Source of the DNA: Solirubrobacterales bacterium
GTDB taxonomy: Bacteria > Actinomycetota > Thermoleophilia > Solirubrobacterales > 70-9
Direction: 5' to 3'
Assembly: GCA_036280745.1 (NCBI GenBank)
Contig: DASUQC010000026.1
Span: forward strand, 209 to 64,208
Length of the DNA: 64,000 bases
In this document: positions 1-64,000 of the stretch, one piece after another
Layout: the number at the start of each line of letters is the position of its first letter
How positions within the stretch are numbered: the stretch's first letter is position 1
The notes under the pieces: model-generated
Told to the model about the DNA's origin: nothing
Database searches by the model: none
Seen by the model: the letters and a program-made list of their open reading frames with translations, nothing else
Position numbers and translations under genes: made by a program

Positions 1-2179
1 GTTGACCAGAAACCGCTGGTAGCAGATCGGTGGCACACGCCCGTAGGTGCGGAATTGCCGATGGTCCTACCTTTCCTTGGGCCGCCGCCAAGAGCAACTC
101 CGGCACAACAATTCGGCGCTGATCGAGCGGCATTCTGGTAACCAGGTGACTAACCGTGCGCTCGCAGTCAGACCACTGCCAGCCCCACCAAGACTCATGC
201 GGACGTAGCCAACGCAGCAAGGACGCAACCAAGAGGGGATCGTAGTAGGAGCGGAACACCGCCGAAAGCTCAAAGACTCGATATTCCGGAGAGTCAGCAG
301 GCCGAATGGCCCGCGCCTGCTCCATGGCAGCTCCGACGGCCGCGAACGTCGCCCGCGCGGAAAGCGCCTCGCCGAATATCGCATTGGGCGTTAGGCGGTC
401 TTTATCTCGCGCACCCCAGAAGAGAGGAGGCCGTTTGCTTCCGCTGCCGCCCCCGCAAAGGCTCAATCTCTTTTCCCAGAAGGGGATAACGCTCTTCTCC
501 AGTTCTGAGTCGTCCAGCTCTTCCAACAACGCCAGCTCGTCACGCAAGGGAGAGCGGTCGGGAAGAAGCGTCTTCCATGCGCAAAACAGACGCCTCTGTC
601 CGTCCTGCTCATACCCATAGCCGTTGGTTAGGCCCTTCCACTCCCGCTCGGTTGCAGGGCGAGAGTGCATAACGAGGCCTTGGAGCGCAAAATCGGGGTC
701 TTCCTTCGCAGTCTGCACCCCCATAAGACCGCGCTGAAGCAGGACCCCAGTCACGGTACCGAGACAGAAGACAAGAACCCGCTCCGCATCCCTCACCTTC
801 TCCTTGACTTCGGCTGAAAGCCCATCCTCGTCGACAGGAAAGGGAAGGGCTTTAGCGCATCGGGGCGCGAGCGTGTGCCGCACTTTCCCCCAGAAGCTTT
901 TCCATCCTTTGAATTCAAGCTCGTGTTGGGGAACGAGGACAATGTCAGGATCGGAATCCAGGCCTTCGTCGTGGAGCGATTTCACGCGCTTAAGAAAGCC
1001 TTTCGACAGCTCGGCATGCGTAAGCATTCGCTCAATCCGAACTGCGATCGGCATTGAGGGCCGATGAAAGCCGATTGCGGGATGCGGGTGAGCCTCTACT
1101 CGCACCGCCTGTTTCGCGTCAGCAATTTCCCAATACTCCTTGTTGTCTAGAGCCTTGGCGACGGACGGGGTGGTCAGTCGTAGCTGTGAAGGGAGCATCT
1201 CGTCCAAGGTCCGCGGGCTGATTGGACAAATTCGGGCCTTGTCAGCAGACCGACAGAGGTCGCACGTCGTGTCGTAGAACCCTTCCTCGACAATGGGCAC
1301 TTCTCCCTGCAGGGGCGACCAGACGTCGATGGTCTCTGGCAAGGGGCTTGATGATTTTCGGATCATTACTTGAAGGCTCACCTGCTTCAGGCTTGGGCGC
1401 TTCCCCTCGAGGGCGGAAAACAGACGATCCAGAACGGCTCCAGTTGAGCTGATCGACAGAAGTGCGAGCACATTGCCCTCTGGGCTTGCCGCGAAATTGA
1501 TGGCGGAGTCGACATCTGCGGAGGTACGCGGATATTGATCTAGGACCGCCACAGGATTTGGCGTCAGACCGGCCCTTTCCATGTTGCGGATAGAGGCCAG
1601 GACGACGGGGTTGAGAACCCCCGTGTCAATTACAAATCCCATTCGGTCTACGAGAGACCGGTTCAGCCAGGACGCAAGCACTTCAGCGTCGCGCGGCTCG
1701 CGGATGGCATCAGCAAGACGAATGTACTCTCCGGCATGCTCCCCCGAGGGCAAGAGATAGTGGTAGGTCTTGGGGCGCCAGATCGCTTCACTCCACTCCA
1801 GAAGGGCCTGTAACTCGACTAAGCGGGCTTGGAGAAGGAGACGGGTGCGATCCCCTTTTGCTATCTCCGAGCCGTGCAGCAAGGTGAGGTCGGGCTCTTT
1901 CCCTACTGGCTGCTCCAGAAGGGTGATGCTCTGCTTCAAACCCCAACGCTCAAAGAGGCGCCGAGCCTCCTCGATGAATTCGTCGCGATTTTTCCCCGAG
2001 AGATCGGGCCGAATCACCATTGGGATGTATGGCGACCGGATCGCCGCAGAATCTACGCCTCGCAAGACCTCAAGATCCGCGGATCTATCGAGGTCCACAA
2101 GCACTACGGCATCACCCTTGGGCTCTCCGTGAACTCGCGTTCCAGATCCCCGGATTGAGACGTACGCGTCGCGGTTCAC
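1..2179 (-). CDS. Large hypothetical protein with two tandem phosphoribosyltransferase (PRTase)-like regions. It is 3'-truncated by the window edge (at least 726 aa) and absent from the supplied ORF track.
   Basis: Manual reverse-complement translation gives an uninterrupted frame from GTG at 2179 (in-frame stop at 2192-2194 just upstream) to position 1. It begins MNRDAYVSIRGSGTRVHGEPKGDAVVLVDL and ends, still open, at ...ATDLLPAVSGQ. Reverse stop triplets (tta/cta/tca) that I spot-checked fall only in the other two frames. There are two PRPP-loop-like signatures: NVLALLSISSTGAVL (1430-1471) and RVLVFCLGTVTGVLL (737-778). A Cys cluster TTCDLCRSADKARICP is also present. The start lies 25 nt downstream of the stop of the co-oriented gene at 2205-3155. 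Confidence 0.7.
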   Translation of the reverse strand, partial: MNRDAYVSIRGSGTRVHGEPKGDAVVLVDLDRSADLEVLRGVDSAAIRSPYIPMVIRPDLSGKNRDEFIEEARRLFERWGLKQSITLLEQPVGKEPDLTLLHGSEIAKGDRTRLLLQARLVELQALLEWSEAIWRPKTYHYLLPSGEHAGEYIRLADAIREPRDAEVLASWLNRSLVDRMGFVIDTGVLNPVVLASIRNMERAGLTPNPVAVLDQYPRTSADVDSAINFAASPEGNVLALLSISSTGAVLDRLFSALEGKRPSLKQVSLQVMIRKSSSPLPETIDVWSPLQGEVPIVEEGFYDTTCDLCRSADKARICPISPRTLDEMLPSQLRLTTPSVAKALDNKEYWEIADAKQAVRVEAHPHPAIGFHRPSMPIAVRIERMLTHAELSKGFLKRVKSLHDEGLDSDPDIVLVPQHELEFKGWKSFWGKVRHTLAPRCAKALPFPVDEDGLSAEVKEKVRDAERVLVFCLGTVTGVLLQRGLMGVQTAKEDPDFALQGLVMHSRPATEREWKGLTNGYGYEQDGQRRLFCAWKTLLPDRSPLRDELALLEELDDSELEKSVIPFWEKRLSLCGGGSGSKRPPLFWGARDKDRLTPNAIFGEALSARATFAAVGAAMEQARAIRPADSPEYRVFELSAVFRSYYDPLLVASLLRWLRPHESWWGWQWSDCERTVSHLVTRMPLDQRRIVVPELLLAAAQGKVGPSAIPHLRACATDLLPAVSGQ

Positions 2180-2204
2180 GCCTGCCCCACTTTAGAACGG
2201 TTGG

Positions 2205-3155
2205 TCAGACAGGAAGCGTAACGACTACCAGCGTACCTTCAACCTCCGCTGCTCTCGAAACCTCGGGTTTACCGTCGCCGGCACCCCGATGGCAGCGATA
2301 CTCGCCGCTGGCGATAAGCATCGCTGCGGACTGGGTCTCTTCAACGATCTCGTAGCATTTCGACAGGCCTATGCCGCGAGCGCGACCCCAGCCGGGAAGA
2401 TCGCCTGAGAGAAGATCCTCAAAAAGTTTCTTCTCAGAAGGAGCACTATCACCGAGCTTGGCCCTTAGAGTCGACTCAATTCCAGGGCCAGTATCGGAGA
2501 TACAAACAGAGAAAAAGCGACGGGCGTCTTTTTTCCAAAGCCTTATCCAAACCTGGGACTTGAGTGGAGCCCTATCGTCTAAGACAGCGTGCTCACGGAT
2601 GTTTCCAACAAGCTCACTCACAAAGAAGCCCGCTCGCTCCACAGCTCGCTGGACATGCTGCGCCCCCTCATCTTCTAGTCGCCTGAAGAGCCAGCGGCGA
2701 ATCAGCGAGCTGATACCCGAGTTGCCAGCGACGGGAAAGGTGAGATGTGGATCGTTGAACGTCGCGTATTCAGGTCCAGAAAGGCCTTCAGGACGCTCTT
2801 CATCGGGTGACGAGAAAAGAGCATTGGAGAAGCGGCGGGAGCCCGGGGTCCAGGTACGAGTCCACTCAGTTGACCGCAGACTTTTTGGCTCAACTGAGTG
2901 GGTTGCCCGGCTGATCGCAGATGCGAGACCTAAGCTTGGGAATGCGTCGGCCAGGTTGCCGCTGACGGTCACCCGGAGCGACCGCCTATCGGCAAGAAAG
3001 AACCAATGCAGGAGTCCGATCGCCATTGGTTCGAAAGCCGGCGGACTTTTGAGCTCAATGACGACATCGTCATCTGGCGCGACGAGATCCGACAGACTCC
3101 CGAAGGCGTCCTCAAGGCGTTCCTCGTTTAGTTCATCTATCGAAAACGTCGTCAT
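2205..3155 (-). CDS. GHKL-superfamily (HATPase_c, RsbW/SpoIIAB/histidine-kinase-like) ATPase or protein-kinase-like protein with an uncharacterised N-terminal domain, possibly STAS-like.
   Basis: The C-terminal half carries Bergerat-fold boxes: an N-box (ELVGNIREHA), a G1 box (ISDTGPGI) and a G2 box (GRARGIGLSKC). I place the start at the internal ATG at 3153-3155 (MTTFSIDELNEERLED). The 132 codons upstream in the track ORF 2205..3551 are low-complexity Arg/Ser/Pro text. Confidence 0.7.
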   Translation of the reverse strand: MTTFSIDELNEERLEDAFGSLSDLVAPDDDVVIELKSPPAFEPMAIGLLHWFFLADRRSLRVTVSGNLADAFPSLGLASAISRATHSVEPKSLRSTEWTRTWTPGSRRFSNALFSSPDEERPEGLSGPEYATFNDPHLTFPVAGNSGISSLIRRWLFRRLEDEGAQHVQRAVERAGFFVSELVGNIREHAVLDDRAPLKSQVWIRLWKKDARRFFSVCISDTGPGIESTLRAKLGDSAPSEKKLFEDLLSGDLPGWGRARGIGLSKCYEIVEETQSAAMLIASGEYRCHRGAGDGKPEVSRAAEVEGTLVVVTLPV

Positions 3156-3310
3156 AGGGCAGGCCTGTCGCCACGATCTCCGTTGGCTCCAAAATGGGAA
3201 AAACAGATTAATGTAGATGAGGCACCGGACGTAGTTTTCTCTCCCTCTGACTGCGCTATCTGCGACATCGCGCGCCTCCAGCCTCCTATTTGCTTCGGCT
3301 TCGCTGCTAA

Positions 3311-3326
3311 TGTTCTTTAAAGAACA
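3311..3326. promoter_or_regulatory. 16-bp perfect palindrome TGTTCTTTAAAGAACA in the divergent intergenic region; candidate operator.
   Basis: The sequence is exactly self-complementary. It is AT-rich and lies 9 nt upstream of the TTG at 3335, inside the 179-bp gap between the divergent genes at 2205-3155 (-) and 3335-4009 (+). Confidence 0.4.
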
Positions 3327-3334
3327 TCTCGATT

Positions 3335-4009
3335 TTGGAAGAGGCGTCGGACGTTGCGATGAACCAGGCAGAGAGCAAGACCGCAGTGGCGTCGACCGTT
3401 GCAGCCGAGCTGCGCGGGATCCGTGGGGCCGACCAAGCGGACTGGTTCCAAGGCCAGCTCGAGGTGGGCGTTGGTGAGCGTGGGCGCAAAGATGCTTTGA
3501 AGCAGCGAAAAGCAAAGTCTCCTTGGGACGCGAAGCGTGGTCGAAAGCCATCGGAGGGGGAGGATCGAGAAGATCTCGGCTCCGCTGACGGCTGGCTCTG
3601 GGACACCGTAGAAGTCGATCCGTTCAAGCTCGACCTCCAGCAGGCGATGGTCCTGCTACCAGGGGTTCAGGATCCGGAGAGCGTCCTTTCCCACCTCAGG
3701 TCGACTATCGGCGTTGTCAAGGTGTACGAGTCGTACGGCGGAGTCGGCGGCAGTTTGATCGTCGCCCACCTCGTCTACATGGGAGCCCAGCGACGGGGGC
3801 AGCTAGATGCTCGCCTTCGTGAGTTGCAGATGCCGTTCGAGTGGCTGGAGTTGCGTTCCGTAAGTCCCTCGCGCCCGTTTGAGGGCAGACCCGCCGCAGC
3901 GACCTGGGAAGCCTTGGCACAGCAGTTCGCCGAACTTGAGGGGCTCAAGCTGGAGCGAGTCAGCGTCAAGACGCCGCCCTGGCAGGAACATGCTTCGAAA
4001 CCAGGATGA
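3335..4009 (+). CDS. Hypothetical protein, an orphan transcribed divergently from the GHKL/PRTase-like operon.
   Basis: This is a 224-codon ORF (TTG at 3335, alternative ATG at 3359) with protein-like composition and codon pattern (for example VKVYESYGGVGGSLIVAHLVYMG and ATWEALAQQFAELEGLKLERV). No motif was recognised. It conflicts with the antisense ORF 3775..4296, which looks less protein-like. Confidence 0.45.
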   Translation: MEEASDVAMNQAESKTAVASTVAAELRGIRGADQADWFQGQLEVGVGERGRKDALKQRKAKSPWDAKRGRKPSEGEDREDLGSADGWLWDTVEVDPFKLDLQQAMVLLPGVQDPESVLSHLRSTIGVVKVYESYGGVGGSLIVAHLVYMGAQRRGQLDARLRELQMPFEWLELRSVSPSRPFEGRPAAATWEALAQQFAELEGLKLERVSVKTPPWQEHASKPG

Positions 4010-4339
4010 GGGTCACCTAGGTATCGAACCAAGGAAACGATTGCGATAGGAGGGTTGGTTTCGCTCGGCGATGACACAGGCCGGAGGTCCACGGACGAGC
4101 GCGGAGACCATGAGTAGGGGATCTGGACACGCTCACCGAAAACGACGACGTTCTCGGTTCCTGGAAGGGCAGCACTCCGCACCCTGATGATCTTGGGGCT
4201 CGCGGATCGGATCGCAGTCGATCGCCAAGCGCGGCATGCAGCATGATCATCAGCGATCAGCTCTTCCGGCTCGGTCAAAGCCGAACTGGCTGGCATTGGA
4301 GAATTTGATTGGCTCCGCTTGCGGAAATAGCCAGCCTCC

Positions 4340-4460
4340 GAAATGAGACAGAAATGAGACTCCGAGGCGGCGGAACCGTACGGAACGGCCAGAAGGGCAC
4401 GGAACGCGGGATCTGAGTCGGGACAGAAGGTTCCGCTCTGTAAAGCGAAAAACGCGGAAC
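4340..4460. repeat. Cluster of short repeats next to the tRNA 3' end: GAAATGAGAC twice in near tandem, and CGGAAC four times direct plus once inverted.
   Basis: GAAATGAGAC occurs at 4340-4349 and 4351-4360. CGGAAC occurs at 4371-4376, 4381-4386, 4400-4405 and 4455-4460. The inverted copy GTTCCG is at 4430-4435. No convincing ORF covers 4010-4479. Confidence 0.35.
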
Positions 4461-4479
4461 CTCAAGGAACAGCAAGGAA

Positions 4480-4575
4480 TGCGCCCGACGGGAGTCGAAC
4501 CCGCGACCTTCGGCTTGAAAGACCGACGCTCTTTGGGCCCCCGAAAGGACCCGTTGACCACTGAGCTACGGGCGC
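4480..4575 (-). tRNA. Atypical 96-nt tRNA-like gene. The anticodon loop CUUUCAA gives UUC, Glu by anticodon. The D-loop carries about 20 extra nt, so the isotype is uncertain.
   Basis: The reverse complement reads GCGCCCG TA GCTC [31-nt loop AGTGGTCAACGGGTCCTTTCGGGGGCCCAAA] GAGC G TCGGT CTTTCAA GCCGA AGGTC GCGGG TTCGACT CCCGT CGGGCGC A. It has a perfect 7-bp acceptor stem, a canonical T-arm with GTTCGA, and 5-bp anticodon and T stems. No CCA is encoded. Confidence 0.6.
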
Positions 4576-4670
4576 CTGTTGGCAATCGTAGCCGCGCGGG
4601 CTTGTTTGAGCGCTGCCGCCTCGCTGTCGCCTGACCGGGTGCTCTGCGGGCGGGCGGTAGTTTCCTGGCC

Positions 4671-5426
4671 ATGGACTTGGGGCTGCAGGATCGCGTCGCC
4701 CTGGTGATGGGCGCCAGCCGGGGCATCGGGCGCGGGATCGCCGGGGTGCTCGCTCGCGAGGGCGCCCGGGTCGCGATCGCCAGCCGCTCGCTCGAGCGCC
4801 TGGAGGAAGCAGCGGCCGAGATCGGCCCGCAGGCCACTCCCTTCGTCGCCGACGCCGCGGACACCGAGCGGATGGCCTCCCTCCCCGCCGAGGTCGCCGA
4901 CGCGCTCGGCCCGGTCGAGGTCCTCGTCCTCAACACCGGCGGACCGCCCTTCGGCGGCGCGCTCGACCACGAGCTCGACGAGTGGGAGCAGGCCTACCGC
5001 TCGCTCGTCCTCGGCCCGCGCGTCCTCGCCGGCGCCGTCGTCCCCGGCATGCGCGAGCGCGGCTGGGGCCGGATCGTCAACGTCGGCTCCCTCGCCACCC
5101 GCGAGCCGATCCCCGGCCTCAACCTCTCCAACGCCCACCGGATGGCCGCGGTCGGGTTCCTCAAGACCCTCGCGAGCGAGGTCGCCGGCGACGGGATCAC
5201 CGTCAACACCGTCGCCACCGGCCGCTTCGCCACCGAACGGCTCGCCGACCACACCGGGTCGCTCGCGGCGGCCGAAGAGGCGGCCCGCACGCAGGTCCCC
5301 GCCGGCCGCCTCGGCCATCCCGACGAGTTCGGCGACCTCGTCGCCTTCCTCGCCTCCGAGCGCGCCGCCTACGTCACCGGGACCGTGGTCCCGATCGACG
5401 GCGGCGTCCTTCGCTCCGCCTTCTAG
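4671..5426 (+). CDS. SDR-family oxidoreductase (FabG-like)
   Basis: 251 aa with an N-terminal Rossmann glycine motif (VMGASRGIGRGIA) and typical classical-SDR length. Confidence 0.88.
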   Translation: MDLGLQDRVALVMGASRGIGRGIAGVLAREGARVAIASRSLERLEEAAAEIGPQATPFVADAADTERMASLPAEVADALGPVEVLVLNTGGPPFGGALDHELDEWEQAYRSLVLGPRVLAGAVVPGMRERGWGRIVNVGSLATREPIPGLNLSNAHRMAAVGFLKTLASEVAGDGITVNTVATGRFATERLADHTGSLAAAEEAARTQVPAGRLGHPDEFGDLVAFLASERAAYVTGTVVPIDGGVLRSAF

Positions 5427-5698
5427 CCCGCCTGGCCGGCGCGCAGCTCGCCGGCGCGGATCCGCTCGGCCATCGCCTTCGACTCGTCGCGGTAGGTGGT
5501 CCCGTCCTCGAACTCGATCGTCGGGTACTTGCGCTGGCCGGAGAGCTGCTCCAGCTCCTCGCGCTTGCCGGGGCGCAGCGGCCCCTTCACCACCTCGTAC
5601 TCGACCCCCGCCTCGTCGAGCGCCTTCTGCACCCGCCAGCACGGGTGGCCGTCGTACTTCGCGAACATCACCGGGCAGCGGTGGAGTTTCACGGCCAT
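5423..5698 (-). CDS. Small thioredoxin-fold protein (glutaredoxin-like / GST N-terminal-domain-like)
   Basis: 91 aa with an HPC motif (DGHPCWRVQKALDEAG) and YPTIEFEDG. A paralogue lies at 37920-38222. Confidence 0.65.
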   Translation of the reverse strand: MAVKLHRCPVMFAKYDGHPCWRVQKALDEAGVEYEVVKGPLRPGKREELEQLSGQRKYPTIEFEDGTTYRDESKAMAERIRAGELRAGQAG

Positions 5699-5720
5699 GC
5701 GCCCACCCTAACGCCGGAAC

Positions 5721-7220
5721 TCAGCTCTCGCCAGCGATCTCGCGCATCGCCGGATAGATGATCACGTCGCGCAGCGTCTTCGCCCCGGTCATGATCATCA
5801 GCAGCCGGTCGATCCCCAGCCCGCACCCGCTCGCCGGCGGCATCCCGTATTCGAGCGCGCGCACGAACTCTTCGTCGTGGGGATGCGGATCGGCCTCCGC
5901 CCCCGTTTCCTGGCGTTCGCGCTGCTTGACGAAGCGCACCTTCTGCTCGACCGGGTCGTTGAGGTCGGTCCCGCCGCCGACGATCTCCATCCCGGCGACG
6001 ATCCCGTCGAAGGCCTCGCAGATCCGCGGGCTCTCCTCGTGCACCTTGACCAGCGGCCAGATGTCGATCGGCAGGTCGATGATGTAGGTCGGCTGGATCA
6101 GCTTCGGCTCGACCAGCTTCCCCTGCAGCGTGTCCACCACCCCGGCCCAGTCGTCGTTCTCGTCGACGTCGTCGCCGGCCGCCTCCGCCAGTTCGTCCCG
6201 GCTCGCCTCGTAGATGTCGAGCCCGGTCTCGCGCAGCAGCTCGTCGCGCAGACGCACCCGCGGCCAGGGCGCCGCGAAGTCGATCTCGACCCCGTCGCGC
6301 TCGACCACCGTCGTCCCCATCGTCTTCTCGACCACGCTCGCGACCAGCGTCTCGACGAAGCGCATCACGCCTTCGTAGTCGGCCCCGCCGACGAACATCT
6401 CCAGCATCGTGAACTCGGGGTTGTGCTGGGGCGACATCCCCTCGTTGCGGAAGAACTTGCCGAACTCGTAGACGTCCTCAAAGCCGCCGACGATCGCCCG
6501 CTTCAGGTACAGCTCGGTCGCCGTGCGCAGGAAGAGGTCGCGGTCGAGCGCGTTGTGGTGGGTGACGAACGGCCGCGCCGCCGCCCCCCCAGTGAGCCGC
6601 TGCAGGACCGGCGTTTCCAGCTCCACCCACCCCCGCGAGTTCATGTGGTTGCGGACCTCCCAGAGCAGCTTCGCCCGCTTCTTGAAGATCTCGCGCGAGT
6701 CCGCGTTCGCCATCAGGTCGAGTTCGCGCTGGCGGTAGCGCGTGTCGGGGTCGGAGATGCCGTGGAAGAGGTCGGGCGGATCTTTGAGAGCCTTGGCCAG
6801 CAGGAAGCACTCGCGCACGCCGATCGCCAGCTGCCCGCGCTTGGTCACGTGCAGCGGCCCGACAATCCCGACCAGGTCGCCGATGTCGAGCTCCTCGACC
6901 CGGTCGAACGCCTCGTCGCCGAGCACGTCGCGCCGCGCGTAGGCCTGGATCGACCCGGTCACGTCGCGGACGTCGAGGAAGGCGGTCTTGCCGTGCCCGC
7001 GCTTGCCGACGATCCGGCCCATCACCCGGTAGGTGAACTCCCCGTGCTCGCCCTCGCCGAGCGCGGCCGGGTCGTGCGCGGCCTCGATCTCCTCGACGTG
7101 GTCGCGCTCTTCGAAGGAGTGCGGGTAGGGATCGACGCCGGCCTCGCGCAGCCGCTCGACCTTCGCCCTGCGTTGCTCCTCGGTAGAGCCGGCCGTCTCG
7201 GCCGCGCGGCTATCGCTCAT
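5721..7220 (-). CDS. lysS: Lysine--tRNA ligase (class II)
   Basis: 499 aa with an OB-fold N-domain (GRIVGKRGHGKTAFLDVRD) and class II motifs (FFRNEGMSPQHNPEFTMLE, GCGLGIDRLLM). Confidence 0.95.
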   Translation of the reverse strand: MSDSRAAETAGSTEEQRRAKVERLREAGVDPYPHSFEERDHVEEIEAAHDPAALGEGEHGEFTYRVMGRIVGKRGHGKTAFLDVRDVTGSIQAYARRDVLGDEAFDRVEELDIGDLVGIVGPLHVTKRGQLAIGVRECFLLAKALKDPPDLFHGISDPDTRYRQRELDLMANADSREIFKKRAKLLWEVRNHMNSRGWVELETPVLQRLTGGAAARPFVTHHNALDRDLFLRTATELYLKRAIVGGFEDVYEFGKFFRNEGMSPQHNPEFTMLEMFVGGADYEGVMRFVETLVASVVEKTMGTTVVERDGVEIDFAAPWPRVRLRDELLRETGLDIYEASRDELAEAAGDDVDENDDWAGVVDTLQGKLVEPKLIQPTYIIDLPIDIWPLVKVHEESPRICEAFDGIVAGMEIVGGGTDLNDPVEQKVRFVKQRERQETGAEADPHPHDEEFVRALEYGMPPASGCGLGIDRLLMIMTGAKTLRDVIIYPAMREIAGES

Positions 7221-7236
7221 CGCCCGCGAACTTACT

Positions 7237-16099: not shown

Positions 16100-17379
16100 C
16101 AGCTCTTGCTCCCGGATCGGCGTTTTTTCCGGGGCTTGCCGCCGCGCGCCGGTTTCGCGTCCGGGACCCGCCGTTTCGGCGCCTTCGGCCGGCCGGTCGT
16201 CTGCAGCCACTTCAGCGCCTGCACGTAGAAGAGGTTCTTGTGCTTGCGGGTGATGTCGGCGTCGCGCATCGCCTCGAGGAACTCCGCCGGCCCCTCGAAG
16301 TCGTGGATCCGGGTCCGCACGCTGCCGAGGCCCTGGGCGACGTGGCTGTCGGAGCCGGCCCCGGCGACGATCCGGTACTTGCGGGCGAACCGCTCCGCCT
16401 CTTCGTTGAACGCGGTCACCGCCACCCGCGGGTTGAAGACCTCGAGGATGTCGATCTCCTCGACGATGTCGAGCAGGTGCTCGTAATCGGGGACCGAGTG
16501 GAAGCGGTCGAACGGGTGCGGGACGTAGACCAGCCCGCCCTGGTCGCGGATCGCGGCGATCGTCTCCGCCATCGTCAGCCCCTTGGGGATCTTCTCCTCG
16601 ATGAAGAGGCCGATCACCTCGCCCTGCTCGGCGGTCTTCACCTCCTCGGCGACGATCACCTTGATGTCGTCCATCCCGGCGGCGATCTCACGCGCCTCCA
16701 GCGCCCCGGAGACCTCGTTGTGGTCGGTGATCGCGATCGCCCCGAGGCCGCGGTCGCGCGCCGTCTGCAGCAGCACGTCGACCGGGGTGTTGCAGTCGCC
16801 GGAGTGGTCGGTGTGCATGTGCAGGTCGACCTCGATCAGCGGCCGCTCGGCGATCCGGTCCCGCAGCTCCGGGTCGCCCCCCTCCGGGTGGCGGCGGGCC
16901 AGCAGGCGGCGGTAGATCGCTTCGAGCTCGTCGGCGGCGACGGACCAGTCGCGCCCCTCCCCGCCCGGCTCGACCAGCTCGTAGGAGGCCGGGAAGTAGC
17001 CGTCGAGCAGCTGCGCGGTCGCCTCGCTGGTCACGGTGCGGGCGTCGATGCGGCCGAAGAAGATCTCGACCAGCGGCCGCGCGACCTGGGTCGAGAGCAC
17101 CCGCTCCTGCGGCGCGTGGAAGGTGGCGACGTTGAGCGAGAAGGAGTGGCGCAGCGCCGCCGAGGCGACGCTGGGCGCGAACGGCTCGTGGACGTGGACG
17201 ATGTCCGGGTGCGCCCCCCCGAGCAGCCTCTTGACCGGCTCCCCGGTCCCGATCCGCAGCACCTCGTGGCCGCGCCGCTCCAGCTCGGAGCTGACGCGGT
17301 CGACGAACTCGGTGACCGGGTTCTCCACGCCGCGCCGGAAGGGCGCGACGTGGGCGATCGAGAGGCGGTCGGCCGGCAC
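16099..17379 (-). CDS. Fusion protein: GT4/PimA-like N-terminal Rossmann domain joined to a PHP-family metal-dependent phosphoesterase domain
   Basis: The N-terminal ~150 aa read like the acceptor-binding half of a GT-B mannosyltransferase (DIVHVHEPFAPSVASAAL...VATFHAP...GRIDARTVTSEA). From about aa 185 there are PHP motifs (VDLHMHTDHSGD, AITDHNEVSG, YVPHPFD, GSDSH). No GT-B C-terminal domain is present. The C-terminal tail is Lys/Arg-rich. Confidence 0.72.
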   Translation of the reverse strand: MPADRLSIAHVAPFRRGVENPVTEFVDRVSSELERRGHEVLRIGTGEPVKRLLGGAHPDIVHVHEPFAPSVASAALRHSFSLNVATFHAPQERVLSTQVARPLVEIFFGRIDARTVTSEATAQLLDGYFPASYELVEPGGEGRDWSVAADELEAIYRRLLARRHPEGGDPELRDRIAERPLIEVDLHMHTDHSGDCNTPVDVLLQTARDRGLGAIAITDHNEVSGALEAREIAAGMDDIKVIVAEEVKTAEQGEVIGLFIEEKIPKGLTMAETIAAIRDQGGLVYVPHPFDRFHSVPDYEHLLDIVEEIDILEVFNPRVAVTAFNEEAERFARKYRIVAGAGSDSHVAQGLGSVRTRIHDFEGPAEFLEAMRDADITRKHKNLFYVQALKWLQTTGRPKAPKRRVPDAKPARGGKPRKKRRSGSKS

Positions 17380-17391
17380 CGTGCCGGCCGG

Positions 17392-18558
17392 TTAGGCGGA
17401 GACCTTCGCCTCGCCGGGGGCTGGAGACTTGCCGCGCTCGTTGGCGGCGATGAACTCCTCGGTCTGCTCCCGCGCCTCGTCGTCGGGCCGCTGCGTGTGC
17501 GGCGACTTCATCAGGTAGCTGGAGGGACCGTCGAGCTGGCCGGCGATGCCGTTGTTCAGCGCCAGCTTGATCAGCCTCACCGCGTCGATCACGACGCCGG
17601 CCGAGTTCGGTGAGTCCCAGACCTCGAGCTTCAGCTCGGCGGTCAGCGGCACGTCGCCGAAGGCTTTGCCCTCGAGGCGGATGTGCGCCCACTTGCGGTC
17701 GGTCAGCCAGGGCACGTAATCGGAGGGGCCGACGTGGACGCTGTCCTCGGGCAGGTCGTGGCCCATGATCGAGGTGACGGCGTTGGTCTTGGAGATCTTC
17801 TTCGAGTCGAGCCGCTCGCGCTCGAGCATGTTGTAGAAGTCCATGTTGCCGCCGACGTTGAGCTGGCTGGTCCGCTCCAGGCGCACGCCGCGGTCATGGA
17901 AGAGGCGGGCGAGCTGGCGGTGGACGATCGTCGCCCCGACCTGGGACTTGATGTCGTCGCCGATGATCGGCAGCCCGGCCTCCTGGAAGCGCTTGTCCCA
18001 GTAGTCCTCGCGGGCGATGAAGACGGGGAGGCAGTTGACGAAGCCGACCCCGGCCGCGAGCGCCTGCTCGACGTACCACTTGGTCGCGTCCTCGGAGCCG
18101 ACCGGCAGGTAGCAGACCAGCACGTCCGCCTTCCTCTCTTTGAGGATGCCGACGATGTCGGCGGTCTCGCCGGGAGCTTTGGTGATCTTCTCTTTCAGGT
18201 ACTTGCCGAGCCCGTCGGGGGTCATCCCCCGCTCGACCTTGACGCCGAGGTTGGGGACGTCGGCGAACTTGATCGTGTCGTTCTGGCCCGACCAGATCGC
18301 CTCGGAGAGGTCCTTGCCGACCTTCTCGGAGTCGATGTCGAAGGCGGCGACGAACTCGACGTCGCGGACGTGGTAGCCGCCGAGGTCGACGTGCATCAGG
18401 CCCGGGACTTCGTCGCTCGGGTCGGCGTCCTTGTAGTACTGGACGCCCTGGATGAAGGAGTTGGCGCAGTTGCCGACGCCGACGATCGCGACGCGGACCT
18501 TCTCGTCCGTGCGGGCGACGCCGTTCGTGCTGCCGTTTGCTCCGTTGGTCTCACTCAT
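17392..18558 (-). CDS. ino1: myo-Inositol-1-phosphate synthase
   Basis: MIPS text ([22 protein letters not shown]..., [19 protein letters not shown]). The start is at the ATG at 18556-18558 (MSETNGANG), preceded by AGGAGG. Confidence 0.92.
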
Positions 18559-18618
18559 GAAATCGGGATTCCTCCTGGATCGCGCTGAGTGGCAGAACAC
18601 ACCCGGCGGCTTCTCTGG

Positions 18619-19308
18619 TTACAGCTCGTCGGACTCTCCGGGGCCGCTGCGGGCGCCCGCTGAATCGCTGGAAAGCTCGTTTCGCACATGCCAAACACGC
18701 TGGATCGTCGTGATGATGGTCAACGCCGCGATCAGGTAGACCGCCGGCGCCAGCAGCTCGAAATCGCCGATCCCGGCGCCCTTGGCGAAGATCAATCCGA
18801 TCGAGAGTATGACTACCCGCACGGGACGCGTCGCCAACCCGACCTTGCACTCGACCCCGAGCGCCTCCGCGCGCGCCCGCGTGTAGGAGACCATCAGCGA
18901 GCCGAGCACCGCGACCACGCACATCGCCGCCGCGAAGTCGTCGCCCTGGGCGGCGAAGTAGCCGGCGACCGCGGCCAGCACGATCCCCTCCTCGATCCGG
19001 TCCAGGGTCGAGTCGAGGAAGGCGCCGAACAGGGTGCCCTTGCCCGACATCCGCGAGTAGCGCCCGTCGAGCGTGTCCATCACCGAGCCGAGCACGAAGG
19101 CGACCCCGGCGAGGAAGAAGAGCCGCTGGGTGACCAGCACCGCGGCGATCACGTTGCCGAGCAGGCCGACCATCGAGATCGCGTTCGGGGTCAGCCGTGA
19201 CTCGATCAGGCGCTCGCGGGCGTAGGTGCGGAGCTCCTGCCCGTTGCGGGCGGCCGCGCGGCCGTCGCGGCGACCGCGGGGGACCCTGGGGGGCGCGGAA
19301 GGATCCAT
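18619..19308 (-). CDS. CDP-alcohol phosphatidyltransferase, probably phosphatidylinositol-phosphate synthase
   Basis: It has the CDP-OH_P_transf motif DTLDGRYSR...GAFLDSTLDRIEEG, is multi-TM, and sits directly upstream of ino1. Confidence 0.82.
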   Translation of the reverse strand: MDPSAPPRVPRGRRDGRAAARNGQELRTYARERLIESRLTPNAISMVGLLGNVIAAVLVTQRLFFLAGVAFVLGSVMDTLDGRYSRMSGKGTLFGAFLDSTLDRIEEGIVLAAVAGYFAAQGDDFAAAMCVVAVLGSLMVSYTRARAEALGVECKVGLATRPVRVVILSIGLIFAKGAGIGDFELLAPAVYLIAALTIITTIQRVWHVRNELSSDSAGARSGPGESDEL

Positions 19309-19348
19309 CGATGGCAGGCTAGACGATGCGCCCGAAGGCTAGGAGGGA

Positions 19349-20140
19349 TTAGGAGGTTTCGAGGGCTTCGCCCTCGCGCGCGGGCCGGACCCGGAAGGAC
19401 CAGGCCTCCGGGCGGGCGCGGGCGAGCAGCCGCTGCGCGATCAGCGCCGCGCTCAGCGCGACCAGCCAGCCCAGCGCGGCGTCGACCCAGTAGTGGTTGG
19501 CGGTGACGACCGTCACCCAGCTCACCAGCAGCGGCCAGAGCGCCCAGAGGACCTTCGAGACGAGCCGGCGGCAGACCATCACCCCGGTGCCGCCGATCAT
19601 CATCGCGAAGGCGCAGTGCATGCTCGGGACCGCCGCGTAGGGGTTGATGAAGATCTTCGCCAGCGAGGAGTCGTGGCCGACGTCGGAGTAGGCGTTGAGC
19701 GTGTCGACGAAGCCGTACTCGGGGAACATCCGCGGCGGCGCGGTCGGGTAGGTCGTGTAGCCGACGAGGGCGATCCCCATCGCGACCACGAACATGTTGC
19801 GCACGAAGTAATAGGACTCGTTGCGGAACAGGTAGAGCCAGAGCAGGAACCCGATCGCGATCGAGAACTGGGCGTTGAGGTAGACCTGGTTGGCGAAGTC
19901 GATCACCCACTGCGCCGGCAGGAAGAACGCTTGCAGGCTCGGCTCGAAGAAGGTCCCGGTCGCTTTCTCGAAGTCCATCACCTGCTGGCCGTGGGCGAAG
20001 GCCAGGGCCCGCTCGGAGTCGACGATCCCGCGCACGAAGGTGTAGGCGAGGTCGACGCCGACGAGGATCGCGATCTGGCGCCCGAAGTCGCCCCAGCCCT
20101 TGGGCAGCCTGCTTCCTATGTGCGAGACGGCGCGCGACAC
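19349..20140 (-). CDS. PAP2-superfamily membrane protein (Aur1/IPC-synthase-like PAP2_C type)
   Basis: 263 aa and polytopic, with PAP2 C2/C3-like motifs (AVPSMHCAF, TANHYWVDA). Confidence 0.7.
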   Translation of the reverse strand: MSRAVSHIGSRLPKGWGDFGRQIAILVGVDLAYTFVRGIVDSERALAFAHGQQVMDFEKATGTFFEPSLQAFFLPAQWVIDFANQVYLNAQFSIAIGFLLWLYLFRNESYYFVRNMFVVAMGIALVGYTTYPTAPPRMFPEYGFVDTLNAYSDVGHDSSLAKIFINPYAAVPSMHCAFAMMIGGTGVMVCRRLVSKVLWALWPLLVSWVTVVTANHYWVDAALGWLVALSAALIAQRLLARARPEAWSFRVRPAREGEALETS

Positions 20141-20178
20141 GGAACAGACGATTGTAATCCGCGCGTTAACGGCGGCGG

Positions 20179-21009
20179 TTAGGAGACGAAGCCGTGAATC
20201 CGCTCGATGCAGCGCGCGTCGTCGATCCAGGGCCAGTGGCCGGCGCCGGAGACGATCTCCAGCTCCGAGTCGGGCAGCGCGGCGGCGTAGCGCCCGGCGA
20301 AGCGGGTCGGGAGGTAGATGTCGCGATCACCCCAGAGGACCAGCGAGGGGCAGGCCAGCCGCCCGAGGTCCTTGCCGGCGAGGGCCAGCCGGTCCGGGTC
20401 GGCGTGACGGTAGAGGGCGAGCAGCGCCTGCTGGGTCCCGTGGTCCCAGTGCTTCCAGATCATCTCGGTGAACTCGCGCGGCATCGGCCGGCGATCGCCC
20501 TTGGCCTGGCGCATCAGCAGCTCGAAGCCCGACCTGGTCGTGGTCCGGTTGAGCAGCTCGCCGAGCGGGCGGCGGCGCCAGAGCTGGGCGATCCAGTGCC
20601 AGCGGTAGCCGGGCAGCAGCGGCACCGCGTCGATCACGACGAGGCGCTCGACCCGCTCCGGCCGCCGCTGGGCGTCGATCAGGGCCAGCGCGCCCCAGTC
20701 GTGGACGACCAGCTTGCGGCGCTCGACCCCGAGCTCGTCGAGGCAGCGCTCGAGGAAGGCCGAGAGCCCGTACATCGAGTAGTCGAAGCGGGCGGGGTCG
20801 GGACGGTCGGAGCGTCCCCAGCCGGGCATGTCGATCGCGATCGCCGCACCGCCGCGCCCCATGAACGGCACCCACTCCTCGCTGTGGCTCGGGTTGCCGT
20901 GGCAGTAGACGGTCGGCGTCCCCTCGCCGGCGACCCGCCGGTAGAAGACGCGGACCCCGTCGACCCGCAGCTCGCTCTCTTCGATCGGCGCGTTCACGGC
21001 CGGAACCAT
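20179..21009 (-). CDS. Alpha/beta hydrolase (haloalkane-dehalogenase / epoxide-hydrolase-like)
   Basis: The genuine part starts at the ATG at 21007-21009 (MVPAVNAP...). It has an HGNPS motif, the nucleophile elbow VVHDWGA, and a C-terminal GAGHWPW. Confidence 0.82.
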   Translation of the reverse strand: MVPAVNAPIEESELRVDGVRVFYRRVAGEGTPTVYCHGNPSHSEEWVPFMGRGGAAIAIDMPGWGRSDRPDPARFDYSMYGLSAFLERCLDELGVERRKLVVHDWGALALIDAQRRPERVERLVVIDAVPLLPGYRWHWIAQLWRRRPLGELLNRTTTRSGFELLMRQAKGDRRPMPREFTEMIWKHWDHGTQQALLALYRHADPDRLALAGKDLGRLACPSLVLWGDRDIYLPTRFAGRYAAALPDSELEIVSGAGHWPWIDDARCIERIHGFVS

Positions 21010-21034
21010 ACGCCGCTGTGAATAGGGTCCGCGC

Positions 21035-21736
21035 GTGGCCTGGAAACGACCGGACAAGCGACGGGTGCGGGCGGTCCGCGACCGCCTGCGGGAGATGCAC
21101 GGGCGCCCGGTCAACGAGCCGCACCGGCAGCCGATCGCCGAGCTGATCAAGACGGTGCTCTCCCAGCACACCAACGACCGCAACCGCGACCGCGCCTTCG
21201 CCGCCCTGCGCGAGCGCTTCCCCGCCTGGGAGGAAGTGCGCGACGCTCCGGTGGCCGAGATCGAGGACGCGATCCGCCCCGGGGGCCTCGCGAAACAGAA
21301 GGCGCCCCGGATCCAGGCGATCCTGGAAGTCCTCGGCGACCCGCCCGACCTCGACTGGACCGAGACGGCCTCGCGTGAGGAGTCGCTCGAGTTCCTGCTG
21401 GCGCTGCCGGGGGTCGGCCGCAAAACCGCCGCCTGCGTCCTCATCTTCACCTGGGACATCCCGGAGATCCCGGTCGACGTCCACGTGCACCGGGTCGGCG
21501 GCCGGCTCGGCCTCTTCCCGCCCAGGGCCGCCTTCGAGAAGGCCCACGACGAGATGCTGGCGATAGTCGACCCCGCCGACGCCTACGAGCTGCACATGAA
21601 CCTGATCCGGCACGGGCGCGAGCTCTGCCGCCCGCAGCCGCGCTGCGGCGAGTGCGCGCTGCGGCGGATGTGTCCCTGGTACCGCGAGCAGATACGCGAC
21701 GGGAAGGCCGCCAGTAGTATGCGCGCCGCCAAATGA
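21035..21736 (+). CDS. Endonuclease III-like HhH-GPD DNA glycosylase
   Basis: It has a helix-hairpin-helix (LLALPGVGRKTAACV) and a C-terminal four-Cys cluster (CRPQPRCGECALRRMC). Confidence 0.82.
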   Translation: MAWKRPDKRRVRAVRDRLREMHGRPVNEPHRQPIAELIKTVLSQHTNDRNRDRAFAALRERFPAWEEVRDAPVAEIEDAIRPGGLAKQKAPRIQAILEVLGDPPDLDWTETASREESLEFLLALPGVGRKTAACVLIFTWDIPEIPVDVHVHRVGGRLGLFPPRAAFEKAHDEMLAIVDPADAYELHMNLIRHGRELCRPQPRCGECALRRMCPWYREQIRDGKAASSMRAAK

Positions 21737-22149
21737 GCAAGCGAACCTTCATCGCCTTCGGCATCCTGATCCTGGTCCTCGCCGTCGCCATCCCCTGGCT
21801 GGCCTTCCGCTCCAAGGGCGACGCCGAGAACACCGAGCAGGTCGCGGCCAACCTCCAGAACGGCCAGCAGCTGTTCGAGATCAACTGCGGCGCCTGCCAC
21901 GCGCTCTACTCGGCCGGCACCGACGGCAACTACGGCCCCGACCTCGACGAACTGCTCGCCCCCAACGGCCCGCCGGAAGGCGAGACCGCCAAGGGCACGA
22001 TCGAAGGGCTCGAAGGCCGCGTCCTCAACGCGGTCGAAAACGGCGTCGACGGCTCGGCCGAGCCGGGGCGGATGCCGGGCGGCATCCTCAACGAGGAAGA
22101 CTCGAAGGAAGTCGCCGCCTTCGTCGCCGCGACCGCCGGCGAAGGGTAG
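21733..22149 (+). CDS. Membrane-anchored c-type cytochrome
   Basis: It has an N-terminal TM segment, a haem-binding CGACH, and a distal Met region (GRMPGG). Confidence 0.8.
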   Translation: MSKRTFIAFGILILVLAVAIPWLAFRSKGDAENTEQVAANLQNGQQLFEINCGACHALYSAGTDGNYGPDLDELLAPNGPPEGETAKGTIEGLEGRVLNAVENGVDGSAEPGRMPGGILNEEDSKEVAAFVAATAGEG

Positions 22150-22150
22150 G

Positions 22151-22227
22151 GCCCGTCCCGGTAGGGGTTCCGCTTAACTTTTCGCTGCGCGAAAAGTACA
22201 AGACGCTCCACCCCTACCGGGACGGGC
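22151..22227. terminator. Nested hairpin between convergent genes; a probable bidirectional terminator
   Basis: An 18-bp outer stem pairs GCCCGTCCCGGTAGGGGT (22151-22168) with ACCCCTACCGGGACGGGC (22210-22227). An inner hairpin CTTTTCGC-TGC-GCGAAAAG lies at 22178-22196. Confidence 0.6.
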
Positions 22228-22238
22228 TTATTTAGCTG

Positions 22239-23420
22239 TTAGGGACTGAACCGCAGGGTGCTGAAGACTCCGGCGTGGTCGGAGTTCCAGAACCCGTTGA
22301 CCGGCTGGATCCCGCTGACCGCTGAGCTCTGCAGGGTCACGTCTTCGGGATCGCGGGTGAGGATGTGGTCGACCTGGTGGTCGAAGTCCGCTTCGCTCCC
22401 GCCTTTGCCGACTTCCAGCAGGCTGGACTTGAGGCAGCAGCTGAGCGGGTCGTCGGTGCTGCGGTTGACCATCCCGGCCGCCAGCAGCGTTTCGTAGGCG
22501 AGCCGGTCCGCCCCTTCGACGGTGTCGTCGTCGGAGTTGAGGTCGCCGACCAGGACCACCGGCAGTTCGCTCGTCGCCGGCCCGGTCGGGGCCACCAGCT
22601 CCGCCGCCTGCGCCTGGCGGATCAGCGGGTGGAAGGCCTCCAGGTGGGTGTTGACGAAGCGGAACCAGCCGCTGCCGCGGACCCTGGCGTCGGTCGCGGT
22701 CCAGCCGCGTTTGACCGTCACCGGGACGCCCGCCACCGGGACCACGAGGTTGGTGACGAAGTTGGCCCCCTGGGCGTTTTTGGTCTGCACGCCGGCGCCG
22801 CGCCGGGCGAGGATCACGTCGCGCATGGTCAGGCGGCCGTTGATGTCCGCCCCGAACGGCCCGGTTTCCGGGTTGCCGTCCTCGTCGCCGGGCGCCTCGA
22901 GGTCGAACTCGTTCTGGACGACGACGACTTCGTAGCGATCGGGGCCTTTGCCCTGGTTGAGCTCGGCCAGCAGTTCCGCCAGGTAGTCGTAGCGAACGGT
23001 GGTCGCGCTCGGCCCGGTGGTCAGGACTTCGAAGTTGACCGGGGCGGTGCGCCAGAGCGCCACCTCCTGCAGCCCGACCAGGTCGGGCTTCGCCTCGAGG
23101 ATCTCATCGGCGAGTCCCTCGGCCCGGACCGGGAAGTCGTTGGCGGTCACTTCCCGCAGGATCTGGCCGTTGGCGGCGACGAAGGCCGGCAGGCTCGGCG
23201 CCAGGATGGCCGGGGTGAGGTCGGCGCCGAGGTAGAGGTTGCGGGTCATCGTCCCCACGACCTGGCCTTTGTGGTTGCCGTGATGGCCCCCGTGGTGGTG
23301 GCCGTGATGGCCGTGGCCTTTGCCGCCCGCTGCTGCGAAGGCGGGTAAGAGGGCGAGAACGAAAGCGGCGGCGATCAGCGCCGAGACGCAGAGGCGAGTC
23401 GCACGGTGGGCGTAGCTCAA
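22239..23420 (-). CDS. Secreted endonuclease/exonuclease/phosphatase family protein with a His-rich N-terminal stretch
   Basis: It has a signal peptide (LCVSALIAAAFVLALLPAFAAAG), then GKGHGHHGHHHGGHHGNHKG, then an EEP fold (GLQEV, VGDLNSD, NSDHAGV). Confidence 0.8.
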   Translation of the reverse strand: MSYAHRATRLCVSALIAAAFVLALLPAFAAAGGKGHGHHGHHHGGHHGNHKGQVVGTMTRNLYLGADLTPAILAPSLPAFVAANGQILREVTANDFPVRAEGLADEILEAKPDLVGLQEVALWRTAPVNFEVLTTGPSATTVRYDYLAELLAELNQGKGPDRYEVVVVQNEFDLEAPGDEDGNPETGPFGADINGRLTMRDVILARRGAGVQTKNAQGANFVTNLVVPVAGVPVTVKRGWTATDARVRGSGWFRFVNTHLEAFHPLIRQAQAAELVAPTGPATSELPVVLVGDLNSDDDTVEGADRLAYETLLAAGMVNRSTDDPLSCCLKSSLLEVGKGGSEADFDHQVDHILTRDPEDVTLQSSAVSGIQPVNGFWNSDHAGVFSTLRFSP

Positions 23421-23522
23421 GGCTTCCTCCTAATCAGTTGATTAATCGAGGCGCCTCACGTTATCCCCCCTGCACTGCCCGCGAAACAAATATACGGCTC
23501 ATGTTCGAAAACCCGCGTGGGT

Positions 23523-23550
23523 TTGACTCTATTTTCGAATCTGCCATAAT
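23523..23550 (+). promoter_or_regulatory. Sigma-70-like promoter candidate for the dnaK operon
   Basis: TTGACT (23523-23528), then 16 nt, then CATAAT (23545-23550), in an AT-rich leader about 55 nt upstream of the dnaK GTG. Confidence 0.4.
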
Positions 23551-23604
23551 CCCACTTAGATTTCTTAGGCTTAGTTAACGAAACCCCTGGAGGTACGCGA
23601 AAAA

Positions 23605-25502
<1,898 letters not shown>

Positions 25503-25506
<4 letters not shown>

Positions 25507-26054
25507 CGCCCGAGGAGCACCGGCCCGCGGGCCCTGTCGCCGAGGGTGACTCTCCGGCTCAGCCGCCGGAGAGCCCACCCGCGGGAGAGGCCCTTTCGGG
25601 GGACATCGATGCCCTGCTCTCGGCCGCGGAACAGCAGCGGGACGAGTACCTGGACCTGGCGAAGCGGACCAAGGCTGATTTCGAGAACTTTCGGAAGCGG
25701 GTGGCCGGCGATGTGCAGGCCGCGCAGGTCCGGGGGAAGGTCGAAGTGGCTCGGGAAGTGATCGAGGCTGTGGACAATCTGGAGCGGGCGCTCGAGGCTG
25801 CCGGTGATGGGGGTGGCGAGGGGCTTGCTGCCGGCGTGGAGATGGTGCTCTCGGGGCTGCGCGAGACGCTGGCCCGAAACGGGGTCGAGGCTCTCGACCC
25901 CACCGGGGAGAAGTTCGATCCGCAGTGGCACGAGGCGCTCTCGACGGCCCCCTCCGACGGCGTCGAGTCCGGCCACGTGGTCGAGGTGATGCAGAAGGGC
26001 TACCGCCTGGACGAGCAGCTGATCCGCCCCGCCCGCGTGGTGGTGAGCGAGTAG
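25503..26054 (+). CDS. grpE: Nucleotide exchange factor GrpE
   Basis: 183 aa with GrpE text ([28 protein letters not shown]). Its start overlaps the dnaK stop. Confidence 0.9.
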
Positions 26055-26061
26055 GAGCGGC

Positions 26062-27183
26062 GTGGCTGACGAGCTCTACAAAGTGCTGGGCGTCTCCAAA
26101 AAGGCGACCGACGAGGAGATCAAGAAGGCGTACCGCAAGCTGGCGCGCAAGTACCACCCTGACCGCAACCCCGACGACAAGGAGGCGGAGGAGAAGTTCA
26201 AGGAAGTCTCGGCCGCACATGACGTGCTCGGCGACCCTGAGAAGCGCAAGGAGTACGACGCCGGGGGAATGTTCGGCGGTGCCGGCGGGTTCGGCGGTGC
26301 CGGGCCGTTCGGGGCCGGCGGCGCCCAGCAGGGCGGCAACTTCGGGGGCTTCGACCTCGGCGGGTTCGACCTCGGCTCGATCTTCGGTCGCGGCGGCGGG
26401 CGGCGGGCGCAGCCGCAGCAGGTGCGCGGTCGCGACCTCGAGACCGAAATCCAGCTCGGCTTCGACGAGGCGATCGAGGGCGCCCAGGTCAGCGTCACCG
26501 TCCCCAAGGCCGAGCGCTGCACCACCTGCCACGGCAGCGGCGCCAAACCGGGCACCAGCCCGATCACCTGCCCGCGCTGCGAAGGCCGCGGCATCGACGC
26601 CCAGAGCCAGGGCTTCTTCTCGATCAGCCAGCCCTGCCCCCAGTGCGGCGGCGCCGGGCAGATCATCGAGGACCCCTGCCCGACCTGCGGCGGCTCGGGA
26701 CTGACCCAGCAGACCAAGCGCTACAAAGTCAACATCCCGGCCGGGGTCAAGGACGGCGCCCGGATCCGGCTCGCCGGCAAGGGCGAGGCGGGGCCTCGCG
26801 GCGGCCCGCCCGGCGACCTCTACGTGACCGCAAGGGTCGCCTCCTCCCCGGTCTTCCGGCGGCTCGACGACGGCAACCTCGAGGTGACGGTGCCGATCAC
26901 GGTCCCGGAGGCGCTGAACGGCGGCACGATCGAGGTCCCGACCCTGAGCGGGACGAAAAGGATCAAGGTCGCGCCGGGGACGCGGCACGGCTCGGTGCAG
27001 CGGCTGCGCGGCGAGGGTCCGCCGAAACCGAAGGGCGGCGGCCGCGGCGACATCCGCTACCGGCTCGAGATCGACGTCCCGCAGGAGCTCAGCGAGGAGC
27101 AGGCGGAGGCGGCGGAGAAGCTGGCCGAGGCGCTGAACGGGTACGACCCGCGGGCCGAGCTGCTGCGGAAGGCGGGCTCGTGA
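26062..27183 (+). CDS. dnaJ: Co-chaperone DnaJ
   Basis: It has a J-domain (KYHPDRNPD), a G/F-rich region and four CxxCxGxG motifs ([32 protein letters not shown]). Confidence 0.95.
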
Positions 27184-27241
27184 ACGCAGCCGAGATTCAC
27201 CACACCCCAGGGGGGTCAAAGTCGGATACGAGGAGGCGGCG

Positions 27242-27594
27242 ATGAGCGCGGCGCGGCGGCAACGGGTCGAAATCTCGATCGACGACGAACGCGGCGTCTT
27301 CATGATCTCGGTCGCCGCCGAGCTCGCCCACATGCACCCGCAGACGCTGCGGATCTACGAGGCGCGCGGGCTGATCAGCCCGCAGCGCTCGCCGAAGAAC
27401 ACGCGGCTCTACTCGCAGCGCGACGTGCAGCGGCTGCAGCGGATCCAGCAGATGACCTCGGAAGGCCTGAACCTGGCCGGGGTGGAGACGGTGCTCGCGC
27501 TGGAGGAGCGGGTGGCGAAGCTGAGCAGGGAACTCGAACAAGCCCGCGGCCGGCTCCAGGAATTGGAAGCGGCGGGCAAGAAAAGGGGAAGCTG

Positions 27595-27595
<1 letters not shown>
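27242..27595 (+). CDS. hspR: MerR-family heat-shock repressor HspR
   Basis: 117 aa with a MerR HTH ([29 protein letters not shown]) and a coiled-coil tail. It occupies the usual position after dnaJ. Confidence 0.85.
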
Positions 27596-30180
<2,585 letters not shown>

Positions 30181-30245
30181 CTTTCACTTAGCGGGGTTTA
30201 AGGGTTGGGAGCGAGAATCCGACATAAGCTCCTACGGAAGCAGCG

Positions 30246-31133
30246 ATGTTTGGAAGGCGACCCGGCAAAACCGTTGAGGACGAGGCGAGCGCGTACTCGC
30301 GTCGTTCCGCTGCGACCGACTCCCTCTGGCTAGCCCAGGACCGCGCCAGGAGCGGGATCGGAGGCTTCTTCGGGCGGGTCGGGTTCGGCCTCCAGGAGCG
30401 CCTGATCTGGCCCCTGCAGGACCGCTCCGCGGCGATGGGCGCGCCGGCCCGGGTGCTCTCGGGCACCGCGGCCGTGGTGCTCGCCGCCGGCGCCCTTGCC
30501 GCCGGCCTCCTGGCCGCCGGCACGGGCGAGCCGAGTAAGCCGGCGCCGGCCCAGGTCGCCGTCAACGCTTCAGCGCCGACCGTCGCCAAGACGGCGCCGC
30601 CGCAGCAGGCCGAGCCGACGCTGCAGGGGGCCGCTCCCGTCTTCGAGCCCTCGCAGGCCGCCCCGCCCTCCGAGGTCGACCCGGCCAAAGCGATCGTCAA
30701 AGCGGAGCCGGCCGCGAGCGCCGAGGAGGAGGACGGGGCACAGACGTCCTCCACCACCGCCGGCACCTCCTCCGCGAAAGCCCCCGAGGTCGACGGGCCC
30801 CCGGCCGGGCGGGAGGCGATCGCCGTCGCCCGCGAGTTCGCCGACGCCTTCGTCCTCTACGAGACCGGCGAGACCGACTCGCAGGTGCGCACCGCACTGG
30901 CGGCGACCGCGACCCCGGCGCTGTCGCGGGCGCTGCTCGAACGGCCGCCGCGCCTCCCCGCCAACGTCGAGGTACCGCAGGCGAAAGTCGTCAACGTCGT
31001 CCCCGCCCCCTCGCACGGCGACGTCTACCCGCTCAGCGTCTCGCTGCTGCGGGTCGGCGTGACCAGCGAGCTGCGGATCGACATGGAACAGCGGAAAGGC
31101 GAGGGTTGGCGCGTCACCAACGTGCTCGGCTGA
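30246..31133 (+). CDS. Hypothetical membrane-anchored Pro/Ala-rich protein
   Basis: 295 aa with one TM segment (SGTAAVVLAAGALAAGLLAAG), a P/A-rich linker and a C-terminal globular region. Confidence 0.55.
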   Translation: MFGRRPGKTVEDEASAYSRRSAATDSLWLAQDRARSGIGGFFGRVGFGLQERLIWPLQDRSAAMGAPARVLSGTAAVVLAAGALAAGLLAAGTGEPSKPAPAQVAVNASAPTVAKTAPPQQAEPTLQGAAPVFEPSQAAPPSEVDPAKAIVKAEPAASAEEEDGAQTSSTTAGTSSAKAPEVDGPPAGREAIAVAREFADAFVLYETGETDSQVRTALAATATPALSRALLERPPRLPANVEVPQAKVVNVVPAPSHGDVYPLSVSLLRVGVTSELRIDMEQRKGEGWRVTNVLG

Positions 31134-31135
31134 CC

Positions 31136-32782
31136 ATGGCTCGCATCCACAAGATCCGCGCGGTCGCCGCGACCGCAGCCGCCACCGTCGCCTTCGCGGC
31201 GCCGTTCTCGGCCCGCTCGGGAGCGGCCGAGCCGGTCACCGCGGCGCCGCTCGAAGAGTCGGCGGCGGCGTTCGCGCCGGCCCCGGTCGAGCAGGGGACG
31301 ACCCTCGCCCCGCCCGCCCCCGAGCCCGCCGCGCCCCCGCCCAGCGGCGGCGTCAGTGCCGACGAAGAGCCGGCCGCCGACGGCGGCGAAGAGGCCGCGT
31401 CCGCCCCGGAAGGGAACGGCGGCACGCTGCCGGACCCGAGCGCGGCGCTGGCGATCCCCTCCCTTCCCAGCTCCAGCTGCGCCGCCACCGGCGTGCCGCC
31501 GGTCCTGATCCCGATGTACCGGGAGGCCGCGGCCGAGTACGAGCTGGGCCCGCAGGGCCCGGCGGTCCTGGCCGGGATCAACCTGATCGAGACCGCCTTC
31601 GGGACCAACCTCAACGTCTCCTCCGCCGGCGCCCAGGGCTGGATGCAGTTCATGCCGGAAACCTGGGCCGCCTACGGGGTCGACGCCAACGGCGACGGCG
31701 TCGCCGACCCATACAACCCCGAAGACGCGATCCACGCGGCCGCCAACTACCTCAGCGCCTCCGGCATGCCGGCGGACACCTACGGGGCGATCTTCGCCTA
31801 CAACCACGCCGACTGGTACGTCGCCGACGTGCTCGCAAACGCCGGCTGCTACGCCGACGAAGTCGGCTCCCCGGCCTTCGACGCCGGCTTCGGCCCGCGG
31901 CTGCAGGTGCTCAAATGCACCCCGGCCCCCGCCTGGCGCCGGGAGATCCCGCACGAGTACCTGCGCGCCTTCGAGGACGCCGCCGCCCGCTACGAACTCG
32001 GCAAGCGCGGCGTCTGGGCGCTGGCGGCGATCGGGCGGCTCGAGTCCGACTTCGGGCGCGGCATGAGCGAGAAGCAGCTGCGCACGCTCGGCCCGCTCGG
32101 GCTCGACGCGCAAGAGTGGCGCGCCTACGCGGTCGACGGCGACGGCGACGGCAGGATCCGCCACGCCGACCCGGTCGACTCGGCGGCGACCCTGGCCCGC
32201 CTCTTCTGGTCGCGCGGCAGCCTCAGCGCCGGCATCTTCACCCACAACCAGGCCGAGTGGTACGTCCAGGAGGTCCTCCAACAGGCCGACGAAATCGAAG
32301 GCGAGTGCAAGACCCGCTACGTCGACTGGGCGCTGGCGCCGCTGGCGACCGGGCTCGAAACCGCCGGCCCGGCGGCGGTCCTGCAGCCGACCGGCCTCGC
32401 CAGCGCGCCGGAGAACGCGCCGGCCGCGGTCAAGGCGGCGATCGCCGCCGCCAACTCGATCGCCGACACCCCCTACGTCTGGGGCGGCGGCCACGGCTCC
32501 TGGTACTCCTACGGCTACGACTGCTCGGGCGCGGTCAGCTTCGCCCTCTACGGCGCCGGCCTGCTCAACACCCCCCTGGTCTCCGGCGCCCTCGCCGGCT
32601 ACGGCGAACCGGGCCCCGGCAGGTGGATCACGATCTACGCCAACGCCGGCCACACCTACATGACGATCGCCGGCCTCCGCTTCGACACGGCGGGAAATCC
32701 CGCCGGGGTCAGCGGGCCGCGCTGGCATACGGAGCCCCCCTACCCCGAGGGCTACGAAGTGCGGCACCCGGCCGGCTACTAG
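31136..32782 (+). CDS. Secreted multidomain cell-wall hydrolase: two lytic-transglycosylase-like domains plus a C-terminal NlpC/P60-like domain
   Basis: The signal is MARIHKIRAVAATAAATVAFAAP. The first SLT-like domain reads INLIETAFG...GAQGWMQFMPETW...AYNHADWYV. The second reads IGRLESDFG...THNQAEWYV. The NlpC/P60-like part reads PYVWGGGHG...YDCSGAVS...GHTYM. Confidence 0.75.
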   Translation: MARIHKIRAVAATAAATVAFAAPFSARSGAAEPVTAAPLEESAAAFAPAPVEQGTTLAPPAPEPAAPPPSGGVSADEEPAADGGEEAASAPEGNGGTLPDPSAALAIPSLPSSSCAATGVPPVLIPMYREAAAEYELGPQGPAVLAGINLIETAFGTNLNVSSAGAQGWMQFMPETWAAYGVDANGDGVADPYNPEDAIHAAANYLSASGMPADTYGAIFAYNHADWYVADVLANAGCYADEVGSPAFDAGFGPRLQVLKCTPAPAWRREIPHEYLRAFEDAAARYELGKRGVWALAAIGRLESDFGRGMSEKQLRTLGPLGLDAQEWRAYAVDGDGDGRIRHADPVDSAATLARLFWSRGSLSAGIFTHNQAEWYVQEVLQQADEIEGECKTRYVDWALAPLATGLETAGPAAVLQPTGLASAPENAPAAVKAAIAAANSIADTPYVWGGGHGSWYSYGYDCSGAVSFALYGAGLLNTPLVSGALAGYGEPGPGRWITIYANAGHTYMTIAGLRFDTAGNPAGVSGPRWHTEPPYPEGYEVRHPAGY

Positions 32783-32817
32783 GGAACTCCGAGGGGGAGG
32801 TGGGGATACCCCTCCCC

Positions 32818-33033
32818 GGAGACCGTTGCGCAGCTGGTCGCGCTCAGGCTGGAGCAAGAAGCGGCTGACCTATCCGTCAAGAGCTTGAGCTTCCGTCTCC
32901 TGGGCCGTAGCTGGTGCTTCCTGTCGCAGAGGAGCAGGTACCCCCTCTCACATGGGCTCAAGAGCAGACGGTTGCGCCTCCGGAGCGCGATCGGCTGCGC
33001 GACGGTCTCTGGGAGAGGGGGTACCTGCTCCTC
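32818..33033. repeat. GC-rich intergenic element with a 21-bp perfect inverted repeat and a crossing 16-bp (15/16) inverted repeat
   Basis: GAGGAGCAGGTACCCCCTCTC (32929-32949) pairs with GAGAGGGGGTACCTGCTCCTC (33013-33033). GAGACCGTTGCGCAGC (32819-32834) pairs with GCTGCGCGACGGTCTC (32994-33009) with one mismatch. The arms interleave in the order left1, left2, right1, right2. Confidence 0.6.
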
Positions 33034-33092
33034 CCTGCCTGAGACGCAGTAAGTTTGTTCGGAGTCGCCGATCGAGACTTGGAGGAGAGCCG

Positions 33093-33374
33093 ATGCCTAC
33101 TTACCTGATGCTCACGAACCTGACCGCCGAGGGAGTGCGGACTTTGAAGAACAACCCCGGCCGGGTCGCCGAGGTGAACCAGGAGGTCGAACAGATCGGG
33201 GCGAAGGTGGTCGCCCAGTACGCGACGCTCGGCCAGTACGACTTCGTCACGGTGATCGAGGCGCCCGACGAGAAGACGATGGCCAAGGTCTCGGTCGAGC
33301 TCGGCTCGCGCGGGACGATGACCAGCCAGACCCTGACCGCGATGCCGGCCGAGGACCTCGCCGGCTCGCTGTAG
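33093..33374 (+). CDS. GYD-domain protein
   Basis: 93 aa ([25 protein letters not shown]...[13 protein letters not shown]). A GGAGGAG Shine-Dalgarno sequence lies at 33081-33087. Confidence 0.8.
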
Positions 33375-33384
33375 CGCCGCCTCC

Positions 33385-34659
33385 TTGAAGGTCCTGGTCG
33401 TCGGCGGGGGCGGGCGCGAGCACGCGATCGTGCGGGCGCTGGCCCGCTCCGCCCACGCTCCCGAGCTGCTCTGCGCGCCCGGCAACGCCGGCATCGCCGC
33501 CGACGCCGAGTGCCTGCCCGACGTCGCGGCCGACGACGTCGAGGCGCTCGTCGCCGCGGCGACCGGACGGGGGGTCGACCTGGTCGCGATCGGCCCCGAG
33601 GCGGCCCTCGTCGCCGGCGCCGTCGACGCCCTGGCCGAGGCCGGCGTCCCGGCCTTCGGGCCGAGCGCCGCCGCGGCCGAGCTGGAGGGGTCGAAGGCCT
33701 TCGCCAAGGAGCTGATGAAGGAGGCCGGCGTGCCCACCGCCGGCCACGTGCTGCTGCACAGCCATACCGAAGCGGTCGAGCACCTCGCCGGGACCTCCTA
33801 CCCGACCGTGCTCAAGGCCGACGGGCTGGCGGCCGGCAAGGGCGTGATCCTCTGCCCGGACGAGGCGGAGGCGCGGAGCGCGCTCGACGTCTTCTTCACC
33901 GAGCGTCGCTTCGGCGAGACGACGGTGGTGCTGGAGGAGTTCCTCGAGGGCGAGGAGCTCTCGCTGCTGGCCCTCTGCGACGGCGAGAACGTCGTGCCCC
34001 TGGCACCCGCCCAGGACTACAAGCGGATCTTCGACGGCGACCGGGGGCCGAACACCGGCGGCATGGGCAGCTACTCGCCGGTGCCGGGCTTCGGGGCAGC
34101 CGAGGTGGAGGAGATCGTCGACAGCGTCCACCGGCCGATCGTCGCCGCGATGGCGCGGCGCGGAACTCCCTTCCACGGCGTGCTCTATGCCGGCCTGATG
34201 ATCGGGGCCGAGGGGCCGAAGGTGCTCGAGTTCAACGCCCGCTTCGGCGATCCCGAGACGCAGGCGGTGCTGCCGCGGCTGCGCTCCGACCTGCTCGACC
34301 TCTTCCGCGCCGCGCGCGAGCCGGGCGGACTCGCCGGCGCCTCCGCCGAGTTCGGCGAGGACTGGGCGGTGACCCTGGTGCTCGCCTCCGCCGGCTACCC
34401 CGAGTCCTCCTCGAAGGGCGACGTGGTCCACGGGCTCGCGGAGGCGGCGGAGCTGGCCGAGGTGACCCACGCCGGGACCGCCGAGCGCGACGGTGAGATC
34501 GTCACCGCCGGCGGCCGCGTGCTCAACGTCACCGGCCTCGGACCGAGCCCCGCCGCGGCCCGCGATCGCGCATACGATGCGGCGAGCCGGATCTCCTTCG
34601 ACGGAATGCAGATCCGCACCGACATCGCCGCCCGCGCGGTCGAGCGCGTGCCCGGCTAG
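33385..34659 (+). CDS. purD: Phosphoribosylamine--glycine ligase
   Basis: 424 aa with an ATP-grasp fold and [14 protein letters not shown] (TTG start). Confidence 0.95.
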
Positions 34660-34685
34660 ATCCCCCGACCCAGGAAGGAAGACCA

Positions 34686-35195
34686 GTGAGCGAGATCTCA
34701 GAGGACCCCAGGCCGACCGGCTCGACCGGGTCCACCGGCTCCACCCAGCCCACGACGATGCCCGCGGTGGAGGAGGCCTTCGACGAAATCGAGGTCGACG
34801 AGCCGCTGGTCGGGATCATCATGGGCTCGAAGAACGACAAGCCGAAGATGCAGCCCGCCGGGGCGGCGCTGGAGGACGCGGGGATCCGCTACGAGGTGCG
34901 GGTGATGAGTGCCCACCGCGATCCGGAGCTGGTCCGCGAGTACTGCGTCAACGCGAAGATGCGGGGGCTGAAGGTGATCATCGCCGGGGCCGGGATGTCG
35001 GCGGCGCTGCCCGGGGTGGCCGCCGCCCACACTGAGCTGCCGGTGATCGGCGTGCCGATCCTCGGCAAGTCGCTCGGCGGCCTCGACGCCCTGCTCTCGG
35101 CGGTGCAGATGCCGCCCGGGATCCCGGTCGCCTGCGTCGCCATCGACGGGGCGAAGAACGCCGGCGTCCTCGCCGCCCGGATCATCAACTGCTGA
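34686..35195 (+). CDS. purE: N5-carboxyaminoimidazole ribonucleotide mutase
   Basis: It carries VGIIMGSKND and AGMSAALPGVAAA. The GTG at 34686 has GGAAGGAAG upstream. The N-terminal ~30 aa include a TGSTGSTGST repeat. An alternative start is the ATG at 34758. Confidence 0.9.
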   Translation: MSEISEDPRPTGSTGSTGSTQPTTMPAVEEAFDEIEVDEPLVGIIMGSKNDKPKMQPAGAALEDAGIRYEVRVMSAHRDPELVREYCVNAKMRGLKVIIAGAGMSAALPGVAAAHTELPVIGVPILGKSLGGLDALLSAVQMPPGIPVACVAIDGAKNAGVLAARIINC

Positions 35196-36478
35196 TGATC
35201 CCCCGCTACACCCGTCCCGAGATCGGGGCGGTCTGGACGCCGCAGCGCAAGATGGAGTGCTGGCTCGAGGTCGAGCTGGCGGCGACCGAGGCCTGGGCCG
35301 AGGAGGGAACGGTGCCGCGCGAGGCCGCCGAGCAGGCGCGGGCGCGGGCGGCCTTCACGGTCGAGGCGGTGGAAGAGCGCGAGCGCGTCACCGACCACGA
35401 CGTCGCCGCCTTCGTCGACGTCGTCGCCGCCTCCGTCGGCGAGCACGGTCGCTGGGTCCACTACGGCCTCACCTCCTCCGACGTGCTCGACACGGCGCTG
35501 GCCCTGCAGCTGCGCCAGGCCGGCGAGATCGTCGTCGCCGGCGCCCGCGCCTACCGCGACGCCCTCCTCGAGCGGGCGCTGGAGCACCGCGACACGCTCT
35601 GCGTCGGCCGCACCCACGGGGTCCACGCCGAGCCGACCACCTTCGGCCTGCGGCTGGCCGGCTTCGCCTTCGAGGCCGATCGCAACCTCGAGCGGCTCGA
35701 AGCGGCCTTCGCGCAGCTCGCCTGCGGCAAGCTCTCGGGCGCGGTCGGCACCTACGCCTCGATCCCGCCCGCGGTCGAGGCGCGGGTGATGGAGCGGCTG
35801 GGCCTACAGCGGGAGGACGTCGCCACCCAGGTGGTCCCCCGCGACCGCCACGCCGCCCTGCTCTCCGCGATCGCGCTCGCAGGCGCCGGCCTCGAGCGCT
35901 TCGCGACCGAGGTCCGCAACCTGCAGAAAACCGAGCTGCGCGAGGTCGAGGAGCCGTTCGGGGCCGGGCAGAAGGGCTCCTCGGCGATGCCCCACAAGCG
36001 CAACCCGATCCGCACCGAGCGGGTCACCGGGCTCGCCCGGGTGCTGCGCGGCTACGCCCAGGCCGGCCTCGAGAACGTGGCCCTCTGGCACGAGCGCGAC
36101 ATCTCCCACTCCGGCGCCGAGCGGGTGATCCTGCCCGACGCGACGATCCTGCTCGACTACATGCAGGACGTCGCGGGCAAGGTCGCGGGCGGGATGACGG
36201 TCCACGCCGAGCGGATGCGGGAGAACCTCGACCTCACCTACGGCGCCCTCTTCAGCCAGCGGGCCCTCACCGCCCTGGTCGATTCCGGGATGAGCCGCGA
36301 CGACGCCTACCGGGTGGTGCAGGAGAACGCGCAGCGCGCCTGGGACACGCGCACCGACTTCCGCGTCCTGCTCGCCGAGGCGGCGCCGCAGCTCGACCTC
36401 GACGCGGTCTTCGACTACGACGCCTACCTCACCCACCTGCCCGAGATCTTCGCGCGGGTCGAAGCGCTGAAAGCCTGA
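35195..36478 (+). CDS. purB: Adenylosuccinate lyase
   Basis: 427 aa with the fumarate-lyase signature GSSAMPHKRNP. Confidence 0.95.
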   Translation: MIPRYTRPEIGAVWTPQRKMECWLEVELAATEAWAEEGTVPREAAEQARARAAFTVEAVEERERVTDHDVAAFVDVVAASVGEHGRWVHYGLTSSDVLDTALALQLRQAGEIVVAGARAYRDALLERALEHRDTLCVGRTHGVHAEPTTFGLRLAGFAFEADRNLERLEAAFAQLACGKLSGAVGTYASIPPAVEARVMERLGLQREDVATQVVPRDRHAALLSAIALAGAGLERFATEVRNLQKTELREVEEPFGAGQKGSSAMPHKRNPIRTERVTGLARVLRGYAQAGLENVALWHERDISHSGAERVILPDATILLDYMQDVAGKVAGGMTVHAERMRENLDLTYGALFSQRALTALVDSGMSRDDAYRVVQENAQRAWDTRTDFRVLLAEAAPQLDLDAVFDYDAYLTHLPEIFARVEALKA

Positions 36479-36481
36479 GCG

Positions 36482-37897
36482 ATGCCCGAGCCAGTCGAGG
36501 CCGACGTCGCGGTTGTGGGCGCCGGTCTCGCCGGGCTCGTGGCGGCGCGGCGAATCGCGGCGGCGGGAGCGCGGCCGCTGGTCGTCGAGGCGCGCGACCG
36601 GGTCGGCGGGCGGCTGCTCAACGAGGAGATCGGCGACGGCAAGGTAGTCGAGGTCGGCGGCCAGTGGATCGGGCCGACGCAGGAGCGGATCGCGGCGCTC
36701 GCCGCCGAGCTCGGGGTCGGCACCTTCCCCACCCACGACGAGGGACGGCACCTGATCGAGATGGAGGGCCGGCTCGCCTCCTACGAGGGCCGGATCACCG
36801 ACGCCCGCCTCAGCCTCGTCCGCGACCTCGCGCGGGCGGTCCCGCCGGCGGCGATGGCCGACCTCGAACAGGCGCGGGCGCGCCTGGACAGGATGGCGCG
36901 GCAGGTGCCGCTGGAGGAACCCTGGATGGCGCCGCACGCGGCCAAGTGGGACGGCCAGACCTTCGCCACCTGGGTGCGGCGCAACACCCGCACGGCGGCG
37001 GCGCGCAGCCTCTTCGAGCTCGCGACCGAGGCGGTCTGGGCGGCCGAGCCCGCCGACGTCTCCCTCCTGCACGTCCTCTTCTACACGCGCTCGGGCAGCG
37101 GCTTCAACAGCCTGGTCGGGACCGGGGGCGGCGCCCAGCAGGACCGCTTCCACGGCGGCTCGCAGCGGCTGGCGCTGCGGATGGCCGCGGAGCTCGGGGC
37201 CGAGCGGCTGCGGCTCGGCGCCCCGGTGCGGCGGATCGAGCACGGGGAGGGCGGCGTCGTCCTCAGCGCCGATGGTCCCGACGGCGCCCTCGGCGGGCTC
37301 ACCGTGAGGGCGCGGCGCGCGATCGTCGCGGTCCCGCCGACCCTGGCCGGGCGGATCGCCTACGACCCGCCCCTGCCGGCCCGGCGCGACCAGCTGACCC
37401 AGCGGATGCCGCAGGGGACGGTGATCAAGACGATGGCGATCTACGAGCGGCCGTTCTGGCGCGAGGAGGGGCTGTCCGGGCAGGCGACCAGCGACGCGGG
37501 GCCGGCCCGCGTCGTCTTCGACAACTCGCCGCCCGAGGGCAGCCCGGGCGTCCTGCTCGGCTTCCTCGAGGGCCGGCTCGCCCGTCAGTGGGGAGCGCGT
37601 TCCGCGGGCGCGCGGCGCGAGGCCGTGCTCGCCGGCCATGCCCGCCTCTTCGGCGAGCGGGCGGCGCGGCCGCAGCGCTTCGTCGAGCGGGTCTGGGCCG
37701 AGGAGGAGTGGACCCGCGGTTGCTACGGCTGCCTGATGACGACGGGCGGCTGGACCGAGTACGGCCGCGCCCTGCGCGCCCCGATCGGGCCGCTGCACTG
37801 GGCCGGCGCCGAGACCGCGACCGTCTGGAACGGCTACATGGACGGCGCCGTGCGGTCGGGGGAACGGGCGGCCGAGGAAGTCCTGGCCAAGGTCTGA
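36482..37897 (+). CDS. Flavin-containing amine oxidase (MAO-like)
   Basis: It has an FAD dinucleotide motif (VAVVGAGLAGLVAARR...VVEARDRVGGR). At 471 aa it has a typical length. Confidence 0.85.
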   Translation: MPEPVEADVAVVGAGLAGLVAARRIAAAGARPLVVEARDRVGGRLLNEEIGDGKVVEVGGQWIGPTQERIAALAAELGVGTFPTHDEGRHLIEMEGRLASYEGRITDARLSLVRDLARAVPPAAMADLEQARARLDRMARQVPLEEPWMAPHAAKWDGQTFATWVRRNTRTAAARSLFELATEAVWAAEPADVSLLHVLFYTRSGSGFNSLVGTGGGAQQDRFHGGSQRLALRMAAELGAERLRLGAPVRRIEHGEGGVVLSADGPDGALGGLTVRARRAIVAVPPTLAGRIAYDPPLPARRDQLTQRMPQGTVIKTMAIYERPFWREEGLSGQATSDAGPARVVFDNSPPEGSPGVLLGFLEGRLARQWGARSAGARREAVLAGHARLFGERAARPQRFVERVWAEEEWTRGCYGCLMTTGGWTEYGRALRAPIGPLHWAGAETATVWNGYMDGAVRSGERAAEEVLAKV

Positions 37898-37919
37898 GGC
37901 GAGCGGGTAGGCTGGCGGC

Positions 37920-38222
37920 GTGATCCTCTACACCTGTGGACAGAAGAAGATGGGGCCCGGGTTCGCGCATCCCTGCGCGAAAGCCGGCAAGGCGCTCGAC
38001 GCGGCCGGCTACGACTACGAGCTGAAGACGGTCGGCGGCTACCGGCTGATGCCCTGGACCTGGGGCAGCCGCAACGACGACCGGGCCGAGATCAAGAAGC
38101 TGAGCGGCACCAACGAGGTGCCGATCCTCGTCCTCGACGACGGCGAGGTGATCTCCGGCTCCGGCGCGATCGCCCGCTGGGCCGCGGAGCACCCCTACTC
38201 GCCGGCCAAGTCCGCCGGCTGA
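37920..38222 (+). CDS. Small thioredoxin-fold protein (GST N-terminal / glutaredoxin-like)
   Basis: 100 aa with HPCAKAGKALDAAG and VPILVLDDGEVISGSGAI. It is a paralogue of 5423-5698. Confidence 0.68.
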   Translation: MILYTCGQKKMGPGFAHPCAKAGKALDAAGYDYELKTVGGYRLMPWTWGSRNDDRAEIKKLSGTNEVPILVLDDGEVISGSGAIARWAAEHPYSPAKSAG

Positions 38223-38229
38223 GTGCTCT

Positions 38230-38547
38230 TCAGCCGAGGATGCCGTTCGCGAGCACGGCGCCCGCGAGGCTCACTGCGAAGAAGGCGATCGCGTAGCTGA
38301 GCCGGTCGAGGCGGTCGTTGACGCGGGCCAGTTCCCGGTCGACGTGATCGAAACGGCGATTCGTCTCCTCCTTGGAGGCGAACTGCGCTTCCGCCCGCTC
38401 GAAGCGCCTGTCGATTCGAGCTTCCAGTTGCTCGAACCTCTCGTCGACCCGGGCGAACTGCTGGTCGACCCGGGCGAACCCCTCGCCCACCCGCTCGTTC
38501 AGGTCGTCGAGCCTGTCGTCGCTCCAGCTCTGCCTCATCGCCTCCAT
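38230..38547 (-). CDS. Tail-anchored coiled-coil membrane protein, paralogue of 13429-13752
   Basis: The start is taken at the ATG at 38545-38547 (MEAMRQSW...). Heptads read ARVDQQFARVDERFEQLEARIDRRFERAEAQF. There is a C-terminal TM segment (AIAFFAVSLAGAVLANGILG). Confidence 0.65.
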   Translation of the reverse strand: MEAMRQSWSDDRLDDLNERVGEGFARVDQQFARVDERFEQLEARIDRRFERAEAQFASKEETNRRFDHVDRELARVNDRLDRLSYAIAFFAVSLAGAVLANGILG

Positions 38548-38621
38548 GATGGCGAAGACGCTAAGACAACACGTTGCGCACGTGGCGCGCGGAAAGTAAA
38601 TTCCCCGCACCGGTTTTCGCG

Positions 38622-39917
38622 CTAAACCGTGACGGGCTCGCGCTTCTGGGCGGGGCGGACCGCGGTGACGACGACCGGCGTCCCGTCCTTGGGCGAGAGG
38701 GTGATGTTGCGGCGGCCGGTCTTCTCCGGCAGCGGGCTGGCCTTGTGCAGGTCGCAGCGGGTCAGCACCTCGCGCAGGACGATCCGCATCTCGAACTCGG
38801 CGAAGGCGGCGCCGATGCAGCGGCGGATGCCGCCACCGAAGGGGATCCAGCCGTAGGTGTCCGGCCCGTCCTCGAGGAAGCGCTCGGGTCGGAAGGCGAA
38901 GGGCTCGGGATAGAGGTCGGCGCGGGTGTGGGTGAGCCAGATCGCCGGGGTCACGTCGGTCCCCGCCGGCAGCGTCAGCCCGTCGGCGACGAGCTCGGTG
39001 GCGAGGCGGCGCCCGGCCAGCGGCAGCACCGGCCGCAGGCGCAGCGACTCGGTGATCGTCGCCCGCAGGTAGTCCTCCTCCCCCGCCGCCAGGGAGTCGC
39101 GCAGGCGCTGCAGCGGCTCGCGGTGGCGCAGCAGCAGGTCGAAGGTCCAGGCCAGCGCCGTCGCCGTCGTCTCGTGGCCGGCGAGCAGCAGGGTCATCAG
39201 CTGGTCGCGCAGCTCCTGGTCGCTCATCGTGCCGCCGTCCTCGAACTCGGCCAGCATCAGCATCGAGAGGATGTCCTCGCGCTCCTCCAGCCCGCCGCGG
39301 GCGCGGTGCTCGGCGATCTCCGCGAAGAGCAGCTCGTCGACTTCCCTCAGTTTGCCCTCGAACCGCGCCCAGGGGCCGCCGCTGCCGAAGCGGCGGGTGG
39401 CGAGCCCGATCAGCTGCTGCGCGGGGGCGGCGGTCTCCTCCAGCACCTGCCCCAGCATCGCCCGCAGGCGGTCGAGGCGCGGCCCTTCGGAGACGCCGAA
39501 GACGACGCGCAGGATCGCCTCCAGGGTGATCGCCTGCATCCGGGAGTGGATCGGGAACTCGCGGTCGAGCGGCCAGGAGTCGACCTCGGCGGTGACGATC
39601 TCCTCGACCACCGCTTCGTAGGAGCGCATGCGCTCGCCGTGGAAGGGCGGCAGCATCAGCCGGCGGCGGCTGAGGTGCTCGGCGCCTTCCTGGATCAGCA
39701 GCGAGCTGGAGCCGAGGATCGGCTCGAGGATGATGTTGCGGCCCGGCGGCAGCCCGTGGCTGCGCTCCATGTAGAGGGCCTTGATCGCGGCCGGGTCGGA
39801 GATCAGCACCATCGGCCGCTCGAAGCCGACGAAGCGGACGCTGAACGAGTCCCCGTAGCGTTCGCGGCAGTCCTGCATGAAGGGCAGCGGCCGGAAGGCC
39901 CAGCGCAGGGTCTGCAC
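38622..39917 (-). CDS. Cytochrome P450
   Basis: 431 aa with the haem-thiolate loop FGGGIRRCIGAAFA, an ExxR (ESLR) and the I-helix AGHETTA. It uses a GTG start. Confidence 0.9.
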   Translation of the reverse strand: MQTLRWAFRPLPFMQDCRERYGDSFSVRFVGFERPMVLISDPAAIKALYMERSHGLPPGRNIILEPILGSSSLLIQEGAEHLSRRRLMLPPFHGERMRSYEAVVEEIVTAEVDSWPLDREFPIHSRMQAITLEAILRVVFGVSEGPRLDRLRAMLGQVLEETAAPAQQLIGLATRRFGSGGPWARFEGKLREVDELLFAEIAEHRARGGLEEREDILSMLMLAEFEDGGTMSDQELRDQLMTLLLAGHETTATALAWTFDLLLRHREPLQRLRDSLAAGEEDYLRATITESLRLRPVLPLAGRRLATELVADGLTLPAGTDVTPAIWLTHTRADLYPEPFAFRPERFLEDGPDTYGWIPFGGGIRRCIGAAFAEFEMRIVLREVLTRCDLHKASPLPEKTGRRNITLSPKDGTPVVVTAVRPAQKREPVTV

Positions 39918-40019
39918 CAGCGAGCTGCTCTTCGGTTCGGGCGGCAGGGCGATGCCGGAAAGGATCGCAGGGAACCGCCGCGTCGTGGTCCGGCGGCCCG
40001 GATGGTTAGCATCGACTTA

Positions 40020-40868
40020 ATGCCAGCCCTTGCCGATCTGAAGCTCCACTCCTCGGGGAAGGTGCGCGAGATCTACGAGTGGGACGACGACCTGCTGATG
40101 GTCGCCTCCGACCGGGTCTCGATCTACGACGTGGTGATGCCGACCCCGATCACCGACAAGGGGAAGGTGCTGAACCGGATGTCGGTCTTCTGGTTCGGGC
40201 TGACCGAGGGCATCGTCCCCAACCACTTCATCTCCGAGGACGTGCCGGAGGAGGTCGCCGAACGGGCGATGCGGGTGCGGCGGCTGGAGATGTACCCGGT
40301 CGAGTGCGTGGTGCGCGGCTACCTCTCCGGCTCCGGCTGGAAGGAATACAAGGAGGGCGGCGCGGTCTGCGGGATCGAGCTCCCGTCAGGGTTGCTCGAG
40401 TCCGACGAGCTGCCGGAGCCGATCTTCACGCCGGCGACCAAGGCCGAGATCGGCGACCACGACGAGAACGTCGACTTCGAGCGGGCGGCGGAGATCGTCG
40501 GCGACCGGGCGCTGATGGAAGAGCTGAAGCGAATCTCGATCGAGGTCTACAAGCGGGGCGCCGAGCACGCGGCCGAGCGCGGGATCATCCTCGCCGACAC
40601 CAAGTTCGAGTTCGGCCGCCACGCCGGGGCGGAGATCGTGCTCGGCGACGAGGTGCTGACCCCGGACTCCTCCCGCTTCTGGCCGGCCGACAGCTACGAG
40701 CCCGGCCGCACCCCCCCGTCCTTCGACAAGCAGTTCGTGCGCGACTGGGCGAGCGCCCAGGGCTGGGACAAAACGCCGCCGGCGCCGGAGCTGCCGCCCG
40801 ACGTGGTCGAGCAGACCCGGGGCAAATACGTCGAGGCCTTCGAGCGGATCACGGAGACGAGCTTCTAG
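40020..40868 (+). CDS. purC: SAICAR synthetase
   Basis: Only the C-terminal part of track ORF 38574..40868 is genuine. MPALADLKLHSSGKVREIYEWDDDLLMVASDRVSIYD matches the actinobacterial long-type PurC N-terminus. An alternative ATG lies at 40002. Confidence 0.9.
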   Translation: MPALADLKLHSSGKVREIYEWDDDLLMVASDRVSIYDVVMPTPITDKGKVLNRMSVFWFGLTEGIVPNHFISEDVPEEVAERAMRVRRLEMYPVECVVRGYLSGSGWKEYKEGGAVCGIELPSGLLESDELPEPIFTPATKAEIGDHDENVDFERAAEIVGDRALMEELKRISIEVYKRGAEHAAERGIILADTKFEFGRHAGAEIVLGDEVLTPDSSRFWPADSYEPGRTPPSFDKQFVRDWASAQGWDKTPPAPELPPDVVEQTRGKYVEAFERITETSF

Positions 40869-41092
40869 TGGCGAGGGCCCGGGTCCTGATCCGGCCCAAG
40901 GAGGGGATCCTCGACCCCCAGGGCAAGGCGGTCGAGCGGGCGCTGCCGGCGCTCGGGTTCGAGGGGATCGAGCACGTCCACGTCGGCCGCATGGTCGAGC
41001 TCGAGGCCGAGGACCCGGAGCGGCTCGGCGAGCTCTGCGAGAAGCTGCTCGCCAACCCCCTGATCGAGGACTACGAGATCCAGACCCTGTGA
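40868..41092 (+). CDS. purS: FGAM synthase subunit PurS
   Basis: 74 aa (ARVLIRPKEGILDPQGKAVERAL). The GTG overlaps the purC stop (TAGTG). Confidence 0.88.
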   Translation: MARARVLIRPKEGILDPQGKAVERALPALGFEGIEHVHVGRMVELEAEDPERLGELCEKLLANPLIEDYEIQTL

Positions 41093-41727
41093 TCTGGGGC
41101 GTCGTCCAGTTCCCCGGGTCCTGCGATGAGCGGGACGCGCTGCACGCGTGCGAGGTGGCGAGCGGCGAGGCGCGGCTGGTCTGGCACGAGGAGCGCGACC
41201 TCGGCGGCGTCGACGCGGTCGTCGTCCCCGGCGGCTTCTCCTACGGCGACTATCTGCGGGCGGGAGCGATCGCCCGCTTCTCGCCGGCGATGGAGGCGGT
41301 GGCGGAGTTCGCCGCCGCGGGCGGGCCGGTGCTGGGCATCTGCAACGGCTTCCAGGTCCTCTGCGAGGCGGGGCTGCTCCCCGGCGCGCTGCTGCGCAAC
41401 GCCGAGCTGCGCTTCACCTGCCGCCAGGTCGAGCTGACCGACGCCTCCGGCCGGTCGCTCTCGATCCCGGCCAAGCACGGGGAAGGGCGGTACTACGCGC
41501 CGGACGACGTGCTCGACGAGCTGGAGGCGAACGGGCAGGTCGCCTACCGCTACGCGGAGGGGCACAACTTCAACGGCTCGGCGCGGGACATCGCCGGGGT
41601 CTCCAACGAGGCCGGCAACGTGGTCGGGCTGATGCCGCACCCCGAGCACGCGGTCGACCCGCTGACCGGCTCGACCGACGGGCTGCGGGTCTTCGAGGCG
41701 GTCGCCGGCGCGGGGGCGCGGGCGTGA
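41089..41727 (+). CDS. purQ: FGAM synthase glutamine amidotransferase subunit
   Basis: 212 aa with the catalytic Cys (GICNGFQ) and MPHPEHA. It overlaps purS by 4 nt. Confidence 0.92.
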   Translation: MIWGVVQFPGSCDERDALHACEVASGEARLVWHEERDLGGVDAVVVPGGFSYGDYLRAGAIARFSPAMEAVAEFAAAGGPVLGICNGFQVLCEAGLLPGALLRNAELRFTCRQVELTDASGRSLSIPAKHGEGRYYAPDDVLDELEANGQVAYRYAEGHNFNGSARDIAGVSNEAGNVVGLMPHPEHAVDPLTGSTDGLRVFEAVAGAGARA

Positions 41728-43910
41728 CCGTGGAGACCGCGAAGCACCGCGAGCTCGGGCTCACCGACTCCGAGTTCGAGCTGATCGTCGCGAAGCTGGG
41801 GCGCGAGCCGAACGACGTCGAGCTGGCGATGTTCAGCCTGCTCTGGTCCGAGCACTGCGCCTACAAGCACTCGCGCAAGCTGCTGCGGCGGCTGCCGACC
41901 GAGGGCGAGCGGGTGGTGATGGGACCGGGCGAGAACGCCGGCGCGGTCGACGTCGGCAACGGCCACGCGGTCGCCTTCAAGGTCGAGTCGCACAACCACC
42001 CGAGCGCGGTCGAGCCCTTCCAGGGCGCGGCCACGGGGGTCGGCGGCATCCTCCGCGACGTCTTCGCGCTGGGCGCGCGGCCGATCGCGATCCTCGACAG
42101 CCTCCGCTTCGGCGAGCTCGACTCGGTGCGCTCGCGCCACCTGCTCGACGGCGCCGTGCGCGGGATCGGCCACTACGGCAACTCGATCGGGGTGGCGACG
42201 GTCGGCGGCGAGATCTACTTCGAGGAGCCCTACGAGCACAACTGCCTGGTCAACGCGATGTGCGTCGGGCTGGCGAGGACCGAGGACATGGTCCGCGCCG
42301 CCGCCGCCGGGGTCGGCAACGCGGTGGTGCTGATGGGCGCCTCGAGCGGGCGCGACGGGATCGGCGGCGCCTCGGTGCTGGCCTCGGCCGAGCTCGGCGA
42401 GGGCGACGAGGCGAAGCGGCCGACGGTACAGATCGGCGACCCGTTCGAGGAGTCGAAGGTGCTGGAGTGCTGCCTGGAGCTGCTGGCCAAGGGGCTGCTG
42501 GTCTCGCTGCAGGACCTCGGTGCCGCCGGGCTCACCTCCTCGGCCGGGGAGATGGCCTCGGCCGGCGGGGTCGGGATCGACCTCGACGTCGCCAGGGTGC
42601 CGCTGCGCGAGGCCGACATGGAGCCGTTCGAGATCATGGTCTCCGAGTCGCAGGAGCGGATGCTGGCGGTGGTCGAGCCGGCCAAGGTGCCGGAGGTGCT
42701 GGCGCTCTGCGAGAAATGGCAGACCGGCGGGGCCGAGATCGGCGTCGTCACCGACAGCGGCCGGGTGCGGGTCCTGCGCGACGGCGAGGTCGTCGGCGAC
42801 ATGCCCGTGGAGGCGCTGGTCGACGGCTGCCCGCTGTACGACCTCGAGCCGGCCGAGCCCGAGGGCTGGATCTACGGCAACCGGGCGACGCTGGGGACCG
42901 ACGCCACCGCCGCGCAGGAGCTGCTGGCGCTGCTCGCCGCCCCCAGCATCGCCTCCAAGCGCTGGGCCTTCGAGCAGTACGACTCGGTGGTCGGCTCGCG
43001 CACGGTGCGCCGGCCCGAGTCGGCCGACGCCGCGGTGCTGCAGCTGCCCGAGGCCGGCAACGCGATCGCCGTCTCGATCGACGGCAACGGGCGCCGCGTC
43101 GCCTGCGACCCCTACGAGGGCACGGTCGAGGCGGTGCTCGAGTGCGCCCAGAACCTCGCCTGCGTCGGCGCCGAGCCGCTCGGCCTCACCAACTGCCTCA
43201 ACTTCGGCAACCCCGAGAAGCCGGCCACGGCCTGGCAGCTCGACCGCGCGGTCAGCGGTCTCGCCGACGCCTGCAACGAGCTCGGGGTCCCGGTGGTCGG
43301 CGGCAACGTCTCCCTCTACAACGAGGGTCCCGACGGCCCGATCTACCCGACCCCGGTGGTCGGCATGGTCGGCGAGCTGCCCGACCCGGCGCGCACGGTC
43401 GGCTCCGCCTTCGCCATCGCGGGCGACGCGATCGGCCTCGTCGGCCCCTTCGCCCCCACGCTGGCCGGCTCGGAGCTGGCCAAGCAGCGGGGGGTGCTCG
43501 ACACCGGGCTGCCGCGCCCCGACGTGACCGCGGTCGCGGCCGCCTGCACGGTCGTCCGCGACGCGGTCCGCGCCGGCAACCTCTCCTCCGCCCACGACGT
43601 CAGCGACGGCGGTCTCGCCGTCGCCCTCAGCGAGGCGGCGATCGGCTCCGGGCTCGGCTGCCGGGTCGACCTGCAGCCGCTGCGCGACCGCGGCTGCGCG
43701 CCGGAGGAGGCGCTGTTCGGCGAGGGCAGCGGCGGCTTTCTGGTCAGCGGCGAGCGCGGCGCGCTCGAGCAGCTAGGCGCGACTCTGCTCGGCGAGGTCG
43801 GGGGCGAGGCGATCGAGATCGCCGCCGGCGACCGCAGCGTCGCCGTCCCCCTCGCCGAGGCCGAGCGCGCCTGGCGCTCGCTGCCGGGACGCCTCGGTGA
43901 TGAGCAGTAG
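41724..43910 (+). CDS. purL: FGAM synthase subunit II
   Basis: The GTG at 41724 overlaps the purQ stop (GTGA). The text reads ELAMFSLLWSEHCAYKHS..., about 728 aa. Confidence 0.95.
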   Translation: MTVETAKHRELGLTDSEFELIVAKLGREPNDVELAMFSLLWSEHCAYKHSRKLLRRLPTEGERVVMGPGENAGAVDVGNGHAVAFKVESHNHPSAVEPFQGAATGVGGILRDVFALGARPIAILDSLRFGELDSVRSRHLLDGAVRGIGHYGNSIGVATVGGEIYFEEPYEHNCLVNAMCVGLARTEDMVRAAAAGVGNAVVLMGASSGRDGIGGASVLASAELGEGDEAKRPTVQIGDPFEESKVLECCLELLAKGLLVSLQDLGAAGLTSSAGEMASAGGVGIDLDVARVPLREADMEPFEIMVSESQERMLAVVEPAKVPEVLALCEKWQTGGAEIGVVTDSGRVRVLRDGEVVGDMPVEALVDGCPLYDLEPAEPEGWIYGNRATLGTDATAAQELLALLAAPSIASKRWAFEQYDSVVGSRTVRRPESADAAVLQLPEAGNAIAVSIDGNGRRVACDPYEGTVEAVLECAQNLACVGAEPLGLTNCLNFGNPEKPATAWQLDRAVSGLADACNELGVPVVGGNVSLYNEGPDGPIYPTPVVGMVGELPDPARTVGSAFAIAGDAIGLVGPFAPTLAGSELAKQRGVLDTGLPRPDVTAVAAACTVVRDAVRAGNLSSAHDVSDGGLAVALSEAAIGSGLGCRVDLQPLRDRGCAPEEALFGEGSGGFLVSGERGALEQLGATLLGEVGGEAIEIAAGDRSVAVPLAEAERAWRSLPGRLGDEQ

Positions 43911-43995
43911 GAGTCTTCTTCCAGGTTTTAGTGCTACTTTTCCCCGATTGTAAAGCTGATTTTTTACCGGTTGGCAGCCTGCTATTCTCCCGGTT

Positions 43996-45246
43996 ATGGA
44001 CTATGTGTCCCGCATAGTCGATCGGGAGCTCCAGCAACGACTCGCCGCAACCGGCGCTGTGGTGATCGAGGGGCCAAGGGCCTGCGGCAAGACTGCAACG
44101 GCGCGAAACATCTGTGCGAGCGAGGCGCTGCTCGACACCGACGACAACATGCGGGAAGCCGTGACCGTGAATCCCGCCCTGGCCCTCGACGGGGAGACCC
44201 CCCGCCTGATCGACGAGTGGCAGGTCGCACCGGCAATCTGGAACCACGTACGTCGCGCCGTCGATGACCGGGGCGAGCCAGGCCAGTTCATCCTGACCGG
44301 ATCGGCCATGCCGGCTGACGATGCCACTCGGCACTCTGGCGCCGGCAGGATCACTCGGCTTCGGATGCGGCCGATGAGCCTTTTCGAGTTGGGAAAGAGC
44401 GACGGTGCCGCCTCCCTATCCCAGCTGCTCGCCGGCGAGCCGGCGGCCGGCACGAGGTCGGACGCGACCATCCCGGAGATCGCCGAGGAGTCGGCGGCCG
44501 GAGGCTGGCCGGGGCTTCGGGAGATCGAGGTGAATCGGGCGCTGCGGGTGCTACGGGGCTACGTCGAGGAGGTCCGCCGGGTGGACGTGAGCAGAGTCGA
44601 CGAGAAACGACGGGACCCGAACAGGGTCGGTCGACTTCTCGCCAGCCTCGCTCGCAACGTCGCCACCCAGGCGGCGGCGACCACCCTGGCCAAGGATGCC
44701 GGCGGTGCCGATGGCGCCCTCGACGACGACACCGTGCGGGAGTACCTCGATGCTCTCGAGCGGCTGATGGTGATCGAGAACCAGCCGGCCTGGGCTCCCC
44801 ATCTCCGCTCAACGCACTCGCTGCGCCGTGCTCCCAAGCGTCACTTCGTCGATCCATCGCTGGCGGTTGCCGCCCTGAGCGCGACCCCGGAGCAGATCCT
44901 CGGGGACATCCGCCTGTTCGGGCTCATATTCGAGTCCCTGGTTGTCCGCGACCTGCGGATCTATGCACAGGCAACTGACGCGAGCGTCTTTCACTACCGA
45001 GACAGCAGCGGTCTGGAGGTAGATGCGATCGTGGAAGGACTCGACGGTCGCTGGGCAGCCTTCGAGGTAAAGCTGGACTCGAGCCGGGTTGACGAAGCGG
45101 CGGAGAACCTTCTCAAGTTCGCCACCAAAATAGACACCGACGTCAGTGGCGAGCCGGCGGCACTCGGAGTGATCATCGCGACCGGCTACGGGTTCGTCCG
45201 TGAGGACGGTGTTCAGGTCATCCCGATCGGCGCGCTGGGCCCGTGA
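43996..45246 (+). CDS. AAA-type ATPase of the DUF4143-containing family
   Basis: 416 aa with a Walker A motif (EGPRACGKT) and a Walker-B-like motif (RLIDEWQ). The C-terminal region is typical of AAA_14/DUF4143 proteins. It has an AT-rich upstream leader and lower G+C than the flanks. Confidence 0.75.
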   Translation: MDYVSRIVDRELQQRLAATGAVVIEGPRACGKTATARNICASEALLDTDDNMREAVTVNPALALDGETPRLIDEWQVAPAIWNHVRRAVDDRGEPGQFILTGSAMPADDATRHSGAGRITRLRMRPMSLFELGKSDGAASLSQLLAGEPAAGTRSDATIPEIAEESAAGGWPGLREIEVNRALRVLRGYVEEVRRVDVSRVDEKRRDPNRVGRLLASLARNVATQAAATTLAKDAGGADGALDDDTVREYLDALERLMVIENQPAWAPHLRSTHSLRRAPKRHFVDPSLAVAALSATPEQILGDIRLFGLIFESLVVRDLRIYAQATDASVFHYRDSSGLEVDAIVEGLDGRWAAFEVKLDSSRVDEAAENLLKFATKIDTDVSGEPAALGVIIATGYGFVREDGVQVIPIGALGP

Positions 45247-46642
45247 GGGGCGTCGCCAGGCTCGGGGTCACCGCGCCGGCTTGCGCTCGCTGCCGGCGCA
45301 GGCCGAGCGCGACGGCGCCTGAGCCGAGCGCGGCGAAGACTCCGAAGAGGTAGGCCGCGTCGGAGACGCGCAGCGCCTCGCCGACGCCGACCGGGTCGCC
45401 GACGATCGCGACCAGGATCGCGGTGCCGAGCACGGCCCCGACCTGGCGGAAGGCGGCGTTGACGGCGCTGGCGGTGGCGAAGCGGTCGTCGGCGACGTCG
45501 CGGACCGCGGCCGAGCCGAGGGTCGGGAAGGCGAGCCCGATCCCGATCCCAGTGAGGACCGCGCCGGGCAGCCAGAGGCCGAGCCAGTCGGGCTCCGCCC
45601 CGGCCGAGCGCAAGACCATCACCCCGGCGGCGAAGACGAGCGTGCCGGGGACGATCACGGCACGGTGGCCGAAGCGGTCGGCGAGGCGGCCGGCCGGGCC
45701 GGAGACGACCGTGGTCATCGCCGGCCCGGGCAGGGTCGCGAGCCCGGCGGCGAGCACGCTGTAGCCCCAGATCGTGGTGAGGAAGAGGACGTTGCCGAGG
45801 ATCAGCGAGAAGAAGGCGGCGGCGAAGAGCAGGGTGCCGAGGTTGCCGACCGCGAACGAGCGGTGGGCGAACAGCGCAGGTTCGACGATCGGGCGCGGGT
45901 GGGTGCGGCTGCGGGCGACGACGGCGCCGAGCAGGACCACGGCCGCGGCGAAGGCGGCGAGGGTGCCGGCGGCGGTCCAGCCCCAGTCGTTGCCCTCGAC
46001 GATCGCGAGCGTGACCGCGGCAAGGCCGAGGGCCAGCATCAGGGCGCCGGGCAGGTCGGGGAGGCGGCTGTCGGCGACCGGCCGCTCCGGGAGCAGGCGG
46101 CGACCGGCGATCAGCACCGCGGCGCCGAGCGGGAGGTTGACGAGGAAGACGAGGCGCCAGTCGGAGAGCTCGACCAGGGCGCCGCCGAGGGTCGGACCGA
46201 CCGCGGCAGCCGCCGCCGCGGCCGCGCCCCACAGCCCCACCCCGGTCGCCCGCTTCTCGACCGGGAAGCTGTCGAGGACGATCGCCAGCGAGGTCGGCGC
46301 GATCGCCGCCGCGCCGACGCCCTGCAGCACCCGGAAGGCGATCAGCGACTCCAGCGAGGGGGCGACCGCGCAGAGCAGGCTGGCGACGGTGAACCCCGCC
46401 AGCCCGGCAAGGAAGACCCGCTTGTGGCCGAAGCGGTCGGCGAGGCCACCCATCGGGACCAGCAGCGCCGCGATCACGACGAAGTAGCCGTCGAGGACCC
46501 AGGAGAGCAGGCCCCGGCTCGCCTCCGGGAACGAGGCCGAGATGTCGGGGAAGGCGATGTTGACGATCGTCGTGTCGAGGAAGGCGAGGAAGGCGCCGGT
46601 GCAGGCGATCGCCACGCCCGCTCTATGACCATGGTCATACAT
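45218..46642 (-). CDS. MFS transporter (DHA2/EmrB-QacA-like, about 14 TM)
   Basis: The genuine part starts at the ATG at 46640-46642 (MYDHGHRAGVAIACTGAFLAFLDTTIVNIAFP). It has the motif GGLADRFGHKR and many TM segments. Confidence 0.85.
   Translation of the reverse strand: MYDHGHRAGVAIACTGAFLAFLDTTIVNIAFPDISASFPEASRGLLSWVLDGYFVVIAALLVPMGGLADRFGHKRVFLAGLAGFTVASLLCAVAPSLESLIAFRVLQGVGAAAIAPTSLAIVLDSFPVEKRATGVGLWGAAAAAAAAVGPTLGGALVELSDWRLVFLVNLPLGAAVLIAGRRLLPERPVADSRLPDLPGALMLALGLAAVTLAIVEGNDWGWTAAGTLAAFAAAVVLLGAVVARSRTHPRPIVEPALFAHRSFAVGNLGTLLFAAAFFSLILGNVLFLTTIWGYSVLAAGLATLPGPAMTTVVSGPAGRLADRFGHRAVIVPGTLVFAAGVMVLRSAGAEPDWLGLWLPGAVLTGIGIGLAFPTLGSAAVRDVADDRFATASAVNAAFRQVGAVLGTAILVAIVGDPVGVGEALRVSDAAYLFGVFAALGSGAVALGLRRQRAQAGAVTPSLATPLTGPARRSG
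46624..46639. promoter_or_regulatory. 16-bp perfect palindrome TATGACCATGGTCATA; candidate TetR operator
   Basis: The sequence is exactly self-complementary. It lies at the 5' edge of the MFS gene, 22 bp from the divergent TetR gene start at 46661. Confidence 0.5.
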
Positions 46643-46660
46643 CGTGGCGGCGACTATACT

Positions 46661-47317
46661 ATGTCCGTGGGCATAACGCGACTCGCAGACGCGGAAGCGC
46701 TCGAGCCGGCGCGCCGCGACGGGCGCGAGCGGCTGCTCAACGGCGCCCGCAAACTGCTCGCCGAGAAGGGCTACGCGGGCATGGAGCTGCGCGACGTCGC
46801 CGCGGTCGGCAAGGCCCCGCGCGGCTCGATCTACCACCACTTCCCGGGGGGCAAGCGCCAGCTCGCGGTCGAGGCGGCCGAGCTCGAGGGGAGCGAGATC
46901 AAGGCCGCGATCGAGCGCTCGCTCTCCGAGCGCGGCCTGGCGGCGACGCTGACGATGTTCGGCGAGATGTTCCGCCGCCGGGTCAAGGACAAGCCCGAGC
47001 GGCTCGGCTGCCCGGTCGCCGCCGCCGCGCTGGCCCGGCCCGAGGACCCGGCGCTCGCCGCCGCGGCGACCAAGGCCTTCCAGAGCTGGGAAGCCCCGAT
47101 CGCCGCAGCCCTGCGCGACGAAGGCGTGAGCAAGAAGGACGCCGAGACCTTCGCCGGCCTCGTCGTCTCCACGATCGAGGGCGCCCTGATCCGCGCCCGC
47201 GCCGCCGGCGACGACGCCCCCCTCGCCTCCGCGGTCGCCGGCCTGCAGGCCGCGCTCGCCGCGCTGCTTCAGGCACGCGCGCGTGGTTTAGACAAGACCT
47301 CTCGCGGGCACCTCTAG
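46661..47317 (+). CDS. TetR-family transcriptional regulator
   Basis: 218 aa with an N-terminal HTH (LLNGARKLLAEKGYAGMELRDVAAVGKAPRGSIYHHFPGGK). It is divergent from the MFS gene. Confidence 0.85.
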   Translation: MSVGITRLADAEALEPARRDGRERLLNGARKLLAEKGYAGMELRDVAAVGKAPRGSIYHHFPGGKRQLAVEAAELEGSEIKAAIERSLSERGLAATLTMFGEMFRRRVKDKPERLGCPVAAAALARPEDPALAAAATKAFQSWEAPIAAALRDEGVSKKDAETFAGLVVSTIEGALIRARAAGDDAPLASAVAGLQAALAALLQARARGLDKTSRGHL

Positions 47318-47321
47318 AGAC

Positions 47322-47348
47322 GCACCCCGAACCGCGCGTTCGGGGTGC
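47322..47348 (+). terminator. Hairpin after the TetR gene
   Basis: GCACCCCGAAC-CGCGC-GTTCGGGGTGC forms an 11-bp perfect stem, 4 nt after the stop. Confidence 0.55.
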
Positions 47349-47366
47349 GGGAATGGAGCGGAGACC

Positions 47367-48641
47367 TTGACATCCCGCCAGGTGACGAAAGCCCTGGCCT
47401 GCCTCGCCGCAGCGGCGCTGGCGGCAACGGCGCTCGGCGCCTGCGGTGGGGACTCCGAAGGCTCGGGGCCGCGCGAGCTCACCTTCTTCGTCGCGATCCA
47501 GCCGGGCGGGACGATCGAGGAAGTCTCGAAACGGTGCTCGAAAGAGTCGGGCGGGCGCTACACGATCACGCCGGAATTCCTCCCCACCGACGCCTCCCAG
47601 CAGCGCGAACAGCTGGTCCGCCGGCTCGGGGCCGAGGACCCCTCGATCGACATCGTCGGGATGGACGTGATCTGGACCGGCGAGTTCGCCAACGCCGGCT
47701 GGGTCGAAGAGTGGAAAGGCCCGCTGAAGCAGCAGGTCACCGAGGACGTCTTCCCCAACGTGATCGAGACCGCGTCCTTCGAGGGCAAGCTCTACGCGGC
47801 GCCGTTCAACACCAACACGCAGCTGCTCTGGTACCGCAAAGACCTGGTGAAGCAGCCGCCGGTGACCTGGGACGAGATGATCGACCAGGCGGAACAGCTG
47901 AAAGAAGCGGGCTCGATCCAGGTGCAGGCGAACCGCTACGAGGGCTTCATGGTCTGGACCAACGCGCTGATCGAGAGCGCCGGCACCCAGATCCTCTCCG
48001 GCCCGGAAACGGTCGAGCTGGGACAGGAGCCGACCGAAGCGGCGCTGGCGGTGATGGGCCGCCTGGCCCGCGGCTCGGCCGCCCCGCCCAGCCTCTCGAC
48101 CTCCGACGAGGACAGCGCCCGGCTCGGCTTCGAGGGGGGCGAATCGGCCTTCATGACCAACTACACCTTCGCCTACGCGAGCGCCCAGAGCGAAGCGCCG
48201 GACATCGGCAAGGTGATGGGCTTCGCCCGCTTCCCCGAGGTCGTCCCCGGCACCCCGAGCAAACCGCCGCTCGGCGGCTTCAACCTCGCGGTCAGCTCCT
48301 TCTCCGAGAACCAGGACGTCGCCTTCGACGCCGCCGCCTGCCTGTCCGGCAAAGAGAGCCAGAAAACGGCGGTCGAACTCGACGGCCTGCCGCCCTCGCG
48401 CTCCGACCTCTACTCCGACAAAACCGTGACCAAGGCCTACCCGGGGTTCGCCGGCCTGGTCAAGGAATCGATCGAAGAATCGGGGCCGCGCCCGACCACC
48501 CCCGCCTACCAGGACGTCTCGCTCGCGGTCCAGCGCTCGCTGCACCCGCCGGACAAGATCGACCCCGACGACCCCGAACCCTCCTATGACGAGCTGAAGT
48601 CGAACCTCGAAGACGCGGTCAAGCGGGAGGGGCTGCTGTGA
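47367..48641 (+). CDS. Carbohydrate ABC transporter substrate-binding lipoprotein (LpqY-like)
   Basis: It has a lipobox (ATALGAC) and reads as a family-1 solute-binding protein of 424 aa. Confidence 0.86.
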   Translation: MTSRQVTKALACLAAAALAATALGACGGDSEGSGPRELTFFVAIQPGGTIEEVSKRCSKESGGRYTITPEFLPTDASQQREQLVRRLGAEDPSIDIVGMDVIWTGEFANAGWVEEWKGPLKQQVTEDVFPNVIETASFEGKLYAAPFNTNTQLLWYRKDLVKQPPVTWDEMIDQAEQLKEAGSIQVQANRYEGFMVWTNALIESAGTQILSGPETVELGQEPTEAALAVMGRLARGSAAPPSLSTSDEDSARLGFEGGESAFMTNYTFAYASAQSEAPDIGKVMGFARFPEVVPGTPSKPPLGGFNLAVSSFSENQDVAFDAAACLSGKESQKTAVELDGLPPSRSDLYSDKTVTKAYPGFAGLVKESIEESGPRPTTPAYQDVSLAVQRSLHPPDKIDPDDPEPSYDELKSNLEDAVKREGLL

Positions 48642-49522
48642 GCGCCCGCACGCGATCGGAGCGCAAACTCGCCTGGATGCTGTGTGCGCCGGCGGTGATC
48701 GCGATGCTCGCCGTCACCGCCTACCCGATCGTCTACGCGGTCGCCCTCTCGGTCCAGCAGGTGGACCTCCGCTTCCCCGAAGAGGGCGGCTTCGTCGGCC
48801 TCGACAACTACACCGCCGTGCTCGGCTCGCAGCTCTGGTGGACCGACTTCTTCAACACCGTCTTCATCATGGTGACGACGGTCGCGATCGAGCTGGTGCT
48901 GGGGATGGCGATCGCGCTGGTCATGCACCGGGCGATCTTCGGCCGCGGCGTCGTCCGCACCGCGGTCCTCATCCCCTACGGGATCATCACCGTGGTCGCC
49001 GCCTTCGCCTGGCAGTTCGCCTTCTCGCCCGACAGCGGCTTCGTCAACAACCTGCCGCTGATCTCCGACGAAATGGACTGGTTCGGCGGGCGCTTCAGCT
49101 CCTTCGCCGTGATCATCATGGCCGAGGTCTGGAAGACGACGCCGTTCATGGCGCTGCTGCTGCTCGCCGGGCTGGTCACGATCGACAACCAGCTCTACGA
49201 GGCGGCGAAGGTCGACGGGGCGAGCGCCTGGCAGCGCTTCACCCGCATCACCCTGCCGCTGATGAAGCCGGCGATCCTGGTCGCGCTGCTCTTCCGCTCG
49301 CTCGACGCCTTCCGCGTCTTCGACACGATCTTCATCATGACCCGCGGTGCCCAGGACACCGAATCGGTCTCGATCCTCGGCTTCAACCAGCTGATCTCGC
49401 GCCTCAACCTCGGGCTCGGCTCCGCCGTCTCGGTGCTGATCTTCATCTGCGTCTTCGCGATCGCGTTCCTCTTCGTCAAAGGGTTCGGGACCAAGCTCGA
49501 GGAAGGGCGACCGGGGGCCTGA
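48638..49522 (+). CDS. Carbohydrate ABC transporter permease (SugA/MalF-like)
   Basis: 294 aa with 6 TM segments and an EAA-type loop ([21 protein letters not shown]). Confidence 0.9.
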
Positions 49523-49523
49523 G

Positions 49524-50366
49524 ATGGAACGGGGAAACCGCGATTACGCCCTCTGGTCGATCGGCATCGTGCTGGTGCTGATCTTCGCCCTTGTCCCGGT
49601 GCTGTGGCTGATCTCGGTCTCGCTGAAGCCGCCGGAAGCGGTGACCGACGGCCGCTTCATTCCCTCCGAATTCTCCCTCGACAACTACAAGAGCCTGTTC
49701 GAAGGCGGGATCGACGACAGCCCCTTCATCAAACCGCTGATCAACTCGATCGGGATCGCCCTGATCACCACCGTGATCGCGATCACCCTCGCCGCCTTCA
49801 CCGCCTACGCGATCGCCCGCCTTGAATTCCCCGGCAAGCGGCTGATCCTCGCCGGGGCGCTGGCGATCGCGATGTTCCCGCCGATCTCCACGGTCGGGCC
49901 GCTGTTCGACATGTGGCGGGCGCTCGGCCTCTACGACACCTGGCTGGGGCTGATCATCCCCTACCTGACCTTCTCGCTGCCGCTGGCGATCTACGTCCTC
50001 GTCGCCTTCTTCCGCGAGATCCCCTGGGAGCTGGAGCAGGCGGCCCAGGTCGACGGCGCCACCCCGTTCCAGGCCTTCACCAAGGTGATCGTGCCGCTCG
50101 CCGCGCCGGGCGTGTTCACCGCGGCGATCCTCGTCTTCATCTTCGCCTGGAACGACTTCCTCTTCGCGATCTCGCTCACCTCTTCGGATGCCTCGCGCAC
50201 CGTGCCCGCCGCGCTCGCCTTCTTCACCGGCGAGTCCTCGTTCACCCAGCCGACCGGGAGCATCGCCGCCGCCGCGGTGGTGGTGACGGTGCCGATCATC
50301 GTCTTCGTCCTCTTCTTCCAGCGCCGAATCGTCGCCGGCCTCACCTCCGGCGCCGTCAAGGGATAA
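49524..50366 (+). CDS. Carbohydrate ABC transporter permease (SugB/MalG-like)
   Basis: 280 aa with an EAA-type loop ([21 protein letters not shown]). Confidence 0.9.
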
Positions 50367-50377
50367 GGAGCAACGCC

Positions 50378-51547
<1,170 letters not shown>

Positions 51548-51571
<24 letters not shown>

Positions 51572-52141
51572 CATCAGCGCCGCGGCCTCCTCGTCGTCGA
51601 GGCCCTGGGTGCGGGTCAGGTCCTGCCAGGTGCGGAAGGAGAGGGCGTGGCCGACCGCGGCGCGGGTGCGGTCGCGGGCCTTGCCGCGCAGGCCCCTCCC
51701 CCGCATGAGGACGTCGGTGGCCTCGGCGAGGAAGGCGTGGAAGCCGCCCATCAGCTCGTCGACCACCGGCACGGTGGGGGCATCGCGCAGGAGCTTGTCG
51801 AGCATCCCCTCGGTCTGCCGGTAGTAGGCGTAGAGCGCGGCGAGGGCGGTGTCGAGGCGCTCGCCGGGGTCGGCGAGGGCGGCCCAGGCGCCGACGTCGG
51901 GCGGTGGGTTGGCTTCGCCCCAGTGGGCGGAGCAGGCGCCGAACAGGGCCCGCTCGTCGGGAAAGTGCCGGTAGAGGGTCGAGCGCCGGACCCCGGCGTG
52001 CTCGGCGACGGCGCTCATCGAGGTGCGGGCGGGGCCGAGCGAGCCGTGCAGCTCGACCGCGCTCTCGGTGATCCGCAGCCGCGTCTGCGCCTCCGCCTCG
52101 GCGCGGCGCTTCTTCTCGTACTTTCGCTTTCGATCGGACAT
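51548..52141 (-). CDS. TetR-family transcriptional regulator
   Basis: The start is at the ATG at 52139-52141 (MSDRKRKYEKKRR...). The HTH reads RITESAVELHGSLGPARTSMSAVAEHAGVRRSTLYRHF. Confidence 0.85.
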
Positions 52142-52224
52142 GGGTGTACGACCAATATTGACAGATGCGCAGGTTGCGTCTACTCTTTCGCGCAACAGTA
52201 GTGTTCAACGAAAGGAGAAGGACG

Positions 52225-52740
52225 ATGGCGACGGTGATTGGTCCCTACGACGGCAAGGCGGGCTTCCTCGGCAGCATCGGGGTCCGGTTCATGATCGACG
52301 GCGAGGACGCGGGCGGCGATTTCTCGCTGGTCGAACACCCCCTCTCCCCGCGGGCGCTGGCGGCGCCGCTGCACCGGCACACCCGCGAGGACGAGTACAG
52401 CTTCGTGCTCGAGGGGCGGATGGGCGGGCTGCTCGGCGACGAGGTGGTGGAGGCGGGCCCGGGCGACCTCGTCTTCAAGCCGCGCAACGAGTGGCACACC
52501 TTCTGGAACGCGGGCGACGAGCCGTGCCGGATCCTCGAGATCATCGCCCCGGCCGGGTTCGAGCACTTCTTCGAGGAGCTGGTCGAGATGGGCGGCGTGC
52601 TCGCCGCCGACCCCGACGACATGGCGGACCTCAGCGACCGCTACGGCCTGGAAATGAAACCGGAGACCGTCCCCGGGCTGCTGGAGCGGTTCGGCCTGGT
52701 CCTCGGAGAGCCGGTTGAGGGGGCGCTGGCGCTCGCATAG
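52225..52740 (+). CDS. Cupin-domain protein
   Basis: 171 aa starting at the ATG at 52225 after AAAGGAG. Cupin motifs are PLHRHTREDEYSFVLEG and FKPRNEWHTFWN. It is divergent from the TetR gene, and a TTGACA-17-TACTCT promoter-like pair lies in the gap. Confidence 0.75.
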   Translation: MATVIGPYDGKAGFLGSIGVRFMIDGEDAGGDFSLVEHPLSPRALAAPLHRHTREDEYSFVLEGRMGGLLGDEVVEAGPGDLVFKPRNEWHTFWNAGDEPCRILEIIAPAGFEHFFEELVEMGGVLAADPDDMADLSDRYGLEMKPETVPGLLERFGLVLGEPVEGALALA

Positions 52741-52764
52741 CGCCGCAAATACCGGGATACCGAG

Positions 52765-52803
52765 CCCGGCAGGGTAGCCGCGCGGCGCTGCTACCCTGCC
52801 GGG
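52765..52803 (+). terminator. Hairpin between the cupin gene and purF
   Basis: A 14-bp perfect stem pairs CCCGGCAGGGTAGC (52765-52778) with GCTACCCTGCCGGG (52790-52803), with an 11-nt loop. Confidence 0.55.
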
Positions 52804-52812
52804 GTAGGCAAT

Positions 52813-54303
52813 GTGCCTGCGCGTCCTGTGTCTCTAACCAGCGAGGAAAGCGCGCTCTTGAACATCGCCGAGCGGCCTCTGACCGACCGCGACGGCCCGC
52901 GCGACGAATGCGGGGTGTTCGGCGTATACGCGCCCGGCCACGACGTCTCCCGCCTCGCCTACTTCGGGCTCTACGCGCTGCAGCACCGCGGCCAGGAGTC
53001 GGCCGGGATCGCCACCTGCGAGGGCGGCCACATCACGACGATGCGCGACTCGGGCCTCGTCTCCCAGGTCTTCGACGAGGAGAAGCTGCGGGCGCTGGAG
53101 GGCGACATGGCGATCGGCCACGTGCGCTACTCGACCACCGGCGGCGGCTCCTGGGAGAACGCGCAGCCGGTCTGGCGCGACGACGGCCGCGAGCTGGCCC
53201 TCGCCCACAACGGCAACCTGACCAACGCGGTCGAGCTCTGGGCGGAGCTGAAGGAGCGCGGGATCGACTTCCGCGGCACCTCCGACTCGGAGATCATCGC
53301 GGCGCTGCTCTCCTCCCACGGCGGCAAGATGATCGAGGACGCGGTCAGCGACGTGATGCCGCGGCTGCAGGGCGCCTACTCGACCGTGGTCATGACCAAG
53401 CGGGCGATCGTCGCCTTCCGCGACCCGCACGGGATCCGGCCGCTCAGCCTCGGCCGGTTGGAGGACCGGTTCGTGGTCGCCTCGGAGAGCTGCGCCTTCG
53501 ACATCATCGGCGCCGAGCTGATGCGCGAAGTGCACCCCGGCGAGATGGTCTCGCTGACCGAGCGCGGGCTGGAGACGCGCCAGGTGGTGAAGACCGACCG
53601 CCGCGCCAGCTGCGTCTTCGAGCACATCTACTTCTCCCGCCCCGACAGCCGCCTCGAGGGCAAGGTCCTGCAGCAGGCGCGGGGGCGGATGGGCGAGATC
53701 CTCTTCCGCGAGGCGCCGGTCGACGCCGACCTGGTGATCGCCGTGCCGGACTCCGGCAACCCGGCGGCTGCGGGCTTCGCGCGGGCCTCGGGGCTGCCCC
53801 GCGACGACGGCCTGATCAAGAACCGCTACGTCGCCCGCACCTTCATCCAGCCCGGCCAGGAGCTGCGCAAACACGGGCTGCGGCTGAAGTTCAACCCGCT
53901 GCCGGAGATCGTCGCCGGCCAGCGGATCGTGATCGTCGACGACTCGATCGTGCGCGGCAACACGACCCGGCAGATCGTCGGGATGCTGCGCGACGCCGGC
54001 GCCCGCGAGGTCCACCTGCGGATCTCGGCGCCGCCGATCCGCAACCCCTGCCACTACGGGGTCGACATGTCGACCCGCGAGGAGATGATCGCCCACGGCC
54101 GCACCGTGCAGGAGATCGCCGAGGAGCTCGACGCCGACTCGCTCGCCTACCTCTCGCTGGAGGGGGTCTACGAGGCGATCGAAGGCGACCCGGGCGAGCA
54201 CTGCGACGCTTGCTTCAGCGGCCACTACCCGCTCGGCGACCCCGACGAGGCGAACGGCAAATTCGCCCTCGAGACGGTGGCGGCAGCCCCCGCGAGCAGA
54301 TAG
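52813..54303 (+). CDS. purF: Amidophosphoribosyltransferase
   Basis: It has the Ntn nucleophile context (DECGVFGVYA) and a PRPP loop (IVIVDDSIVRGNT). A plausible alternative start is TTG at 52858, preceded by GAGGAA. Confidence 0.95.
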   Translation: MPARPVSLTSEESALLNIAERPLTDRDGPRDECGVFGVYAPGHDVSRLAYFGLYALQHRGQESAGIATCEGGHITTMRDSGLVSQVFDEEKLRALEGDMAIGHVRYSTTGGGSWENAQPVWRDDGRELALAHNGNLTNAVELWAELKERGIDFRGTSDSEIIAALLSSHGGKMIEDAVSDVMPRLQGAYSTVVMTKRAIVAFRDPHGIRPLSLGRLEDRFVVASESCAFDIIGAELMREVHPGEMVSLTERGLETRQVVKTDRRASCVFEHIYFSRPDSRLEGKVLQQARGRMGEILFREAPVDADLVIAVPDSGNPAAAGFARASGLPRDDGLIKNRYVARTFIQPGQELRKHGLRLKFNPLPEIVAGQRIVIVDDSIVRGNTTRQIVGMLRDAGAREVHLRISAPPIRNPCHYGVDMSTREEMIAHGRTVQEIAEELDADSLAYLSLEGVYEAIEGDPGEHCDACFSGHYPLGDPDEANGKFALETVAAAPASR

Positions 54304-54312
54304 GGTCGCCGC

Positions 54313-55461
54313 ATGGGGCAGGCTTGGAAGCGGATGGGGACTGCGGCGTGCGTCGTCGCGCTGGCGGGCCTGGTGTTCGCCGCGGCGGCCCCGGCCAAGT
54401 TCCGCGGCGCGCCCAACTCCGGGTTGCAGCGCGCGCTCGATGAGATCGTCGACGCGCCGGGGGGACCGCCCGGCGTCTCGGTCCTGCTCGACCGTGGGCC
54501 GCACCGCGAGTACCTCTGGGCGGGCGTCGCCGATACGCGCTCGAACCGGCCCCCGACCCCCTTCGACCACTTCCGCATCGCCAGCGTCGCCAAGGCCTTC
54601 AACTCCTACATCGGGGTCAAGCTGGTCGGTAACGGCGCCCTCGGCCTGGACCAGACGCTGAAGGAGTCGATCCCCGGCGTGCTGCCGGCGGCCGAAGGGG
54701 TGAAGCTGCGCGAGCTGCTCCAGCACACCAGCGGCATCGCCGAGTACATCACCACCCCCGCCTTCGGCCAGCGGCTGACCGCCGACCCGGCTGCCTACAT
54801 CTCGCCCTTCGAACTGACCGAGTACGTGCGCAACGCGCCGCTCGGGTTCGCGCCGGGCTCGCGGTACCACTACTCCGACACCGACAACATCGCCGCAGGG
54901 CTGATGGAGGAAGTAGCGAGCGGGCTGAACTACGAACAGCTGCTGCAGCGGCGGGTCTTCGGGCCGCTGAAGATGCCGAGCAGCAGCCTGCCGCGGACGA
55001 TCGCGATGCCGCGACCGTTCATGCACGGGTACGACGTCGAGCCGGGCAGCAAACCGGAGGACGTGAGCGAACTGATCAACCCGGCCGGCGCCTGGGCCTC
55101 GGGCGGGATCGTCTCGACGCCGCTCGACCTCGCCCGCTTCGCGCGCCGCTACGTGCCGACGGTCCTCGCCGCGACGCGCGAGCTCGACGGCCCCTTCCGG
55201 CCCGGATCCTCCTCGCCCCCGGGGCCGGGGAAGAACCTCGCCGGGCTCGGCATCTTCCGCTACCGGACCGGCTGCGGCACCGTCTACGGCCACACCGGCT
55301 CCTTCCCGGGCTACCGCATCCTGCTCGCCGCCAGCGCGGACGGCAAGCGCTCGGTCGTCTTCGTCGCCACCTCGCAGATCGTTCCCGGTCAGGGCTCGCC
55401 GAAGGTCGCGAAGGCGATCACCCAGGCGCAGGGCCGCGCCATCTGCCGCGCGCTCAGCTAG
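54313..55461 (+). CDS. Secreted serine hydrolase (class C beta-lactamase / DD-peptidase family)
   Basis: It has a signal peptide and an SxxK motif (RIASVAKAF). 382 aa. Confidence 0.8.
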   Translation: MGQAWKRMGTAACVVALAGLVFAAAAPAKFRGAPNSGLQRALDEIVDAPGGPPGVSVLLDRGPHREYLWAGVADTRSNRPPTPFDHFRIASVAKAFNSYIGVKLVGNGALGLDQTLKESIPGVLPAAEGVKLRELLQHTSGIAEYITTPAFGQRLTADPAAYISPFELTEYVRNAPLGFAPGSRYHYSDTDNIAAGLMEEVASGLNYEQLLQRRVFGPLKMPSSSLPRTIAMPRPFMHGYDVEPGSKPEDVSELINPAGAWASGGIVSTPLDLARFARRYVPTVLAATRELDGPFRPGSSSPPGPGKNLAGLGIFRYRTGCGTVYGHTGSFPGYRILLAASADGKRSVVFVATSQIVPGQGSPKVAKAITQAQGRAICRALS

Positions 55462-56417
55462 GGCGTCAGGTCGGCGACGAGGTCGGCCGCGGGGCGGACG
55501 TCGTCGATGCGCGCGACCGCCTCCCCCGCGTAGAGCGGGCCGGCCTCGACCAGGGTCTCCGGGCCGTCGTCGGTCGGGCCGATCGGGGTGAGCAGGCGGC
55601 TGCCGGGGCGCTGGGCGCGGGCGAGGCGCAGCTGCGCGGAGGTGGGCAGGTAACGGGCGCCGATCCCGGACAACCGGTTCAGCCCCCGGTTCAGGGCGGG
55701 GCCGCGCGGGTCTTCACCGAGCCAGCGCGCGGTCGCCTCGTTCGGGACGACGCGGTGCGGGGCCGGCCAGCCGGCGCCGAACAGCTCGGTGAGGAGGGTC
55801 TGCTCGGCGTCCAAGAGACGGCGGCGGTACTGCGGGTGGGCGCGGCTCTCGTCGGAGAGCAGGAAGCGGGTGCCGGCGACGGCCGCGACCGCGCCGGCGT
55901 CGAGCGCCGCGGCGACGTCGGCGCGCTCGGCGATCCCACCGGCGAGCAGCAGCGGGAACTCGGGGGGCAGGGCGGCGCGGGCGCGCTCCAGCAGCTCCAA
56001 GGCGGGCACGGTGCCGCGGACGTGGCCGCCGGCCTCGACCCCCTGCACGATCGCCGCGTCGGCGCCGGCGGCGTGGGCGGCGTGCGCCTCCGCCACGCTG
56101 CCGCACTGGTGGGCCCAGGCGCCCGGGGTGCGGCGCTTCGGCCTCCCCCAGAAGGTGACGACGACGTCGGCCTCCCGCGCCGCCTCGAACCAGTCGGGCC
56201 GCGCGAACGGCAGCAGCAGGTTGACGGCGAGCGGCCGCTCGGTGAGGGCGCGCGCCGCCCGCAGCTCACTCGCGATCGCCGCGCCGCCGCCGACCGCGAT
56301 CGTCCCCAGGCCGCCGGCCTCGGAGACCGCCGCGGCGAGCCCGTGGCGGCTGAGGCCACCCCCCATCCCGGCCTGGACGACCGGCTTGTCGAGGCGAAGG
56401 CGATCGAGCAGCGTCAC
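55458..56417 (-). CDS. Nitronate monooxygenase (NMO / FabK-like FMN oxidoreductase)
   Basis: 319 aa with PVVQAGMGGG...GGLGTIA and GTRFLLSDES. Confidence 0.83.
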   Translation of the reverse strand: MTLLDRLRLDKPVVQAGMGGGLSRHGLAAAVSEAGGLGTIAVGGGAAIASELRAARALTERPLAVNLLLPFARPDWFEAAREADVVVTFWGRPKRRTPGAWAHQCGSVAEAHAAHAAGADAAIVQGVEAGGHVRGTVPALELLERARAALPPEFPLLLAGGIAERADVAAALDAGAVAAVAGTRFLLSDESRAHPQYRRRLLDAEQTLLTELFGAGWPAPHRVVPNEATARWLGEDPRGPALNRGLNRLSGIGARYLPTSAQLRLARAQRPGSRLLTPIGPTDDGPETLVEAGPLYAGEAVARIDDVRPAADLVADLTP

Positions 56418-56533
56418 GAAGCGATAATGCCAGGCGTGAATCCTCTAAGTCGTTCGAGACGAAACGTGGCCAAGCAGATCAAGGACGCAGGGAGCGTGGC
56501 GTGCTCTGCACGCGAGCGACCGAGGACGTAGAG

Positions 56534-57157
56534 ATGCGCCGTGCCACGTTTCGTCTCGTCGTCCTCGCCTCCGGCAGCGGCACCAACCTGCAGGCGATCC
56601 TCGACCAGCTGCACGGGCGCGACGGCATCGAGGTGGTCGGCGTGGGGTCCGACAAGCCCGGCGCGCGGGCGCTGGAGCGGGCGGCGGCGGGCGGCGTCGA
56701 CACCGCCGTCTTCCCCGCCGACGCCTACGAGGACCGGATCGGGCGCGACGCGGCGCTGGCCGACTGGGTCGAAGCGCGGCGCGCCGACCTCGTCGTGCTC
56801 GCCGGCTACATGCAGCTGCTGAGCGAACCGTTCATCGCCCGCTTCCGGGGCCGGGTGGTCAACATCCACCCCGCCCTGCTGCCGGCCTTCCCCGGCCTCG
56901 ACGCGATCGGCCAGGCATTGGCGGCCGGGGCGCAGGAGACCGGCGTCACCGTCCACTTCGTCGACGAGGGGATCGACACCGGGCCGACGATCCTCCAGCG
57001 CCGGGTGCCGGTCCCGGTCGGCCGCGAGCGCCAGCCGCTCGAGGCGGCGATCCACTCGGTCGAGCACCAGCTCTACCCGGAGGCGATCCGCATGATCGCG
57101 GAGGGCCGGGTTAGGATCGACGCCGACGACCCGACGGTCGTCCAAATCGATGACTGA
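56534..57157 (+). CDS. purN: Phosphoribosylglycinamide formyltransferase
   Basis: The text reads LVVLASGSGTNLQAILD, NIHPALLPAF and VHFVDEGIDTGP. I prefer the ATG at 56534 to the GTG at 56501. Confidence 0.9.
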   Translation: MRRATFRLVVLASGSGTNLQAILDQLHGRDGIEVVGVGSDKPGARALERAAAGGVDTAVFPADAYEDRIGRDAALADWVEARRADLVVLAGYMQLLSEPFIARFRGRVVNIHPALLPAFPGLDAIGQALAAGAQETGVTVHFVDEGIDTGPTILQRRVPVPVGRERQPLEAAIHSVEHQLYPEAIRMIAEGRVRIDADDPTVVQIDD

Positions 57158-58766
57158 GCCCGCCCCCGACACCACCGAGAACGCCGTCAGCGACGGCGCG
57201 GTCCGGGTGCGCAGGGCGCTGATCTCGGTCTCCGACAAGACCGGGGTCGCCGACTTCGCCAGGAGCCTGGCGGCGCTCGGGGTCGAGGTCCTCTCCACCG
57301 GCGGGACCGCGACGGCGCTGCGCGACGCCGGCCTCGAGGTCACCGACGTCTCCGAGTTCACCGGTCAGGAGGAGATCCTCGACGGCCGCGTGAAGACGCT
57401 GCACCCGCGACTGCACGCGGCGCTGCTGGCGCGGCGCGACGACCCGGAGCACATGGCGACGCTGGAGCGCGAGGGGATCGAGCCCATCGACCTGGTCTGC
57501 GTCAACCTCTACCCGTTCGAGCGCACCGTGGCCGGGCATGAGGTGGCGCCCGAGGTGGCGATCGAGAACATCGACATCGGCGGGCCGACGATGATCCGCG
57601 CCGCCGCCAAGAACCACGAGGGCGTCGCGGTCGTGGTCAAGCCGGAGTCCTACGACGCGGTCTGCGCCGAGCTGGAGGAGGGCGGCGGCGAGATCTCCGC
57701 CTCGACCCGGCACTGGCTGGCCAACGAGGCGTTCGCCCAGACCGCCCGCTACGACGCCGCGATCAGCCGCTGGTTCTCGGCCGAGTACGAGGACTTCCCG
57801 GAACACCTGGCGGTCGCCTACGAGAAGGTGCTCGACCTCTCCTACGGCGAGAACCCGCACCAACGGGCGGCGCTCTACTCGGAGGCAGGGGCGCGCAGCC
57901 ACGTCCTCTCGCGGGTCTCGAAGCTGCACGGCAAGGCGCTCTCCTTCAACAACGTGCTCGACCTCGACTCGGCGCGAGGGCTGGTCGACGACTTCGAGGA
58001 GCCGGCCTGCGTGATCGTCAAGCACAACAACCCCTGCGGGGTGGCGGTCGGGGCCGACGCGCTCGAGGCCTACCTGAAGGCGCTCGCCTGCGACCCGCTC
58101 TCGGCCTACGGCGGCGTGATCGCGGTCAACCGCCCGGTCGGCCGCGAGCTGGCCGCGGAGCTGCACAGGAACTTCGTCGAGGTGCTGAACGCGCCCGGCT
58201 TCGAGGACGGAGCGCTGGAGCTGCTGCAGCAGAAGGAGGCGATCCGCATCCTCTGCGAGGAGGAGCGGCGCCAGCCCGACCCGCAGGAGCGCGACCTCAA
58301 ACGGGTGCACGGCGGCCTCCTGATTCAGGACCGCGACGGCGATCCCGAGCCGCGGGAGATCATGGAGGTGGTGACGCAGACGCAGCCGAGCGAGGAGCAG
58401 TGGCGCGACCTGCTCTTCGCCTGGACGGTGGTGCGGCGCGTCCGCTCCAACGCGATCGTGCTCGCCAGGGGCGGGGCAACGCTCGGGATCGGCGCCGGCC
58501 AGATGAGCCGGGTCGACTCGGTCCGCCTCTCGGTCGAGAAGTGCCGCGACGCGCGCGGCGGGGAGGCCGCCGGCCTCCTGACCGGCTCCGCCCTCGCCTC
58601 CGACGCCTTCTTCCCCTTCGCCGACGGTCCCGAGCTGGCGATCCAGGCCGGCGCCAACGCGGTGATCCAGCCGGGCGGCTCCAAACGCGACGCCGAGGTG
58701 ATCGAGGCCTGCGACGCCGCGGGCGTCGCGATGGTGTTCACGAAGCACCGGCACTTCCGTCACTGA
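57150..58766 (+). CDS. purH: Bifunctional AICAR transformylase / IMP cyclohydrolase
   Basis: 538 aa with an MGS-like N-domain (RALISVSDKTG) and an AICARFT domain (KHNNPCG). It overlaps purN by 8 nt. Confidence 0.96.
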   Translation: MTEPAPDTTENAVSDGAVRVRRALISVSDKTGVADFARSLAALGVEVLSTGGTATALRDAGLEVTDVSEFTGQEEILDGRVKTLHPRLHAALLARRDDPEHMATLEREGIEPIDLVCVNLYPFERTVAGHEVAPEVAIENIDIGGPTMIRAAAKNHEGVAVVVKPESYDAVCAELEEGGGEISASTRHWLANEAFAQTARYDAAISRWFSAEYEDFPEHLAVAYEKVLDLSYGENPHQRAALYSEAGARSHVLSRVSKLHGKALSFNNVLDLDSARGLVDDFEEPACVIVKHNNPCGVAVGADALEAYLKALACDPLSAYGGVIAVNRPVGRELAAELHRNFVEVLNAPGFEDGALELLQQKEAIRILCEEERRQPDPQERDLKRVHGGLLIQDRDGDPEPREIMEVVTQTQPSEEQWRDLLFAWTVVRRVRSNAIVLARGGATLGIGAGQMSRVDSVRLSVEKCRDARGGEAAGLLTGSALASDAFFPFADGPELAIQAGANAVIQPGGSKRDAEVIEACDAAGVAMVFTKHRHFRH

Positions 58767-58835
58767 GACGTTCGATTCAGCGTCCCACACGCGCGAACTT
58801 CGCCAATAGCGTCGTCCCGTCGCGGCCGCGGCAAC

Positions 58836-58933
58836 GCCCCGGCCGCCGGACGCGGGCTCCATCCTCACGAAGTGGGTTGGCGGGTTCGACTCCCGCCCGG
58901 GGCGCTACGATGGGACAACGTGAGGATGGAGCC
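58836..58933 (+). other. tRNA-like fragment (acceptor stem plus T-arm only) overlapping a 15-bp perfect inverted repeat
   Basis: GCCCCGG (58836-58842) can pair with CCGGGGC (58897-58903). These arms flank a canonical T-arm GCGGG-TTCGACT-CCCGC (58880-58896). The intervening 37 nt does not fold into D and anticodon arms. GGCTCCATCCTCACG (58855-58869) pairs perfectly with CGTGAGGATGGAGCC (58919-58933). Confidence 0.3.
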
Positions 58934-58960
58934 GTGAAGTTCGGCGGCAACCCCCTTGAG

Positions 58961-58984
58961 AACGGCCCGCTTCGGCGGGCCGTT
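58961..58984. terminator. Hairpin with a TTCG tetraloop between purH and the convergent LOG gene
   Basis: AACGGCCCGC-TTCG-GCGGGCCGTT forms a 10-bp perfect stem. Confidence 0.6.
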
Positions 58985-58988
58985 TGCC

Positions 58989-59723
<735 letters not shown>

Positions 59724-59732
59724 GTCCCCGGC

Positions 59733-60080
59733 TCAGCGCAAGCAGTCGTCAAGCGGCATCGATCCCTGAGAGCGGTGGACCTCGCCGTCGACTCGGGCGG
59801 TGACGAAAAGCTGTGCCTTCGTGTAGACGGTGTGCCCGCAAACCTCGCGAAGACCGGACAGTCGAATCTTCAGCGGCGCAAGACCGTAGGTGCTGATCCC
59901 GATCTTTCCCTTTGCCACCGCGATCGCCCCACCCCAGTGCAGCCAGTGCAGGCCTCGCGTGACGGCGATCGCGGCGTGGAAGGCCGGCTGGCCGCGGTGG
60001 TGAAAATCGCAGGAATGCGGGCGGGTGCGATAGGCGCCGGTCCCTAACAACCACTCGCGCCTGCGCTTGGTCCACCTCAC
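59733..60080 (-). CDS. Hypothetical protein (weak call)
   Basis: A 115-codon ORF in a lower-G+C patch directly downstream of the tRNA-Lys 3' end. No motif was recognised. Confidence 0.3.
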   Translation of the reverse strand: MRWTKRRREWLLGTGAYRTRPHSCDFHHRGQPAFHAAIAVTRGLHWLHWGGAIAVAKGKIGISTYGLAPLKIRLSGLREVCGHTVYTKAQLFVTARVDGEVHRSQGSMPLDDCLR

Positions 60081-60105
60081 TCGAGCCTCCTGACTGGTGT
60101 CCCCA

Positions 60106-60179
60106 TGCCCCCGGCGGGATTCGAACCCGCGCCGCGCGGCTTAAAAGGCCGCCGCTCTAACCAACTGAGCTACAGGGGC
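60106..60179 (-). tRNA. tRNA-Lys (anticodon UUU)
   Basis: The reverse complement reads GCCCCTG TA GCTC AGTTGGTTA GAGC G GCGGC CTTTTAA GCCGC GCGGC GCGGG TTCGAAT CCCGC CGGGGGC A. This is a canonical cloverleaf of 74 nt, with no encoded CCA. Confidence 0.9.
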
Positions 60180-60205
60180 GCGCGGCCCATGGTAGTCGGG
60201 CGGCG

Positions 60206-60252
60206 CTCAGGTCGTCGTTTGTCGGGATAGAGCCGAGAAACGACGACCTGAG
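60206..60252 (-). terminator. Hairpin downstream of thiSG
   Basis: A 15-bp perfect stem pairs CTCAGGTCGTCGTTT (60206-60220) with AAACGACGACCTGAG (60238-60252), 3 nt from the thiG stop. Confidence 0.6.
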
Positions 60253-60255
60253 GGG

Positions 60256-62390
<2,135 letters not shown>

Positions 62391-62398
62391 GCCACTTG

Positions 62399-62485
62399 CC
62401 TCCGCCGGCATTACCCGGATCAGGTCCAGACGGTCGGTGACCTCGGTGCCACCCTCTCAGCCCTCGCGGGCTCCCGTACACCACG
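62399..62485 (-). promoter_or_regulatory. TPP (THI-box) riboswitch controlling thiO-thiSG
   Basis: The minus strand reads ...GUACGGGAGCCCGCGAGGGCUGAGAGGGUGGCACCGAGGUCACCGACCGUCUGGACCUGAUCCGGGUAAUGCCGGCGGAGG. It contains the hallmark CUGAGA and ACCUGAUCYGGRUAAUGCCRGCG elements, with the GGAGG Shine-Dalgarno sequence immediately 3'. Confidence 0.85.
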
Positions 62486-62539
62486 ATGCTACCCGCCCCG
62501 GGCAGGCGGCAAGCGCCGCGACGAGTTCATAATCGGAGG

Positions 62540-63206
62540 ATGAGCCTCGCTCCCCCCGAGTCGGTCGGTCCCCTGCGCAAGGAGCGCCTGCGCACCGCCC
62601 GCCTCTACTTCGTCTGCGAGGCGCGGCCCGGCGGCGAGGACCCCGAAGCGCTGCTGCGGGCGGCGCTGAGCGGCGGCGTCGACATCGTGCAGCTGCGCGA
62701 GAAGGAGCTCGACCGCGAGGAGATCGAACGCGCCGCGGCCACCTTCCGCCGCGTCTGCGACACCTACAGCGCCCCCTTCATCGTCAACGACGACCCCGAG
62801 CTGGCCCGCTCCTGCGACGCCGACGGGGTCCACGTCGGCCAGGACGACGCCTCAGCCGAGGCGGCGCGCGAGCTGCTCGGGCCGGACGCGATCGTCGGCC
62901 TCTCGACCCACTCGCCCGAGCAGATGGCCGACGCCGCCGGCCGGCCGGTCGACTACATCAGCGCCGGGCCGATCTGGGAGACGCCGACGAAAGCGGGGCG
63001 ACCGGGGGTCGGGCTCGATTTCATCTCCCACGCCGCCGCGCACGCCCCCCACCCGTTCTTCGCGATCGGCGGCATCGACGCGTCCAACGCCGCGCAGGTG
63101 GTCGCGGCCGGGGCGCGGCGCCTCTGCGTGGTGCGGGCGATCCGCGACGCCGCCGAACCGGCCGCCGTCGCCGAGCAGCTGCGGAGGGTCCTGGGAGCGG
63201 CGCCGG

Positions 63207-63214
<8 letters not shown>
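62540..63214 (+). CDS. thiE: Thiamine-phosphate synthase
   Basis: The ATG at 62540 follows GGAGG. The text reads GGVDIVQLREKE, FIVNDD, DGVHVGQDD and FAIGGI. Confidence 0.9.

Positions 63215-64000
<786 letters not shown>

Follow-up and report, generated by a model that had tools for sequence, protein, structure and literature searches.

The left end (positions 1-4479) of the window analysed here, a stretch of 64,000 nucleotides from a Solirubrobacterales genome, carries two linked genes, A and B, which most likely constitute an undescribed mobile anti-phage or conflict system; this reading, together with the mode of action that we propose for it, has in our estimate about an even chance of being right. 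Neither gene matched a PADLOC model at E≤1 and no named system matching the A-B architecture was found in the literature, which agrees with the original prediction in this respect.

The island and its gene cassette

The G+C content is 0.587 in positions 1-4479 as compared to 0.710 in positions 4576-64000. Each of the 1-kb windows that make up 1-4000, four in number (0.577-0.598), lies below all 59 windows from position 5001 on (minimum 0.646), and across 4400-4800 the G+C of 200-nt windows climbs from 0.57-0.62 to 0.74-0.78. Located at this transition is a tRNA gene of 96 nt (4480..4575, minus strand) whose 3' end faces the island. Similarly, GC3 is 0.58-0.71 in the three island genes as opposed to 0.94-0.99 in five adjacent housekeeping genes, and the noted drop in G+C of the left ~4.5 kb with its break at the tRNA is thus borne out. 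The compositional break and the foreign codon usage together suggest that 1-4479 belongs to an island gained by horizontal transfer, of which it forms the end next to the tRNA and whose cargo is a conserved three-gene cassette, a view which, taken jointly with that of A-B as an undescribed mobile conflict module, we regard as evenly poised. The border tRNA is atypical in that a 25-nt hairpin is inserted in its D-loop; placed in the Rfam register, the anticodon reads UUC (Glu), and ARAGORN calls the tRNA Pro(ggg). The low-G+C stretch that separates the tRNA from the third gene (4010..4479; 0.585) yielded neither a convincing gene nor an Rfam match. Neither an integrase nor an att repeat was seen within the window, to the left of which the contig ends after ~1 kb or less.

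Gene A (2205..3155) and gene B (1..2179, GTG start at 2177-2179) form the expected minus-strand operon, with gene B starting downstream of A after a gap of 25 nt (2180..2204). At the called starts this gap measures 7-11 nt in loci L001, L003, L035, L038 and L041 and 39-96 nt in L004, L032 and L033. The two genes are directly adjacent in 29 of 31 loci; in L010 the pair is split by a 1.7-kb insertion, and one locus, in which the upstream DNA is cut off, is uninformative on adjacency. Gene A is co-oriented with B wherever upstream DNA is present, and no family besides these two is conserved in all loci. Linkage of A and B is hence seen in every informative locus. The pair occurs in Solirubrobacterales, Acidimicrobiales and one member of the Burkholderiales; searches of 72,556 plasmids and of 50,697 phage records yielded none, and decayed or insertion-split copies are present in L029, L031 and L010. 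Four related genomes of Acidimicrobiales share synteny in the flanks, which indicates that the pair can be stably inherited. As part of the joint reading we hold with moderate confidence that A and B are an obligate, uncharacterised two-gene module which is mobile between genomes; that they are co-transcribed belongs to the same explanation and is held neither more nor less firmly.

The third gene (3359..4009, plus strand; 216 amino acids) diverges from gene A across a promoter region (3156..3358) that contains, 31 nt upstream of the third-gene start, the perfect palindrome ATGTTCTTTAAAGAACAT (3310..3327). The palindrome comprises 18 bp and not 16 bp as first reported, and it is identical in the relative L032 despite diverged flanks, with ATGTCC-N6-GGAC-like variants in L004 and L034. 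Nor is the divergent gene the orphan that it had been taken for: nine database homologues, one of them identical and none with a Pfam domain, were found, and it is kept beside the A-B pair in one subclade, being absent from most clades. It shares 76% identity with the corresponding neighbour in L032 and 31-38% with those in L004, L034 and L035. Its family also exists apart from the A-B pair (L036, L037) and adjoins an integrase with different cargo. Since the gene is a conserved divergent partner and a relative carries the palindrome unchanged, the gene is probably the island's own regulator and the palindrome probably an operator.

Domain architecture of the two proteins

Gene A encodes a protein of 316 amino acids with an N-terminal α/β domain and a C-terminal GHKL ATPase or kinase domain (AlphaFold2 pLDDT 86.1, pTM 0.89). 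The GHKL domain (residues 172-316; 2208..2642, minus strand) matches Pfam HATPase_c (3.5e-07; 31.1 bits, cut-off 26.4) and carries the originally noted N box ELVGNIREHA (2586-2615), G1 box DTGPG (2481-2495) and G2 box GRARGIGL (2364-2387), all on the minus strand. Its fold is confirmed by Foldseek, which matched Hsp90, GyrB and SpoIIAB with the top target TM-scores (0.54-0.58) on SpoIIAB; gene A also matches phrog_3364 (E=2e-11). As a GHKL ATPase, gene A is RsbW/SpoIIAB-like: the GHKL domain is minimal, shows the patterns ExxxN..H in the N box and DxGxG in the G1 box as well as a G2 box, and is accompanied by neither DHp nor HisKA. Gene A differs from RsbW and SpoIIAB, however, in scoring below the HATPase_c_2 cut-off (16.2 bits as against 27.4), in having neither a STAS antagonist nor a sigma factor encoded in its vicinity, and in possessing its own 168-residue N-terminal domain (residues 1-168; 2652..3155, minus strand), which contains conserved TWTPG, NPH and RRW motifs and has no STAS match. 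Domain searches detected no STAS partner for a classical partner switch, which weakens this element of the original prediction.

Gene B, expected to encode at least 726 amino acids, specifies 749 according to a Logan contig (L006); the window covers residues 1-726, with the final 23 codons and the stop codon beyond its left edge. The protein (mean pLDDT of the AlphaFold2 model 83.8) is multidomain and represents an unmodelled family with 19 close homologues. At E≤1e-3 the family profile retrieved 772 cluster representatives, a number that falls to 312 at E≤1e-30; the family is patchily distributed, two motif patterns being matched by 25 of 185,579 species representatives. Gene B gave no match to the models of Pfam, NCBIfam, PADLOC and PHROG, no Pfam domain was found in 58 diverse members, and Pribosyltran and PRTase_1/2/3 gave no match in 59 members. 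No domain of toxin, nuclease or pore type could be recognised in B; no DNA-binding domain was found in either protein and no RNA-binding domain in B. Seven residues are invariant across 122 diverse B proteins, and five of them (E122, H140, H148, W171 and G247) lie in domain 1, where D185 and S242 are near-invariant.

The N-terminal α/β domain of B, delimited by secondary structure (residues 1-105; 1865..2179; all B features are on the minus strand) and containing the near-invariant D29 and R57, is followed by domain 1 (residues 106-295; 1295..1864), which in its predicted structure is a degenerate OPRTase-like domain of type I PRTase fold. The top Foldseek matches in the PDB are the OPRTases 1lh0, 1opr, 4ohc, 6taj and 4rv4 (probability 0.9-1.0, target TM-score about 0.5) and the best viral matches are UMP synthase and PRTases, while the sole PDB sequence match, OPRTase 4paw, is individually not significant (E=0.33). 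The motif HYLLPSGEH (residues 140-148; 1736..1762), with both of its histidines among the invariant residues, corresponds to HFLLSSGFH in 4paw. At the position of the PRPP loop, the strand-loop-helix NVLALLSISSTGAVL (residues 236-250; 1430..1474), which includes G247 as well as S242, invariant in the close set, is aligned by HMMER such that ILVCEDIITTG of 4paw stands opposite vlallsvsssG. Different from OPRTases such as PyrE, however, the hydrophobic residue Leu together with Ser replaces the canonical acidic pair throughout the family, and the domain is embedded in a much larger protein that is not recognised by Pribosyltran. Judged against E. coli PyrE, the flexible-loop catalytic lysines are presumably without counterpart in domain 1 as well.

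A conserved CxxC motif (C306, C309; 1253..1264) lies in a poorly modelled linker (pLDDT <50 at residues 319-330). Domain 2 (residues 409-542; 554..955; pLDDT 75-92) consists of Rossmann-like β-α repeats and contains an HxRP motif and the loop GTVTG (746-760), previously read as a second PRPP loop. It has no PDB sequence match, and hhalign aligned only the two loop motifs of domains 2 and 1 (P=0.057, not significant); a tandem PRTase is not supported on these grounds. Thus, of the two PRPP-loop signatures originally proposed, the first does lie in a PRTase-like domain, though with loss of the acidic pair, whereas the second is unsupported. The C-terminal helical domain, defined by secondary structure and conservation (residues 543-726 in the window; 2..553), displays the motifs SPLxxE (E548 invariant), R571, FWG, RSYYD, LRW, WWG and ELLLAAAQGK and resembles no known fold or motif that we could recognise.

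Genomic neighbourhood and competing explanations

In other genomes the A-B pair lies directly beside genes for DruE (L013), DruA (L022), a Type ISP restriction enzyme (L016), HmaB (L028), Mrr (L033) and a CHAT protein (L009), beside DISARM-like genes, ThiF/Multi_ubiq and transposases (L004), and beside an integrase with tRNA-Ala (L032), an integrase with tRNA-Thr (L041) or tRNA-Met (L007). The defence-island siting that had been suspected is hence found in individual loci, as a list of cases and not as a measured enrichment. Many loci contain no integrase within 10 kb, and some have housekeeping surroundings (L003, and elsewhere succinate dehydrogenase and AMP-binding enzymes). In 17 of 19 loci the GC3 of B falls below the median of the flanking genes, a comparison that is biased because the flank genes were selected by high GC3. 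Linkage, neighbours and this foreign composition all speak for the predicted undescribed conflict system on a tRNA-flanked island; the mechanistic part of the prediction is weaker.

But could A-B simply be a variant of a known system? ShosTA consists of the PRTase toxin ShosT and the DprA-like antitoxin ShosA and, like A-B, is a two-gene module with a PRTase-fold protein on mobile DNA. However, no island gene matched the ShosT or ShosA models of PADLOC, the partner is a GHKL and not a DprA-like protein, and B, with 749 residues and four further domains, lacks the PRPP-loop acidic pair. A toxin-antitoxin pair of this type, in which B would be an active PRTase that depletes PRPP or nucleotides and A its neutralising partner, is in our view very unlikely: Leu and Ser stand in for the acidic pair in the whole B family, the OPRTase lysines are presumably absent as well, PADLOC models for ShosT, PsyrT and retron PRTases (E≤1) and the Pfam PRTase models (59 members) find no match, B is three to four times the size of a PRTase, and A is an ATP-binding enzyme. 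Then again, B has a PRTase fold, the operon is tight and mobile, and ShosTA, PsyrTA and type III retrons supply established examples of PRTase toxins, with ShosT perturbing purine metabolism via PRTase and pyrophosphatase activity (PMC11961720). The ShosT-like depleting effector first envisaged is accordingly not favoured, since domain 1 of B is devoid of the acidic pair. Recruitment of PRTase-like domains to anti-phage systems extends to type III retrons (e.g. Retron-Eco11), PsyrTA and OpnC of Ophion. The island differs from these in having no reverse transcriptase, ncRNA, RecQ-like helicase, radical-SAM or PHP gene; PADLOC models for retrons and PsyrTA did not match, and Ophion is set apart by architecture only, as it is newer than the PADLOC copy used.

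An accessory regulatory or metabolic module, for instance a kinase-controlled PRTase-fold sensor in nucleotide or stress signalling that rides islands and has no conflict role, would account for the housekeeping contexts (L003 among them), the syntenic Acidimicrobiales flanks and the lack of a recognised toxin domain, and a degenerate PRTase pocket suits a sensor. It is nonetheless unlikely given the patchy distribution, the foreign composition, the repeated pseudogenisation, the immediate proximity of the pair to integrases and to genes of Druantia, restriction-modification, Hma and DISARM-like type, and a DNA-binding domain being found in neither protein. Quite unlikely, too, is that A-B serves the mobile element and not host immunity, be it in maintenance or addiction, exclusion of competitors or excision control. 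The adjoining integrases and tRNAs, the third-gene family next to an integrase with different cargo, and a Logan contig that is broken at both cassette edges are in line with such a role, yet many loci are free of a nearby integrase, most clades lack the third gene, and defence systems of host type predominate among the neighbours.

A candidate mode of action

How might A-B act as a conflict system? We suggest that the functional heart of B would be a pocket inherited from an orotate phosphoribosyltransferase, which retains the phosphate-binding loop and the HYxLPSGEH motif and is without the acidic pair, and presumably the lysines, needed for PRPP chemistry. Because such residues are lost, the pocket may act as a sensor by binding a phosphoribosyl compound, be it PRPP, a nucleotide or a nucleotide altered by phage, or may carry out non-canonical chemistry on it. 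In PurR of Bacillus and in PyrR the PRTase fold is used to sense PRPP or nucleotides and not for bulk catalysis; with B, in which no domain for binding DNA or RNA was detected, these proteins share a working analogy only. The sensor reading draws on individually non-significant alignments (E=0.33) and predicted structure. Gene A, by ATP binding or phosphorylation, would hold B off or switch it on, and the output would be delivered by the other domains of B, namely Rossmann-like domain 2 and the C-terminal helical one. The mechanism would then be a kinase-like switch controlling a phosphoribosyl-ligand-binding protein. Taken together, the recurrence of the linked pair beside anti-phage genes, integrases and tRNAs makes A-B, on genomic grounds, a credible candidate for a new bacterial defence system.

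A mobile two-gene operon at a tRNA border

The left end of the window carries a mobile, strictly linked operon in which a GHKL protein (gene A) is followed by a protein with a constrained, catalytically degenerate OPRTase-like pocket (gene B). The low-G+C island that had been proposed for this end, with its break at a tRNA gene, is borne out by measurement. G+C is 0.587 at positions 1-4479 as compared to 0.710 at 4576-64000, the four 1-kb windows within 1-4000 lie between 0.577 and 0.598 while all 59 from position 5001 on are higher (minimum 0.646), and the climb is confined to about 300 nt around 4500-4800. Third-position G+C is 0.65, 0.58 and 0.71 in the three island genes; the five genes that follow (for an SDR, a glutaredoxin-like protein, LysS, HemK and Lgt) reach 0.94-0.99. 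The tRNA gene (4480-4575, minus strand) faces the low-G+C side with its 3' end, the arrangement of a tRNA-integrated island, and we therefore regard the compositional island, and its location beside a tRNA, as real. This tRNA, the sole Rfam match within 1-6000 (65.6 bits), is 96 nt long and carries in its D-loop a 25-nt insertion that folds as a GGGUCCU-UUCG-GGGGCCC hairpin. Its anticodon reads UUC (Glu) in the Rfam register as opposed to Pro(ggg) according to ARAGORN; it may be either functional or a hybrid left by integration. The 470-nt low-G+C spacer between the tRNA and the nearest island gene holds no convincing gene. Scans for consensus promoters and terminators gave matches at chance level only.

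The Logan contig L006 (4,612 nt), in which this sequence was assembled independently, is equivalent to window positions -96 to 4515. One of its ends falls 36 nt inside the tRNA and the other 26 nt beyond the stop of gene B, so that the assembly graph is interrupted at either edge of the cassette, perhaps because strains are heterogeneous for the island. The two contig ends have no repeat in common, nor do the 97 bases that L006 adds to the left of the window, past whose edge the island continues, contain one; a search of the window, L006 and the fetched loci for an att repeat matching the 3' segment of the tRNA found none. In L032, the closest long relative (64-76% protein identity) among the loci from metagenomes and other genomes used for comparison (given as L numbers), the same three-gene cassette has a tRNA-Ala on one side and an integrase on the other. 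At other loci tRNA-Met is located immediately upstream (L007) or tRNA-Thr and an integrase immediately downstream (L041).

Co-occurrence of the two genes, which the original prediction had put forward for checking, holds throughout the comparison. Among 31 loci from metagenomes and species-representative genomes, a gene A homologue precedes gene B in the same orientation at every locus whose upstream DNA is present (it is cut off in L017), and A and B are the only families common to all loci. The pair occurs in Solirubrobacterales, in many Acidimicrobiales (among them the sponge-associated Poriferisodalis and Aldehydirespirator) and in one Burkholderiales MAG; plasmid and phage collections searched with B by tblastn returned no match. 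Four related genomes have flanks in common around the pair. Decayed or interrupted copies occur at three loci: in L010 (6847-12109) a 1.7-kb insertion with a 442-aa ORF on the opposite strand separates A from B, in L029 (3669-11940) both genes are split by insertions and a frameshift, and in L031 (9563-10279) B ends after about residue 240.

The third island gene (3359-4009, plus strand, 216 aa) is divergent from gene A. It had been taken for an orphan, but the pair has a homologue of it as its divergent neighbour in L032 (76% identity), L004 and L034 (36-38%) and L035 (31%), and nine homologues are found in databases (one identical), none of them with a Pfam domain. Searches of the third gene itself against PADLOC, Pfam, NCBIfam and PHROG returned no match. 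The palindrome in the 203-nt divergent region, previously given as 16 bp, is in fact 18 bp long (ATGTTCTTTAAAGAACAT, 3310-3327) and perfect with abutting arms; it is identical in L032 despite the diverged intergenic DNA around it, and L004 and L034 contain ATGTCC-N6-GGAC-like variants. The third gene is missing from most A-B clades, and members of its family with 47-51% identity exist without A-B in L037 (3293-6724), where the gene diverges from a DHO_dh-like gene of the dihydroorotate-dehydrogenase family and adjoins a phage integrase, and in L036 (10001-10633) within an IS3/Mrr region. We infer that the third gene is a portable island regulator with exchangeable cargo and the palindrome its operator, rather than a core component; no DNA-binding domain is detected in the protein. 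As a curious side observation, the DHO_dh-like gene of L037 places a pyrimidine-pathway fold once again as cargo beside this family.

Gene A and the GHKL superfamily

Gene A (2205-3155, minus strand) encodes 316 aa beginning MTTFS, a start that aligns with the N-termini of its homologues. The GHKL character read from its sequence motifs stands: the protein matches Pfam HATPase_c with 31.1 bits (gathering cut-off 26.4), the N box (ELVGNIREHA), G1 box (DTGPG) and G2 box (GRARGIGL) are kept in 19 homologues, in which N185, E188 and H189 are invariant and D221xGxG225 and G257-L264 conserved, and a confident AlphaFold2 model (pLDDT 86, pTM 0.89) retrieves with Foldseek the ATP-binding domains of Hsp90, GyrB and SpoIIAB, with the top target-normalised TM-scores (0.54-0.58) on SpoIIAB. 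Gene A is thus a member of the GHKL/HATPase_c superfamily with a Bergerat-fold ATP-binding domain. Pfam finds no HisKA (DHp) or Response_reg match in the island proteins, whereas a two-component sensor histidine kinase would have a dimerisation domain with a phospho-accepting His and a partner receiver domain. The residue four positions ahead of the N-box Asn is Glu in the subclade of the window and Gln in most homologues, and this residue together with the N-x-x-E-H-A signature makes gene A appear closer to an RsbW/SpoIIAB-type kinase or ATP switch than to a GHL-type hydrolase. It differs from the partner-switching kinases of this type in that it does not reach the threshold of the RsbW-type family HATPase_c_2 (16.2 bits, E=0.011; cut-off 27.4). 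Moreover, whereas RsbW/SpoIIAB partner switching involves a cognate STAS antagonist or sigma factor, A, B and the third gene contain no STAS or sigma-factor Pfam match at E<=1.

The 168-residue N-terminal domain of gene A is conserved, with TWTPG, NPH and RRW motifs, and both halves of the protein are kept even in Acidimicrobiales relatives at 30% identity. Its profile matches neither a STAS structure in the PDB nor a STAS Pfam family, nor anything else, and the idea of a STAS-like domain is therefore unsupported; the resemblance in the order of secondary structure elements is an impression only. The whole of A likewise gave no meaningful match in a PDB profile search. The GHKL half (2208-2642, minus strand) matches phrog_3364, a family of unknown function with a profile length of 304, at E=2e-11, which means that proteins of similar size with a related GHKL domain are encoded by phages. 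Besides HATPase_c, it is the only family hit that A, B or the third gene gave across Pfam, NCBIfam, PADLOC and PHROG.

A degenerate OPRTase-like pocket in gene B

Gene B (1-2179, minus strand) has its GTG start codon at 2177-2179, 25 nt past the stop of A, and extends beyond the window edge; the 23 codons missing there come from L006, which brings the full protein to 749 aa. The window protein has no match in Pfam, NCBIfam, PADLOC or PHROG, and Pfam is equally silent on 58 diverse homologues. A word-indexed search yielded only 19 relatives. With an exhaustive profile search the number of cluster representatives grew to 772 (E<=1e-3), or 312 under the stricter limit of E<=1e-30, and most are 720-850 aa long; the family is sizeable and modelled by no library. 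In the AlphaFold2 model (mean pLDDT 83.8) the domains are good but, as pTM is 0.56, their mutual arrangement is uncertain. The model suggests an N-terminal α/β domain (residues 1-105), domain 1 (about 106-295), a poorly modelled CxxC linker (306-309), a small α/β unit (about 340-408), the Rossmann-like domain 2 (409-542) and a helical C-terminal domain (543-749). The latter carries strongly conserved SPLxxE, RSYYD, LRW, WWG and ELLLAAAQGK motifs and has no meaningful match in a PDB profile search.

Domain 1 is modelled with a pLDDT of mostly 72-96 (low of 64 at residues 211-220). Foldseek against the PDB places OPRTases first (1lh0, 1opr, 4ohc, 6taj, 2wns, 4rv4) and HGPRTs next, with probabilities of 0.9-1.0 and target TM-scores of about 0.4-0.5, and against viral models the best matches are UMP synthases and PRTases. 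The only match of the domain 1 profile to PDB sequences is the OPRTase 4paw (E=0.33, not significant alone), which aligns HFLLSSGFHS...PKLAEQLALEL to HYrLPSGeH...PRDAxVLAsWL of domain 1 and its PRPP loop ILVCEDIITTG to vlallsvsssG. From the OPRTase matches and this alignment, domain 1 is predicted to have the PRTase core fold and to be OPRTase-like.

In the canonical PRPP loop of type I PRTases, a pair of adjacent acidic residues precedes a T/S-x-G turn that binds phosphate. In gene B this loop reads LLSISSTG (consensus LSVSSSG): the S/T-G turn alone is retained, and where the acidic pair would be there are a hydrophobic residue (Leu) and a Ser (S242) that is invariant among close homologues. 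Presumably, domain 1 also lacks counterparts of the pyrophosphate-site and flexible-loop lysines, as an informal alignment to E. coli PyrE suggests. Pfam Pribosyltran and PRTase_1/2/3 are absent from window B at E<=1 and from 58 diverse members at E<=0.01. Five of the seven residues that are invariant across 122 diverse members lie in domain 1 (E122, H140, H148, W171 and G247), as do the near-invariant D185 and S242. The domain 1 pocket is under the strongest constraint within B and yet, to judge from the substitutions in its loop, incapable of canonical PRPP chemistry.

The original prediction had seen two PRTase-like domains in tandem. The second PRPP-like signature, VLVFCLGTVTGVLLQ, is located at a strand-loop-helix of the Rossmann-like domain 2, which has a GxVTG loop. 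When B was compared with itself by hhalign (local mode, six sub-alignments), no pair was significant; the best, domain 1 with domain 2, aligned the first and second loops at P=0.057, and the domain 2 profile found no sequence match in the PDB. The tandem is therefore half supported, through domain 1. The loss of the acidic pair calls for the proposed PRTase effector to be revised towards a degenerate, ligand-binding PRTase-like domain.

Genomic neighbourhood and a candidate role in defence

Whether relatives of the pair sit in defence islands had been put forward for checking, and several direct neighbours in other genomes point that way. In Acidimicrobiales, DruE directly adjoins the pair in L013 (12503-17323; E=3.5e-185), and DruA, followed by a HerA-like ATPase, in L022 (12730-17154; E=8e-113). 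A Type ISP restriction-modification enzyme (L016, E=0), an HmaB/DUF1156 methylase (L028, E=0), a CHAT protease-like protein (L009), an Mrr-type nuclease (L033) and PIN toxins (L001, L038) are found beside it elsewhere. L004 holds a DISARM-like set (Eco57I/MmeI methylase, helicase, MZB, PLD) together with ThiF/Multi_ubiq, M78/HTH and transposases, and L035 a DDE-type transposase (faint Pfam match) and a PD-(D/E)XK protein. As counter-examples, the surrounding genes are of a housekeeping type in L003 and at several loci of Acidimicrobiales. The association with defence genes is qualitative, though striking. In 17 of 19 loci, B has a lower third-position G+C than the median of its flanking genes; this comparison is biased, as the genes on the flanks were picked for high values by a crude gene caller. 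Neighbours scoring on the PADLOC models mad3, mad8, AriA and PtuA were not counted as defence genes; at least in part they are one conserved 634-aa double-ABC ATPase (L019 5509-7413, with counterparts in L024, L030 and L031), probably a housekeeping ABC-F-type protein. Separately, on the 2-Mb contig L001 (6645-8818), NA37 (YejK-like) and DUF4917 genes precede the pair amid hypotheticals and a PIN/MazE pair, and this stretch may be another uncharacterised module.

That no named system has this architecture agrees with PADLOC-DB 2.0.0, none of whose models, ShosTA, PsyrTA and retron-PRTase included, was matched at E<=1 by A, B or the third gene. The full-text literature served for comparison with systems named after 2023 (DefenseFinder updates, Ophion and DefensePredictor systems), and in its freely accessible part no description of a GHKL-plus-PRTase pair was found. 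PRTase-based defence is known from ShosTA, PsyrTA, type III retrons and Ophion, none of which is known to have a GHKL partner, unlike the pair described here. Conversely, a kinase-type module occurs in the histidine-kinase-like AbrB of Ambrosia and a GHKL module in an SLFN-Argonaute-GHKL fusion; neither is known to be paired with a PRTase-like protein, as A is. We class A-B as a candidate defence module that has no name yet and whose parts are known folds.

The original observation stands in most respects, with four corrections. How far, then, does the notion of an undescribed conflict system carry? Strict linkage, defence neighbours and the lack of a PADLOC match argue for it, whereas its effector part needs the revision outlined for domain 1. 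If B were an active PRTase toxin like ShosT, the PRTase-like fold of domain 1 would be accounted for, but its catalytic residues are lost and PADLOC finds no match. The pair may instead be a regulatory module outside any conflict, or its function may serve the island itself. Weighing these alternatives, we give a conflict or defence role for A-B an even chance.

Under such a role, the pocket of B would bind a 5-phosphoribosyl compound and either act as its sensor or perform non-canonical chemistry on it, A would gate B through ATP-dependent binding or phosphorylation, the remaining domains of B would provide the output, and the whole module would act in conflict with phages or other mobile elements. 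That A-B is an unnamed anti-phage system, in which an OPRTase-derived pocket gated by an RsbW-type GHKL kinase serves as infection sensor or new nucleotide-directed enzyme, is a tentative reading that we hold to be rather doubtful, and a specific sensor-switch mechanism is less probable still.

Should the pair have no role in defence, it would still be well defined and conserved, of unknown function and of modest specialist interest. The B family, which comprises several hundred sequence clusters without a Pfam, NCBIfam or PADLOC model and is largely confined to uncultured Actinomycetota, sponge symbionts included, gains a name and a testable hypothesis. If it is a working defence, A-B would add a new architecture to the few PRTase-based immune modules (ShosTA, PsyrTA, type III retrons and Ophion), the first with a kinase-like GHKL partner and a PRTase pocket devoid of the catalytic signature, which would point to sensing of phosphoribosyl metabolites rather than to their depletion. 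To our knowledge, the defence repertoire of Solirubrobacterales and Acidimicrobiales is almost unexplored. If the anti-phage reading is true, signalling in the style of a partner switch and a fold of nucleotide metabolism would have been recruited together into immunity in these two orders.

Follow-up and report, generated by a model that had tools for sequence, protein, structure and literature searches.

A predicted tandem PRTase-fold protein without the acidic pair, encoded beside a GHKL-type ATPase: a candidate two-gene conflict cassette in Actinomycetota

In type I PRTases, two adjacent acidic residues hold Mg-PRPP and are essential. The fold also serves other ends. PurR and PyrR, which retain the PRPP motif and carry or work through nucleic-acid binding, are PRTase folds that act as regulators or sensors, used mainly to bind a phosphoribosyl ligand and not in biosynthesis; PRPP synthetase holds two PRTase-type domains within one chain; and ComFC has a zinc finger plus PRTase layout, the ComF-type proteins retaining the PRPP motif. 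To our knowledge, the PRTase-fold proteins so far implicated in bacterial conflict are all active toxins (ShosT, RqlI and PRTase-CE). ShosT has a canonical PRPP loop (D331/D332), a pyrophosphatase domain and a DprA-like antitoxin. The D331A/D332A substitution abolishes its toxicity, so the acidic pair is needed by this PRTase toxin, and the ShosTA pair has been linked to phage defence (PMC11961720).

Here we describe a two-gene cassette at one end of a 64,000-nucleotide stretch of DNA from a Solirubrobacterales genome (the window), in which the larger product carries two modules with the predicted fold of PyrE and other type I PRTases (1opr, 1lh0, 4paw, 5hkl; APRT, HGPRT). Both modules share with these enzymes a strand, an [ST]-G loop and a helix at the position of the PRPP loop, and module 1 also has the hood segment H-x-L-x-S-G-x-H of the OPRTase 4paw. 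Unlike type I PRTases, however, the large protein lacks the acidic pair in either loop and any PF00156 match, holds two tandem copies in a 749-aa chain with extra N- and C-terminal domains, and is paired with a GHKL ATPase outside pyrimidine or purine operons. It resembles ShosT (and RqlI) as a PRTase-fold protein of a two-gene cassette, while differing from ShosT in its missing acidic pair and its GHKL partner. Kinship with ShosT or with ComF-like families, with which the original prediction had proposed to compare the loops, was not recovered: no PADLOC ShosT model matched at E<=1, and no sequence relation to either group was detected. The tandem arrangement is shared with PRPP synthetase, but the large protein has no Pribosyltran_N or Pribosyl_synth match, its size and flanking domains differ, and PRPP synthetases were not among the best 50 fold matches of the full-length protein or of module 2. 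In contrast to PurR and PyrR, it has a degenerate PRPP motif and no detected nucleic-acid-binding domain. Finally, PRTase-CE (PF24390) likewise joins a PRTase-derived domain to an ATPase in defence islands, although its partner is ORC-CDC6-like and thus of a different ATPase class from the GHKL partner described here. In locus L036 one such PRTase-CE/ORC-CDC6-like pair is only 5 kb away from a member of the family, and no sequence relation to PRTase-CE was found by Pfam scans of the large protein and of ten over-long members or by profile comparison of both modules with that PRTase-CE.

The gene pair and its island

The large tandem pseudo-PRTase gene occupies positions 1 to 2179 of the reverse strand. 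Reverse-complement translation from 2179 to 1 gives a single stop-free frame of 726 codons beginning at GTG 2179, a length with a chance probability of 1.8e-11 given the base composition, while the remaining five frames contain 15-27 stops apiece and no open stretch longer than 127 codons. The original prediction of an uninterrupted reverse frame missing from the ORF track was thus borne out, the check for an in-frame stop finding none in the 726 codons. The ORF list, which shows only short ORFs over 67-2355, excludes by design frames that run off the source sequence, and this frame is absent from it because it crosses the window edge. The window start cuts the gene off before its final 23 codons and stop. 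A 100% identical NCBI protein from a Solirubrobacterales MAG (P0001) contributes the missing C-terminus, QRAAIKLGLHIAPVIDEDGLKAD, and its 23 additional residues bring the full protein to about 749 aa.

An in-frame TAA lies 15 nt 5' of GTG 2179, which makes this GTG the earliest start available. The database search returned 19 close homologues, and their alignments begin at about residue 3 (AYVSIR) and include D29, conserved at 95%; both observations favour the GTG over the internal Met54 of the NCBI annotation, the start of which is probably 53 codons too short as judged by this alignment.

The partner gene (2205-3155, reverse strand) encodes 316 aa from a Met codon at 3155, as defined by its HATPase_c match and by the starts of its homologues, with 25 nt separating its stop from GTG 2179 downstream. 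A 448-aa reading of the same ORF was rejected as over-extended, since homologues begin at Met 3155. The product scores 31.1 bits against Pfam HATPase_c (cutoff 26.4) and contains the Bergerat ATP-binding motifs, namely an N box (N185..H189-A190), a G1 box (D221-x-G-x-G) and a G2 box (R260-G-x-G-L); N185, D221, G223, G225, R260, G263 and L264 are 100% conserved in 30 partners. By these sequence features the partner is assigned to the GHKL/HATPase_c superfamily, and the single PHROG match, a generic HATPase, also fell on it. It shares HATPase_c and the N, G1 and G2 boxes with the CA domains of sensor histidine kinases and with the SpoIIAB-RsbW GHKL kinases. Unlike these, it has no detectable HisKA/DHp, STAS or receiver domain and brings its own N-terminal region of about 170 aa, unique to the family, with W102, W155 and an N-P-H motif; the conserved His of the partner (H137, 86%) stands in this atypical N-P-H context. 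No HisKA or Response_reg match was found in the large protein either.

The pair lies in an island of 58.7% GC in a genome of 71% GC. At the boundary, where GC rises from 58.7% to 71%, the tRNA search and GC profile place a tRNA gene (4480-4575, reverse strand). ARAGORN calls it tRNA-Pro, a reading that was rejected because the gene is better read as tRNA-Glu(UUC) carrying an insertion in its D-loop. Upstream of the pair, a 216-aa ORF with no function assigned is transcribed divergently (3359-4009, forward strand), and the divergent intergenic region holds a perfect 18-bp palindrome, ATGTTCTTTAAAGAACAT (3310-3327), a candidate operator. The palindrome is identical in locus L006 despite diverged flanks, and in the alignment locus L003 has a different inverted repeat at this site. 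Homologues of the 216-aa ORF occupy the same divergent position in L006 (76% identity, E 4e-110) and L003 (36%, E 2.5e-24); no Pfam, PHROG or PDB match was obtained for it. As it accompanies the pair in this subclade only, it may be an accessory or regulatory gene.

Fold and domain layout of the large protein

The large protein comprises, in order, an N-terminal alpha/beta domain, an OPRTase-like PRTase-fold module, a CxxC connector, a second PRTase-fold module and a Trp-rich helical C-terminal domain, all encoded on the reverse strand. The N-terminal domain (residues 1-104; 1868-2179) was delimited by secondary structure at pLDDT 74-95 and has no fold assigned; besides D29, R57 is conserved in it (97%). 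Module 1 (residues 105-295; 1295-1867), placed by its OPRTase and HGPRT matches and by conservation, carries the hood motif YHYxLPSGxH (139-148), D185 just past the first core strand, and Y216-P217. Its degenerate PRPP loop, VLALLSISSTGAV (residues 237-249; 1433-1471), was located by alignment to the PRPP loops of HGPRT and OPRTase. The connector (residues 296-400; 980-1294), defined by conservation and the structure model, includes C306xxC309 (1253-1264) and a loop, residues 313-328, with pLDDT below 50. A CxxC...C cluster had been predicted between the modules; C306xxC309...C318 is indeed present, with C306 and C309 99% conserved, but C318 is not conserved, and with only two conserved Cys a complete zinc ribbon is unsupported. 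Module 2 (residues 401-560; 500-979) follows, with its own degenerate PRPP loop, VLVFCLGTVTGVL (residues 468-480; 740-778), recognised by conservation and a weak in-register alignment with the module 1 loop. The C-terminal, mainly helical domain (residues 561-726 and beyond; 2-499), drawn from secondary structure and conservation, shows conserved RSYYD (643-647), RW..PHE..WWG (656-666, its Trp-rich part at 182-202), E694 and K703, and bears no likeness to a known fold in PDB or Pfam searches.

Assignment of the PRTase fold depends on structure models and profiles. The full-length AlphaFold model has a pLDDT of 83, and in Foldseek it matched mainly PRTases, these being its sole high-probability matches and, specifically as type I PRTases, the only credible ones. 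With residues 296-600 modelled alone, the best 50 PDB matches of module 2 were all OPRTase, APRT or HGPRT (best E 4.6e-6, probability 1.0, TM 0.45-0.59). A module 1 profile (residues 105-295) matched OPRTase 4paw across the HY.LPSG.H motif at a marginal E of 0.009 and HGPRT at E 1.2; the fold evidence for module 1 consists of this marginal match and the full-length fold search, which reports no aligned query range. In these profile alignments LLSVSSSG of module 1 falls on the PRPP loops of OPRTase and HGPRT, with 'vlallSvsssG' standing over 'VLIMEDIADTG' and 'ILVCEDIITTG'. Modelling and profiles together therefore support a type I PRTase fold for both modules, as had been predicted. When the modules were aligned with each other by hhalign their loops came into register, at a pairwise E of 0.012 and a probability of 3.7%, which is suggestive only of an internal duplication.

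Simpler searches returned little. A single-sequence PDB search of the large protein gave only noise; Pfam, NCBIfam, PADLOC and PHROGs scans assigned it to no family; and Pfam yielded no match to the large protein at E<=1, to 34 module 1 segments at E<=10 or, fused effector domains included, to ten over-long members (861-939 aa) at E<=0.01. The PF00156 (Pribosyltran) profile had no significant match in the family members scanned, the domain scans of the large protein detected neither a domain that would bind DNA or RNA nor a recognisable effector domain, a BFVD fold search found no viral protein of like architecture, and a regex search of the DNA examined gave no canonical PRTase reference gene.

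All motifs quoted in the original prediction are present in the translation. VIDTGVLNPVVLASI spans residues 183-197, NVLALLSISSTGAVL residues 236-250 and RVLVFCLGTVTGVLL residues 466-480, 232 residues further on and so in keeping with the predicted spacing of about 230 aa. The Trp-rich HESWWGWQWSDCE sits at residues 661-673 of the C-terminal part. The prediction that two sites follow the PRPP-loop pattern stands for the regions of NVLALLSISSTGAVL and RVLVFCLGTVTGVLL, which appear to be degenerate PRPP loops, but not for VIDTG, which comes directly behind the first core strand in module 1, where PRTases have their PPi loop.

Conservation, distribution and neighbourhood

The family numbers 771 clusters at 50% identity (E<=1e-3), or 312 at E<=1e-30, with hosts in the Actinomycetota and at least one Burkholderiales genome. 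Aligned to OPRTase and HGPRT, the acidic pair of module 1 is replaced by Leu241-Ser242. Among 139 diverse representatives, positions 241/242 are L, V or I followed by S (98%), and positions 472/473 of module 2 are A, T, S or C followed by L or V; the acidic pair is restored in none of the 139 in either module. Its absence before both loops, as predicted for this one protein, hence extends throughout these relatives. The [ST]-G phosphate-binding turn is nevertheless kept in both modules across the family, with S242 (98%) and G247 (100%) in the module 1 loop and G474 (96%) and G478 (99%) in that of module 2. Judged by these alignments, loss of the acidic pair is ancestral and selected, and not a sign of decay. 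Invariant residues, mostly polar, include E122, H140, H148, D185, Y216, S242, G247, H505, E548, R571, R656, E694 and K703, and near-invariant polar residues persist among the representatives at 25-30% overall identity.

The gene pair moves as one self-contained cassette of low GC content that is often embedded in defence or mobile islands. In 31 of 33 loci the partner gene, which encodes about 320 aa, precedes the large gene in the same orientation, mostly with gaps of 5-30 nt, and it is retained beside the most divergent family members (E 1e-42 to 1e-55). A search for a third gene common to the whole family found none. In 25 of 29 loci the pair has a lower GC content than the DNA on either side; it is found at many different sites on the chromosome, with a position that varies among lineages, and disrupted copies occur (L012, L031 and L033).

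Defence or mobile neighbours were seen in eight of nine annotated contexts, given here as a raw count. They comprise toxin-antitoxin pairs, MmeI/helicase/MZB/PLD genes, ThiF with Multi_ubiq, an integrase, recombinases, transposases, Kiwa, the PRTase-CE with its ORC-CDC6-like partner, and DUF499/DUF1156/SNF2 genes; further loci contain type ISP/IIG restriction enzymes, a pPIWI-associated nuclease and AbiEii-like genes. Many Acidimicrobiales loci sit among housekeeping genes (ABC-F/SurE, succinate dehydrogenase), and this synteny is held among related genomes. Nucleotide-metabolism genes were not consistently near the pair. No family member was found on plasmids or phages by tblastn, or on viral contigs by pattern scan. 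At E<=1, neither the large protein nor its partner matched any model of PADLOC-DB v2, and searching the literature for systems that combine GHKL with PRTase proteins gave unrelated mentions only.

Possible functions of the cassette

We give about an even chance to the reading that the cassette is a conflict system which binds a phosphoribosyl ligand and is coupled to its GHKL partner. It would then act in anti-phage defence or as a toxin-antitoxin-like system. Rather than carry out canonical PRPP transfer, the two pseudo-PRTase pockets would bind a ligand with a phosphoribosyl group, be it a nucleotide, PRPP or an alarmone-type molecule. The ATP-dependent action of the GHKL partner, by phosphorylation or clamping, would be tied to the state of this ligand, and the output might come from the strongly conserved C-terminal domain or from module 1 itself. 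Weighing against this reading are the failure of both proteins to match a PADLOC model, the lack of a recognisable effector domain, the housekeeping surroundings of many Acidimicrobiales loci and the failure to find the family on plasmids, phages or viral contigs. More tentatively, the cassette may represent a new class of two-gene immune or conflict system, in which two catalytically disabled pockets detect how infection alters a nucleotide-type metabolite, such as PRPP, an alarmone or a nucleotide modified by the phage, and the GHKL kinase/ATPase responds by phosphorylation or clamping that leads to growth arrest.

It is rather unlikely that the large protein is instead an active enzyme or toxin, performing non-canonical chemistry on a nucleotide or phosphoribosyl substrate with the GHKL protein as its regulator or antitoxin. 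H140, H148, D185, Y216 and S242 of module 1 would in that case form a new active site, and the outcome would be like that of ShosT or RqlI by a different mechanism. A catalytic role explains the near-invariance of polar residues at 25-30% identity in the 139 representatives no less well than a sensory one, the hood motif of OPRTase is kept, the cassette is a two-gene unit found in defence islands, and PRTase-domain toxins exist (PMC11961720). However, the acidic pair that is essential in ShosT and in type I PRTases is missing from both modules family-wide, and there is no Pfam Pribosyltran match.

The idea of a housekeeping module, in which a metabolite sensor and a kinase-like ATPase would tune nucleotide metabolism with no role in conflict, carries a small probability. 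PurR and PyrR set a precedent for PRTase-fold regulators, neighbourhoods are stable in several Acidimicrobiales lineages, and plasmids and phages yielded no family member. Against it stand the variable position and depressed GC of the pair, the tRNA-adjacent island of the present copy, the defence or mobile neighbours, the disrupted copies, the want of consistent nucleotide-metabolism neighbours and the lack of a detected DNA- or RNA-binding domain. It is very improbable that module 2 and the CxxC form a ComFC-like nucleic-acid-handling unit, so that the protein would bind DNA or RNA and not a small ligand: the CxxC does precede a PRTase-fold domain as in ComFC, but just two Cys are conserved where that zinc finger has four, ComFC was not among the best 50 fold matches of module 2, no ComFA-like helicase or competence genes are linked, and the PRPP motif is degenerate. 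Lastly, that the 726-codon frame is a chance or decayed non-coding stretch, as its absence from the ORF list might imply, is refuted by the chance probability of its length, by hundreds of homologues with invariant residues and by the confident structure model, the absence itself being accounted for by the edge rule.

The locus also exposes several annotation errors, namely the dropping of edge-truncated ORFs, an NCBI start that is probably too short and a tRNA mis-typed by ARAGORN. Neither Pfam nor NCBIfam nor PADLOC has a model for this family of at least 771 clusters at 50% identity, which couples two predicted PRTase folds that lack the catalytic acidic pair, yet are under strong selection, to a GHKL protein. 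Should the large protein prove an enzyme, it would represent new chemistry on the PRTase scaffold. Should the cassette be a defence system, it would bring a new logic of sensor and partner, and annotators of many high-GC genomes would gain a new family; on the more tentative immune reading given above, PRTase folds would have been repurposed as immune sensors, not as toxins.

The reading frame and its family

Reverse-complement translation of window positions 1-2179 (minus strand) gave 726 sense codons running from a GTG at 2179 to the window edge, the nearest in-frame upstream stop being a TAA 15 nt before this GTG. The remaining five frames carried 15-27 stops apiece, and the chance of a 726-codon open frame at this base composition was 1.8e-11. 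The uninterrupted frame of the original prediction was thus borne out, and all the motifs cited with it were located in the translation where it had placed them. Across 67-2355 the mechanical ORF list holds nothing but short ORFs, since it omits any that run off the source; the 'missing ORF' is therefore a tool artefact and the frame real. The 23 missing C-terminal residues can be read from P0001, a 100% identical protein in NCBI (Solirubrobacterales MAG), so that the full length is about 749 aa. The annotated start of P0001 is the internal Met54; since homologues align from residue ~3 and the N-terminal D29 is 95% conserved, GTG 2179 is the better start, and from these alignments the NCBI model probably begins 53 codons too late.

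The 19 relatives returned by a word-indexed search with this large protein, P0001 among them, all lacked a Pfam domain. When the search was made exhaustive with a profile, 771 clusters (50% identity level) reached E<=1e-3, of which 312 reached E<=1e-30, and no model for the family was found in Pfam, NCBIfam, PADLOC or PHROGs. Across a diverse set of 139 full-length representatives, which share 24-44% identity with the window protein, the residues at least 90% conserved were D29 and R57 in the N-terminal domain, E122, W134, H140, L143, P144, G146, H148 and W171 (residues 122-171), D185, Y216, P217, S242, V243, G247, W287, C306 and C309 (185-309), R373, G474, G478, H505, P540, P544, E548 and R571 (373-571), G603, R623, S644, Y645, D647, R656 and W657 (603-657), and E662, W665, G666, E694 and K703 (662-703). 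In the CxxC...C cluster predicted between the two modules, C306 and C309 are conserved in this set and the third Cys is not.

Two PRTase-like modules with degenerate loops

The 726 residues were modelled with AlphaFold2 (mean pLDDT 83.4) and the model was compared with the PDB using Foldseek; the top matches were mainly type I PRTases (OPRTase 1lh0/1opr, HGPRT), which were also the sole high-probability matches (probability ~1.0, E ~1e-3 for a long query) and the only credible ones in BFVD. When residues 296-600 were modelled alone (pLDDT 75), the top 50 fold matches were OPRTase, APRT and HGPRT only (best E 4.6e-6, TM normalised to target 0.45-0.59), so that module 2 (residues 401-560), as modelled, has a PRTase fold. 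For module 1, PDB sequences were searched with a profile of residues 105-295 (34 sequences), which aligned its stretch 'HyrLPSGeHaetFvrladaireprdaevlA' with OPRTase 4paw (E 0.009), a collinear second segment landing on 4paw 'ILVCEDIITTG', and placed 'kvlallSvsssGrlrdrl...levlvdr' over 'HVLIMEDIADTGRTMKLL...VCVLVDK' of HGPRT (E 1.2). The PRTase-like nature proposed for both modules is upheld by the fold matches of module 2 and the OPRTase/HGPRT profile matches of module 1. Profile-profile comparison of the two modules set their loops in register, weakly (pairwise E 0.012, probability 3.7%). VIDTG, read originally as a PRPP loop, is not a second such loop; it lies after the first core strand in module 1, where PRTases have the PPi loop, with D185 98% conserved.

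Column counts over the 139 representatives gave the loop consensus [LVI]-S(98%)-V(90%)-[SN]-S-[ST]-G(100%) for module 1 and [ATSC]-[LV]-G(96%)-x-V-[TS]-G(99%)-x-[TS] for module 2. The part that grips the 5'-phosphate in PRTases is retained in both, and the acidic pair was present in 0/139 representatives in either module, in agreement with the predicted loss; L241-S242 occupy its position in the 4paw and HGPRT profile alignments of module 1. Judged from these sequences, the loss is ancestral in the family. ShosT is the one defence toxin with a PRTase domain to have been studied biochemically, and its acidic-pair mutations D331A/D332A destroy toxicity (PMC11961720). In contrast to ShosT, where D331/D332 are essential (PMC11961720), the large protein has no acidic pair in either module, which by analogy makes canonical Mg-PRPP chemistry unlikely; a phosphorylated ligand could plausibly be bound. 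With its phosphate-loop remnants and numerous invariant polar residues, the large protein is a tandem pseudo-PRTase. In the main rival reading, which we consider rather unlikely, module 1 would be a genuine enzyme or toxin whose chemistry is new; the extremely strong conservation of His, Asp, Tyr and Ser residues speaks in its favour.

The GHKL partner

The gene next upstream, in the same orientation, is listed as a 448-aa ORF (2205-3551, minus strand). Its homologues start at Met133 (window 3155), and the longer reading, over-extended by 132 codons, was rejected in favour of a 316-aa protein, which matches Pfam HATPase_c (31.1 bits, threshold 26.4). In 31 of 33 loci, gathered by exact-protein look-up and by scanning GTDB species genomes, the partner family is immediately upstream of and co-oriented with the large gene, one exception being cut by a contig end and the other (L012 5989-7929) having a frameshifted large gene 1.9 kb behind the partner gene. 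Gaps are mostly 5-30 nt, and in the most divergent members tested, P0048 and P0161, the partner is retained, with start and stop overlapping and a full-length match at E 1e-42 to 1e-55. The two proteins are probably co-translated. N185, D221, G223, G225, R260, G263 and L264 (N, G1 and G2 boxes), together with W102 and W155, were 100% conserved in 30 partners, and an N-P-H motif mostly so. On this evidence the partner is obligate and, by its motifs, competent to bind ATP.

The nearest PDB sequences to the partner are the sensor-kinase catalytic domains of AgrC and EL346 (E 0.1-0.4 only), and no HisKA, STAS or receiver domain was detected in it. A housekeeping sensor-kinase pair is improbable, ranking below both a conflict cassette and an enzyme or toxin.

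A mobile cassette and its island

The segment 1-4479, which holds the pair, has 58.7% GC vs 71.0% for the rest of the window, and pair GC was below that of its flanks in 25/29 loci (mean difference -3.6 points). A tRNA gene (4480-4575, minus strand; Rfam tRNA 65.6 bits) lies exactly at the boundary. It carries a 25-nt D-loop insertion, from within which ARAGORN took the anticodon of its rejected tRNA-Pro(ggg) call; the anticodon loop, CUUUCAA, reads as that of tRNA-Glu(UUC). Some 1.1 kb past the tRNA, a class II aminoacyl-tRNA synthetase gene (5721-7220, minus strand; tRNA-synt_2 and OB anticodon-binding domain, Asp/Lys/Asn type) starts the high-GC core genome. Between tRNA and cassette, the C-terminal end of a RES-domain toxin gene survives as a remnant (~4135-4254, inside ORF 3775-4296, minus strand; Pfam RES E 4.6e-4, profile 98-137 only) and suggests decayed, older island cargo. 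Next to the pair, a divergent 216-aa ORF (3359-4009, plus strand), without a Pfam, PHROG or PDB match, keeps its position in loci L006 (76% identity) and L003 (36%), is absent from other loci, and could be an accessory gene or regulator confined to a subclade. Between the divergent genes, the perfect 18-bp palindrome ATGTTCTTTAAAGAACAT (3310-3327), identical in L006 despite differing adjacent bases, looks like an operator; the aligned position in L003 is taken by another inverted repeat, TGTCC...GGACA.

Defence or mobile genes were nearby in 8/9 loci for which Pfam annotation had been precomputed and whose flanks measured at least 8 kb: PIN/MazE and DUF4917 (L001); MmeI-type RM, helicase, MZB, PLD, ThiF, Multi_ubiq and transposases (L003); an integrase (L006); transposase, serine recombinase and DUF4365 (L007); KwaA/KwaB, DUF4062 and an SMC-like ATPase (L034); PIN, CcdA/PemK, Vsr, PRTase-CE with ORC-CDC6-like, and DCD (L036); DUF499/HEPN, DUF1156 and SNF2 (L039); and five transposases (L040), with none at L005. 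In L034, a dense defence island on a metagenomic contig, a Kiwa system (2637-4125, minus strand) lies ~3 kb upstream of the cassette and the DUF4062 and PHP/SMC-like ATPase genes downstream. In L036, the family member has, at a distance of 3-6 kb, an ORC-CDC6-like ATPase and PRTase-CE (PF24390) pair (12849-15646, minus strand) as well as a dUTPase/DCD-like gene, and this island therefore holds two unrelated PRTase-derived cassettes. The 85 flanking ORFs of the GTDB loci included Type ISP/IIG restriction enzymes, a pPIWI-associated nuclease, AbiEii-like ATPases, a TrwC relaxase and many housekeeping genes. In Acidimicrobiales the pair is found among housekeeping genes, in at least four distinct settings that each recur in 2-4 related genomes (for example ABC-F/SurE with aminotransferase/nitrilase, or succinate dehydrogenase). 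An insertion of ~3.3 kb interrupts the large gene in L031 (4178-9937), and in L033 (7554-8315) the gene is truncated after ~250 codons. No family-wide conserved third gene was found beside the pair, and neither tblastn against PLSDB plasmids and INPHARED phages nor a pattern scan of IMG/VR found any family member. The pair is an autonomous cassette that moves horizontally.

A ComFC-like nucleic-acid role is very improbable, well behind the cassette and enzyme or toxin readings. PRTase and GHKL folds, and PRTase-derived proteins in conflict systems, are already known; this tandem PRTase arrangement, family-wide acidic-pair loss in both copies and strict GHKL pairing with a PRTase-fold protein were not found in the searched profile libraries or literature. 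The most likely reading, which we hold with moderate confidence, is that of a conflict or defence cassette in which the PRTase-like pockets of the large protein would bind a phosphoribosyl-type ligand, this binding being coupled to an ATP-dependent action of the GHKL partner.
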